NCBI GenBank assembly: GCA_030295235.1
Contig: AP026144.1
Location: 806,001-870,000 of the forward strand
Reading direction: 5' to 3'
Length of the DNA stretch: 64,000 bases
From: Fistulifera solaris
Lineage: Eukaryota
Under the pieces are notes generated by a model. It was given only the letters and a program-made list of their open reading frames with translations. It ran no database searches and was not told the origin of the DNA. The position numbers and the translations under genes are program-made. This document shows, piece by piece, positions 1-64,000 of this stretch; the stretch's first letter is position 1, and every line of letters starts with the position of its first letter.

Positions 1-661
<661 letters not shown>

Positions 662-1331
662 TTATTTTTTGTGAGCGCAGTTTCGTTTTTTCGCTTCTCG
701 TGCCCAAAGATCCAAAAATGCGAAGCGTCAAACCTTCCACTTCCACGCGACGAAGAACGTCCAAGGAAAATCTGGCAAATGCGCGAAAGATTTTCGTGAC
801 ACAAAAACGCACCGTTGACGCTTCTCATTTTTGACACCACACTTCATCCTATACAATCCGAAGAGTATACACGTAGTAAGTACAGGGACGGAATGACGAC
901 ACGACGTTGAGACGAACAAAGCGAAGATCGAGCGGCCATACAAAATTCCAAATTCCGTATGCTTTGTTTTACTGTCGATAAGGTTAAGGTTGTAAGGCGA
1001 CTGGGCTCGAATCTCGACTGCGAGGTGCGAGGTTGATCGTAAAACGCCTCTCAACTCTCAATCAAAACAACATGCACCTTCAATCGCAATCGATTGGATA
1101 GGATTGTGTGTAACAATATTCACAAGAAACGTAAACGAAGAAAGTAGAAGTAGCCAGTTGTCAGAGCTGACGAGAATGTCGGCTTTCAAGAGAGCCTACA
1201 CTTTCATTACACCGTGCTTCTTGCCAGGGTAGATATTACACAATTGAGAAAAAATACGCTCATTTATATGATTTACTTCTGTGGTGCAACTAATACAATC
1301 AATGCTTTTAAGTGCGCATCATTTCGTCACT

Positions 1332-1646
1332 TTAAGGGCAACCACCACATTCGAGGCGACCCAGAATGCGGAGTGAGTTCGCAACGGCGTTGCGGATGGG
1401 GGTGTTTCTCCAGCAGCGTTCTTGAGGCTCGGAGATATAGGGAACACCGTAGTAGCAAACACGGTATTCGTCATCATTGAATCCGCAAGTGAAGCTTTCA
1501 CAGTTCTCCAAGACGACTCCCAGATCACGGGCGGGGCCGACCGCCGATAGATGCGACTTGTCTTCTTCGTTAGCGGTAACAGTGTGGCTGCTGAAGCCAA
1601 CCACAGCGAGAATCAAGGCGTAGCGGATGAAAGAGAAAGACTTCAT
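1332..1646 (-). CDS. Small secreted cysteine-rich peptide precursor, paralog 1 (104 aa)
   Basis: ATG at 1646, signal peptide MKSFSFIRYALILAVVGFSSHTVTA, RDL pro-site, 6 Cys. Mature region nearly identical to paralogs at 3181 and 4353. Confidence 0.88.
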   Translation of the reverse strand: MKSFSFIRYALILAVVGFSSHTVTANEEDKSHLSAVGPARDLGVVLENCESFTCGFNDDEYRVCYYGVPYISEPQERCWRNTPIRNAVANSLRILGRLECGGCP

Positions 1647-2014
1647 GATAATCTTTTGTAGGAGTAAAGAGACTGTGTGAGCTGGTTTCGAAACGATTTG
1701 GAAGCGCTGTAAATAATTGTCTCGAACGATAATTTGTGTCAACCTCGGTCGACGTTTTCACAGGAAAAAGACCATTGGCCGCCGGGATGACGCATTACCC
1801 AAGACGCATGACCTTGTGGGCGTAAAAAAGTTGGCGGAGTTGTTAAAAGTTGATAGTGAACGTTCTTTACTACTGTAGAATTCAGGTAGTAAAACATGCT
1901 ACTCGGAGTACGTGAAAATATACTGAAATACGAAAACCTACTCTATTGAGATGACGCAGGTTAAAGGCCCAAACAGATACATACCCAACTTACTACGTGG
2001 TACTTAGACATTAC

Positions 2015-2042
2015 ACATGAAACATGAGACATGACACATGAG
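2015..2042. repeat. Short tandem repeat of a 7-mer (ACATGAN) x4
   Basis: acatgaa acatgag acatgac acatgag. Confidence 0.6.
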
Positions 2043-2092
2043 GTACGGGGTGGCGAGACTGCAATGTGCCGCTTGCGGTTTGTATAATTCGA

Positions 2093-2267
2093 CAAATATC
2101 GATATTTGGGTTTTTGCGAACATAACAACGACATCCGCAAAATGCACCCATTCATGCGTAAAAAGCCTAAAAGCCGTCTGTCAGGCGTATGAATATCGGC
2201 AAATATCGATATTGAGAAAAATGGCTCTGCTAAAATACGCTATTATAGCGCGAATATCGATATTCGC
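2093..2267. repeat. Three perfect palindromes sharing the core AATATCGATATT
   Basis: CAAATATCGATATTTG 2093-2108; AATATCGATATT 2202-2213; GCGAATATCGATATTCGC 2250-2267. Confidence 0.8.
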
Positions 2268-3180
2268 TATCTGAGATTTGAAGGGTGTCGAACTATGACA
2301 ATTTGAGCACTGACAGCGAACCCCGAATCACGACCACGATCCACGATCCGTATCACGTGGTGAAACCTTGTAGAAAAAATGTAAAGAGGACGAAACTTGC
2401 CTTTTTGTGTAGTGTGTCGCGCTTACGGATTACTATGACGATTAGGTTCTTACTCCGTAACAGTATGGAACCTGGTCACAATAGACAACTGACGACAGGT
2501 GAGTCACGACTCCTCATGATCTTTTGAATGAGCCGACCTGGTCGGCTGCTAGAGCGCCAGCATTTGGAATGTAGCCTTAATCTTTATTAGTCGAATTGAT
2601 GATCGAAAACTTATGATGGATACGGATCACGATCAAAGATACGGATGATGGTGAAAACAAGACCCCTGTAGACTCGAGTTCAAAAGTACGCCTCAGATCT
2701 AAATCGAAACCCAGCAACTAGCCCGATTAATGAAGTCCGTCCTATGCTCCAAAGAATTTGCTGCCATTACGAGAAGTGGATAATACACTGGGGGCTTCCA
2801 TGTCTTATCTAACATTCGAATGTATCCAGCATTGATCGTCGTCGTGAAATCATCGGATCGTGTCTGCCGTCGCCCTCGTAGAGCAACGCCGAAGACGAAA
2901 CTACACGTTTACGAAAGTGCCTACGACAGTTTTAGGGAATGTGTATTGAAGTAGGTAGAGATTGCCATGTTTTTAAAGTCAACTACCACCAACAAAGCAA
3001 AAGAAATTAGAAAAATCATCCCAAGTATATGTTTCTGCAAGAACGAAACCGAAACAGGCTACCGCTATCAGGATTAACTAGAACTTTACACAACTCATCC
3101 GGCTCCAGTCCCCTCGACAGCTTTACCCTATGTTCCGTAGGCACAAATAATGTCCAACATCAATGCAGATTCCGAAGTTT

Positions 3181-3484
3181 TTAGCAGAAACCGCATTCGA
3201 GACGCCCGAGGATGCGGAGAGAGTTAAGCAACAGCGTTGCGGATAGGGGTGTTTCTCCAGCAGATTTCTTGAGGCTCCGAGATATAAGGAATACCGTAGT
3301 AGCAGACACGGTATTCGTCATCGATGAATCCGCACGACAAATAGGTTTCGCAGTTTTCTAAGACGATTCCCAAGTCGCGGGCCGGGCCGACCGCCGACAA
3401 ATGCGGCTTGTCGTCGGTGGCCGCGGTCAAGGGGCTACTGGCCATGGCAGCCAAGGCGGGGAGGATAAACGAGAACGATTTCAT
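3181..3484 (-). CDS. Small secreted cysteine-rich peptide precursor, paralog 2 (1-nt insertion at 3226-3227 creates an early stop)
   Basis: MKSFSFILPALAAMA...ARDLGIVLENC...RNAVA. Removing one base restores NSLRILGRLECGFC* ending at 3181. Confidence 0.85.
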
Positions 3485-4352
3485 GGCGTTTCTTTTGAGG
3501 CAGTAATAGCGAAGTGGGACGGGTTGTTACTTGTAGTGGATTCAGAGAAAGGAACCGGTGCAGATAATGAATATAGAAGAGGGGAGAGGAGCGAAAAAGC
3601 GATTTCCATGGAGCTGAATCTTTTCGGCTGTGATGTATGTGTGACGGTCGCATTCAACGGTAACTCCGACCCCCGCAATTTCCGTTCATCACCTCAAAAT
3701 TATTGAATATATTAGGTTTATGTGGTCAATCCACGAATCATTGAAAACTTTAGTCAATCTACTACACGACATCGACAACAGAAAGAATCTGATTGGTCAG
3801 ATCGTTTCAATTTCGGATTCCGATCAATTCCCTCGACATTTTCGCGAGAAACTCCTCATGCCATAGTAAGTCGTAAGTTGTAACATCCTTACTAGTCAGT
3901 CCTCAGTTAAAGTGATGTACTAACTATTGAGATGATGATTCATTGCGTTGTCTTACAGGCCTCCAGGTAAGCGACGAATGAGTAAGCATGCAAAGTCCAT
4001 GCTATCTCTGGAATACAGCCAATTGGCCGAGTCGTAGCGTCGTAATAAACGTGATCAAATCGAAAAATAGCAGTTCCTATCTGGTTGTTGCTAGCAAACC
4101 CTTCTTAGTCGTTAGCATCGCTTTCCAAAAGAACTCGGAACTGTGCCGATTTAAGTTAAAACATCGTCTTGGGTGTCGCCCACCCTGTAGACAAAACAAA
4201 GTGTCTATCATGTTGCCCCGCCAGCTTGTGGTCCTACTAAGTTCAAAAATAAATTAAAGTGAAATTCAGTCTCTCTACTAAAAGAAAACGATAACATCTT
4301 ACTCCATATCCATTTGGGGGGCCCCTTGTCGCTGTTTATTTAACTGGAGATT

Positions 4353-4643
4353 TTAAGGACAGAAGCCGCATTCAAGGCGACCGAGAACACGGAGAGAGTT
4401 CGCAACAGCGTTGCGAATAGGGGTGTTTCTCCAGCAGATCTCCTGAGGCTCGGAGATGAAAGGAATACCGTAGTAGCAAACGCGGTATTCATCGTCACCG
4501 AAGCTGCAGCTGAAGCTCTCGCAATTCTCCAGCACAATTCCAAGGTCACGGGCGGGGCCGACCGATGATAGATGCGGCTTGTCTTCGTTGGCTGCGGTCA
4601 TAGCGAGAATCAAAGCAGTGCTGAGGATCGTGAACGACTTCAT
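4353..4643 (-). CDS. Small secreted cysteine-rich peptide precursor, paralog 3 (96 aa)
   Basis: ATG at 4643, MKSFTILSTALILAMTAANEDKPHLSSVGPARDLG...RLECGFCP. Confidence 0.88.
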   Translation of the reverse strand: MKSFTILSTALILAMTAANEDKPHLSSVGPARDLGIVLENCESFSCSFGDDEYRVCYYGIPFISEPQEICWRNTPIRNAVANSLRVLGRLECGFCP

Positions 4644-5360
4644 GGTGTATGTTGGTTTAGGAAATAGATAGACGAGAAAGTCGGCTCGAAAAGACTGCTG
4701 CGAAGAAATTTGTGACTGCTGTGTGCGTATTCTCCGATTTCGAAAAAAAACACAATCCAACACTCCGCAGCGGTCGTAGCATTAAATGCTGAATGGATTT
4801 AATACTAAATAGGTAGTCGAGATGGACGATTTCGACGAAAAACGAGACAAAAACGATTTTTGTTGCCAAAGAAAAAGCGTTAAGACAAAAAAGCGGCGAA
4901 AACACGTTTTGTAGCTACAAACGAGGAAATTGAGAAATTGAGTCGTGAATTGACTCATTTTATTGGTGTGCGAGGTGCACGTTTCGTTGTTTCGTTATGC
5001 TTTATTGGAAATTCGATCGAATCGCCCAAAGAAACAAAGAATAATGAACAATGAATGCTCTCCATTCTCAATCTCTCCTTTCATCAGTCAGTAGCATGGT
5101 GTGTAAGATCAACAGAGAAAGATACTAAACATTAGGAACTGAAACGAAGGCTGAATCTCATGTCGGCCCACAATTTGTTTCTCAAAGCTTGATTCAAGAA
5201 AAAAAACTCACGATGAACGCTCTCCTGCCAATTCAGATCGCGCAAAACTTTTGGAACCTTATCGCCAACTTCATTCTTCAGCGGAGGCCGTAACACCCAA
5301 TCCTACTCCGAGTCCTTATTACAATCAAAATTCTGTAAAATCAACAAACGGAAAAGAACA

Positions 5361-5883
5361 ATAGCTTGGTCGACAAGTTGAATCACAAACTCCAAGAATA
5401 ACACTTCACCGAAAAAGAAAAATACTGGGTCACCATTGACCCGGCTCGGAGAAAACCACTTCCGCAATGACCATTGCGCATCGCATTAATACTCGTTGTG
5501 ACCGCAGTGTGGCGATCGTGATTCCCATGGACAGTTTTCATTGGGCGTGCGATGGTACAGTATGGTGGTCCGGATGCTTTACAGCGTCGCGGGGTAAATT
5601 ACACGAAATTTAAGAATACAGTTGCTCAGATTTGCCCACGTACAATCGCAAGGAATCCAATTTTTGTTGGTGGAAGGTTGGTACTTGTTGGTTGCATTTT
5701 CATTCAGATCGAACGTCTCTTGAATCGTCGATGACAAACATGGAGTTTTTCTAAAGCAGAACAATCAGGCAACGGACGCGAAGGCGCCGAGACACGTGTT
5801 TGATTCAGGACGTCAAAAACATGGACCTGGTCGAGCATTGTATCGAACGCGCTGATGAAGTCATTGTGACCATGTCTGATTAA
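5361..5883 (+). pseudogene. Decayed paralog of the adjacent YggC-like P-loop kinase
   Basis: Fragments in shifting frames (KYWVTI, IVIPMDSFH, YGGPDALQRRG, LLVEGWYLL, DVKNMDLVEHCIERADEVIVT) are collinear with QYWVAI, LVIPMDGYH, YGQEGLKRKG, ILVEGLYLL, DVPNMETIAYCRDCADVIIET. Contains stops and deletions. Confidence 0.8.
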
Positions 5884-5927
5884 TGAATCAATCGTTTTTC
5901 TATTATTCTTGATCGTTTACAAGTTTA

Positions 5928-6707
5928 TCATTTACATGCCTTCCGATGATAGACACGACACGCATTGTTCCCCGTCTCAATGATAACATCAGCACAGTCA
6001 CGACAATACGCAATTGTTTCCATGTTCGGGACATCATTGTACAGAGTCCGTGTTCGGGCTCCTTCCATCCCGTCTCCCCACAATTCACGTTTGAGGGAAT
6101 TCCACGTCCGAAACGCCCGTTGCACGACACGTTCAATTTGTTCGTCACGAGAAGGAACTTCCACCCACCATCGTTCGTCCCACAATTCCTGTAAGGGTGC
6201 CCATGCTGGATCACGCTCATGCAACAAATACAAGCCTTCCACGAGAATAATGCGATGGGTATTTGGATCGAAATGAATGGCGTTTGCAACGGGACGGGAT
6301 GCTTCGCGACTGTAATCTGGAAAATACATACTTTGCGTTATCGAATTATCATCTTTGGCATGTCGCAAATCTTGGACCAAAGTAGTAGTATCAAACGTAA
6401 ACGGAGCTCCCTTGCGTTTCAATCCTTCTTGGCCGTACTTTTCGACCAATAGTTCCTGCGAGTAATGATAACCATCCATGGGAATGACGAGACAACAATT
6501 CGGCTGGAAGGAATTCAAGAGAAGCGCTACTTCTCGAGCACAGGTACTTTTGCCCGATCCTGGACCTCCGGCAATGGCGACCCAATACTGTTTGGATGAT
6601 GATTCCGTATGATGATTCGCCCGTTGCCACAATTCGTGAGCCAATTGTTGCAGTGGCTGGTGTGTCTTTGTTGTTTCAGTAGGAGCTTCGTGTGCAGTTG
6701 CTGTCAT
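5928..6707 (-). CDS. YggC/Yfh7-like P-loop nucleoside/pantothenate-kinase family protein (259 aa)
   Basis: Walker A GGPGSGKST, PMDGYH, KGAPFTFD and ILVEGLYLL motifs. Confidence 0.9.
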   Translation of the reverse strand: MTATAHEAPTETTKTHQPLQQLAHELWQRANHHTESSSKQYWVAIAGGPGSGKSTCAREVALLLNSFQPNCCLVIPMDGYHYSQELLVEKYGQEGLKRKGAPFTFDTTTLVQDLRHAKDDNSITQSMYFPDYSREASRPVANAIHFDPNTHRIILVEGLYLLHERDPAWAPLQELWDERWWVEVPSRDEQIERVVQRAFRTWNSLKRELWGDGMEGARTRTLYNDVPNMETIAYCRDCADVIIETGNNACRVYHRKACK

Positions 6708-7314
6708 GATTGTGATGATTGTGATTGATGATTCTTTGTTACAAAGTAACTCCAGTTTGTCGTCGATGTTTGTTTGTTGTTTTTTGTGAGACGATCCGCC
6801 GCGATGATGACTATTATTTCCTTGGTTTTCCTGTTTGCTTGTTTGTTTGTGTTCGTTGACGTTCTTATTATATCCCCGGAAAACACGGCATTTTCACAGA
6901 ACATGCCTTCGAAATGCATCCTCACTTATTACGCATATTGACTAGGAATACTCTTTTTTTGCAACGAATGATTTTTGAAAGGCGAATTAAGGATCTTTCG
7001 AAAGCGTTCGAGAATCTTCGAGAGGAATTAAAAATAGTAGTACCTGGTACCAGCAAAAATAATAATAAGCGTGCTCCTAGAGCTAGAGTTTTCAGTAGAG
7101 GCGACAATGCAATAAGGATATAGGATAAATAGACAAAAGAAGGAATCACGCTAAGACATTCACCGGTCATTTCCGTAGAACTACAGAACCCGGAGGCGTC
7201 CGAGCGGATGAGCCGGAGGCAAAACAACAAAACGCCATAATAAGAACGGCAACCCATTATTCTAGCCTTTGATTTTTTTGATGTTCCGTTCATTCATTAT
7301 TCTATCTTTTTCTC

Positions 7315-8451
7315 ATGCATATCCCTCTCTGGTTGGTCCTTTTCATCGCAATTCTCGCCCCTAAAACCGAGGCATTGGTCGTGGGAGGAGGAGGAGGAGG
7401 GTTCGGGAAGACTTCGACGAAGAAACGTAACAGGAACAGCACGCCGAGGAGAAAACACGAGCGTGACGATGAATCCAATAAGTCATGGAATACAATCAAT
7501 AATAATAACAAGAAGAAGAAGAATAATAATGCACCCGTGCTAGACAAATGGGGATTACCGCCTCCGACTGTCGATGATATTTTCCCTCCGTTACCTCCCA
7601 ATACAGAATTGAAACCGGCGACGAAAACCAATTACACATTATCAGAAATACAAGCCTGTTTGCAGGAGTACATCGATTTACAATTGCATCGATCCTTTGA
7701 TGAACAAGGTACTGAAATCGTATCGACTACGAATACACAACAACAACGACTGATGCAATTGCACTTATTGCATGAATCACCTCCCGTATTACGCATTGAT
7801 CATTTCTTGTCACCTGACGAATGTCACGAATTGCAACAATTGGCTACCACTCCATGCGAAAACTGCGTCATCCGGGTCGAATCACCAACCTTCCCCGGAG
7901 CGGTGTCCCAACGCACCTCCACATCGTGGTTTGCACAGTACGCGGCTGTTCCACGATTTCTTGCCAAAGCGCACTTTCGTCTCCACATTCCTCTCGCACA
8001 CATGGAAGAACCGCAAATTGTACGATACCGTCCCCAACAATTGTTTTCGTGGCATTACGACGAAGTCACACCGCACGCCCTTCACAATGGTGGACAACGT
8101 CTCATGACGCTACTGGTGTATTTGAATACTTTAGAAAAAAGTGGGGGCACTTTATTTCGAGATTTGCGCAATTCTCAAAAAGAACCATTGTGTCTACAAC
8201 CACAACAAGGTTCCGCCTTAATTTTCTTTCCGGCATTTCAAGATGGCCGACCCGATGATCGGACCTTGCATCAAGGACAAGCTGTTGTTGCTGCCGACGG
8301 TGAAAAATGGATTGTCCAAATGTGGATTCATCAACACGACTATCAAGCGGCGTTACCGCCGGGGAATTTACAAATGTCCGCCATGGGTCCCATACAACAA
8401 GTCGCGCAACAGTATGGTTATGATATTGTGGAAGGCAGTAATGGATTGTAA
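7315..8451 (+). CDS. Prolyl-4-hydroxylase-like 2OG-Fe(II) oxygenase with signal/plastid presequence
   Basis: HYD iron motif, RTLHQG distal His, EKWIVQMW 2OG-binding Lys, GQRLMTLLVYLN; hydrophobic N-terminus ending TEA-L. Confidence 0.88.
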   Translation: MHIPLWLVLFIAILAPKTEALVVGGGGGGFGKTSTKKRNRNSTPRRKHERDDESNKSWNTINNNNKKKKNNNAPVLDKWGLPPPTVDDIFPPLPPNTELKPATKTNYTLSEIQACLQEYIDLQLHRSFDEQGTEIVSTTNTQQQRLMQLHLLHESPPVLRIDHFLSPDECHELQQLATTPCENCVIRVESPTFPGAVSQRTSTSWFAQYAAVPRFLAKAHFRLHIPLAHMEEPQIVRYRPQQLFSWHYDEVTPHALHNGGQRLMTLLVYLNTLEKSGGTLFRDLRNSQKEPLCLQPQQGSALIFFPAFQDGRPDDRTLHQGQAVVAADGEKWIVQMWIHQHDYQAALPPGNLQMSAMGPIQQVAQQYGYDIVEGSNGL

Positions 8452-8548
8452 CGCTAATCAGTGGATTAGGACGAATTTGCTTTTGTCCTACCCCCTGGTC
8501 AATCACCCCATTGTCACCCAAAAAAGCCGTCGTGACAGACACGACGAC

Positions 8549-8563
8549 GGGGGGGGGGGGGGG
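8549..8563. repeat. Poly-G run (~15 nt)
   Basis: Directly visible between two convergent genes. Confidence 0.8.
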
Positions 8564-8641
8564 CTTTGGTCACTAAAAGTATTTCAGAAAAGCATGCATG
8601 CCGTATAATACTGCTTATTATTGTTTGCTGTGTTTAAGTAT

Positions 8642-9921
8642 TTAAAAGAGATTCAAGTTATCATCATTCAAAGTCTTGCGGGATGGTTTCCCTCCCTTGA
8701 GTAAATTTTCGTACTTTCCTCCCGTATACACAGCACCTAATTTGGTGATGCTGTTGTAAGATAAATTCAAATCCTTGTTGAACGCAAGTACCGTGGACGC
8801 ATACTTTTGCAACGTGGTCGCTGCTGTGGGCAAACGATCGGCATCTTTCAACAAGCTCACGATCCAATCGTTATCATCCTTGGGCATCTTGACGAGCTCT
8901 TGAATGTACTTGTTAAAATTTCGTTCATTAATTTCATCGGCAGCCAAACGAGCCCCAAACCGCGATTCTTTCGTCCCGAAACTATCCGAAATGTACCATC
9001 CATCATCCGGATCTTGGTAATCCGGATCGGCTTCCAACGCCGCCTGTGCTTCCGCCTCGGCAATATCTTCATCCGACAAACGCTTAAATTCCGACATGCG
9101 TCCCATTTTGCCCCGCTCCCTGAATTTCGGCTTGGCCGATTGACGCCAGTCTTCGGTACTCCGTGCTTTTTCCACGCGTTCCAATGTGTACAGACCACAC
9201 AACAATGCAATAGTTTCACGATCCGACATGCCTGCCGAACGGAAAGTATCCAAGATGACATCTTTACTAACCGTCTTGCCATTGAACAGATCCAATGGCA
9301 AGGCCGCATTGACAGGAGCATTCTTGGGAGTATCCATTCGACCCAATTGCACTACTAAAATGGGTCCTCCCACCGATTCAATGGCTTCCGCACCCGCAAT
9401 CGCCACCGCATCGGGCAACGAAATGGCATTCTTTTGTCGCAAAAACTTTTCCGTTTCCAAAATGACGACGGCCGCTTTTTGCAAATTCGTCATGTACTCG
9501 TCACTGGCTGGTGCCTTTTGGCCGAGGACTTGAAAGAGAATGGTCCCATCGGGTCCATACTTGTCCGTTTTGGCTTGATACGACAAGCCATCTAACAAGC
9601 TGAGATGATAGAACGAAGGAGCCAAGGAAGGATTTTCCAATATCGCCCGACGGACTCGTTCTTTGACACTATCGACGGCACTGACGCGCAATTCTTGATC
9701 TCCGTACATGGCCGGATCGAAAAGACTTGTGCGTTGGCCTTGGTAGTAGCGATGAAAGCACCAACACCACCTCCACCGAAAATGCAACCATTGATCCAAT
9801 TACGACGCGATAGCATCGCATCGAGTTGTGTGGTGGATGTTTTTCGGGTCGTCGGCGACGGCGTAAAAGCACTCGCTGATGTTACAACGAGCAACCAAGT
9901 GTATTGCATAATCAATCTCAT
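8642..9921 (-). CDS. Thylakoid lumen TL29/APX4-like non-catalytic haem-peroxidase-fold protein (frameshift at 9720-9723)
   Basis: ASA-F signal cleavage, RR twin-arginine motif, ANA-Q site. Adding one T joins AQVFFDPAMYG to PSFYHLSLLDGLSY...GPDG...ISLPDAVAIAGAEAIESVGGP...GRMD; distal catalytic Arg/His absent. Confidence 0.78.
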
Positions 9922-10211
9922 GATGCTATGTTAAACGTCTCTCTTACAATGATACTATGAGTGGTCTTCTCTCACTCTTGAAGGAAATAACCAACAAACA
10001 AAGAAGAGAAAATGCCAGCTGCTTTATGCCATGTCAGAAAGGTTGTGACACAGACACAAAAATCGGATTTTCGTTCGAGCTTTTTGGGAGTGACATGACA
10101 TTGACATGCCGACGACTGACGTAGCGAAGTGGCGTGACTCGCAACTCGTGATTCATAAGCTAGACGCACGACACTACGGACTAAGAATTATCAATCACTC
10201 ATTTTAGTGTT

Positions 10212-11982
10212 TTATGCATAAATTCGTTTCATTTCGTGATTGTGCGTTTGTTTGTTTGTTATGCATTGTAAGCGCCCAACTCGACGCTGGCGGCGTTTGG
10301 TCGACGGAACGATCTTGGCTTCCATGAGGTCCACACACGGCGCCTCCTCATTTTCCCAATCTTTTAAAGCTTCCAGTCGGATGGAAACTGCGGTCGCGGC
10401 CACATGCGTCACATCGTTGGGCTGTTCGAGAATATGTTCGACAGCTGCAATCATTTTCTCCTGCAACTCCCTTTTCGGAAGTAGAAAAGAGGACGTCTGG
10501 CTCGGATTCGCGGGAACTAAATGGTGCAAGGCAGCGAGGGCCTGTAAATGCACCGCCGTTTCCGAATCCAATTGAAGGGCCGTCACCAGACACGATCCTC
10601 CCTTGGAAATCCAAAATGCACGAACATGCTCCGGATTCCGCAAGGATGCACCCAAAATCGCCATCGCTTCGCAGGCTTTGGTGCGAAGTTCGTGCGGCCA
10701 GCTCCACTTGGTATCCGTTAAGGAAGCTAACCCATTTGCCAATCGCGTGATAATGTGTGCACTCATCTGATTGGAAAGGCCATTCTGGGTCATGGAACCC
10801 AAGGCAACGCACCATGAGGAGAGAAATTCAACCGCCCCCGATCGAAGCTGACGCTCCTCGTTGAGCGTTTTGGTAGCGTCCGTAACAAAGGTTTCATCGG
10901 CAAACTCTTTCAGTGCAAAATGCCGCATACAGTTCATGGCTGTGATAGCAATATCCCGGGTCAGCGCATCACGACGGTAGCGCATGCATACCGATAGAAA
11001 ATGAATCAGTAGCTTATTCTGAAGGAGTGGGCAGGAAATGTTCTCTTTCCGAGCCATGTCGAAACCTTTCTCCAAAGCACGTACACCGTAGCGGATGGAA
11101 AAATGAAGTTGCGTTCTGTCCACCACCGAGCACTGTTCCATTAATGCGAGTACTTGGACCAGGGGATGCAAAAAAGGTTGAATTTTGGCAAACCCTGACG
11201 CGGAATCCATGGAAATGAGATTGTTGACGGCCCAGCACGTGTCACAGCTGATCATGACGAGAGCAGCATCCTGAATCGTTTTGTGACTTAACTCCAGATT
11301 TCGAATACTAAAAAAAGGAAAGAAAGGAAAAAGAATGAGAACCTCTTGATTGCTCGGTTAATCACAAACCAGCGAATCAGGTAACTTACAGTCCCGTCAT
11401 CACGCGAGGTTTGCTCAACAGATACTCGCGAAAGTTCCCTTCGACCGCCAAATTGGCGATACATCCGACGGCACGCAAACGTATAGCTTTATTTGTAGCA
11501 TACAGGGTCGCGATTATTTTCTCCAGTGCATCATCGGAACTGACAATGAGACGAGAGTATTTACTGTACGCAATTTCCACAAAGATACCCACTGCTTTGA
11601 TTTGAATCTTTTCGCAAGTTCCGGGCGTCAAAAGACGGCAAAGCAAGTGAAAATGGTATTCCGTGATGGCTTCATAGAACAAGTTTGTTGCTTCCATGTC
11701 CTTCTCGTTGTTTGCTTGCACGAAAAGCGTTTTGAGGGAATCGACGGCTGCCAACAAATCGTCCTGGGTCCCGGTCTGAAGCAATTCACCGATTTGTACA
11801 AAGAGCTGATGAGCTTGTTCGGAAGGACTGTTTGCGCTCCAGCGAAGACGCGACACGGACGCTTTTGCCGCCGGTGATGACAGTTCGGAAAGGAGCGTGC
11901 TTTCGCGATGATTCTTTTTGATGACGAAGGCGTGCTTCGCCTGCAACTTCTTCTTGCGAAGTTGATAGCTCAACGCTTTCAT
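10212..11982 (-). CDS. Divergent importin-alpha-like ARM-repeat protein; intron 11308-11389
   Basis: Basic IBB-like N-terminus (LRKKK...IKKNHRE); ARM-like segments (AVGCIANLAVE, CWAVNNL). The GTAAGT...TAG intron joins ORFs 11386-12045 and 10212-11255 in frame. Confidence 0.65.
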
Positions 11983-14248
11983 TTTTCTCCCTCTCTCTTC
12001 TCGAACGATTAAATGTTGATTTGTAACAGAAAAGAGAAGCAACAAACAATGCGATTATTTGATTCTTGTTCTGTGCGCGTTGTTGTGGTCGCGTTTTGGC
12101 TTCTTGTCACGAATGAAGTGCATCGCTGAAACATCCTTCCAACCGCTCTGAACGCTCAAATAACGCTATTAATGTGTGGATAGTTAAGTAATAAGAACTA
12201 TACTTATTGTACGGTGTTTCGTTATTAAGGATATTTCGGATCCTATTATCGCTTGTAAATGGATACTACAGAGAGCATCGATCATGTCACAGTCAACTAT
12301 TCTGGTATAAGCTAATAAGCATTTGTGTCACGGAGTGACTGATTCTTCTGTCAAGGGGCACATGGACTTTGCATTGAATAAAATAATGAGAAAAAAATGA
12401 ATGAATGAAAGCCGATGTTTTCATAAAGAAACCATTAAAATTGCATCTTTGTTTTAAAGAAGAAACTGATTGAATAAAAGATTTTATCATGAACATGGAT
12501 ATTCGAAACAACAACTTCTGGAGAAAACACTTTACACATTTAGCTGGTCGGTTTCGAACGGATTTTGCTGTCGATTGCGTGGGAAAACCGTCGGTTCGTC
12601 GCCAACAGCCTTGTTAAATTATATGAGTATCGACGGGAAACACTCTCAAAGACGACTTTGCCTCAATGAGGCAATTATTGTTTCAATTGGGCGCATCATT
12701 TAAATGGTGCGGCACCAACAACGATGCGACGCGGGTATCACTGCTTTGTCTGTAAAAGGTGGCTCTTAGAAAGTACAAGTTTAAAAAAACACGTGGAAAA
12801 CAAGAGCTCGCGCCATGCTTTTTTGGGATATCGGCGACGCCATGTTGTGGGAAGACACGCTGAAGCAACGATCCCTAGCGCATTTCCCTCCACCATAGAC
12901 TTAGGATGTCATTCCTCTTCTGTGCCCGACTCTGTATTGTGAGCCCGGCGATATCAAAGAAAGTTTGCATCGGCCAGAATACCGGGAATTTTGTGCAGCA
13001 AAAGAGTTTGAGTGGGTCCCCGCAGCTTCTCTATCAGGCCCACTGGGAGAAATGAATACAACATGGGCCCTTTGTCATATCCCAACAGCTGCTGGTTTCG
13101 CTGCCATTCTATGACAGTCTCATTGCAGACAATGACGATGAAGAAGACGACTATTTTTTGCGCTTCTGACAACCCGATGATGCGTGGTGTCCAAATTTCC
13201 GAAAGGACGGATCCCAACCGTAAAAGAAGCAAGGTTGTAAAGGCTCTTCGTTCAGATGGTGGCAATGCTTCAAGTTACACGAATCTTCTGGACATGAGTG
13301 TGAAAGTGGACTAAGCGTTTATCGTGTGGACTCAAACACCGGCAGATGATGCGTAAAGAAAAAGAATCTGGGTTGTATGTTTGCGCTTGGTCACAGCTGG
13401 AAGACGGGTCAGGTGTATTCCACCTGCAGGGGCAGCGCTAAGGGTAAATTGAACCTTTCTATATTGCGGGGACTAAACTATTTTGGTGTAGATCTGGTTC
13501 TAACCGAGTTTTCGGAAACGAACATTTGGAGAAATTATCTCAGCCGAAATGGACTAGGGCCGAAAGCCCGTGCTCCTTGGAACAATAGGATCCACGTGTA
13601 TCTTTTTCGGCAATTCTGCCGATGCCTGTCACCTTGAACCCGGGAACCATTCCCAAAGCATTGGTGTATGGATCGAGTTGACGCCGAGAGGTTCAGAACA
13701 CTGTTTTGGTATCTGGTGTTTCCTTATGTTTCTCATCGTGGTAGCCGCGGCGTTGCCCTCAAACAAACGCACGGGATGGCGGTCAGCGGGATACTCGCAA
13801 TATCATCTACCATTCTACATCTTTCCCGACATGTCCAGATGGTCCCGAGGTTTGCGGCGGCATGTGGAGCAGTTTTGGAGCTATGATGAAAACGAATGCG
13901 GATGAGTACTGGTAGTCATTGTTATTTGTGAGTTGAGTACCTGGTACTGGTAACGAGCTCAATGGCGAAGATTCAGTTTTAGGCCTTTTCGCATATGGAT
14001 CTACTTTTTCTCTTATTCAAGGCCCTTTTGTTCATTCTTTCGCTTCGGTTTTGGCGTTCGTAGTGGCTTCCCCACGACTGACGTCTGTCATCTTACCGCC
14101 ATCGCCAGGCGTAAGACACAACCGAACGGAATGAAATGCGAACCTTGAAGACATTCGTTGCCTTGTTCATATAGAATCCTTTCCTTTTCCCTTCTTCCTT
14201 TCATAAAAACGCCAACGCACATTTCAAACAAACAAATCAACTACAACA

Positions 14249-16506
14249 ATGAAAGCAGACGACTTTATGAAATTGGACGCCATCTTCGCTCCCCGCAGCA
14301 TAGCGGTAGTCGGAGCCAGCTCGCAAGAAGGAAAAGTCGGAAATGCGATCTTCTCCAACTTATTGCACGGTCATTTCAACGGTGTGTTGTACCCCGTCAA
14401 TCCTTCCGCCAAACACATTATGTGCGTCAAAGCCTACAGCAGTATTCTGGACATTCCGGATCTAGTAGATTTGGCAATGATTATCTTGCCTCCGCAGCGG
14501 GCCTTACAAACGGTACAAGACGCTCTGGAAAAAGGTGTCAAGGGGATTGTGATTGTCTCCGCCGGCTTTCGAGAAGTCGGACCAGAAGGTCGTGCCTTGG
14601 AAGATCAAATCGTCGCATTGTGTCATGCGGCCGGCGTGCCGGTGGTCGGACCGAACTGTCTGGGCGTCATCAATCCCAAACACAGCATGAACGCTTCCTT
14701 CTCGACGCGATTGCCGAAAGCTGGAAACATTTCCTTCATTAGTCAGAGCGGTGCTCTGTGCACGGCCGTCTTGGACTTTGCGGCCGATCGTGATTTTGGA
14801 TTTTCGAAATTCATCAGTATCGGAAACAAAGCCGATGTGGATGAGCTCGACCTGTTGCGCTATCTTCATCAAGATCGAGATACGGAAGTGATTATGATTT
14901 ATCTGGAAGAATTACGTCGGGGTGGACTGGAGTTTATTGAAACAGTAAAACAGATCACGACGTACAGTGATCATCCGACACCCATTCTCGTCATCAAGTC
15001 GGGCAGAACTAGTGCCGGAGCTCTGGCAGCGTCCAGTCACACGGGTGCTATAGCTGGGTCGGAAGCCGTGTACGACTCAATTTTTGAGCAAGTAAGTATT
15101 GCAACTGCATGTTTTTTATATTGATCTATCATTGGTTAACTCATTTCTCCCTCATTTTGTTTTCATCCTAGGCTGGTATGATTCGCGTGGACAGCATTAA
15201 TGATTTATTTGATTTCGCCTCGTGCTTCACGATGAAAGACAGCCAAGGCCGCCGCAAAGTCCCTGCTGGTAACAAAGTTGCCATTGTCACCAACGCCGGT
15301 GGACCTGGTATTGTTGCCACAGACATGACAATATCTTCGGGCTTGGAGCTAGCAACCCTGAACGAAGAAACTGTGGAAACGCTGAAATCGCACCTTCCGG
15401 CGACGGCCAATTTTCACAACCCTGTTGACGTGATTGGTGATGCGGGATCCGATCGTTACGAGAACGCTTTAACGGCTGTGATTCACGACAACAACGTGGA
15501 TGGAGCTATTGTTATCTTGACCCCTCAAAGCATGACGAATGTATTGGAAACGGCCAAAAGTGTCGTGAGAATCAAACAGCGCACCACGAAACCGATCCTT
15601 TGTGTGTTTATGGGGATACTGGACGTCAGTGCCGGAGTCAAATATTTACAAGAGCATGGAGTTCCTGTTTTTAAGTTCCCAGAAAGTGCTGCCCGAGCCT
15701 TTGGGGCGCTTTCGTATTATGCCAAGTGGTTGGAGCGCCAGCATTTGGCGCAGTTTCCGCTGAAACACGACGAAGCAAAGGCCAAGGAAATCATTGAATC
15801 TTGTGTGGCACGCGGTCAGACCTACTTGGGTGAAATCGATGGACTGGATCTATTACGGTGCTATGGATTTCCTGTGTTAGAAACCAAATTGGCCACAAAC
15901 GCAGTCGAAGCCGCCGATCTCGCGGAAGCCATGGGATTTCCATCTGTCCTCAAGATTGTATCTCCTCAAATCATTCACAAGAGCGACGCTGGAGGTGTTA
16001 TGATCAAGCTGAAAAATCGCGAAGAAGTTATGGCTGGTTTCGAAGAGATTATTGCCAATGCCCAAAAGTACGATGAAAACGCTGATATTAAAGGTTGTCT
16101 GGTCACTACAATGGCTCCGAAAGGGCGTGAGCTCATCCTTGGGGCGAACCGCTATCCTATATTTGGTCCTCTGATTATGTTTGGATTTGGAGGTATCTTC
16201 GTCGAAGTTTTCAAAGACGTGGCATTCCGCTTGGCGCCCATCAAACGAAACGAAGCACGTCGTATGATGCACAAGATCAAGGCCTATCATCTCTTGAAAG
16301 AGTTTCGCGGCATCCCTGCTTCCGACACTGAGACTCTAGAGAGGTTACTTGTATCGTTGTCGGACATGGTGACAAATCATCCAGAGATTCAAGAGCTAGA
16401 TATCAATCCGCTCATGGTACATGGAGTGGGTCAAGGAGCCACCGTTGCGGACTGTCGAATCATCTTGAAAGCTCCGGAACAAAATGCACAAATTTCAAGA
16501 CTGTAA
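14249..16506 (+). CDS. ADP-forming acetate-CoA ligase (fused alpha-beta NDP-forming acyl-CoA synthetase), 725 aa; intron 15092-15171
   Basis: CoA-binding IAVVGAS, GPNCLG, SQSGAL, phospho-His SHTGAIAG, TNAGGPG, NPVD, ATP-grasp HKSDAGGV, GFGGIFVE, ELDINP. Clean GTAAGT...TAG intron gives EQ|AGMIRV. Confidence 0.93.
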
Positions 16507-16643
16507 AAACGCCATTTTTCTTTCCTCGGTCAGTAACATAAAATCAAGCATACTTTTTAAGCGAAATGAATGTCACGTGAAATGAAATGAAATTTACAAC
16601 AGTCTATGCTTTGTACTGAAAGGAACATTGAGATGTCACCCTA

Positions 16644-18161
16644 CTATACATTGACGGGGTCACCAAAGGCTGATGTATCTAGCAATTCTTCCTGGGAAAG
16701 CGTTACAACGGCGAACTGATCTCGCGATGTTCGAAACAAGCACATGCATGGCAAAACGCGAGGAATCATTCCGGTGAACATGGCACCACGAAGAGGCAAG
16801 TGCGTTTGTCGGGTACTGCGAGGTAATTCCAAATCGACGTGACGAGAATGCCATCCTGTGACCAATCCGGCAGAATCATCGTCTCCTCGCCCAGAACGAT
16901 TTCCTGCGGGCGCCCATTCACCCGCCGTGACCACGGCGCGACGGACGTTACCCGGGTTGGAATACTCCTCTGGAAACAAAACCAAAGCTTCCAAGTAGTT
17001 CCCCATATGCTGCATCGTCACATGTTCCGCTCGATCATGCAGCGAATAAGCAACACAAACACATGAAGGTTTCAGCTGAGAAAAGAACCAAGTTGTCAAG
17101 ATATCCTGCGTCGAAACGTAGCTTGGAGATCCATCGTTTTTGTGCTCCGCCAGTCGTCTTTGATAAGCTTCTTTTTGCTTTTGCACCCATTCCATATCGA
17201 CGTATCTTCTGTGCATAATGGGTTGCGGTTGGTCTTGGGAAAGCTGATGTCCAAAACAGAGCGTTCGAAAGATGCTGCCTTGACTGCGAAGAAAGAAATA
17301 CAAAAATTTTCCACGGGCGGCTCCCTTTAGTGCTGTCAAAGGATGTTTCTTGTAGGAATGATGACGATCGGCCCAGAGTGGTACAGTGGGAGCATTTGGT
17401 GCGAGCATTCCCCAAAGTTGGTACAACAAATTCGGCTCTCCAACCATATGCGTCACGCAGACCGTAACATAATAATCATAACATTTCGGCGAATAGACGA
17501 TACAAATCTTGACAAATGGTTTGTTGGTATTGAGAATCTTTGCCCCCACTTCCACCGATGTTTGTTGCGTTAGAACACGTTCCATATCACTAGGATTGTC
17601 GACACATATTTCGGAGAACAAGCGATCGACCGATAGCTCGTCGATCCATATGGACGGAATACCGTAATTTGTTTTCAAATAGCCACACAACCACGGATTG
17701 ACGAGTACCATTTGATAGACACGATGACGCAAATGTTTCAAAATGTAGGGCAAATCTTCCTTTGGATTGGAACAGTTGAACCTCGATTCCAATCCAGGAG
17801 ACAGATAGTGTCGAAGTACGACGGCTTCATTGAACAATAGAGGTATGTAGCGACCCCTTGTTGGTGTTTGCTTGTTCCAGAAGTAGTAACAAACAAGTAA
17901 AAGAGCTATTGTGAGAAGTAGATGCAATAAGAAAGTGGTGGGGTCCTTGAAAATCTGGTGCGAAGAAAGCATGCCGATCCACACAATCAGCCAGATTGGC
18001 GACGCGGTGCTTTGTGACACTGTTTTCCAATGGATCAGCCATCGTTTGCGACGGGATGTTCGTTTCAAAGCAGTGGCTGGTCGTATCATGTTACGTGCGT
18101 TTTTTGTGGGGTCGACCATTGATTTGTGGGGTTGGTTTGGAAGGAATGAATGAACGTGCAT
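16644..18161 (-). CDS. Membrane-anchored CoA-dependent (BAHD/transferase-like) acyltransferase homolog; start codon uncertain
   Basis: 505-aa ORF with two N-terminal hydrophobic segments, NPWLCG, HMVGE at the HxxxD position, YVSTQDILTTWFF and GNY motifs. Confidence 0.55.
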   Translation of the reverse strand: MHVHSFLPNQPHKSMVDPTKNARNMIRPATALKRTSRRKRWLIHWKTVSQSTASPIWLIVWIGMLSSHQIFKDPTTFLLHLLLTIALLLVCYYFWNKQTPTRGRYIPLLFNEAVVLRHYLSPGLESRFNCSNPKEDLPYILKHLRHRVYQMVLVNPWLCGYLKTNYGIPSIWIDELSVDRLFSEICVDNPSDMERVLTQQTSVEVGAKILNTNKPFVKICIVYSPKCYDYYVTVCVTHMVGEPNLLYQLWGMLAPNAPTVPLWADRHHSYKKHPLTALKGAARGKFLYFFLRSQGSIFRTLCFGHQLSQDQPQPIMHRRYVDMEWVQKQKEAYQRRLAEHKNDGSPSYVSTQDILTTWFFSQLKPSCVCVAYSLHDRAEHVTMQHMGNYLEALVLFPEEYSNPGNVRRAVVTAGEWAPAGNRSGRGDDDSAGLVTGWHSRHVDLELPRSTRQTHLPLRGAMFTGMIPRVLPCMCLFRTSRDQFAVVTLSQEELLDTSAFGDPVNV

Positions 18162-18702
18162 TGCGTGAAACTTGACACGAATGAATGAATGATTTCCGTG
18201 TGAAACGCCTTTGGAGTTAGACCTTCAATCTTCAATACAAAGTAAGTACACCGAATGTTGTGGCGATTTCCCCAACGCTTTTTTTATCTTATGTCTTTTC
18301 TATAAAATTGTTCGAAGGTTTCAACGAAATAAATCGAACACTAAGTGGAAATGTAACATTTGTGGTCGTTTCGTCGCAGAAAACACGAGCCGTGACACAA
18401 ATAGCGGATTGTACGGTCAACAAAAAAGTTAAATAACAGACTAAGGTTAGGGCTAGTTACTTGCGCTGACGACTTGCCGTCGCTCCTCCCTCTGTCTGGT
18501 TCGTTACTACGGAGTATAATATTTTGTGGTGCAAATAATAAATGTTCACGCCGACGACTTTTTTTTTGCGAGAGATCAACGATTGATGACAACAAAAGGA
18601 GAGGGAAAGCAACAAAGAGCAACGCGCCTCTCCAGTCTTCCTAATTTTTTCCTTTCCTTTCTATCAACTCATTCCGCTTCAAATACACATCCTCTTCTCA
18701 CA

Positions 18703-19518
18703 ATGCCCAAGAAAAATGTCCCCGAGGTCTCCAAAAGGTTTTACAAAAGCAAAAACAAAAAGCGATTGAAGATAAAACCTTTGGCTTGAAAAACAAAAGC
18801 AAATCTAAAAAAGTACAGCAACAAGTCGAGAGTATTCAGAAGAACATTATGAACTCTGGAGATCCCAAATTGCGCAAACTCGAAGAACAGCGCAAAAAGC
18901 ACAAGGAAGAAATGAAAGCCCGAAAAAAAGCCGCCAAGGAAGAGCAGGAAGCCCTCTTTGGAGCCGCCCTCTTGGCTGTACAAAAGAACAAACCGACGGG
19001 CGCCAAAATTGAAGCGAAAGGCCGTGATCACAACGATGACAATGCCCCGAAAAATTCGACGAGCCGTGCTATGAAATTAATGTACCAGATGGATGCCCAG
19101 GAAATGGCGGAAAAACTCAAACAGGACAATCCGGATTATGTACCCACTTTAGAGGATGAAATTGAACAGCAACGACAAGAAAAAGTAAAACAATTGCAAG
19201 GCAAGGGGACACCTGTGACCCCCGAAACATTTGCGGCGTGGAAAGAACGGAAACGAAAGCAAAAAGCCGAAGCCGTGCAAAAGACCGTCGAACAAGAATT
19301 CAAAAAGAAAAAAGGGAGGGAAAGGCTTGTCGATCTTGTCGGGACGTGACTTGTACGAGTACAAAAAGGAACTGTTTGTGGATCGTGAGGATGATGATAT
19401 TGTGAGCAGCAATAATGGTGTATCCGAAGCGAAAGTCGAGCAATTGGCGGAGCATGTAAATCAAGAGTTGTTTCTACAAGACGATGATGATTTGGACGAT
19501 TTAGAAGATGATGATTAA
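18703..19518 (+). CDS. Tma46/ZC3H15 (DFRP1)-like protein without CCCH fingers; frameshifts at 18733-18736 and 19314-19316
   Basis: IEDKTFGLKNKSKSKKVQ N-terminal signature; DFRP-like TLEDEIE...TPVTPETFAAWK...LSGRDLY; acidic tail. Confidence 0.8.
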
Positions 19519-19639
19519 AGAGAAAAAATAAAATGTTTAATGAAATGAAAAGACTACAAGGCGGTTCCCTTTTATCATATAAGGGTGTTTGGTAGCACAG
19601 TTTAGCTTATCATTGCTACTTTAGATATATCAATCATCC

Positions 19640-20233
19640 TCATTGAGTTTTTTCTCCCTTTTCTAAACCAGGGTGGATCCGATCCCACGCCGAGGGATAA
19701 TTCGATGAAGATGATGATGATGATTCACCACTCCCATCCAACTTCCGAAATTGGCGTTGCAAGACATCTAATTTTTCTGGATCAAAATCTCCCTGAATCG
19801 CCCTTTCCCGCAATTCTTTCTCGACCGCCACCATTTGTTCGTGCAATTCTTGTCGTGTCCACGGTGCTTCGGGTTTACGGACCGTATAGTCGTACCACGA
19901 AAAGCGAGAACGAAATTCGGGATCTTGCGCCATTTTCTTGCCGATTAGCGGAGTACAGGCAAACGCCACGAGAAAGAACGCGACAATCCCCAATTGCATC
20001 GTTCCCGTGGAGTCTGCTGTCGCCGGACCGTAATGAGCATTCTTGTTGGGTAATTTGCCTTGTCGGGCTAATTCGCGCGTGTAATGATACTGTTCCATGG
20101 TCGCATTCGCTTGACGCAAATAAGCTTGAACTTGTTCGGGTGTCGCATTTTCGGGTAATTTGGTAGGCCGGCTGGTCAGGCGGCGGATGCCGGTGATTCG
20201 ATTTCTACCAATGGATGTAATTCTCGATAACAT
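19640..20233 (-). CDS. Hypothetical mitochondrial single-pass membrane protein (197 aa)
   Basis: Arg-rich presequence MLSRITSIGRNRITGIRRLTS; TM segment LGIVAFFLVAFACTPLIG. Confidence 0.7.
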   Translation of the reverse strand: MLSRITSIGRNRITGIRRLTSRPTKLPENATPEQVQAYLRQANATMEQYHYTRELARQGKLPNKNAHYGPATADSTGTMQLGIVAFFLVAFACTPLIGKKMAQDPEFRSRFSWYDYTVRKPEAPWTRQELHEQMVAVEKELRERAIQGDFDPEKLDVLQRQFRKLDGSGESSSSSSSNYPSAWDRIHPGLEKGEKTQ

Positions 20234-20549
20234 GGTTCGTGAGTTAATAGAATATACACGGATAAAAGAAAAGCAATTTTCACTTTGTATGATGCAACAA
20301 CAGAATGCGTCTCAATACGATTTGAGTGAGTTGGAAAAGAGACTTCTTCATTCCTTTTCGGACGACTGACTGACCATGAAGCAAGGAAGAAAGCAAAAAA
20401 TTATAAGGAGATGTACTTGTACTGTACTCCGTATCTCCCAGTTGTGACCTACAAAGTATGTGACCGTACTTTGTATTGCAATGAACTTGTGAAAAAAGGC
20501 AACAAAATTACCGTGGTAGAATTATTAAAACGAAAGCAATCTGTCGTCA

Positions 20550-21944
20550 TTAACGCTCACAGATGTATCCTCCTTTCACGCCGTCGCGGGTGTACACGAC
20601 TTGAATCAAGCTCACGGAACCCGCATCGAAACAAGCGCGGCAAACTTGAAGATAATTGTTCCAGCAGCGCTTGAACTTTCCGCCAAAGTACGAGTCGTAT
20701 TTCGGCTTAAGTTCTGGCCACGCACGGTTGAAGTTATCGTTCCAAACCTTCAAAGTCTTGGCGTAGGAGTCTCCCATGTTGTGCATATCTTCCACACGGA
20801 ACATGGGATCGGCTTCGGTCACTAACTCGTACGTAAACGGCAACTCACCGCCGGGAAAGATGTACTTGTTCAACCAACCTCCGGCCCGGAGCATGCGGGT
20901 GGTACTGCACGTAATGGTATGCAAGAGCATGATGCCATCTTCTTTCAAGCAGCGGTCACAGACTTCAAAGTAGGCACGGAAATTGTGCGAACCGACCGCT
21001 TCGAAGAATCCTACGGAGAAGATGCGATCAAACTTTTCGTTCGCATTGCGGTAGTCTTCCACACGAATCTCAATGGGCAATCCTTTGGTGCGTTCACGAG
21101 CAATCTTGACTTGCTCGACGGAAATATTGTAACCGACCACCGAAACACCATAGTTTTCGGCCATGTATTTTGCCGCACCTCCAAACCCACAGCCAATCTC
21201 GAGTACTTTCAATCCCGGCTTGAGTTTGAGTTTCCGCGCAATCAAATCGAGTTTGGCAATCTGGGCATCTTTCAGGGTGCGGGTGTCTGGCTTCCAGTAC
21301 GCGCACGTATACGTCATGGTTTCATCCAAAAACGCCGCATAGAGATCATTTCCCAGGTCGTAGTGTTCTTCGGCCACACGCTTGCTCAATTTGACCGTTT
21401 GTTGGTTGCGCGCCACGTGATTCCATTCCCACAAGGGACCCATGGGATGACTGCGCATGGGTGCTTTGAGCAGAATGGCTTCCTGGACTTTGCTTTCATC
21501 AAAATCCGTCCACAAGCCGTCCTATGAAACGCTCAAGTTAGTGAAAGATAGGGTTACATATATAGTACACGAGAAGACACAAAAACAAAAGCATCTTTGC
21601 TTTTCATTCATTTCTAGTAGACGACGACGACGACGACAACAACAACAACAATGCCTCACCATGTACGTATCTCCCATAACATGCAACAACGGTCCGTCAC
21701 CTAAATGCTTGTAAAAGGCATCACTGTGAATCACCATCTCGGCCGTGTATTTGTTTTTATCAAACCCAAGGGCTTTGGGACCATTCGTCACAAGCACACC
21801 CAGTTTTTCCATTTTGGCTGTAAAGACCTTCTTGAGAAACGACACGGGCAATAGAAAGACGACGGTCCGAAAAACCGCGAGAGCGGCCGCAATCACCAAA
21901 CAAGATGTCCAGTACGCGACTTCGTGAGCAATGGTTTTGATCAT
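20550..21944 (-). CDS. cfa: Cyclopropane-fatty-acyl-phospholipid synthase (bacterial Cfa type) with N-terminal TM; intron 21522-21659
   Basis: Spliced GDTYM|DGLW; HYDLGNDLY, MTYTCAYW, VLEIGCGFGG (SAM-binding), SVGFFE, LLHTI, KYIFPGG, EDMHNMGDSYAKTL. Confidence 0.92.
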
Positions 21945-23123
21945 GATGAAAATGATAATAATAATGATGATAATGATGATGAGAGAGAAAGAATGGAAGG
22001 ATTTGCGATTCCTTTGTAGAGTGTCGTTTTGGGAAGAAAATGCAATCCTCCTTGTGCGATGAGAATCGGTTTCAGTTTCAGCGAGGCGATCCAATGACTT
22101 CTTACTAATTTACTCACTCGTGTGCCGGACTACTCTTTGCAACTAGAGCCAAGAACGATTCCACTAAGCACGTATCGTGCTATAGAACTTACTTAGGCTA
22201 TTTTTCTCAAAGAGTCGTTGGTGACCTACTACCGTACAAGAGAAAGAATGAATTTATGGAAAACGTGTTATTCGTTCGTTGTTCTTTGCCACGTAGTACT
22301 TACGTACTCCAAGTAGTACAAGTACAAGTACTTCAACTGCAACCTTTCGGATGCCGGGAAAAGGAAAAACGAGATCATGATGTCAGTCCCGCCCGCCCTC
22401 TACGAAAACAATGATCTGAACACCGTTTTCGTATCCACATGACCTCATTTTGACGTTCCTTACGACAACATTGAGAATGGTTGACGCAAGGGGGCATCAT
22501 CGAATCAGATCAACGGGAACTTTTTCCCATGGATCTGTCGGAACGGTCTCACGGCTTCTAACGTTTCTCGTTGCTGGAATAAATAATGAGGGACACAGGG
22601 GGACAGCTGACAGTGACAGCTCGTAGAAACAAGAAAAACCGCAGAAAGGGAACAAGTAACCGGGAATTTTTCGCTCATGCATAGGTCGACCTCGTTGCTG
22701 GGGAAACACAGCCACGTTAAGGTCACCTAGAAAAAAAACAGTGTGCTAGGGTATAGAATCAATTTAGAATCCGTGCCATAAAATCGTAATGTGAAGGACG
22801 ACTATTCGCCGTCAACGCTATTTTTGTAACAATGTGCGACGATTGAGTCGAGAACGTCGTCCTATTGTTGCAAACATCGGAGATCCTGTTCGAGAACGAT
22901 CACTCGAAAGTATTGTATTTGCGAGAAAGTTGACCATGACTAAACAAAATGAGATTATATTCCAAATCCTATATCCAAGACTGTACATATAATTCTGGTA
23001 GAGAGTCGACAATATCCGCCGTCGAATGCCACGTCTCACGGAGCGACTAATGCAAAGGAACGAATGTCATTGAATTGCTGTGTCTATTATTAAATTGCAA
23101 GACGTAGTGGATCGACAATAATT

Positions 23124-25695
23124 CTATTGTTTCTCAAGTTGCTGCCAATTGTCTTGAGCGGTTTTCCACAATTGTGCCACAAACTTATTTCCCAAGGTAC
23201 CCATCCAAGGGACGTATTTCGGAGCCGATTCGCGCAATTCTTTCAAAATAAGTGCAGTTTGTTCGAGTTCGAGTGATCGGGGTGTGGAAGATAACGGTGG
23301 TTGTTGCTCTTGAGCCATTTCGAACAAGGTACTTGCCAAAGTTTGTGCTTGTTCTTCAGACGGCGTCTTTTGTAACAATCTCTGCAAAGGTTTCTCCAAC
23401 GGCAACTCGATTTCCTTGGGTAAGGACAACAGTTCCCGTACGCGACTCGGCAACAACAAATTTTGTTGCAACAAGTCTTTGACTTGCGCCGATGCGGCCA
23501 AGGCACCTTCTTCCAATAAAATGGTTTGCAACAAATTACCCTGGGGGTTCAACAAAATGTCGGCACCGTCTTTCAATAGAGCAATGGTCGCTGCGGTATT
23601 GTCTTTGGCACTCGTATTCACCGTCTTGGTGTTGGTGGCTTTGTACGAAGTGATTCCTTGTGCTAAATCTTGCAATCGTTTCGCCCGGGTGTTGTCCATG
23701 CTACCGTATAACAATTCCTGCAAGGCCCGTTTGGCCCGAGGATCTTCATCAGCCACCAGTCGTTGCGCGACGTACGGAAAACACGATTGGATCAACGAGT
23801 ACGACGGATCGGCTTGCAAGCTGACACCCTCCAAGGTCAAAAAGGCCCGGGAGGTGTACACGAACCACTCTGGGATTTGAAACGAATCTCGATTCTGTTC
23901 TTGTAAATCTTCCACTTGCATCGTAATGCCGGTGGCAATACTTTCTCGTTGCACAATGTCTTGCATTCGCGATTTCATTTCGCTGCGCATTTCGAGACGC
24001 AACTCGTCATCGGACAAACCCGGAAATTTGGCACGATATTCGTCAAAGATGCGTTCACGGACTTGATCGGCACCACCCCCTTTTCCCGCCTGTTTCAAAA
24101 AGTATTTCAAGGGTTCTAATACGCCACTCCGTTGGGCGAATTCTAATTTTTCCGGTTTCAAAAATCCCAATTGACACAGATCTTGAGGCAATGAATCGTA
24201 TTGTTCGGCTGTCAAATGTGCCACAAATTCCAGTAGACGGTACTGTAGATTGGAGTCGATGGGTAACGTCATGCCAAAATCGAGAATACACAGTTTGTTG
24301 TCGTTGGACGATATTAACAAATTTCCGGCTTTGAATGTTCGGGAACGAGGAGAAAAGACAAGACCGTGAGAACGCAATATCCGAGTAACGATCGTACATC
24401 ACCTTCACACTACACGTACGATGCGGATCACAATGCAACTGCTGCAATTCCAGCAACATGATCAAATACGCATTCAATGCGACCGAACAATATTGTGGAA
24501 CCATTTTAGGATCATCAATTTGATCCAATCGTTTCCCAAAGACCCATTCCGTCATGAGCACACGTTCCGAGTACCACACGACCTTTGGTGCCATCAATAC
24601 CTTGTCCAATTGCCGTTCCTGCATCGCCTGATTGAATTGCATCGTCGTTCGTGCTTCTTGTCGATAATCCAATTCGGCAATAAAGCCACGTCCCCATTCT
24701 TGTATCAGGGGTTGTAAATTGGAATTGGCGTTTGCCGGAATACTTTGATACAATGGCAACAAGATATTTTGCACAATATACAAATCGAGCGCGATTTCCG
24801 CCAGCACATTCGGTCGTTGCAATTTGATGGCTACCGTTTGTCCCGTTTCGGGAATGGTGCCTTGATAGACTTGTCCAATACTCGCACTCGCCATGGGCGG
24901 TTGATCGAAATTGACTTTGACGTTGGGTGGAACTTGGTCTGCAGTATATTGTTCCCACACTGGCTGTGCATTCGGAAACGGCGGGACCGCATCTTGCAAA
25001 GTCGCCAATGCCTGAGCATAATCCGAAGCAATCAAATCGGGCCGCACACTGAGCGCTTGTCCAATCTTGATGGCCGTCGGTCCCAATTGTTGGACAATCG
25101 ACAACAATTCGTTCGCGCGTTGTTTCTGTATAGCCGGATTGTTGGTATTTTGTTTCATAATGTACTTATCCCAAATGAGTACTTTCCAAATGAAACTATT
25201 CGACAATCGAAACAATTGCAACAATCGTTGTAACACGACGAATGGTGCCTGTTGGGGATAATACAGTTGGGCGGCTATCGGATCGTACTGTCCTCTTGCG
25301 TACGGTTCTTTGTTTTGTCGATAATCGGGTGCCGGAAAGGAGAGTGTATACAACAACGAAAGTGTCGAGAGGATGGTAACAACCGCCCAAACGAAAGGTG
25401 ATGCAGAGAACAAGGATGGCGGTGTCCACCCGGCAACGGGCAAATGATGGCTGAACCAGGAAACGAAAACTTGTTGTTTCATCGAAAACAACAACTCATT
25501 GCTCGTTGACTCTCCCCAAAGAGGTGATACAGTTGTTTCTTGTAAACGATTCGTTAAACGTTCCCAGGCTTCACTCGTTGTAGTTGTAGCGCGTAACTGT
25601 GTTGTAGGTCGTCGAATGGCCGATGAGGAAGGAACCAAGGCGTCTCCGTGTCGCTGCAACACAATGAGTATGGTGGTAATCGCCAAGTGTCTCAT
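23124..25695 (-). CDS. ABC1/UbiB atypical kinase, probably plastid-targeted; intron 24329-24419
   Basis: LGPTAIKIGQALS, LQD, ASASIGQVY, VAIKLQRP, ELDY. Splicing restores HCDPHPGNLL; LDFGM present; signal peptide ends GDA-L. Confidence 0.92.
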
Positions 25696-26685
25696 GACGG
25701 TTCAATCTTGCTGTTTATAGTAATACTGGCTTAGTAAACCTTTCACAACTCACAACACATAAGATGGTTGGATTGTATTATTTGTACTTGTAGTTGCCTG
25801 TGATAGGTGTTTGCTCGTCTGCTTTGTTGGCTTTCTCGTTCGATCGTTCTTTATATTTTTTAAGCAATCAAAAGCCATTGGCATTCTCAAGAGTGACGTT
25901 CCCATACAGCTTAGCTTTATAGTCGAATTCTACGCCACGTCGGAGAGCAACTCATCAGTTCCGCCGTGCGCCTGTGTCAGAGCTTGGTCTGTACGTATTT
26001 CCGAAGAGAATGACATGATTTAGACGGGACTGGATCGCCGGTTCCTTTTTATTCCTCTGATGGTCCTATTGATCACACTGCAAGCATTTCCTTGTTGCAT
26101 AGAAAAGATCACCAACAACTTTGACTACTACAGCTGCTTGAGTAATAGAACGAGAGAGATATACTGTCAGTGGATCGGGATTATTATGTTGTGGATTGGT
26201 GTGATGAATTCAATTGTTTGCAGTCACTAACATGGCCTCAAGACTCAACATTTGGTTAAGAGTTACTAACATGAACCTATGAACCTTTAGAGACTTCTGA
26301 CAATTCGTTTAGGCTACTCGGCTGGCGAATCATTTCCTTGTTATATAGTTTGGGCGATCCTTGATCCTTGATTGTCCTCTTCGTCTGTCCGTCCTACCAC
26401 TCGGGAATGGCGGCCGCGACTTAATTTTCCTCCGTTCGATCGTCTCGCGTTTTCTTTTTTTTTTTCTCTCTCGTTTTTTTTAGCAAAACAACTTTTCGTC
26501 CACAATAATAACAATTAACAATAATAATAAGCTGAAAAGGACATTCATATTTCCTACTGCGTCGCAAGTAAAACACAGCCTAACCAGATTTCAGAAAAGT
26601 AACAGCGACCTCAACACAAGGGCTCTTCCGCGAAAATGCTTCACAAAAGGACCGCTTTCTCGTTTCGTCGACTTTCACTAGCATC

Positions 26686-27708
26686 ATGTTGGTCTTATCA
26701 TCACTTTCTCGAGTTCATTCCTTCATCATTACTCCATCAATGACAACACCTTTTAAGAATCGAGGCTTGTTTCGATTACTGGCTACATCTTCTCCTTCTT
26801 CGTCGACTACAACTATTACAAACAACAATGAATTAGAATGGGAAACCTTTGAATTCAGTCGCAAACCGAAATCGGATGCACGCTTTTTCCAACAAAACGC
26901 AGACGATGAAGATAAACAACAATCACAAAACAACAGCAATCCTTCGATAAATAAACAACAATTATGGCAATCACTTTCTTTGACACAAGTCCAAAACTCC
27001 ATTGCCACTTTGTTGCCGTACGTACGACCCGCCCGCGTTGAACGCATTCAATCCGTCTTGGCAAAAGGACCCAAAATGTTCGTTTCTTGTTTGAAAATCC
27101 CGCCAATCCCTCCAATGTCTTTTGCCTGTTTGCGGACGTTGGATTCCTTCGGCATCCAATACGCCGATGTATTCTTACAGCCGTCTCTGTATCAAGGAAC
27201 CATGGCATTGTCACAAAAGAAGGGTGTCAAAACGGCCATGGGGAGTGCGCAATGGATGACCTTGCAACAATACATTATTCAACAAGATGCGACTTTAACT
27301 TCGACACTTGAAAAGTACAAACAACAACACAACTGTCGCATCTACGCTTCCTGTTTGTCACCGGACGCGAAAGATATTCGTGAGATTGTGTGGCCTTCCG
27401 ATCAAACGATCTGTATTGTCATGGGCAATGAAGAACGTGGAATTACGACCGAAATGAGGCATGCCGCCGATGAACTCTTTACGCTGCCGATGGTGGGATT
27501 TGCGGAATCCTTCAATTTATCGGTGGCGACCGCGATTGCGTGTGCGCATTTGAGTACCCAACCCAATCTGTTGCGTCCCAATTTGAGTGAACACCAACAA
27601 CAATTGTTGTTACTGCAAGGATTGATTCATTCGATTCCCCAAAAACGCATGAGTAAGGCCTTGTTGAAACAAGCGGGCATTGAATTGCCGCATGATTTGT
27701 TGGGATAA
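26686..27708 (+). CDS. SpoU/TrmH-family RNA 2'-O-methyltransferase, probably plastid-targeted; compensating frameshifts at 27063-27066 and 27120-27123
   Basis: Motif 1 ENPANPSNVFACLRT (partly in an alternate frame), motif 2 IVMGNEERGI, motif 3 LPMVGFAESFNLSVA; HS-F cleavage site. Confidence 0.9.
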   Translation: MLVLSSLSRVHSFIITPSMTTPFKNRGLFRLLATSSPSSSTTTITNNNELEWETFEFSRKPKSDARFFQQNADDEDKQQSQNNSNPSINKQQLWQSLSLTQVQNSIATLLPYVRPARVERIQSVLAKGPKMFVSCLKIPPIPPMSFACLRTLDSFGIQYADVFLQPSLYQGTMALSQKKGVKTAMGSAQWMTLQQYIIQQDATLTSTLEKYKQQHNCRIYASCLSPDAKDIREIVWPSDQTICIVMGNEERGITTEMRHAADELFTLPMVGFAESFNLSVATAIACAHLSTQPNLLRPNLSEHQQQLLLLQGLIHSIPQKRMSKALLKQAGIELPHDLLG

Positions 27709-27803
27709 CCCATAGTGCAATCATAATTTTAGAAAAATGAGTATAGTATAACAAGCTAACAAGGTTCAAATTAAAATGACAAGCAAACAATACTCTATTT
27801 TTC

Positions 27804-30215
27804 CTAACTTCGTTCCTTCATGGTTTCAAAGTGCGGAATCACGATCCCCAAACGTTGAGCAAGTACTGCCATTTCCGGATCCATCGGTGGTGGGCCACAA
27901 TACGTCGGAAGTATCGGTTGACCCCGAGCGTTTCGAGGAAACAAGGCGTCGCCCCAGGGTAGTTCTGGAATGCGAGTGTTGGCAGCCGTGTGTGTTTCCT
28001 CTTCCATACTCGACGTTCTGTTCACCAAAGTTCCGACCGATGGTAGTTTCTTTCTCCGTCTTTGTCCCGACGAAGAATGCGGATTCCATATTAAACGACG
28101 TGTCGGTGGAGGTGGTGCTAGAGGAATGTCGGAACGCTCCAAATGAACGGGGAGATCAGCGTTTGCTAATGTCACTTGCTGTGCCTGTTGACGTGCCTTC
28201 CACCATTGCTCCAATTCGGTCGCAGCCTCTTGCAATGTTGCGGGATCGTAAACATTCTCCTCATCCTCATCAGTCATCGGAGAATTGTGCGCCTGCAGCG
28301 ACTGTGCCAGACCAATCGCTTCGCGCAAGGCAGACTGTGCTATTTCATAATACGATTGCGACACCGTGGTCGATTCATGTCGGTTGCTGTGTTCCTGATG
28401 TAGTGCTTGACGGAACATATCCGCACATACCACGCATGCCATGATGCATTCCTCTACTAATGCACGATAGTGTTCATTGTCCTCCTGCTTGGCGCCCTGA
28501 AGTTTGAATAAACACGAGGCCGCATCCTTCCAACAAGATTGTGCCTTTTCCCGACGGTGCAAATGCCAATGGGCTACACCACGCCAACGCATTGTCAACG
28601 AATACAATTGCCACGCTTGCAGTTCGTGCTGTAACAATGATTCCTCCTTCGACGGCATTTGTTGTTGAATCATTTGCAGCAACTGATCCACCGCGGTCGT
28701 TGGCAATTGCTGAACGGCGGCACGATATTTCTGTTGTTCCACCAAGACAATTCCCATATTCGTTTGAGCTTGTCCCAATACCAGGCATAAAACTCGTTGA
28801 TAAAAAGTCTCGGTCTCCTGCAAACTGCTTTGCGATTGAACGATCATGGTGTGTGCCAACTGAAACATTCGATACGCTTGTTGGAGGTGAAATTCCTGAC
28901 GCTTATTCGCCGGATACCACAACGACTGATTTCCCACGTCCATGGCGAGTTGACGGACATGTTCTCGCGCATTCCACAACAAATCATCGTCGTCGGCTTG
29001 ATGTTGTAATAAATGTTCCAAGACTTGCCGCGATCGTTGCAATCGCACTTTGGTCAGTTCCAAGCGTTCTTCCGCGTCTTCGTAGTCTTCTTCCAACACA
29101 CGGCGATCCTGATCAATCCGTTCTCCTTCGCGACGCGTTTGTTGTTCTTCGGCTTGCACAAAATCATGCGAGGCTTCCAATTGTGTCACATTGACTCCAA
29201 ATTGTTGTTTCAATTCCCGAATCGATGTTTCTGGATCGCCGGGTGATGACGAAGTGTCTTGGTGGTGAATGCGGACTTTCAAGGCATTTGTGGGTTCGTC
29301 CTTTTCTTCTTCTTCTTCATCTTCTTCTTCCTCGAGAACGATGCGTCGTCGTTTCGTCTTGGTAGCGTTGTTGCTTTTGTTGACGGCGATGGACTTACAC
29401 CACGTCCGGAACGCGGGTTCCCAATCCTGCGGTGTTTGCCACTGCAAGGGCAATACCTCTTCATTGGACTGCTGCAGACGCTGCCAATGATAGGTTGTGC
29501 CGTGCCATTTCACTTTCAATTGTTCCAATTTATCGGTAAATACCATTTTTTGTACGTGAGCTTGACAGTGGTGTTGCAACTGATCTGGTAAGAGGCGAGT
29601 TTGCCATTCCATAAAACGTTGTTGCAATTGTTGTTGTTCATGTTCCAATTGATTCCAAAATTGCTCCAGAATCGGAAATCGTTCGAGCGTACATTCCCAC
29701 CACCATTGGGGGGACGATTTATTGTGTATCGCCTTATTGTAACGCACCACTAAACCATTCGTCGGATCATTCCATTCATCCCAACTGGTACCATTATAAA
29801 TGCCTTGATGATGATACGTATGAGACGATTGTGGTAAATGACTCGGAAAGGGATATGTACTACGTTGATCTTTTTTACTACGACATTCTCCCGAAATAGT
29901 AAAAATCAATCCATCGTGCAATCGGACAAGATAATAAAACAATTGTGGTAACCAGTGATTAAGTTGTGTTGAATCATCATGTTGCAGCATTTGTGGGAAT
30001 ATGGTATATTGCAAACAATCTAATCCAGCGTATAACGCTTGATGCAATTGAGGTAAAGTGCGACAACAGTGCACCATGTGGTGTTGCAGTGCGGCCGGGC
30101 CCGGATGTTTTTGGAAGACAAGTTGCAAGGCTGCTACGGCGGAATCGATCATATCACACGACAACAATCGTCGTGGATTGTTATTATTATTGTTATTATT
30201 ATTATGTGATGGCAT
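27804..30215 (-). CDS. Hypothetical 803-aa protein with coiled-coil and TPR-like helical repeats
   Basis: Long uninterrupted ORF; TPR-like segments GQAQTNMGIVLVEQQKYRAAV and RWRGVAHWHLHRREKAQSCW. Confidence 0.75.
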   Translation of the reverse strand: MPSHNNNNNNNNNPRRLLSCDMIDSAVAALQLVFQKHPGPAALQHHMVHCCRTLPQLHQALYAGLDCLQYTIFPQMLQHDDSTQLNHWLPQLFYYLVRLHDGLIFTISGECRSKKDQRSTYPFPSHLPQSSHTYHHQGIYNGTSWDEWNDPTNGLVVRYNKAIHNKSSPQWWWECTLERFPILEQFWNQLEHEQQQLQQRFMEWQTRLLPDQLQHHCQAHVQKMVFTDKLEQLKVKWHGTTYHWQRLQQSNEEVLPLQWQTPQDWEPAFRTWCKSIAVNKSNNATKTKRRRIVLEEEEDEEEEEKDEPTNALKVRIHHQDTSSSPGDPETSIRELKQQFGVNVTQLEASHDFVQAEEQQTRREGERIDQDRRVLEEDYEDAEERLELTKVRLQRSRQVLEHLLQHQADDDDLLWNAREHVRQLAMDVGNQSLWYPANKRQEFHLQQAYRMFQLAHTMIVQSQSSLQETETFYQRVLCLVLGQAQTNMGIVLVEQQKYRAAVQQLPTTAVDQLLQMIQQQMPSKEESLLQHELQAWQLYSLTMRWRGVAHWHLHRREKAQSCWKDAASCLFKLQGAKQEDNEHYRALVEECIMACVVCADMFRQALHQEHSNRHESTTVSQSYYEIAQSALREAIGLAQSLQAHNSPMTDEDEENVYDPATLQEAATELEQWWKARQQAQQVTLANADLPVHLERSDIPLAPPPPTRRLIWNPHSSSGQRRRKKLPSVGTLVNRTSSMEEETHTAANTRIPELPWGDALFPRNARGQPILPTYCGPPPMDPEMAVLAQRLGIVIPHFETMKERS

Positions 30216-30649
30216 ATTGTTGAGTGGAAGAAGAAGTGTAAGAATCGATTAAAGAATGAAGAATAGGAGAAAGAATGAAAGAAAGAAAGGAACGGCAATT
30301 ACAAGTATTTATAATATTACAATGAACAAGAAAATAAAAAAATACCGTAATAATCAATCATCATCGAATGGCGTGTGGCTTCCTTTTCGAATGCCCTGCT
30401 CTGACTTACAACGGAAATGGGGTTTCCGTTGAAAAATCCGTTGTGGACGTGACGCGCGCGAAGCGGACGGCGTAGAGACCAACAACTACAATAACAATAA
30501 CAATACCAGGTAACAATAACAAAAATGCGATGAGCCGTCCTATTACCTGTATTTTCCTTCCTTCCTTCATTCCTTCATTCGTTTCGTTTTTTTCAAATTC
30601 CATCCTTCTGAATACAATCAATCCTCTACTTTCATCGAACCAGCAAAGT

Positions 30650-32099
30650 ATGCTACAATCATCTTTACAACGATGGGCGTACGAAATCAGTCACAATTTC
30701 AATGTCGGTACGTTCGAAGAATCACAGATGTCCTTATTTGATTCATTAATAAAAAATAAATCATCCTCCTCTTCGTTTTACCTTTCTCACTTTCTTCGTC
30801 GACAACTCTAGAACAACTACTCCAAGAACAAGAAGATCGTGTGCAACAATTGGAATATAATCTACAACAGCAACAGCAACAACTACAACAGCAACAACTA
30901 CCATTCAAACATCGACTAGCGTCATTTCTCGAAATCGAACAAGAACAGCAACGAAAAATGGAAAGCATCATTCTGTTGTTGACACAACAACAACGAGCCG
31001 TAATGCAGAAAGAAACTACTACTTCTACGACGACGACGACAACCAGCAATCCTCTAACATTATCACGACCCAAACCGTGTCCCGAATCACTCCTCTATGA
31101 TTCCGTATTGCAAGATCAAAAGTTACAGCAAAAGAATAAGGAAGAGAAGGAAAATCATCGACATCAACATCGACATAAACACCGAAAGAGTAGTACTACA
31201 AAGTCATTCAAGACGCCATCGAAACAGGAAATAAAGACGACAGTAACAAAAAGGAGACTTCAAAGAACACCAATGGCAGGGAAGAAGAAACAAAAGAGAA
31301 TAGTGGTATAAAAACGACTCGGGAGGAAAGTACACTGCCGACTCGATCATCGACTGTGGACACGAAACGAGCTTCATCAATCCAAGTGGCGTTGCAACAA
31401 TTGGATGAATCCATGGCTTCACTCTTATTAACAAATCGATCGTCCTTGGTGGAACATCAACATTCGAAACAACAACAACAGCACAGTGCGGCTTCGCGTA
31501 CATCATCCACGCAATCATCATCATCATCATCGACATCGGAGGAGGCACCATCGACCGTTGTGGCGTCTCGCTGGAATGTGACCGAAGATGATTCGGCCCT
31601 CTATTGTCCTACCCTAGTGCCCGGTCATCAAAGCCAACCAAATGGTTCGGCAGTCCGACGACCTTCCAACATTCAAGTGGTGGAGGAGGATGAACGTAAC
31701 CATGGGCTGGACCTCCAATTGACGATCGATGAAGAAGACGATGACGATGATTATGACCACTTGCAACTATTGACCACGTGTGATTTGGATCAAAAGTATC
31801 ATCTCGAACCCGACGTGTCAAAGCCACACGGCTTTCGTGTCGTACCCAACGATAGTACGACGACTCCCAGGAATCAGACCACAACGGTCGCATGCACAAA
31901 AAGTACCGTCAAAACGACTAATTATCATCCGCCGACAACGACACATTCGAATGGATCGGCTCGCCAGACGACAGAACAACTTTCGTCCAATACACCGATG
32001 CGTTTGTTGCAACACGAAATGCAACAACACCATTCGGATGCTACGCTGTTGCTGCATCAAACTATATCATCTTCGCAGTTTCATTCTCACAACAGTCAT

Positions 32100-32131
<32 letters not shown>

Positions 32132-32495
32132 CGACGACGACGACGAGAATGCTTCACAAAGTACGCAGCATTCGTCGAGCACTTCGAACAACAATTGTTC
32201 GTTGTTTCAAGATACGTCGCAAGATCACACTCGATTGCCTCTCATTACGGAACAAGAATATAGTGCCGCACCCCGAATTGTACAAATGCAAATGAGTTGG
32301 GATGACATGAATCAAGCCATTGAAAAATGGAATCAAACCAATGTGGTGACGCCCATTCCGTATGAAGATGCCTTGGAAATATGGAACAGCGACGCGACAC
32401 CGAATCGCGTCGTTTTAATGAGTTTGTGTCATTTTCGACGACTGTGGTTGAAATCGCAAGAGGATGGAAAAATGTGGTTTGATGTTTGTTTGTGA
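30650..32495 (+). CDS. Ska1-like kinetochore protein; intron 30708-30811, frameshift near 31279-31281
   Basis: N-terminal coiled coil after splicing (FNV|EQLLQEQEDRVQQLE) and a long disordered linker. C-terminal LITEQEYSAAP...SWDDMNQAI...LMSLCHFRRL resembles the Ska1 microtubule-binding domain. Confidence 0.55.
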
Positions 32496-32614
32496 AACTA
32501 AACGAATAAAATTTATTTTGGCAATACAAATAATGACTAGATCAACATTCTTATTAAACTTTGGCCTCACGTCGAGAACTCATTACAAGCAACAGCGTTT
32601 CTTTTCTGCCCATC

Positions 32615-33507
32615 TCACACATCCGCCTTGCTGCGTTTCGCGGGAACCGTGGGAAGCGACAAGAACAAATCGCGTTTGCGTTGGGCAATTTCTTCGTCTG
32701 GAATAACCCCTTCAAACTCTTTGAGTAGTTCCAAATGTTCACGTACTTCTTGTACCGTCAATCGCTTTTCCTCTTCTTCTTCGACCACTACTTTCTTGGA
32801 AGGCGATGGCTTGATCACCGCCGAGTCGGGCACTTCACTGCGTTCCTTTTTGCGCAGTTCTTGCAAGTTTACCATCAAAACCGGGGCCGGAAAGTTCGTA
32901 TCGAGTTGATCTCCTTGATAGTACAGACGAAAGGTCAACATGACGTGATTATTGGCGTGTTCCCACATGGGTGGAGTCGGTCTACCACGGTGACTTCCAT
33001 CCGATCGAGATTCCTGTACGCGGAAAGAGAGACAGGGAGAGGGAAGTGTTTGAGTGCGCTGTAGAAAATTTGCAATATTCCGAAAGATTAAGTTTATACG
33101 TACAAACAAATAATGCGCCAATCGATCTACCGCTTCTTCGTGAGACCGTCCCGTTACCCAGAATGGTTTGATTTGTTGCGCCAATTGTTCCAATTCTTGT
33201 TGCAATCCCCGATGTCGGGTAATGGCGGCCGTCCCATCGAGAGGTGCTTGACTCGACATGGTCCGGTACATGATTTCCGCACTCTGATGCGGCAACAAGA
33301 CCCCTCGTCGACCAATTGCTTCAACAGATGAGTACACTGTTCGAGATACGCCGCTTTCCGCTGAAACGGACGCAAGGTATTCATGCAGGGTTCTACGCCC
33401 CGAAAGGCTTCGTACAAGACGACCGATTGCACACTACGACGCATTTGGTCGACATAGCCTCCGGGACCAAGAGCGTGTCGTAAACGAGAAATCCACGTGT
33501 CGGGCAT
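32615..33507 (-). CDS. Hypothetical protein with SHOCT-like C-terminus; frameshift at 33301-33304
   Basis: Adding one G joins LKQLVDEG to VLLPHQSAEIMY; C-terminus EVREHLELLKEFEGVIPDEEIAQRKRDLF. Confidence 0.65.
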
Positions 33508-35661
33508 GATCGATAAATGGAGTGTGTTGGTGTTGATAAGGCTGCCTCCTTCAGTTAAGAAACTGACCGAAGGGAGGATGCAGGGTACGAAAGAGCAGAG
33601 AATGCATATCAGTCAATTGTTACAAAGAAGCAAGATGCATTCAGTCAATCACAAATGCAAAACAGGATCTTTATCGACAAAAGGCTTCATCACGAAAACG
33701 AGCAAAGCATAGCACCGCTTCTGCAGCGTCATCGCTATTATGAAAGATAATGGGATGATTGTCCACTGTTTCTTCTGTTAATGTAAGGTAGGATCCCGAT
33801 GATGATATCATTGTGTCTTGTGTTTCATCATTGGAAGCAAGTTTATGATAAATATCGAAAATGCACGTCTCTCATCGTTTTCTTGATTTTCACTTACCTC
33901 AATTTGGGAGTTTCGCTTGGCAAAATGAGGCTACGGCTGTTTTTGCGAATTGCAAAGCCAAAAAAATAAAAAGGATCGAATGCAACGCACGCGCACGCCG
34001 GCAGGGACGCGCCGCCCTGTAGAGTGTGTACGTAAACGCTACGTAGAGAGTGAAAACGGGTGTGACGAAAACGAATGTACTTGTACTTCTAACGGTTACG
34101 GAGTAATTTGGATACGCAGCATGACGTACGTGAATTCGTCGTTTCCTAAGAAAAAGCGCACCGGTACTGGTGTGTACGGTCGGACAGTGGCTTCAAAAAT
34201 TCCATTTTCTTTCTCTCTTATTTCCGAGGACTCCTCCTGTCATTTTTCTTGTGTTTCCTTTCTTTTCATTTGCCGCAAAAAATGATGATGTAGAAACAAA
34301 AGGTATTCTTCTTCGTTATTCACTTGAACGAATGCTTAACCCTAAAGAAAACAGCGTCTTTTCTGGATAAATTACTTCTTTCGGAAGACAATTGACGCAA
34401 GAACGTCTCGCCGCGTTTTCGGCCCTTTTGAACGAGCGAGAGGGCTTCGCTGTGGGCTTTGCAAACCGAATAACCCGGAACAGCGAGATGCTCATACGTA
34501 TACCTTGCAATCCAATACGATCCAAAAATTCCGAAACATCACGCTTCTTTCGTACCATCGCACAATCCATTAAGCTGTGGGAGAACCGGACGACAAATTC
34601 GAGAAGACAGCTTATTCGCTGGATGTTATGGAAGGGTCATGCTTTGATGAGGACATCGCGGCGCCCGTGATATTGCTCCGATCATGATGTTTTTGAGATG
34701 CTTGTTGGAGGCATAGCGTGGTTATTCTTTGCCAGGACACTTTCATCCGAACGAATCCTCTATGCCTCGCGCCGTAATCATGAGAGGAGCGATTGTTGAC
34801 GTCCTGGTGTCGTGGAGGGAGAAGAATGGGACCACCATTAACGAGTGTTCTACCCTAACGTGCTGGACCCTTATTGCAATCAATCATCGAGAACAATCCT
34901 ATCACGAATGCTGCGAGATGGGCAAAAGGGAGTTGATACGTTTCCAACATACACTCATACTCAGAACGCTCTCCGCAATGTGCGGAACACTAAAAGTTTG
35001 GCCCCACAAGGTATCGAGGAGGACCCCGCAGAGTATGCTGGCGTGAGAACAAGTGTATGCAATTGTTTGGATAGTAACGAAACAGAAAACAACGTAGACA
35101 ATGGTGTTAACTATACCTTCGGCGTAATTTCTAAAACCGAGAATTATCTTTCTTTTGAGAATACGGATCAACACTTTGTGAAGAGAATGCATCTTGTAGA
35201 TGCTAGCTACCAAGTCTCGTCAGCCTGCGGGACGCAATCGTCATAGTTCTTGACGGCACAACGGGTTATCGCTGTTTTTGCCTCTTATATTCGTTTGTAT
35301 TTCGCACTGGTCCACTAGCAAAAGTTTGTGATGGGCGGGAGTACATTTGACTTGCTCTCTGTGTGAATTATCTCTGTGTTGTATTTATCGATTCAGCCAG
35401 CCGATAGGCGTCGTGATTTGTGGCATGGGTGAGAGGAACCAAAGGAGTATATGAAACAGGGATGAACGACCGAATGAATCGCAAATACACCCGCACATAT
35501 TCCTCACGGATACATGGGAACGAACGAACGAACGACCGAACGCCTAATAATCGTCTTACAAATTCAGGCTTTATTATTCCTAAAAGGTTAACGCTTCGCC
35601 GAACTGCAGTAACTAGCTGAAACATGACAACGAAGACGGTCTTTATTCCTAGTCTTAGTAT

Positions 35662-36182
35662 TTACTTTGTGAATTTACGTTCACCTGCTCGACTCAAACG
35701 ACGCTGAAGTTGATGATGAGATTCTAAAAATAGAGAAAAGTATTAGAGTCGTCGAACATTTAGTATGGTATGATACATCGACAGAAGAAACAATAAACAC
35801 AGAAATACGTACCACGCCCTTCAGCTTTGGCTCGTTTCGCTTCGACCGCCGCACCTGCTCGCATACCCGCAAAGGGATCCGTCGGTCGACTTTTGAGTTT
35901 CTTTTGTTCCATGAGTTCCACAATGGCACTGTACGCACGGCAACTGGCGGGCAGATCATCAATGTTGTTGGTATTTTCCGATAGTTTGCGGCAAGCTTTT
36001 TCAAAAATGATTCGTTATGGATGATGATGATAATGATGAAAATGAATAGTGATCAAATTGAGCATTATGTGTTGAGAGAGGTATCGTAGCAAGAATACAC
36101 GCAATAGACGATTCGTATCTCTCTCGTACTTACTTTCGTACGAAACCTTGGTTTCCTTCTTGTTCGCATTTGGTGCCACCAT
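35662..36182 (-). CDS. Small basic hypothetical protein (97 aa), three exons: 36182-36134, 35995-35813, 35723-35662
   Basis: GTAAGT...AAG and GTACGT...TAG introns, both phase 1, splice to a stop-free MVAPNANKKETKVSYETCRKLSEN...EGRESHHQLQRRLSRAGERKFTK*. Confidence 0.65.
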
Positions 36183-36727
36183 GTTTTTTTTTTGTTCGTT
36201 TTGTGAACTCAAAAACTTTCAGATAGCAGTGAAGTGAAAGGACAGAGAAGAAAAACTGGAGCAATGCAACAAAGTTAAATCAAAAGCAGAGAACTTCTCG
36301 AAAGAAACTCAACACTCGATGAAGCGAAGACTTGTTTGCCAAACAAATCCAGCAACAAGAAATCTGCAAAACGAGGACGTTACTGGTATTGCGATCTTTT
36401 TTTTTTTTTCCAAAGTGTCAAAACGTCCGAAGAATTTTGTTTTTTGCGCGACGCTTCGGGATTTCGGGTCGCAAGATGGTGTTTGGAGTCGTCGGACAGA
36501 CTGCCACGTGTTATTGTACACTTCATCTCTATATGACTATAGTGTGTATAGTTTAAAGTGCAGCGCACCGTTTCGTCAAGCCAAAATCATCGGAGCGACA
36601 TTTTTGTCGATACCTACAAACGACTCGATCCTTCGACACGAGTACCAGGTATAGTCATCGTCAGGAAATCCACAAAATGTGAGGCCCATCCCAGCGAAAA
36701 AGAAAGAAAGAAAGAAAGAAAGTCACC

Positions 36728-38596
36728 ATGAATAAGCTGCGAATCCGAAAACTATGCTGTGCTCTCCTTTGTCTTGCCGTACATGCAAAGCAGTCAACAA
36801 GGCTGCGGCAACGGACGGGAGATCGAGCTGCATCCTTGCGAACCTCATCACCAAACACACAATCACCCTATCGTCGCTATTTGATTCAATACGACGAAAC
36901 TGCAGGCGGTGAAGCACTTTTATTACAACATGCAACACAATTACATCACTGGTTTGCGAATGAAAAAATAATGTCAGTGGATTTGGAAGACGAGGCTGTT
37001 TTGTTGTTGGAAAACCGTCCTGGAATTGTTGCAATCGAACCCGACCACCGTTGGGTCGCGCAGGGATATTTTGAGCGAATGGTGGATCCATCGGAATTAC
37101 ACAAAAAACAAGGTCGATTCTTAACTTCGGAACAAAATCCAGAAGAAATTATCCCTTACGGCATTTCCATGGTACAAGCCGATCAAGTGACCATGGGGGA
37201 TACACCGATCACGGTTTGTATTGTCGACACGGGCATTGCATTGGAACATCCCGATTTAGACGCCAGTTTAGTGACGGGGGCAGATCGGGAAACGGAAGAT
37301 ACTGCGGGGGTATCTACCATGTTGCTATGGAACAATGATGCACGAGGACATGGCACACATGTCGCGGGGACGATCATGGCGAAAGCCAATAATGGAATCG
37401 GTGTACGTGGTATGGGTCAAATACCCATCTTTGTGACGCGTGGGTTGGATGATTCCGGCAATGCTTTTGAATCCGATATTCGAGAAGCCATCGAGCAGTG
37501 TGAGGCAGCGGGTGCGCAAATCATCAGTCTCAGTTTGGGTGGCGATCAAATGAGTAATGCTATGCAAACACTGATACGGCGTTTGTACAATGAAAAGAAT
37601 ACGCTGATCTTTGCGGCGGCGGGAAATGCGGGAGAGTGGAAACTAGAATATCCGGCCTCAGATCCAACGGTCATTTCGGTATCGGCGGTCGATGAGACCG
37701 AGTGGTTTTGGGATCAGGCCAATTACGGCCCTACGCTAGAGCTGATGGCACCGGGAGTAGGAATTTTATCAACCTCGGTCAATAGTTCAGGATCTTTTAC
37801 TTATGCTGAATACTCGGGGACGTCTATGGCCGTACCGCATGCGTCGGCGGCAGCGGCGCTAGTGTGGAGTCACCATCCCGAATGCACGAACCATCAAATA
37901 CGGTTCGTTTTAGCGGCGACTGCCAAAGATATGGGTGAAGCGGGATGCGATACGGATTTTGGATACGGTATTGTTCAAGTGAAAGATGCACTGGACTTTC
38001 TCGACGCGTATCCTTGTCTCAATGCCACTTGGGGTGCCGCCCCGTTAACTGGCAATTGCACTGTTATGGATGTTCCGACGGATCAAACAGTGGATGAGTA
38101 TCGCGACAATACCAAGTCGCCAGCGGCTGCTCCGACTTTACTCAGCGATGCTCCCGTGATAACCAGTCGACCATTCGAGACCATATCACCAAGTGTAGTC
38201 GATACCAGAACTGAGCTTCCCAGTGCGCCTTCGAAGGAACGGACCGATGAGACTGAACCACCAACAACTAATATTCCGGATGACCCCCTGGAGACGGAGC
38301 CGCCCGGTTTGGACGATCCAGCTCCTTTTGAGTTTCCTGAGGGAATTATAACTGACGAGACAGAATCCGATGGACCAATGAAAGTACCCGAGGTGGACAT
38401 CCCATCCAAAAATGCTGGTCCAGTTGATTTACCCGTGCAAGTTGGCGTTCCCATCAATCATCCCTTTGATCCTCCCGGCATTACGGTCCTGGAAATTCCT
38501 CCAGTCAACGCTCCCAGTACGAAAGTTTCGGAAACAGATCAAGAAAATACCAATTCGCCTACTGCTTTACCGATCATCGTACAAGTTTCCACTTAA
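36728..38596 (+). CDS. Secreted subtilisin-like S8 serine protease with propeptide and Pro/Thr/Glu-rich tail (frame stays open to 38917 past the TAA)
   Basis: Signal peptide; catalytic triad VCIVDTG, HGTHVAG, SGTSMA; oxyanion AAAGN. Confidence 0.95.
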   Translation: MNKLRIRKLCCALLCLAVHAKQSTRLRQRTGDRAASLRTSSPNTQSPYRRYLIQYDETAGGEALLLQHATQLHHWFANEKIMSVDLEDEAVLLLENRPGIVAIEPDHRWVAQGYFERMVDPSELHKKQGRFLTSEQNPEEIIPYGISMVQADQVTMGDTPITVCIVDTGIALEHPDLDASLVTGADRETEDTAGVSTMLLWNNDARGHGTHVAGTIMAKANNGIGVRGMGQIPIFVTRGLDDSGNAFESDIREAIEQCEAAGAQIISLSLGGDQMSNAMQTLIRRLYNEKNTLIFAAAGNAGEWKLEYPASDPTVISVSAVDETEWFWDQANYGPTLELMAPGVGILSTSVNSSGSFTYAEYSGTSMAVPHASAAAALVWSHHPECTNHQIRFVLAATAKDMGEAGCDTDFGYGIVQVKDALDFLDAYPCLNATWGAAPLTGNCTVMDVPTDQTVDEYRDNTKSPAAAPTLLSDAPVITSRPFETISPSVVDTRTELPSAPSKERTDETEPPTTNIPDDPLETEPPGLDDPAPFEFPEGIITDETESDGPMKVPEVDIPSKNAGPVDLPVQVGVPINHPFDPPGITVLEIPPVNAPSTKVSETDQENTNSPTALPIIVQVST

Positions 38597-39221
38597 TGGC
38601 CATCCATGATTCCCACCAGTCAATTGGAAGAGACAGATGGCAATGATGAAACATCGGATACCACAGAAAAGGATGATATCATAGAAGGAGTCGAGACATT
38701 AAACGAGGCCACCAACGGATTCGAAACTATCGAGAAAGAAACGTCGCCACGGTCCGAAGCTACATTTTCGGCCTTTTTGAGTCCGTTTGATGGCACCGGC
38801 CCGAGCTCTCCTCTCATCCCCTCCTCCGGACGAGACTTCTTTCCAGACGATCAAACTAGTTCCATCACCCTACCGGGTCGTCGAAGTAAACAACCTTTTC
38901 GAGGGATATGGAACTAGACGAACAATTTGAAGTCTAGGAATAGGATGGAAATACCAGTACAGGTTGGTCCATACCTGTAATGAACAAATGTTCAGTTCGT
39001 GAATGAAAATGGAGACTTACTTGCGTAGTACTCATGCAACATGCGCACCAATGCTACTTCGTGTATACTCCGCGTTTCTTTCGCAATAAATAAAATAAAT
39101 AATGCGCATTATTTATTTATTGTTACGAATATTGTATTTTGCATTCCTTCTTGTTTCATTCCTTATTATTACAAGCATTCCCTTTCCTTTATTCACTTGC
39201 TTTCCTTCTACAAAACACAAG

Positions 39222-40111
39222 ATGACTCTTTTCGCAATCATCAATTGCCGTTCCTCATTTGTCTTTTGGTAACGCTGATCAGTCTTTTGTTGTTGACGCG
39301 ACCGCGCAACGATGCGACGGTGATCGTTTCCTCGCAGCAACAACAACCTACCCACGGATTGCCGCGGCGCATTCTTGAAGTGGGATTACCACGTTCAGGT
39401 TCCTTGGCGATTCATCAATTTTTGCGTGTCAATCTCACGAAATGCAAAGTAGTAGTCTTCATTATTGTTGTGAGGCAACGAAAACAAAATTTCCTTGCCA
39501 TGAACGAACGATCGGTGAAACGATTCATCAAAATGCTTTAAACGAAAAGCCATTGTTGCAGAACTGTGGTGCGGACGACGAAACACGTGTTTATACGGCA
39601 TTACACGTCGAAGCGGCGGAACCGTACGGTTACTTTTTGCCACAACATTTTGCCTTACCCCTTTTTCTTCAAGACTATCCCGACGCGGTATGGATTTTGC
39701 CGCAACGACAAAATGCTGCTACGTGGGCGACTTCGGTGTTGCACTGGCATTCGGAAACGCAACGATTCTTATCGTCCTTTGGTCTTCGAAAAAGGAAACA
39801 CGTATCGCACCGGCCAATGATCAAGAAGCGAGCCGCATCACGAAAGGATTGCAAGTCGCGGTGGAACACGCGTACGATCCTCAAACACACGCCCAAAAGA
39901 AGCAACAATTGATGGGCATTTACGACCGTCATACGCAAAAGTACGAACCATGGCACAACAACACAATATACGTTTGGTGGAAATCAATATCGATGATCCG
40001 CACGCGGGTGCACTGTTGCAAACCGAATTCCCTTCTTTGAACAGCAATTGTTGGTCTTTTGATGCTTCAGCCTTGGATGAAGATTGGAAGAATTTGACAT
40101 TGCCCTTTTAA
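39222..40111 (+). CDS. Type II membrane sulfotransferase-like P-loop protein (four frameshifts; assembly errors or pseudogene)
   Basis: N-terminal TM, VGLPRSGS 5'-PSB-like loop, YFLPQH...DYPDAVWILPQR...WATSV, RLVEINIDDP. Indels at 39229-32, 39419-23, 39785-86 and 39937-40. Confidence 0.65.
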
Positions 40112-40157
40112 ACACAGAATACTTATCATATACTTTTCCAAAAAAAGAACTATTCCT

Positions 40158-43100
40158 TTATTTTTTCGATTGTAAGCGATTTCGAATATCACAATGCATG
40201 TTCGTCAGAAAGGCCACGTAATCCTTTTCTCCCACGTTGGCGTCTTCGACCAACAAACTTAAAATGCCGGTTTCACGCAATCCTTGATGATCGGGTTGTT
40301 GGAATACGGGAATGATGGCCGGATTCGTTGCACGTGGACTGTTTTGGACCACAAGCGACAACCAATGCTCCAAAATTTCGTGATGACGACGAGCACACAA
40401 TTCTTTTGTGTCCTCGGGGATGAGACGACCCAAATACATAAAGATTCGCAAACCATCGTCGATCAGATAAATACCATCGTCCTGAAAAGATTCCATAGTA
40501 GGACGCACCAGCGGTGGCATATCTTGGGTGTCTTGCGAATTTAAATCGATGGAATAGATATTGGGATACAACAGTGACATACAGGTAGAAGGGTTGCTTT
40601 GGAGGAGCTGGACATTGAAATAGCCTCGCTCATCTCCCGTTGGTTGGATTCGAGCACTCGCGGAGGACGGATCGCGACAGGGAAACCCCGGGGCCAGCAA
40701 AGGCATCTTGATGAGACACATGCAAAATAACGGGAGAAGCTGCAAGCGTGATGGAAGCAATAATTGACCGGTGGGACTGGATATCGCCGGAGTGTTCAGT
40801 CGGTAATTGACCAGCATATTCAAGCATGTGGCGTACAATGCATCGCGAGCTTTTTGGCGGGGTATCATTTTGTCGTCCTTCTTTTGCTCGTTGATTGTTT
40901 TTACTAAATGCGTGTGCGTCGTGCGCACGATGTACGGAAGGATGGCAGCAAAGTCGGCGCTTTGAAATACATCGTTGGCCGATTTCGCGATAGGAATGGC
41001 CAAAGTTGATACGCGAACCAATCGTCGACCTGATGAAGAGGTATACAATAATGCTGTTTGAAAGTACACCATCGAGCTGGATTTTGGAAGCCCGCCTACG
41101 CGGTGATCCAGTTCCACGGATATGCATGTATTGGGTGACAACGACGCCAATTCAAGTTCGGGGGAATCACCAAGAGCGCCTTCTCGCGACGTACCAGGAG
41201 CGCAAACAAAATTCTTGATTTGAACACCAGCCGAACAACGAACTTTGAAGACTGCGTCCCAACCAGAAAATGTCCGGATGTTGCTTCGTAAATTATTGTA
41301 GAGCGATTCTTCCCATTGCACTGCTTGTACCCAGTAGAGGCGTCCACTCGTAAGTCTACACAATTCACCCAATGAAGCAAGACCCAAAAAGCTATTGGCG
41401 CTCACGGATCCGGTGTGCATGACAATGTCAAAGGAGACTCGATTTGTGACGCATTCGTCGGCCAATTTGGAATAAAATGATGCGGAATTTTCATCTTCAT
41501 TTCCTTCTGGCTTTTGTTGAACTTGTACTGGTACATAGGTCATCGTATTCTCTGCTCTAGATCGTCCCAAAAGTAAAGCCTGACTCTCTTCCCTATACGC
41601 CAAGCTACCCACCCCGAAATTGGGCCTTCGCCACGTCAAAGAGTTCCTCGTCCTCCGGATGAGGCCAAGGCGTTGGACAGGAACATCAGAGCAGCTCCAC
41701 CACAGCTTAATTCTGATCCATCTAATCCATATGCATTTCGTGCAAACGATTCTTTGCGCCATTGCTTCAAATCTAAATTGTCTAGAAACTGACACCATGC
41801 GTCTGCAGACTCATTCATCACAAATGTCCATTCCTCCAATGGTGCGGGTGTAAAAGGATCCTCTGTTACGTCAGCAACGACCATACAAGATATTTCACCA
41901 CTGGAAGCATTCCATCGAGGAATCATGATCCCCATGGAAGAGACAAGACACAAGCCAATGCGCGGCGCCGCCCCTAAAGCTTGCTGCTGAAAATGATCCG
42001 TCATATCTTGTCCTAATTTCTGCAACATGGATTTGTATGCTTCCACGTGAGGAGATGTCAAATCCAAGACGTATAACTGTACCGGCTGTACGGGAGTGGG
42101 ACGTGTGATGTAAGGACCGGTCACTTCCCATTCCACCGTGGCTTCCGGACGTGCCGTGACGAGAGCCTGCGTTTGGGCCACCCCGCAAAAAAATGCATTT
42201 GTGATCCGTGGCAAATGGATTCGCATATGCTAAACAGTTCGTACACCGGGGAGGTGCATTGGTAATTGGGAGCATGGGTACCGATACGGTCGTCTCTCTA
42301 GTCTCTTCCGGCAAAGAAGGTACAAAGTCTTGCGACGGCACTGCCAAGGGTACGCACTGCAAAGCCAATGGTATATCTCCCGTACTATGCCATTGCGCAC
42401 GGCTGGCGGGGAATTGATACACTGTGCTACGCAATATATGCGGTGCCGCATTCCCATCGTCAATGACGGTATCTGGTAGCTGGGACGGTGGTGGCTGTCC
42501 CATTTGCGCCCGCGGATAGTATGGCGATACTGATAATGTCGACAAGGGCCGTGGAATCAAAGACACGTCAATGCTGTCCTGGTAGGGTGTGGGTGTCGGT
42601 GGTGGTGGTTGTGGACCTCGAGCATGAGATGGAGGATATGCGCGGCTCTGTGAGGAAGGATACATAGTCTGGGTATGCGTCGAAGGCGGGTACATTTGAC
42701 TTGGTGGTGCTGGAGGCGGCGCGTAAGATGGAGGATGCATCGGCATTTGATCTTGAGTGGACGGCGGATACACTTTTCCGTGCGGCGGGGGATCTGGGTG
42801 CAGTTGACTCGATTGCGAAAAAGGGATATTGCTCTGGGCACCAAGAGGAGGAGGAGGTGGTGGTGGAGGAGGCACCTGACTCTGTGAAGGGGGCGGTTGC
42901 ATCTGACTCGGTTGAGAAAGAGGAGGAGGAGGAGGCGGTTGCATCTGACTTGGTTGCGAAAAAAGAGGAGGCGCATAATTCTGTGAGGAATATCGAGGTC
43001 CCTGAGTCGGTTGAGCAGAATGGCTGTTTACACCAAAAGGAGCCACATAACTTTGTGACGGAGGAGGAGGCATCTGGCTTTGTGACGGTGAAGGACTTGG

Positions 43101-43490
43101 CGGATTGTACGATAATGTCGGAAATGTTTGACCTGGCACTGGGGCCGGAGGGGCAGGCTGCGGCATCGTGGATGTCTCAGTAGACGCAAGCGACGGCGGA
43201 GCAGAAAAAGTCGTCGGAGGATGCATAGGAGGCGGTATTCTTTTGTGTGCTCCGGTGCTACCTCCAGACATGGGAGGAGGCGGAGGAGGAAAACGAGCAT
43301 TATGTGCTGAAGAAGTGACTCCGTTGACCGGTTGCGGCTGTTGTGATTGAAAAGTCATCGACTGCTGCTGCAGAGGAGGCAGAGGAGCCGCAAAACGAGG
43401 AGCGCTGGAAACTGTAGATTGTGGAAACTGTTGCGCCTTGTCCCCATTTTTTCCAGGCGGCGGAGGCGGAGGCAGAGGAAAAGAAGGCAT
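40158..43490 (-). CDS. SEC24: COPII cargo adaptor Sec24; frameshifts at 42187-42193 and 41638-41640
   Basis: Pro-rich N-terminus, DDGNAAP..LRSTVY, zinc finger RCTNC...KCIFCG, trunk domain, WDAVFKVRCS, FQTALLYT...RLVRVST, LQLLPLF, gelsolin-like GIYLIDDG. Confidence 0.93.
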
Positions 43491-44296
43491 ATTTTATTTT
43501 CTCCTCTTTTCGCAAATTGTATTTACCGTGCGTTTGCGAATCCTTTACTATTGAGTGTTCCTTCCTTGATAAATGATCCAAGGGGGTATTGCATATCAAG
43601 AGTAAATGATTAGTTCAGCAATCGGCTGGTTGAAAAGCGTGTTTTTGCTTTGGGAGGATCATCATGGTTGACCAAAAGTCGAATCCGCGCGTGCCGCGGA
43701 TCATTGCGTCGCGTCGCCAGAAGTCGCTGTCGCACTAAACGTGACACAATCTCAACAAGACTCCCTAATTGCTTAATGCTATACACATTCAGTCCCAGGT
43801 CGCTACAGTTAGTTCTCTACATCGATCAAAGGGAATTAATTTTTCAATGTTTTTCCATGCGAGCAACGTTTCGCGATCTCGCTCGCAAAAGTACGACATT
43901 CAATAGTCGTCAGTCGTCAGTCAGTCTTGTGTCTGGGTCTTGGATACTCTCGACATTTAAGAGTGTGGGTGTACTACTACGTACAAAGTGGTTGGAGAAA
44001 ATGTGCATGAATTTGTTACGAAGCATTATCACAACAGAAATTGAGGTGGCATTTACTTATTTAGTTCATTCACGGTCAGAAACCCTCATCTTAAGAATGT
44101 AAAGAGATGTGTTGATGTTCATTCCATAATTCCGTTCGTTGACCAAAAACAACATCCGTCCAAATTTCAAACGAACGTTTCATGACGAACCGCAACAAGG
44201 CTCCCGGATTTCTTGCACTTTTCCGGGAAGCTTTCATACTTCTCCTTATTTTTCAATTCCTACAAAGACCTCGCACACAGAGAAAGAAACACAGCA

Positions 44297-45183
44297 ATGC
44301 CATTGTTCCTTGAACGCAAAAGGCGAGTCGAGCACGGTCGTTGATTGATATCATGCATCCCTCCCAACGACGCTCGCCGTCACCGAAACGTCGTGCGCAG
44401 CGACCGCAACAACAGGACGTCTCGACAGACTCGACGGTGTCGAGCTGTATCAGTTACAGCGAAGAAGGCACGGGAAGTTTCCACAGTGATCGAAGGAAGT
44501 GTGTGCGCTTTAGCACCGTTTCGACGCACTGGATTCAATGTGATAAGACCACAACCGTCGAATCGGTCGATCATCACGAGATTCGCAAATCCGCCATGGC
44601 TCTGGAACGTATCATCGGAGCTCTCAAAATCGAAGAATATCAACGAATGGCATCCTCGACACGGAAACCGAAAGTAAAAGTTGAATCCAAAGAGACGACG
44701 ACACAGCAACCCCGACGGATTCGCGTGGCGACGCGATCTCCTCCCGAACACAGCAATCGCCGCCGCATTCTCGTCCGGGCATCATCTCTTTCGATATTGC
44801 CTACCGAAAAACGCACGCGCAGTCCGTCTCCGCTACGTCGCGCTGTATCTCCCCTTCGCCGTGCGGCATCCCCGCTCCGCCGGTTCCGAAACGCGGACGA
44901 AAAGGAAAATACGAAGACGACCAGCAGCATTCATAAAAGCAACAGTCACACAGAATGCCGCAACAGCAAAAACAGCAGCAACGTAGGTAGCCGCAAGAGC
45001 AAAAAGAGCAGCAGTAGTAACACTGATAGCCGCAATACCAAAAGCACAAAACACAGCATCAGCAGCAGTATCGATAACAACGACAAGGATACAGGTCCCG
45101 GTTTCCGATTTTTACGAACGGATTCCTTTTCTCGATTAGGGCGTTCGATGAGATCGCCGCGAAAGAAACGAGTAGATCCTTAG
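44297..45183 (+). CDS. Ser/Arg-rich disordered protein carrying the VxF/SVDxxE/EEYxxMA domain; 5' start uncertain (44297 with an indel, or 44353)
   Basis: 280-aa ORF with KCVRFSTV...ESVDHHE...IEEYQRMASSTR and (SPLRR)x3. Confidence 0.7.
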
Positions 45184-45519
45184 TATTTCCGGACAAGTGA
45201 TGGATGAGCTCAATTGAGCAGACATGTAGGGTGCCAATAGAATAGAATTTTTCCCTTTTAATAGAGGAGGAGTCTTCTCTCAACCAATGAGATCGTAAAC
45301 AAAAAATAGACTAGGCACAACCAAAAGCAAAGCACACATTTAAAAGTCCGGTCGATGGATTGCAACGTAGTCGGAAGAGTAAAGACCTCAAACGTGAGAG
45401 TAGTTCGCGCATGTTTACCGTTGCAGTCAGAACGAAAACAAGAGCTCTTTGGTCTTTACGATTCGTTTCCTGAACTTAGCTTTTTAAATCATTCGTTGAA
45501 AGGCAGATGAGTGCGTGTC

Positions 45520-45900
45520 TACTTGATATGCTTTGAGTCGGGAGTGTGCGTTAGATATTGCACCTCAGCTTGACGTTTTCGCTTCCGTCGCCGAAACCCA
45601 ATGAAATGCGTTTGTGACATTTATTTGTACGCCTCGATGATACTAGATTCGAGCATTTTCCAGCGTAAATGCGTCTCGAAAGTTCCTTCGTTCTCGGGCA
45701 TAATGCATGCGATTCAATTCATAATCGTCCACCGAACACGTCAAAAGCCATTCGACTTAATCGGCTTCGTGGACATGTTTGACTGAAACTCGACCAAATG
45801 AGACTGATAAACGACCGTCATCATCCGAAACAGAGCCCTCGTCGCTTGAGGCGTCGCGCACGGCGGCAGAAATCATGACAATATGCTGTCGGAGAGAATA
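45520..45900 (-). pseudogene. Pseudogene paralog of the gene at 46530-46982
   Basis: VSFGRVSVKHVHEAD*VEWLLTCSVDDYELNRMHYARERR...IEAYK*MSQT aligns to the neighbour, with two in-frame TAA substitutions and a frameshift. Confidence 0.82.
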
Positions 45901-46529
45901 AGAAGAGAGTGGCACTTTGTAAAAAAAATTAGATGCCCATGAGATTGTCACTCAAAATATCGTTCATCTATTTACTAATTCATCGTTTCTCAAAGAGGCC
46001 TGGAAACGATTCCATGTTGTATGAATGAGTTTGCCCCGACATGCATCTCACTGGTCAACAACATTTATCAAAAAGTGATCTGCCACCCGCCTTTTCTATC
46101 ACTATCACTGGAAACTGGAAAGTTCGTAGGCCTCACTTCATGATGCACACAGTAGAGTAGCATGACAGGGTGTCTGTCATAGTACACAAAACACGAATGA
46201 ATGAACGATACCTGGAAAGGTTCACTTGAACGCAGTCACGGCTTAGAACACCAATCACGAGTTCCCGCTTTATCCTCAAAATAAAGGGGAGCTTGTTGAC
46301 TTTGATGCTAGCAACTCATTCGTTTAGCGTAAAATAGAGGTTACTTTTAACATTTCGTTGTCTCGTATTGTCTTTTGCTGATCGGCACGTACCGAAGTAT
46401 ATTGTGGGCGCGAGGTGCTTTCTGTCGAAAATGATGATCGGTGAAGCGGTATTGTTTGCTTGGATCGGTACCACAGAAGCTATAGGGCTGTTTGGCTGAA
46501 ATTCAGAAGCAGCAGAAGCGATTCGGTAA

Positions 46530-46982
46530 TCACGAAGCGCTGAAAAACCAAAAGAACGACTCCTTTTTAGCGTTCTCTTGCATCCTCTCTTGTTCTAGCC
46601 GCCGGCGTTGCTTTTTTTCAAAGGCTAGTGAGTTTGTTTGAGCCATGAATTTGTATGCCTCAACAGAGCTTAATTCGGGAAATTGTTCCATCGTCAGAGT
46701 CCCACGATTCACCTCAATAGCGGCCTTCCTTCTCTCTCGTGCGTGGTGCATCTTATTTAACTCGTAATCATCCACCGAGCATGACAGCAACCAGTCGACT
46801 TGATCGGTTTCGTGTACATGCTTCACGTAAACGCGACCAAAGGTGACTACGGTAGAATTGCTATTAGAAAACGAACTGTCCTCGCTTGTCGACGACGACT
46901 CCGTCTCATCGTGGCTGTCGTCCAATATAGCCGGATAGAAGATGATATCTCGTAAGGAGGACGACCTGAGCAAACGAAACAT
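46530..46982 (-). CDS. Small hypothetical protein (150 aa) with the VxF/SVDxYE/EAYxxMA domain
   Basis: ATG-initiated ORF with a conserved adjacent paralog. Confidence 0.75.
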   Translation of the reverse strand: MFRLLRSSSLRDIIFYPAILDDSHDETESSSTSEDSSFSNSNSTVVTFGRVYVKHVHETDQVDWLLSCSVDDYELNKMHHARERRKAAIEVNRGTLTMEQFPELSSVEAYKFMAQTNSLAFEKKQRRRLEQERMQENAKKESFFWFFSAS

Positions 46983-47505
46983 GAGTTCTGAGTTTAAGAC
47001 AAACGATAGATGATGAATTTAAATCATGCAAAAGTGGCAATCAGCGCAATGAGAAGGAGAATTATCGTCAGTCGTCTCATTTATTCAAGGACGGGAGTGT
47101 TTTTTGAAAAGATCGCTTGTGCGTGCCGCGGGCTCGGTGTGCAGCTTGTACTAATTTGTTCAATCACTTTCTCACTGGAAATTTCGCTTTTTTCAATAGA
47201 ACGAAATTGTAGAGACAGGTAGCAGTAAAAAGTAGCAATACGAACTCAGCACTCATTACTCACGACTCATTGTACTGAGCACTATCCGAAGTGGAATTCA
47301 AAACGACTAGCTATCAGATTTTAAGTACTGTTACCATCGGAGAGGTTCATTGCCCTTTGCCCTGTAAACGTTAACGATAATGTAGTGGGGGAACTAGGGG
47401 TTCGACTTTCGTCACTTATAGAAACCGATTAGTAATTACAGCTTCGATATAAATCTTAATGAGGTCTAATTAAACCCACAAATAACAAGCTTACACTTCG
47501 CACCA

Positions 47506-48891
47506 TCAAACAAATATTCGCGCTTTTTTGAAATAGAGAGAAAGCAATGAGATTTCAATGGCGTATAATACTCCGGACCTGGTACGTGTCAATGGCGCAT
47601 CATACCCGTACGTGTCGAACAACATTTCAGAAAAATTTACACTGCTTTCGTCACCGGACTTCGTTTTATCTTCAAAAGCTTCTTCAGCATTGCTTTTCGC
47701 TTCTCGGGTGCTTTGAGTCGAGGCGAAGCTTGGCTCACCCCTGTCCTTCCCGACTTTTGAATGATCGGGGTGCAATTGTGGATTGTCTGTCTTGGTGATT
47801 GGAGGATCTTTTCTGTACCTTTCAAGCATTCTCTCTGTGGAGTTGTTGGACTGCGACCGTCCGATAAGATCGTACTTTCAATATCCCGCCTCACTGATGT
47901 TCTTCGTAACGCTAAATTCATGGATGCGTTGTGGCTTTCCGAATCCGCTTCCGCCTTTACGTTGCTTCTAAGTTGTCGAATTTCCGAGTTTGGATGACTT
48001 TCCAAAGCTTCACTCAAAGCTTTTGACCCCGCAGCCACTTTTTTCTTTCTTTGGTGTTCGCTGCGGACGTTGCACGATACTGTTATCCGCGTTCGTAATG
48101 ACATTTCTCAATTTGTGCCCAAAATCACATACGCTTTGCTGGAAGTCATCTTTTTTATCGAGTGTGCGCCAAGTTTCTTGCTCGCATTTTTCTGTCTTTT
48201 CGGAAGTCTCAACAGAATTTTTTTCTGCAAAACTTGCGGAGAAGAAGTCTCTCCTTTCTGATATTCTTACTGACGCAACGCCGTGTTGAATTTGCTGAAC
48301 ACATTTCGGTGATGATGGATCTTGTGATTTACTTTGCGAGAAAATGAAGCCGGGAGGTGGAGAGATGCATCCTTCAAATAAAGAAGCACGATAAGCAATG
48401 AGATCGGATCGCCGTTTGGATGGCAATGTATTAAGTTTGTCTCTGGCCGAAGCTTCAGTCAAGGGTTGATGTTTAAATTCCAACGAATTCTGAAACATGT
48501 TGGAGCTCGAAACTTGAGGAGAAAACGGTTCGAAAGTAACGTCCGAAACATTCATTCCGGTCAAGAACAAAGTGCGCTTCTGTGTAATATGAATGGGTGG
48601 ACCAAGATGCTCGTACATGTTGTCGCTTATTGAATCTTCCCCAATGGCATCCATTGTCTCAATTGGAGAGCTTCGTTGTGCTGGTGCTGAAAGATTCCCA
48701 GAGCCGACTGTTGTTGATGAAGTTTCGCTGATATCCATTGTCGCTTGCGTTGAATGGTCCTTGAAAGCATCTTTCGTTCTTCGGCTTGCAAAATTGGTAA
48801 GAAACGATCCGCTCTCGTCGCTATTTGCATTTGCTTCGAAGATGGCACACCGATCCGCCAGTAAATTGTGTTTACGTCGTAAATTAGACAT
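47506..48891 (-). CDS. Ser-rich disordered hypothetical protein; probable frameshifts at 48039-48044 and 47829-47830
   Basis: Three overlapping ORFs of similar composition can be joined by single A indels; repeated RxxxF(E/S) motif. Confidence 0.55.
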
Positions 48892-51066
48892 AATGATTAA
48901 TTTGGATGAAAATGATGTGATTCGCACTCCAAGGGAAAGGGGTGAGAGTTGTTGATGAAGCTGAAATGTGTTTGCTTCAACGCTCAAATGATGAATCACA
49001 GTTGCTGCGATTTTTCGTCACTTGTCACTTGTTACGTTGTGATTTGTCCGGTGTGACAAGGAGATAAGAATATCAGAAAATGAAACCTCGCCGCCCGCCG
49101 CTGCACGAGTTTTACACATGACAGAGAATTCACGAAATAATAACCAGCAACAATAACTGCCGTACTTAATGAGAGTCAGAGAGCTTAGTGCTGACAAAAA
49201 GAACGACAATGGACAAGACCAATTCGCAGTAGTAAAGTCGCGCTCTGTTCGGAGAAAGACTACCAGGGAATGAGTTTTGCATTTAATTGTACTTGATTGG
49301 CAACCTCTTTCTCCACAATGATGCATAGAAAAAAGTACAACAATTCGTTGGACATTGAACCACGAGTCGTAACATGTGACATGGTCGAGCTGTTAATCAG
49401 TCTCTTCCGGAGTGTGGGCGAGAAACGAGCAAAAGAACTTTGTACAGAGACGGTTTAGCTTTGTGCTTTCCTCGTTCTTCTCAGAAAATAAAGCTTAAAC
49501 TCCAGTATCTTTTATCTTCATTCTTCCATCTCCGCTGTTCATTTTCACTCACTCTTCACTCTTCACTGACCACCGTCCTCGATAAGGATCAATGCTGCGA
49601 AAGGCTAAGGTCTACCTCAGAGGACGGATTTTTGTGCGAAGGGAAAGCTCGTGCTAATTATATCTTTGGTGTGCAACTCGGCTCTCTAGAGCAATAGGTT
49701 TCGCAACACTTTTGTCATTATATCTATCAAGCCAACGAATCCAGCAAATGAGAAATAAGTAACAACCTTGCATTGACACAGAAAACACCACGGAGCCGAT
49801 TAAACATGGTGGAGGGACGTCCATATCATAACAAACGAATACGCCCAGACTTATGCGATTGACATTAATGAATGGTTGATCGCAGATATCTCGAATGCTT
49901 TCGTGATGCCTCATATATTTTTACGGTTGCAAGGTTCCTCTAGCCAAGATATACGTTAGGGGCCGTCGCAAAGACAAATATTCCTTTGAAAAGCGTTGAC
50001 TGATCACAGGCCGGCTGGCTCAGCGCTTCCCCTGATAGCGAGGGATCCTTTTTGCTACTAGAAAGGTCTAAAATTTGCCAGTTAGCCCCTTTAAAATAAC
50101 AATTGCTTAAGTCTACCAATTAATCAGAAAGCATTGCTCTCGCACCACGCACCGGTCGGTCCACGTACCACGTACCGTCCGAGACGGGCAATAATAAAGC
50201 AGCGTTCTAAATATCCTATTCTTCACTTCAACGTGTTCCCACTGTTTCGAAAAGTGCCGAGAAACGCACAAGCCCTCTGATAACTTTCGAATTCTTCCAA
50301 ACCAGAAGTCAGAAGCCATAAAAAAATCCTTCTCATTATTCTAATCAAAAACTGTGCTTATTGCTCAGCCACTGCCAGGTAATCTATCCTAATTAATTTC
50401 CCTAATTTCCTAAAGTCAGAATGCAATTTTGACATTCGGACTGATTTTTTCGTTGTCCGTTTTCATTTTCTCACAAATCGTTCAAGTTGGCCCCAAGCTG
50501 AGTAGCAGGCATTCCCCCATGAATAAACAATAAGTTGCTATTTTCCAAGATTTCACTGCTCATTTCCATGCATAGTTCCTTGCTTTTTCCTTTGGAACTT
50601 TGATGCGCAATGTTGCTGTTTCGGTACTTTTTCTATAGCGATTTATGTACTCTCTCTGGTTTGATGTTGAAAGTACGTGGATGGTATACGACTAGACCGT
50701 CACTCGTCATTCGTCACTCGTCACCATCACCTTTTAAGATTGCCGTCTACGGAAGAACCTTCTAAGGAACGCGATTGTCACAGGGCTTAACTAAATCTAC
50801 CAGTTTGGCGAATGTAGATCTGCGCCATCAAGAAAGTATTTCAAAAGCCCCTTTCTCTTTTGTATGAAATCCCAATTGCACGAGCGATGGCCTTGGATGG
50901 CGAGGAGAGCTGAATGTGTATGGATGCATTGCGAATGAACTCAGACGATGATTTATTTATCAATCGTGAAAATGCACATTACCCTGAAAGACTCACAACA
51001 TTGCCAACAACGCAACAAAGCTATACAACTTCTCGATTAACAATCAGTGTAGCGGAGACTAAAACA

Positions 51067-51839
51067 ATGATATCGACGTCTCCATTTTCCTGGGAGAGGT
51101 TACGAACGAATGCAAATACGAATCATCAGCAAAGCAATAGGGCTCGCGAACCCCTCAACGACACTCCAATGCGCAACAGCGCTGATGCAGGATTCTGCAC
51201 CGGCAAGATCCAATCCTTACGTACCCGATCGTATCCCGAATCTCCTCGTCACAAAGCGTCGTTGATGAAACTTTCATCGCAGAATTCATCGTCCTTGACC
51301 AGAGTACTGCAAGAAAAAGCGAAGGCGCGAGTCGGATTGCGCAATCCGCCCCATATCATTTATCGAGCACTGCAAGAACACAAGTTAAAAATGGTGAATA
51401 CTTTAAACGATACACAGAATAACAATCAAGCGGAATACTTGCAACAGCTTCGGCAACAGCTCCATTCGATCGAGGAGGAGTTGAAAAAATATTGGTTGAA
51501 GATCAACAACAATCTCAATCGGATACAGCCACAATAGCAGGAGAAGATTCACAAAGAGCTGCCCCGAGACGACGGAACAGTATAGGTCGCTGTACCAATA
51601 TTGCGCACGAAATTGAATCCATTCGTCACGCATTATTGTACGATTTTACGTCTCAACAGCAGCAGCAAGAACAGCAACAACGGCAACGAAGGAATCGGCG
51701 CAACCGCCAGCATACGTTTCCGGTTCCCTTATCAATTCCGGAAGGAGAAGAGGAGCATTGTTTGTGGTCCTCGTGTCCTTCTCTTGTGTATGAACCAGAA
51801 CCCCGTGATTTGCCGCCCAAATTACCGACGCGTCGATAA
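51067..51839 (+). CDS. Hypothetical coiled-coil/disordered protein; frameshift at 51484-51489
   Basis: Adding one A joins EEELKK to ILVEDQQQ...; ends with the PxxPxR motif DLPPKLPTRR. Confidence 0.6.
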
Positions 51840-52029
51840 TGGCGAATGGTTGATGATTGTATGCAGACATATGATTGTCAAATTTGTAAAGACTTGAGCA
51901 CAGTCGCTTTCTATTTTTGGAGAAGAATGATTTTTGGCGGACTAAACTGTAGCAGTAACTATCTTTTCAATCTCTGTATACTTATCATATCCATTTATAT
52001 GTAGTTGTCACCGCTAAAAAGATGAAACT

Positions 52030-52149
52030 CGTCTACTGTTAGGTTTTGAAGGCATAGGTGAATTGAGAATGGCTGCTGTTCAATGACTTCGTCTACTGTT
52101 AGGTTTTGAAGGCATAGATGAATTGAGAATGGCTGCTGTTCAATGACTT
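52030..52149. repeat. 60-bp direct tandem duplication (2 copies, 1 mismatch)
   Basis: 52030-52089 and 52090-52149 are identical except G/A at 52058/52118. Confidence 0.95.
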
Positions 52150-52492
52150 ACCGAAAGAAGGGACAAGGACAGCCTGCTCATGCGATTGATCACAGTTGGT
52201 CTAAAATACTGGAGCGAGAGTGAACAAGGCACATCACTGTCTTTTTTGAATCCAAATTAAAGTGGTCGTATCATTCAGCGTTCTAGTTCGACTTAGGCTT
52301 ATGGCTGTGTCGCACGACTCCTCCTTGAATTGAGATCGCAGATGGGGGTGCGGACGACAGACGGGCCGCCTTATCATCCTGCAAATAAAGCAAAGCAAAG
52401 CATGAAATAAGTGCTCACTTTTGTTTGTTGATTGATAAAATTATTCATTTCCTTCAATTCTTTTGTTTTTCAGTTTACCTATAAGCAGTAAA

Positions 52493-52876
52493 ATGCAGGT
52501 AAGGAAGAAGTCATTGCGAAAAGTGCCGAAAAAAGGCAAACAAGCATGCACAAAAGTCTTTTTCTTTACAACCTCATCCCGCTCGTTTCTCTGCGCCCTC
52601 AATATTATCTTTTATTCGTTTTACTTGTTTCTATTTTCTTACACACAGATTTTCATCAAAACATTAACTGGCCGCAAACAAGCTTTGAATTTCGAACCCG
52701 ATCAACACGTTTTGGCGATCAAACAAGCTTTGCAAGAAAAGGAAGGCATTCAAGTCGATCAAATCAAATTAATTTACAGCGGAAAGCAACTGGCGGACGA
52801 CAAGTCTTTAGAATCGTACAGTATCAGTGCGGGCGCGACCATTCATATGGTGTTGCAATTGCGGGGTGGTATTTGA
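52493..52876 (+). CDS. NEDD8: NEDD8/RUB ubiquitin-like modifier (77-aa precursor); intron 52499-52648
   Basis: MQ|IFIKTLTG...EKEGI...LIYSGKQL...IHMVLQLRGG-I; EKEGI and LIYSGKQ are NEDD8-type. Confidence 0.88.
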   Translation: MQVRKKSLRKVPKKGKQACTKVFFFTTSSRSFLCALNIIFYSFYLFLFSYTQIFIKTLTGRKQALNFEPDQHVLAIKQALQEKEGIQVDQIKLIYSGKQLADDKSLESYSISAGATIHMVLQLRGGI

Positions 52877-52989
52877 GTTGTTGTAACGAGGCTTATGCAA
52901 ATACGACTGCTTCTTCAGCGCAAGTACTAAGCCTACAAAGAGTCTAGTACCCCAAGCTGAGAGTTCTATTGTATTCACTTGACGATCGT

Positions 52990-54676
52990 CTACTCGTTCT
53001 TGTCGTTATTTTCGTTGCTCGATTTTCCATAGTGCTGTGGAGATACTTGTCGTCGAAGGGCGGGTATTTGTTCGTGTAAGATCGATTGCAAAAACTGAAT
53101 GTCTTTCGCACTCGGTTTGGATGGTGATTGAGACAAGGCCGTCGGCAACGTATGTCGTAATCGTTGCCACACGGCGGCCGTATATTCATCCCCATTTTGT
53201 ATTTCGCGGGCGTGGGTCCGTGAAAAGGCGGCACTCAATTCGGTGGCGGTTTGGGATTGTTCCGTCCAGGCCTGGAGCGCGGTTGAATGATACCACATCA
53301 ACCCACTCGTCGACAAAAGTACGGTAGCCGCCATACCACTGGTAACTGCCGCTGCCGACGAAACGGTGGCGGCGGTCGTCGTATGCCACAAGACCGTTGC
53401 GGCACTCCCCATTGTTAAAACTCCCGTGACTTGCTGTACCGCCTTCCAAAACAATTTGCTTTTTCGAGCATGCCAATCTTGCAATAACTTGGCCTGCATT
53501 TCCAACAAGCAGCAACTATCGTACAGTAGCGTAATAACATTGTCCACGCGTCGGGCGGGTGCTTGACGAATTTGTTCTACTACTTCGTGTCGCGCGGTTT
53601 CTAAATCTTGTTGTAAGACCGAAACAGATGGCGGTGTTGCGTCAATCTTGTCATTGGATGTCGTCGAAGGCAAACACATGGTGTAAATGCGCGGCAAATC
53701 TTTGCGCGGAATCACTTTACTCAAATTCCAACACAAACTTCCGTACGCGCGGGCAAAATCGTGCATCTTTTCGAACTGATCGGCTTTATTTAAAACAATC
53801 AGCAATTTGTGATCCATCCCACTCAAACTGTGCAACAAAACACTGAGCGTTTCACCGGTCGTCCCCGGTTTGTCTGGATCAAAAAACAAACAAACGACAT
53901 CGGCCCGTTCGGCCATCCAACGCAAAACTCCTTGAAAATCGTATCCCCGATCCATGGGTGTTTTTCCTAAAAAGCCCGTAGCATTTCCGGGACTATCAAT
54001 CATCCCGGGTGTATCAATCATGATGAAATTGGCATTTAAATCGCGACGAATTTTCAATAAGGAATGATGAATGAGGGTGGGACCGAATTGTCGCAACGGA
54101 CTGAATCCCCAATCGGGGTCACCGATTCTGTAGTCGAAACGAGGGATAGAAAACAGCAGAAATCAGAGACGGAAAAATGAGTGATGATGTTTGGAAAACA
54201 ATACTGCACAAAAAAAAGGAATGCGCATTTTACTCTGGATACGTACAAGGCCGGCCCATCTTGATCACGATCTTCGGGTCCAGGAGCAATAATGGTAAAG
54301 GCATCATCCGTAGGCGCGACACCTGCTTTTTGAATTTGTCGTCCCAACACATGATTAATGAAGGAACTTTTTCCGGACGAATGATTGCCCACTAAGAGTA
54401 CGGCGGGCAACGCCATACTCGGATAGATGGCATCAAGAGGGCCGTGTAGCTGAAAAGACAGAAAGTAAGAGATAGTGCTGCGTTATTACAAGAGGGGAGT
54501 AGCTCATTTGTACTTACTTTTTCATTGAGAGGCAATAACGATTGATACAAAGCTTGACATTGATCCATCACTTGTTGTTGGTGTGTTGAGTAATAATTTG
54601 TGTTATTAGCGGACGATAAACATCGAACCAGTCGGTCAATTTGTGGGAAACGAATGCATCTTCGAGTAGCAAACAT
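52990..54676 (-). CDS. EHD/sarcalumenin-like dynamin-superfamily NTPase with mitochondrial-type presequence and C-terminal hydrophobic hairpin; introns 54450-54517 and 54128-54246
   Basis: G1 GNHSSGKS, G2 APT, G3 DTPG, G4 NKAD, RGYDF, RAYGSLCWNL; both introns are canonical and in frame. Confidence 0.88.
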
Positions 54677-56145
54677 GTTTGATACAAAAAGATAAAGGAG
54701 AGAAGAAGGAATGAAAGACGAATGCTTATGGCTTTTTGTAGAGGATCAACTGGAGCGACAATCAAAGACGAAAAAGGTGGGCGGCGTTCTCGTTATTATT
54801 TGGCCTGGCCTTTGCACGGGAGTCATGAATCAGGAATCATCAGGATGAGTCAGGAGTCTGTATTCTGTACTCGCTTCGTCGTTCCTCGGAAGCGCGCTGA
54901 AAGAACTGAAGCGATTCATTGTGCATGCATCTCTTCATTTTTTCTCAAAATAAATAAGATACTAATTCTAGTTTCTTTTCGAAAAACATCTTTTATCTAA
55001 CACAGTAATGTTTTCTTTTCGCTTCGTTAGCCAGCACCGTAGCGTGGCTACAACGGCATGTGTGCAAAGGCTTAATGAGGATGAAGCAATGAATTGGTTA
55101 TTTTCTTCACAAGTTTCAACTTGGGCATCTCTCAGTTATCAACTAGAGTGAAAGGAAATACTCAGTACATGCTTTATCTGCAGTCCATTCCCCCTCAACT
55201 GCTGTCTTTTACTCCACTTTATCAAAGTTGCTCAAACTAGACTTATTTGATGGAACAGGTATCATCAAACCATCCTGGTTGAACAAAGAAGATTCCGAGA
55301 ACGACAAAAATGTGATGTTGATTAATTCATTTCACCAAGGATGCAACAACCGCAACAACATAGCGTGGAAAGGCCTGTTGAGGCTATTTTGCGCTGACGT
55401 TTTACTCGCGGCTGAAAGTTCAAAGTGAACGCGCGACCCGCGACCGGCAAAGGGCAACTCGAATAAATTACCAGTACTTGAATAGTAGAATGTGCAAGGG
55501 CAGCAAGTTCACGAGCATCTCCAATTTACTAAATATCCAGTCAGTTAAGACAAAAATCTTTACCAGCCAAAACGAATGTTACGAAGAAATCCCGAATCCC
55601 GACTGGTGGCTGGTGGTGGATTATGGATTATCGTACTTTTCTACTGTATATTTCATTCCCGATATCGTTGGAGGGAAATAGAAAATAAATCGCACTATAC
55701 TAATGGGTGTTCATCTTTGCTTTTCCATTCTTGCACGTTTCGGAGGTATTACTCCCCACAATCCAATACCGATTCGGAGCATCGGAAAAAGTTCCACACA
55801 TTCACGGGACGACGCTCCGAAACGGAAACGTCGACCATCCGATCACAAAAAAAAAAGACGGTGATCCAACGATTCCAACACATCCCTCGTCATTCTTGTT
55901 TGCATATAGCAAAGCAGATCCCCAAGACCTCAGTCAGCGAGTAGAAGGGCTATTATACAACTATTGTGTTGCTTTCTTGCGTTCCTCTCTTTCCTCTCTC
56001 TCTCGAGCAAGACATTGATTCATTATTAGCAAACGCACGTTCCTTGAATAGAGTCGCGTGGAAGGGACGGAACGGAAATAGATTCATTCATTGCGGAGGT
56101 GAAAGTGTTTTTTTCAACGTCATTGATCGTGCAAAGAAGAAAACA

Positions 56146-57688
56146 ATGCTCGTTACAACGCAAGAGATCCAATGGGACGGGCACTTGTCAACGACGAACA
56201 GCATAGAATCACAAAAACGGCAAATGGAGGATTGGAAAAACGATTTGACGATAAATTCGTACGATACCATTGAACTGTTGAAACAGTCGTTGAAGCAATT
56301 GAATTACTTGACACAACAACAATCGCAACAGGAACAAGCGACTTGTTTGCAAGGCGACGACGAAGAAGCCAAGGAGACGTTGGAAAGTAACACTCGTTCG
56401 TCCTTATTGAAACTCATTGAAGAATATGACCAACCGCGATCAGTGCTTCTAAACGGCCGCAGCAAAACACTCTCACGTCGCAACTCACTCAGTTCGCAAG
56501 TATCGACCAGTTCTCACGCATCGAACAAATCGGTACGATTCGGGAATGTTAGTATCGTGACCGCACAAGAGTTGGCGCAATTGAGTGTGACGACTGTCGA
56601 TGCTTATGAACGGGAAAGTAGTGCACGGAAACGACAACAAAAGAAACCCGATAAGACGGATGTCCTGGAAGAATACGTGAAAATGGCACAATCGACGCGG
56701 CGACGACCGGAACGGACGCATTCGATGTCGAACCTTTCGAATAGTTCGGATTCGAAAGCCCGAAGGCGTTCGTTGTTTCGCAAGAAAGACGATTCGAGCA
56801 GTGTGCGTTCAAAACAAAGTGCAGTGTCGCTAAACGACAGCGTCGCTTCCTCCAGCCGTTCGCATCGAAATGCGAAACAGCAAAACCGGCCTTCGTCGCA
56901 TAACGGCAATGACAACCACAGTGTCGGATCGTCGAAAGCCAGCCGTGCTTCCCTCTCCTCGAGGCTCGAAACAACAGAACAACGAACCTCTCAACATCAA
57001 CAAAAGTATCTTTGTTACCAAAATGTTCTCGAAACCCTTCCAACGACGGAAAGGGAAGCATACTACTACTTGTACTCAGCCATCTTCGAATCCGACAGAA
57101 ACGAGCAATAACCAGGACCATGTGGATATTTCCGAAGTCACCATGGACGATAATATCACCGAGACATCGTCGAATGATGATTCCGCGGCGATTGTGATGA
57201 AAGATAGTCGGTATCAGCGGCAACGACAACAGCGTCGTCGCACACCACAAAAGGCTTCCGTTCCGGAACAGCCTCCGCGGCGCGGCGTGCGACGATCCAA
57301 TTCTTCGGGTGCCTCTTCGGTCGCATCGTCACGATCTTTGGTACAACGGGCGGCTCGTCTCTTGTTGCGTCGTCCGTCGGCCAACCATTCCGACGTTTGT
57401 TCCGTGGCCTCGTCGATTTCGTCCAGTGCCGCCTGTGTGGTTCGAGACGATGATACAACTCCTTTACATCCATCCATTGTCATTATGAACGAGGTCACGG
57501 AGGAAACACTGGACGACGATGATTCAGATGATCCTCCCAGCAACGAAGATACTGCAAAATTGCAATACGATATTGACAATTTGAAAAAACGGATTATGGG
57601 TTTGGTCGTGGAGCACATGGAAGAAAGTGAGAAACAAAAACAATTGAAACTGCAATCCAAACGCGCTGTGGCAACGACGGCTTCTTGA
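56146..57688 (+). CDS. Coiled-coil/Ser-Arg-rich protein with the VxF/VDxYE/EEYxxMA domain; probable frameshift near 56970
   Basis: KSVRFGNV...TVDAYER...LEEYVKMAQSTRR; overlapping ORFs 55966-57111 and 56870-57688 have continuous composition. Confidence 0.62.
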
Positions 57689-58264
57689 ATGAATAGAGTG
57701 ATGGGTGATGGCAGGCACCCATGTAGAATGTAGAGGCGCAATAATTCCAAAAGATATCATTAATTGGACATTCGTTGAATTTCTCCTGAAGAATAGTACC
57801 CTATTTATAGAAACAGTTTTATTTGCGTCGGACAGGACATGTAGCTTTCGAGCGACTCATATTTTAGCGGTTTTTTTTTTAAAATGGCTCTTGGAGTGGG
57901 CAATCGCTTCTTTCAGCTTTCAGCGACCATGTGCGTCCATCCAAAATCAAACCTACCTTGATTTCCGTTCGTTTCTACTATATTATCTTGATTACCCTTT
58001 ATTGGATTTGTGATCGTTTTGGGTCGAGAATTCTGGCAATAACGAAAAGGCTGGAAGTGGAAGTAAACTTTCAGCACGACAGGCACGTGAATGGCCATCA
58101 TCCCCGACTCATTGTTTCGCAGCGCAACACGCAAACGAAAAAATAAAAACGTCCACTTTACAAAACGAGCTTCGTTGTTTGTGTATCTATTATTTGAACC
58201 TTATTATTATTACTCCGTATTAATCTTTATTTCCTGTTTTTCATTTGAAAACAGCTTGTCGAAT

Positions 58265-59386
58265 ATGACATCGCTTCTTAATAATGCTTTCTCTCTCATC
58301 AAACAATCGTCTTCTTTCGTAATACTAATAAGAATACGAAGACAATCGTGTCATCGCTCGAGGAGGATGATGATTAGTACGCAAGCGCAATTGTATCGCG
58401 TTCTGATACGACAATGTCGTGCTTGGGAGTCCAAGGAGATGGTGTGGTTGCAACCACCGATTGATCCACATACTGCCGGAAGTGCTCGTTTGTGGTTTTC
58501 GAAAAAGAAGAAGGATGACGACAACGACAACGACGATGTACCAGCCGTGTATCAGTGGTTTGTGCAACAACAGCCATCATCATCATCATCATCATCATCT
58601 TCGTCCGACGAATGGCAAGCATGGTATTCCGAGGTAATCAAACATCATTATAAGTTGTTGCAAAAGAGAAAAGTACCAAACAAACATGATTTCGCAGCAT
58701 CGTTGAATGACTCATCCTCTGATTCTGATGATTCCGACGACTCGGACGCTGAAGAAGAAGAAGAAGAAGAAGAAGAAGAGTTTGATCGTTCCTTGTGGAC
58801 AAAGGTGGAGACACTCCAACACGCCATTCGTACCGCATTTCGGCATTCTTCACCACAGTATGCACCACTCGCGTTGATAGCCTTTCGACAATTACGACAG
58901 CAGTGGTATCAACAACAATTATTCACCAGTATTCATATGGCGTACGGTCTGCGGATCAGTGTTTTGTCACAGTACATTGGTCGTTCCTTGGAACACAAGT
59001 ACCGCTTTGCGTATCGTGTCCGCATCGAACGTTTGGATCCAGACACGGCGGTGCAATTGTTGGGTCGCACGTGGCATATCACCGAAGCAAACAACAACAA
59101 CAACAATGACAAACGCACGGTCGTCGTTGATGCCCCCACGACGGGTGCCGTCGGACAATTGCCCGTGTTGGAACCGCACAGTTGCTTTGAATACGTCAGT
59201 GGTGCCGAACTGTTCTCAACAAAAGGTCAAATGAGTGGATGGTTTCATTTTGCTCCCGTTCCCCGAGGGACACCCAGTGCCATTGTGGGAATGTCCGTCT
59301 TGGCCTTGAGTTCCATGGACAAATTTGCAGTCGAAATCAAACCATTTACTTTGCGTGTCGATGATGATGATGATCGTACTTGGTAG
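58265..59386 (+). CDS. ApaG (DUF525)-domain protein with N-terminal LYR-like motif, probably mitochondrial; start uncertain
   Basis: YRFAYRVRIE...VQLLGRTWHI...GAVGQLPVLEP..FEYVSG...GQMSG; LYRVLIR...IRTAFR. Confidence 0.85.
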   Translation: MTSLLNNAFSLIKQSSSFVILIRIRRQSCHRSRRMMISTQAQLYRVLIRQCRAWESKEMVWLQPPIDPHTAGSARLWFSKKKKDDDNDNDDVPAVYQWFVQQQPSSSSSSSSSSDEWQAWYSEVIKHHYKLLQKRKVPNKHDFAASLNDSSSDSDDSDDSDAEEEEEEEEEEFDRSLWTKVETLQHAIRTAFRHSSPQYAPLALIAFRQLRQQWYQQQLFTSIHMAYGLRISVLSQYIGRSLEHKYRFAYRVRIERLDPDTAVQLLGRTWHITEANNNNNNDKRTVVVDAPTTGAVGQLPVLEPHSCFEYVSGAELFSTKGQMSGWFHFAPVPRGTPSAIVGMSVLALSSMDKFAVEIKPFTLRVDDDDDRTW

Positions 59387-59624
59387 TGATGTACGGTGAA
59401 TAGAGAAGAGAAATCGTTTATGCTATACTATGTAAAAGCTATAGGAAAAGGAGATGAGGATAATTGTAATGATGGACGAAATTAAACGGATCAGTACTAG
59501 GTAAGGTTACACACAAAAAAAATAATGTGAACGGAATCCGGTCATTCCTCTACTAGAGTACTAGTTACCGTACCGGTAAGGTCCAAGCAGTATGTATTGT
59601 CATGTTTTTTTGGACGGGCAGCTG

Positions 59625-59672
59625 ATAGACAGACAGACAGACAGACAGACAGGCAGGCAGGCAGACAGACAG
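59625..59672. repeat. Compound microsatellite (AGAC)n(AGGC)n
   Basis: Directly visible. Confidence 0.9.
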
Positions 59673-59919
59673 TCTTTTCTTGTCTTCGCGGTCGTTCGAA
59701 CTTTATTCGTGTAATTCTGGATTGGGTCTATCGACTATACCATTTCAGTGTAGATAGAATGACCTTTGAAATGCCCCAAACAGTCATTATTCATTATCCG
59801 TTCCACCCTTGACCCTTTGCCACAAAACACCAAAAAAGTGCAAATCGAAAAAGACTCTTCTTTCTTTCTTTCTTTCCCTTGATATTCGTCTTCTCTTCAT
59901 TCGTTTTGCCTATTTACAA

Positions 59920-62435
59920 ATGAAATGGCTTATTGTATGGTGTAGTAGTTGTTGTTTCCTCTTAGGGACGCAACACACTGTGCTAGCGCAAACTTCGGGT
60001 GGTGCTACTTTGGATTTTGCGCCTCCTACGGCCAACACTTCCCAGACAGGAGGAGAAGTCCTAGATTTAGAAGATGATGTCTTCAACAACATAACAAATA
60101 TGACGACTCCTTCGACCGCTCCTTTGAGTTCTCCGAATGCGACAGAAACACCGCCGGCTACATCGCCGACAACAACACCTTCTACAGAAGCAGAAGCCGA
60201 CGAAACAGAACCAACGAATGCACCTTCAACGGCGTTTGTGAATGTTTCGCATCCCAACGCCGGGGGCATGACCAATACAGATGGAGAAACCTTTGAAGGC
60301 ATGACATTACGTGAATTGATCATTTCAAGGGAAGAATTGACCCTGTTTCGAGACTTTTTAGATCAAGCTGGATTGCTTGAAACAATCTTGGATGATACGA
60401 CACAACAATTGACTATCTTTGCACCCGACAATCACGCCATGGAGAACAATCGCAACATTCAACTCTACAGTACAGGGCTCGACGAATCACCGCCACGATG
60501 GTATCACACCATCTTGTCGACTTGCCAAAATCACATGGCCGAAAGTCAAATACTCAATTTCGATCAAATCTTTGATCAAGTGCGGACCGAAATCACATCC
60601 ATGCATGATACGTGGCCTGTCAGTCAATTCACACTCCAAGTGGGTGGCGTCGAAATGGAAACGGCCAATTTGGTAGCATCGAACGGGATATTGCACGTCA
60701 CACGTGGAGTCATTGCTCCTCAATTCTATTCCCAAACCTTTGCGCAACTCGAATTGCAAGAAGAATTCGGTCCCGATCATTTGAATCGTATCAGTATGGT
60801 GGATGTTGTCGATAACATTCCCGGAGCCCGACAATTGTTGGCGACGTCCCGTGATACGGGTTTGACCTACGCCGGTTGTCGCATCCGTGCGTTCAATCGA
60901 ATGGGTCTCGATTATTTGCCCCAAACCATCAATGGTGGACAATTCGTCAAGGAAAATGAACTCATGAATGCCTCCTTTGCCGAACAATCCCTTCACAACT
61001 TTGTCGAATATCAACTCATTCCACACAATTACTATCTGCCAGACATTGAGGAAAATTTTGAACAGTTGGTGATGCCAATCAACAAATGCAGTCATATTTG
61101 GATCACCAACCGGGTCGGCAAATTGTGTTTCAATGATGCCTGCATTGTCCGTACGCCTGATCCGCGCTGGTTCCTCGCCAGCAACGGTGTTGGATACGTC
61201 TTGGACAAGTGCATTATTTGTTCCGGCATTGCCATGTTGACCGATTATGCCGCCGAATATTCCAGTCTCAATACCAAAGACGCGGCGCAATTGTTTTGGG
61301 GTACCGAATGGAATTTGCGCAATTTGAGTTTATCGGTGGGAGATGGTGGTCCTTTGACCATGTTTGCGTCCATCAATACCGGCTTTAACTTTTTCACCTT
61401 GGAAGATACGACGCGGTTAAGTACCGACAAGTGGCGTCGGCATTTGTGGGATTTGGCATCGCATTTCTTGACGCAAGGCAAATATACCCGCGATCATTTG
61501 ATCAATATCACCAAATCCAATGGCGGGGCATGGAATTTGACCATGTTGACGGGTGAGAATGTAACGATTGATTTTGATGAAAGCAGGAATATGGTGCTAG
61601 TCGATGGTGGTGATTTGTTTATGCATGACATGCAAGGACAAGATGGGTACGTTTTTTTTTCTTTTATGTCGTGCTCGTATTGGTTTTTCTTTGAAATGGT
61701 GCAATACAACATTCACTAACACATCCATAAACCTCGTATTTCGTATTCAGATTATTGCATTTTACCACTGAAGTACCAAAGCCACGATCCGTGACAAAGA
61801 ACTGCTTCACAATTGTCGAAGACGATCCAGATGAAAGGTTCAGATTGCATTTAGGATATTTGACGTCTCTCTTTTTAGAAGAAGACGTCAAACGGTTGCT
61901 ACCTCTCACGGTCTTTTATGCCCCGAACGAAGCCTGGGAAGGAAAGATGGTTGATTTGATGGAGTTGTCGGAAACGGTTCTGGAAAACATGATCTTCAAA
62001 GAACTTTTGTGGTGTGAACTTTTGGTCGAAATGGCCAACAGCGGTCAACCCATTGAAAGCCACAATGGTCAACTCTGGAATGTAGTGGTGAACGAAGAGG
62101 GTTTCCCTTGCATCAAAACAATACAACAATTGAATGAAACCCATTCCATGGATGCTTGCATCACAAAATGTGACATTCTGGCACGCAATGGTATTGTTCA
62201 CGAAATTGATTCGCTTATTGTGTATCAAAGCTTGGATACACTCGCTCCATTCCCACCGGTGGCGCCCTTTGCCCCGTCAGCTCCATCGCCGCTTTTCGAA
62301 CAACCCATCCAGCGTGACAACATAACAGCTCCTACTTTGGCACCCAGTTCGGCAGCGTGGCGAACAACAACGTCGTCGTCGTCGTGGGGATTGGTATCGT
62401 CTCTACTTGCCGCTATGTTGTGCTATTTCCTCTAG
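59920..62435 (+). CDS. Secreted, probably GPI-anchored multi-fasciclin (FAS1) surface protein, ~803 aa; intron 61647-61750
   Basis: Signal peptide and Thr/Pro stalk. FAS1 H1/H2 motifs LTIFAPDN, ASNGILHV, ASNGVGYV, LTMFASIN, DG|LLHF, LTVFYAPN, ARNGIVHEID. C-terminal SSA followed by a hydrophobic tail. Confidence 0.9.
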
Positions 62436-62551
62436 GCGAGCGGCGAACAAACACTCTCCCCCTTTTTAGGATTGCATATTTATTTCTAGTTTATTTTGTA
62501 TGAGAATCAAACAAACGTACCAAGCCACTGTACTATGACTGTAGTCGCTTT

Positions 62552-63955
62552 TCAGGATCCTGATAGTTGACAGGAAAATGGTGCTCCATGCTTTGACCAG
62601 TCTTGTTGAATAGAATAGACAGACCCAGCAGTAGCTGTGATCATAAAGACGAGAGAAAAGTATGTCAACGCACAGCTCCAATCGAGTGACAGTCTAAATA
62701 ATGCTAATCCGTGTCGCTTTCGCCAAAAGACAGCGGGCAAGAGCAGCGTCAAGGGAACGGATGTAATCGCTCCAATGAAAGACACGAGATCCGAAAAGAA
62801 GGGAATCGCGTTTGATAAAGAGAGCGCCAGACTCTGAGGTGCTCGTTGACGATCGACCAGCTCGTGTCGAATGTTCAAAAATAATTTTTGACTGCCCACG
62901 GCAAAGCCAATACTACCCAAAGCACTGAATTTCCGTAACCAGCTGGTGACGGTCGAGGTTGCTGGTAAACTCATGTCCGTATGTATTTTTGAAGATGCTG
63001 AAAAATGAATGGCATGGATACATTGCACTACCACCACCAACAAGGCCAATAAACTCAATAGACTGGCTGTTCGCCCCAAGCGCGCCATGGTCCGCAGTTG
63101 ACTGACACCCAACATACAGAGACAGGCACACAAACCCGCCATCGGCAAACACAGACGTACAAAAACCGCTTGCAAGGCATGACTCATGACCAAGACATAA
63201 TTCCCCAAAACGAGAAATATGTTGGAGTAGTAAATGATACGAACCATTCTTGTCGCCCTTTTGTGATCAAACAGCGCTTGTGTGAAACCAATAAAGTCAT
63301 GAGTGGCCGTGTCGTGGTGCAATTTTTCTCCCGTACAAGCTGTTAGGGGAAGTAGATCGACCCACTCGGGGTCACTCTGCTGCTGTTGTTGCGATAATAA
63401 ACTCAGGATAGAATTCGCTGTATTCTGATTGATTTCTCGATAGTCAGTGTCATCGGCTATCTTGGATTGAATAACTTCCGACTGGGTGTTCTTTTCCAAG
63501 CAAGCTGTCTTGGCAATTTTACCCTGTTGCAACGATTCCTGATACCATCGATTCTCTAATTCATGTTGCTGTTCGACATCTAATGCGGTCCAATGTAAGA
63601 TCGTTCCCGCATATAGATTGATCGGCAACTGCATTACTAAGAAGAAGAACCCCCAGAAATTCCCCAGTGTGGCAATGTTGCCCGGCAACGCTAACAAACC
63701 CGTCCCCAAACATTCCGCCGTCAACAAAAGAGCACCTTGACCGACATTTAAAAGACGGGATGCATCATTGTTACCTGGTGAATAATTCGAATCGATACTG
63801 AATTCAGAATCATGACGAATCAACACGTTGCTGGTAAGATTCGTGGGCAATAATTGTGTTTGCTCGTTGGTTGTTACATTCGAAGGATGATTTGAGGCGT
63901 TCTTTGTCGGATGATGATCCTTCGGCGGTTCGAATATATCCAGAAGTGATGTCAT
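62552..63955 (-). CDS. AAAP/Aa_trans-family amino-acid transporter, apparently missing internal TM helices
   Basis: LLTAECLGTGLLALP (TM1), NLYAG, GSIGFAVG, AIPFFSDLVSFIGA...LLLP. Confidence 0.85.
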   Translation of the reverse strand: MTSLLDIFEPPKDHHPTKNASNHPSNVTTNEQTQLLPTNLTSNVLIRHDSEFSIDSNYSPGNNDASRLLNVGQGALLLTAECLGTGLLALPGNIATLGNFWGFFFLVMQLPINLYAGTILHWTALDVEQQHELENRWYQESLQQGKIAKTACLEKNTQSEVIQSKIADDTDYREINQNTANSILSLLSQQQQQSDPEWVDLLPLTACTGEKLHHDTATHDFIGFTQALFDHKRATRMVRIIYYSNIFLVLGNYVLVMSHALQAVFVRLCLPMAGLCACLCMLGVSQLRTMARLGRTASLLSLLALLVVVVQCIHAIHFSASSKIHTDMSLPATSTVTSWLRKFSALGSIGFAVGSQKLFLNIRHELVDRQRAPQSLALSLSNAIPFFSDLVSFIGAITSVPLTLLLPAVFWRKRHGLALFRLSLDWSCALTYFSLVFMITATAGSVYSIQQDWSKHGAPFSCQLSGS

Positions 63956-64000
63956 ATGCTTTTGATGCAGCAGGAAGAGATAGAAGGGAAAGATATACGG

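Follow-up and report, generated by a model that had tools for sequence, protein, structure and literature searches.

Organization of the three genes

The window, by which we mean the whole 64-kb stretch of Fistulifera solaris DNA that was analysed, contains three intronless genes on the minus strand at 1332-1646, 3181-3484 and 4353-4643, with products of 96-104 aa. An earlier sequence-only reading had placed three paralogous genes on the same strand in this region, and both the open reading frames and tblastn bear this out. The three ORFs are clear paralogues (tblastn E-values of 1e-40 to 1e-51 between copies), and tblastn detects no fourth copy in the window. The features of the locus are listed below.

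1244-1769, minus strand: transcript of gene 1 (5' UTR ~1647-1769, 3' UTR 1244-1331)
1332-1646, minus strand: coding sequence of gene 1, intronless, 104 aa (P0001)
1572-1646, minus strand: putative signal peptide of gene 1, approximately residues 1-25, called by sequence inspection
1521-1571, minus strand: pro-like segment of gene 1, NEEDKSHLSAVGPARDL
1335-1520, minus strand: six-cysteine core of gene 1, 62 aa, followed by the stop codon at 1332-1334
3046-3566, minus strand: transcript of gene 2 (outer limits of the RNA-like contigs)
3181-3484, minus strand: coding sequence of gene 2, true product 100 aa (P0004, FisN_7Lh356)
~3419-3484, minus strand: putative signal peptide of gene 2
3371-3418, minus strand: pro-like segment of gene 2, TDDKPHLSAVGPARDL
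3184-3370, minus strand: core of gene 2, with one extra base within it as the window is written
3226-3227: assembly error, AA in the window versus a single G (plus strand) in the contigs of all four runs
4163-4695, minus strand: transcript of gene 3 (outer limits of the RNA-like contigs)
4353-4643, minus strand: coding sequence of gene 3, intronless, 96 aa (P0002)
~4590-4643, minus strand: putative signal peptide of gene 3
4542-4589, minus strand: pro-like segment of gene 3, NEDKPHLSSVGPARDL
4356-4541, minus strand: core of gene 3, followed by the stop codon at 4353-4355

In each protein, the signal peptide precedes a short acidic segment, which closes with an invariant GPxRxL motif, and a 62-aa core. 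The signal peptides, which were judged by eye together with their cleavage sites rather than with a predictor, begin with MKSF, which is followed by a hydrophobic core, and have small residues in positions -3 and -1. Direct reading of the member sequences revealed no Phe-type plastid motif, KDEL-like end or second hydrophobic stretch. An NCBI record of the exact gene 1 protein exists, on a 90,085-bp contig.

Gene 2 is intact

As the window is written, gene 2 carries one surplus base at 3226/3227 that produces a TAA after ...NAVA, leaving an 86-aa ORF with four cysteines. The sequence-only reading was right in that the three ORFs are real, but it overlooked this extra base and the apparent stop. 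Contigs from all four public runs omit one base at 3226/3227 and read the remaining A as G. At a second site, 3323-3324, the window has GA versus AT in all three runs that cover it, a difference that changes Ile to Asn. With both sites corrected, gene 2 encodes the deposited protein FisN_7Lh356. Since the base is omitted in the contigs of every run, the frameshift is an assembly error, and gene 2 is an intact gene, not a pseudogene.

Transcription

Three of the public runs cover 13-15 of 30 bins, corresponding to the bodies and UTRs of the three genes, with the intergenic bins empty; the fourth is DNA-like, with 30 of 30 bins covered. None of the listed runs is recorded as RNA, and X2, X3 and X4 are called RNA-like here because of the way they cover the locus and because of their poly(A) ends. 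The RNA-like contigs of gene 1 span 1244-1769 in X2, 1244-1764 in X3 and 1260-1735 in X4, and loose poly-T ends before 1244 in two runs (X2 and X3) represent the poly(A) tail of gene 1, which starts at 1244. Gene 2 is covered at 3094-3566 (X2), 3046-3307 (X3) and 3088-3524 (X4), and gene 3 at 4163-4485 and 4456-4681 (X2), 4260-4485 and 4456-4660 (X3), and 4355-4695 (X4). The last of these contigs departs from the window at 17 positions; it probably represents mRNA from the gene 3 partner on the other subgenome. Contig depths in these runs are unfit for ranking expression.

The run contigs show no joints across the three genes, which therefore lack introns. Coverage confined to gene bodies in three runs, together with the poly(A) tail of gene 1 in two of them, indicates that the genes are transcribed; transcript evidence, on which the sequence-only reading had made its case depend, is thus available. 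The RNA-like runs appear to be ordinary culture samples, as opposed to mating or co-culture samples.

Family size and conserved features

Database searches yielded just 24 related entries. All 22 members examined share the HLSxVGPxRxL segment and follow the spacing C-x3-5-C-x7-10-C-x13-C-x21-C-x2-C, so that the earlier description, with a signal peptide (by eye), six cysteines and a pro-segment that is conserved, extends to the family. The first spacer of x4 or x5 and the second of x9 described for the three window copies are also correct. The six cysteines are invariant, with a Cx3-5C pair early in the core and, at its far end, an invariant CGxC. Within GPxRxL, the arginine and leucine are invariant (22/22), and the residue between them varies (D in 12 members, E in 8, Q in 1 and K in 1). 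The core of 59-67 residues contains 0-2 lysines and 2-5 serines in every one of the 22. The F. solaris copies are acidic (pI 4.4-4.9, net charge -2 to -4); some other members are basic, with a pI of up to 9.15. Identity among all members found is 45-94%. By sequence comparison, the family is rare, strongly conserved and restricted to diatoms.

The Cx3-5C pair and the terminal CGxC resemble paired metal or redox knuckles. The proteins could act in the lumen of the secretory pathway, where Cx4C and the C-terminal CxxC would serve in redox chemistry or bind a metal (Zn or Cu) instead of forming structural disulfides. We consider this highly improbable: a retention signal is absent, no thioredoxin-like or zinc-ribbon match was obtained in Pfam (17 members) or in the PDB (family profile), and three disulfides are the simplest explanation for six cysteines that follow a signal peptide.

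The GPxRxL motif is located 12-17 residues past the likely signal cleavage site in all 22 members, each of which thus has an ER signal peptide (by eye) followed by R-x-L within ~30 residues. According to excerpts of PMC5525289 and PMC5647440, diatom biosilica-associated proteins typically carry, directly past the signal peptide, a short sequence that ends in RXL, the propeptide cleavage site, and the excerpted part of PMC5647440 lists the cysteine-rich frustulins among the RXL proteins. A single RXL tripeptide is short enough to occur by chance. Since the entire VGPxRxLG block is conserved, it could also be part of the folded protein instead of a propeptide that is removed.

Literature searches returned no paper with any of the six FisN gene names. 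Searches on secreted or cysteine-rich proteins, the frustule and the proteome of Fistulifera, and on raphid diatoms and their small proteins rich in cysteine, listed nothing on this family. The portion of the PMC5935921 supplement that was covered uses other gene identifiers and contains none of the six names.

Selection and age of the copies

From HLS to the end of the protein, Nei-Gojobori dN/dS is 0.076 between genes 1 and 2, 0.083 between genes 1 and 3, and 0.043 between genes 2 and 3, with dS of 0.83, 1.03 and 1.74, respectively. Fisher tests on synonymous versus nonsynonymous differences give p-values of 1.7e-11, 5.2e-12 and 3.4e-17 for the three pairs. The purifying selection proposed from sequence is therefore well founded, with ratios of 0.04-0.08 that are not near 1 (p<=1.7e-11). 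The signal peptide and N-terminal part is far less constrained (omega 0.41-0.64) and the flanks of the genes do not align between copies, in agreement with the divergence reported earlier for these regions. Very low dN/dS and 45-94% identity among members are consistent with binding to an unchanging partner.

The three genes correspond one to one, and in the same order (355-356-357), to partner genes on the other F. solaris subgenome. Identity is 88-93% between subgenome partners versus 70-80% between paralogues. The three copies also carry fixed differences, namely the x4 or x5 spacing and the presence or absence of a C-terminal proline. A maximum-likelihood tree of 22 members and 77 columns leaves the F. 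solaris copies unresolved (12 of its 19 inner forks are open), and the orthology is therefore based on identity and gene order. By these comparisons, the triplet is older than the separation of the two parental genomes and has been retained as three distinct genes, since dS is 0.8-1.7, the differences are fixed and the partners correspond one to one in the same order. The idea that the locus had been amplified for dosage finds no support in copies of this age. Members also occur in pairs on single contigs in two other organisms, P0011 with P0013 in one and P0015 with P0024 in the other.

These data also bear on a role as a secreted antimicrobial or defence peptide against phycosphere bacteria or parasites, which we regard as improbable. 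The proteins are small, secreted, disulfide-rich and present in tandem copies, an amphipathic helix bearing arginines is predicted at residues 83-94 of P0001 (low-confidence models), and a basic pI is reached in part of the family. However, the F. solaris copies are acidic, and antimicrobial or defence effectors usually evolve fast and diversify, unlike proteins with a dN/dS of 0.04-0.08 and a subgenome identity of up to 94%. Transcription in what seems to be ordinary culture and the very low dN/dS would both suit a role in the wall or in housekeeping, or a ligand that is conserved, and suit an antimicrobial engaged in an arms race less well.

A conserved ligand could be secreted for signalling of an autocrine, paracrine or mating-related kind, with the RXL cut freeing a disulfide-locked product of ~62 aa for a conserved receptor. 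A signal peptide, a pro-segment and a small cysteine-rich product constitute a prepro architecture, and plant RALF peptides and ciliate pheromones are prepro-peptide signals that work in this manner. The extreme conservation of the mature part next to a looser signal region would be expected of a ligand matched to a receptor, and several distinct paralogues are maintained in both subgenomes. On the other hand, neither a receptor nor a response is known, transcripts occur in all three RNA-like runs, which are seemingly from ordinary culture, and the Pfam RALF family is matched by none of 17 members. On balance, a signalling role seems unlikely.

Searches for known families and folds

Pfam searches, with two window proteins and then with 17 members, returned only weak chance matches: DUF1509 (E 0.2) in three members, and a single member apiece for DUF5746, OATP and RM6_Med14. 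The family profile matched no PDB sequence at E-values up to 10. Two structure models are of low confidence, with mean pLDDT of 52.6 and 54.3, and the fold and disulfide pairing are therefore guesses. Searches with these models, which are uninformative on fold, gave no Foldseek match in the PDB at E-values up to 0.001, and a best Z of 3.5 in VIA-align against 48,161 chains, where the weak matches include chemokines and PH domains and no CBM14. In the ESM Atlas, P0001 reached a best feature score of 0.78 and a TM of up to 0.44, and P0004 had no usable match among the named clusters. The earlier statement that no family could be recognised thus stands for Pfam, PDB sequences, fold searches and the ESM Atlas.

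Longer (fused) forms were sought among 7,997 scored candidates, none of which matched at E-values up to 1, a weak hint that the domain stands alone. The single distant match, P0017, is a 1494-aa NACHT-LRR protein with RNI-type leucine-rich repeats that we judged to be a chance match. Its library E-value of 2.4e-8 is a sum over five alike repeats, its best pairwise stretch has 37 bits and 30% identity, and the aligned cysteines are absent from its other repeats. A scan of metagenome contigs found 136 stretches that fit the pattern, two of which passed tblastn (L001 and L002). Both were rejected as relatives; they are located in bacterial-looking contigs, one of them opposite a kinase gene.

One database annotation points to a known domain. 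The UniRef name of two of the six F. solaris members (7Lh356 and 7Hh356, of the x5-spacing type) is 'Chitin-binding type-2 domain-containing protein', presumably derived from a PROSITE profile. The family could accordingly be read as a strongly divergent chitin-binding domain of the peritrophin-A/CBM14 type (UniProt 'chitin-binding type-2') that binds chitin in or on the diatom wall. The arrangement C-x5-C-x9-C-x13-C followed by C-W appears to resemble the middle of CBM14. Excerpts of PMC10134812 report a chitin-synthase homologue in Fistulifera and rank CBM_14 first among the chitin-related Pfam families in metatranscriptomes of diatoms. Against this, Pfam CBM_14 (PF01607) is matched by none of 17 members at E-values up to 10, a range in which HMMER filters hide most matches above ~E 0.1, and the family profile finds no PDB sequence. 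The remaining four F. solaris members are named 'uncharacterized'. Furthermore, the first cysteine of CBM14 would be absent, and a helix and the CxxC would be extra. We therefore consider a chitin-binding domain of this type quite unlikely.

Putative function

The reading that we tentatively place first is that the three genes are old paralogues of a family of secreted prepro-proteins of ~100 aa, which would be trimmed at RXL and act at the cell surface or wall. The signal peptide would direct the protein into the ER and be cut after ..A-x-A, as its sequence suggests. The six invariant cysteines may then form three disulfides in a compact core comprising a beta-hairpin, an amphipathic helix and the C-terminal CxxC, an arrangement proposed from poor models. 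By analogy, the acidic segment of 12-17 residues ending in GPxRxL would be removed at the RXL site by the protease activity that trims silaffins, cingulins, frustulins and silicanin. The product of 60-67 residues could reach the cell surface or wall and bind a conserved partner there, either an organic wall component (possibly chitin) or a component of the frustule. A point against this reading is that the core, with its few lysines and serines, is unlike silaffins and cingulins.

The same data allow a further reading, which we hold to be unlikely. The family would represent a new fold of diatom extracellular protein with a propeptide removed at RXL, and would be the first globular client of the RXL pathway that does not form silica. 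It would act as a conserved cell-cell peptide signal or a new binder of chitin or another wall polymer, with three specialised isoforms kept since before the parental genomes diverged.

To our knowledge, very few secreted proteins of diatoms have been characterised beyond the silica-forming ones, and we know of no gene-encoded peptide signal in diatoms. The present data establish the gene structure and its intactness, polyadenylated transcription, purifying selection, the size of the family and the absence of known relatives. The oil-producing host can be transformed and edited. CRISPR/Cas9 editing in F. solaris appears to be the subject of PMC13276009. With an RXL motif, strong conservation, transcription in culture and an editable host, the family is tractable. 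It makes two questions approachable: the role of the RXL protease pathway beyond silica, and whether small disulfide-rich proteins are used by raphid diatoms at the cell surface. If these proteins are merely another lineage-specific wall protein, the gain would be modest.

Comparison with known systems

Among the small secreted proteins rich in cysteine from other stramenopiles, oomycete elicitins and PcF-type proteins are similar to the present family in size, signal peptide and six cysteines. They differ in that Pfam yields no match to them in 17 members, and in that the cysteine spacing and the predicted beta-plus-alpha content are unlike theirs. Plant RALF and the six-cysteine pheromones of ciliates resemble the family in architecture, in which a signal peptide and a pro-segment with a cleavage motif precede a small product rich in disulfides, and in the strong conservation of that product. 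In contrast to the dibasic RRXL of RALF, the present family has a single arginine in GPxRxL, in addition to the lack of a Pfam RALF match. Peritrophin-A/CBM14 domains are likewise small extracellular modules with six cysteines, and the spacing of the middle four seems similar; the C-terminal helix and CxxC of the present family are presumably not part of CBM14.

The RXL biosilica proteins (silaffins, cingulins, silacidins, frustulins, silicanin-1 and SAPs) also differ in several respects. The low-complexity silica-forming region of silaffins and cingulins, which is rich in Lys/Ser or Tyr/Trp, is absent from the present family, as is any Asn/Gln-rich or repetitive region of this kind, and the family has no transmembrane helix and no similarity to any Pfam family. 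The CEGDCD-type motif of frustulins is absent from the family sequences. Frustulins, as described in excerpts of PMC5525289 and PMC5647440, are cysteine-rich, as are the present proteins. As in the RXL biosilica proteins generally, the signal peptide precedes a short segment with R-x-L at its end (22/22), and both groups are found only in diatoms.

Gene organization

Three intact genes for small six-cysteine proteins (g1, g2 and g3) lie in tandem in the window, together with two other coding features:

290–601, minus strand: exon 1 of a gene for glyceraldehyde-3-phosphate dehydrogenase (Pfam Gp_dh_N, E 2e-25)
1332–1646, minus strand: g1 ORF, 104 aa
3181–3484, minus strand: g2 ORF
4353–4643, minus strand: g3 ORF, 96 aa
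5928–6707, minus strand: 259-aa ORF with a P-loop (..IAGGPGSGKST..)

The three ORFs span 1332–4643 on one strand, with the pro-segment and cysteine spacing that the sequence-only reading had described. All three proteins start with MKSF, followed by a hydrophobic stretch with a small-residue end (..TVTA, ..LTAA, ..MTAA), an acidic segment, (N/T)E/D-D-K-x-HLSxVGPARDL, and a 62-residue core with the spacing C-x4/5-C-x9-C-x13-C-x21-C-x2-C. In a DNA alignment with 100-base flanks, the coding parts are highly identical and there is almost no identity outside them. A tblastn search of the whole 64-kb window with family members as queries detected no other copies below E 0.01. The dehydrogenase gene, which apparently runs on toward the window start past an intron, is unrelated to the six-cysteine genes. 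The P-loop ORF matched nothing in Pfam at E up to 0.001; it looks like a uridine-kinase or phosphoribulokinase-type nucleotide kinase.

Transcription and gene integrity

The interval 1200–4800 was compared with the contig sets of four public runs (X1–X4). X1, which is DNA-like, covers 30 of 30 bins. X2, X3 and X4 cover 15, 14 and 13 bins, respectively, corresponding to the three gene bodies and ∼50–190 bases on each side, with zero depth over 1805–3014 and 3620–3982. At 1244, the contigs of X2 and X3 stop in 22–23 loose T, which on the minus strand represent a poly(A) tail 88 bases past the g1 stop. X2–X4 are treated as RNA on the grounds of this coverage pattern and the poly(A) tails, as the run records give no RNA label; contig depth is unfit for ranking expression. 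Transcript evidence for genes called from sequence was thus looked for and found, and the six-cysteine genes are real, intact and expressed. They are also intronless, since no joints were seen in the run contigs over this interval. One X4 contig over g3 (4355–4695) differs at 17 letters and has unlike sequence beyond 4355. It is probably a transcript of 7Hh357, the partner of g3 on the other subgenome, and this copy seems to be expressed as well.

As written in the window, g2 is one base too long at 3226/3227 (GCTTAAC on the minus strand vs. GCGAAC in the paralogues), with a TAA directly behind ...NAVA. The downstream frame still codes NSLRILGRLECGFC, with dN/dS of 0.02–0.045 against the paralogues. 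The contigs of all four runs lack one base at this site and have G for the remaining A; at 3323/3324, the contigs of the three runs covering the site read AT instead of GA. With these letters, g2 is an open frame with an Ile to Asn change, and its product matches the deposited FisN_7Lh356 (P0004) exactly. Single-base indels between the window and the DNA-like run also occur at 1764, 1824, 2374 and 4126, each in a run of A, and the genome is described as originally sequenced by pyrosequencing (bioRxiv 10.1101/2021.11.10.468027). The frameshift in g2 is thus an error of the assembly, and the gene is intact. Before an apparent frameshift in another part of this assembly is taken to mark a pseudogene, it should be compared with reads.

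The g1–g2 spacer contains a 12-base palindrome, AATATCGATATT, three times within 170 bases (2095–2106, 2202–2213 and 2253–2264) and is absent from the rest of the 64 kb; chance alone would give 0.01 matches, and at least three were obtained in 0 of 100 shuffles. The depth of the DNA-like run rises to 63 in bin 2168–2288 (vs. 14–19), which suggests a repeated element.

Selection and age of the copies

Pairwise dN/dS values (Nei-Gojobori, HLS to the end) are 0.076 for g1–g2 (dS 0.83), 0.083 for g1–g3 (dS 1.03) and 0.043 for g2–g3 (dS 1.74), with a highly significant excess of synonymous differences (Fisher p 1.7e-11 to 3.4e-17), bearing out the purifying selection proposed earlier. Omega is 0.41–0.64 in the signal-peptide and N-terminal part. 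These values and the synonymous excess indicate that g1, g2 and g3 are old copies, each retained by selection, which argues against a recent dosage amplification; the sequence-only reading had used the term "dosage-amplified".

Database entries for g1–g3 already exist, as hypothetical proteins; the products of g1 (P0001) and g3 (P0002) are present in NCBI letter for letter, on a 90,085-bp contig. Among named proteins, the nearest come from a 376,587-bp contig of Fistulifera solaris: FisN_7Hh355, 7Hh356 and 7Hh357 pair with g1, g2 and g3 at 88%, 92% and 93% identity, respectively. Identity between paralogues is lower (70–80%), and gene order is the same on both contigs. F. solaris is described as allopolyploid (PMC5935921). 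Based on the one-to-one identities and shared order, the triplet is older than the divergence of the two parental genomes that make up this allodiploid.

A rare diatom family

Relatives were gathered in four ways. Word-indexed searching of 5.8 billion proteins gave 11 relatives, and a complete HMMER screen of 1.84 billion cluster representatives gave 3, together with one chance match. A profile search returned 20, 6 of them new, and cluster look-ups supplied 4 further entries. The resulting 24 related entries, some of which are alternative models of one gene, are 96–163 aa long and 45–94% identical to the window proteins; apart from those of F. solaris, they stem from NCBI, JGI, ENA and Logan records. 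The single distant match, P0017, was rejected as a NACHT-LRR protein whose alike repeats sum up a weak resemblance. No real relatives were found in a metagenome contig scan, and no longer, fused forms among the database candidates, the latter being weak evidence. Neighbouring copies also exist in other organisms, since P0011 and P0013 share a 7,361-bp contig and P0015 and P0024 share one of 8,816 bp.

In an alignment of 22 members (excluding P0019, P0021, P0026 and P0027 as alternative or unfetched models, and P0017 as a chance match), the invariant positions are the G, P, R and L of GPxRxL, the six cysteines, Y-x-G behind Cys3, and N61, L67, R68, R72 and G76. All 22 have the spacing C-x3-5-C-x7-10-C-x13-C-x21-C-x2-C. 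Several database models (P0019, P0024, P0025, P0015) have 17–80 extra residues before the conserved MKSF, most likely over-extended gene calls.

The failure of the sequence-only reading to recognize a family was reproduced: no credible Pfam match was obtained for any of 17 members and no PDB sequence matched the family profile (both at E up to 10), and the ESM Atlas gave no lead. Two AlphaFold2 models (13 rows, full length; 22 rows, without signal peptide; mean pLDDT 52.6 and 54.3) both contain a β-hairpin (about EYRVCYY and ERCWRN) and, after it, a helix, PIRNAVANSLRIL. When the second model was used for fold searches, nothing rose above noise, the model being too poor for this result to decide. 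The six FisN gene names are absent from the searched literature, and topical searches returned nothing on the family (one supplementary file being covered). The family is undescribed, rare and restricted to diatoms. As small secreted cysteine-rich proteins, its members belong to a generally familiar class.

Putative function and comparison with known systems

We propose that the proteins would be imported into the ER, fold oxidatively with three disulfides, and be trimmed at RXL late in the secretory pathway after signal cleavage; the compact ∼62-aa product would then be exported and bind a conserved component of the wall or at the surface of the cell. Binding at the wall or surface is put forward tentatively. 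A role as a peptide signal is rather unlikely, and a lumenal redox or metal role highly improbable.

The two members with x5 spacing carry the UniRef name "Chitin-binding type-2 domain-containing protein", and we take the middle four cysteines, with the C-W behind the fourth, to be spaced much as in CBM14. Fistulifera is described as having a chitin-synthase homologue, and among the chitin-related families in diatom metatranscriptomes CBM_14 is reported to be the most common (PMC10134812). Chitin binding may thus be considered a lead. However, the Pfam CBM_14 model matched 0 of 17 members, and a true but divergent CBM14 is unlikely.

The cores of the F. solaris proteins have an acidic pI (4.4–4.9), with other members reaching pI 9.15. 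Given this acidic or varied charge and the very low dN/dS, a conserved binding partner is a better fit than an antimicrobial caught in an arms race, and we consider antimicrobial defence improbable.

The invariant R-x-L lies 12–17 residues behind the predicted signal peptide. N-terminal RXL sites are described as matching propeptide cleavage and as present in silaffins, silacidins, cingulins and frustulins (PMC5647440), whose RXL architecture the family shares. Silica-forming proteins have Lys/Ser-rich regions that the six-cysteine family lacks, so it is not silaffin-like. A single feature sets the family apart, namely that a globular core unlike that of silaffins carries the RXL pro-segment of diatoms.
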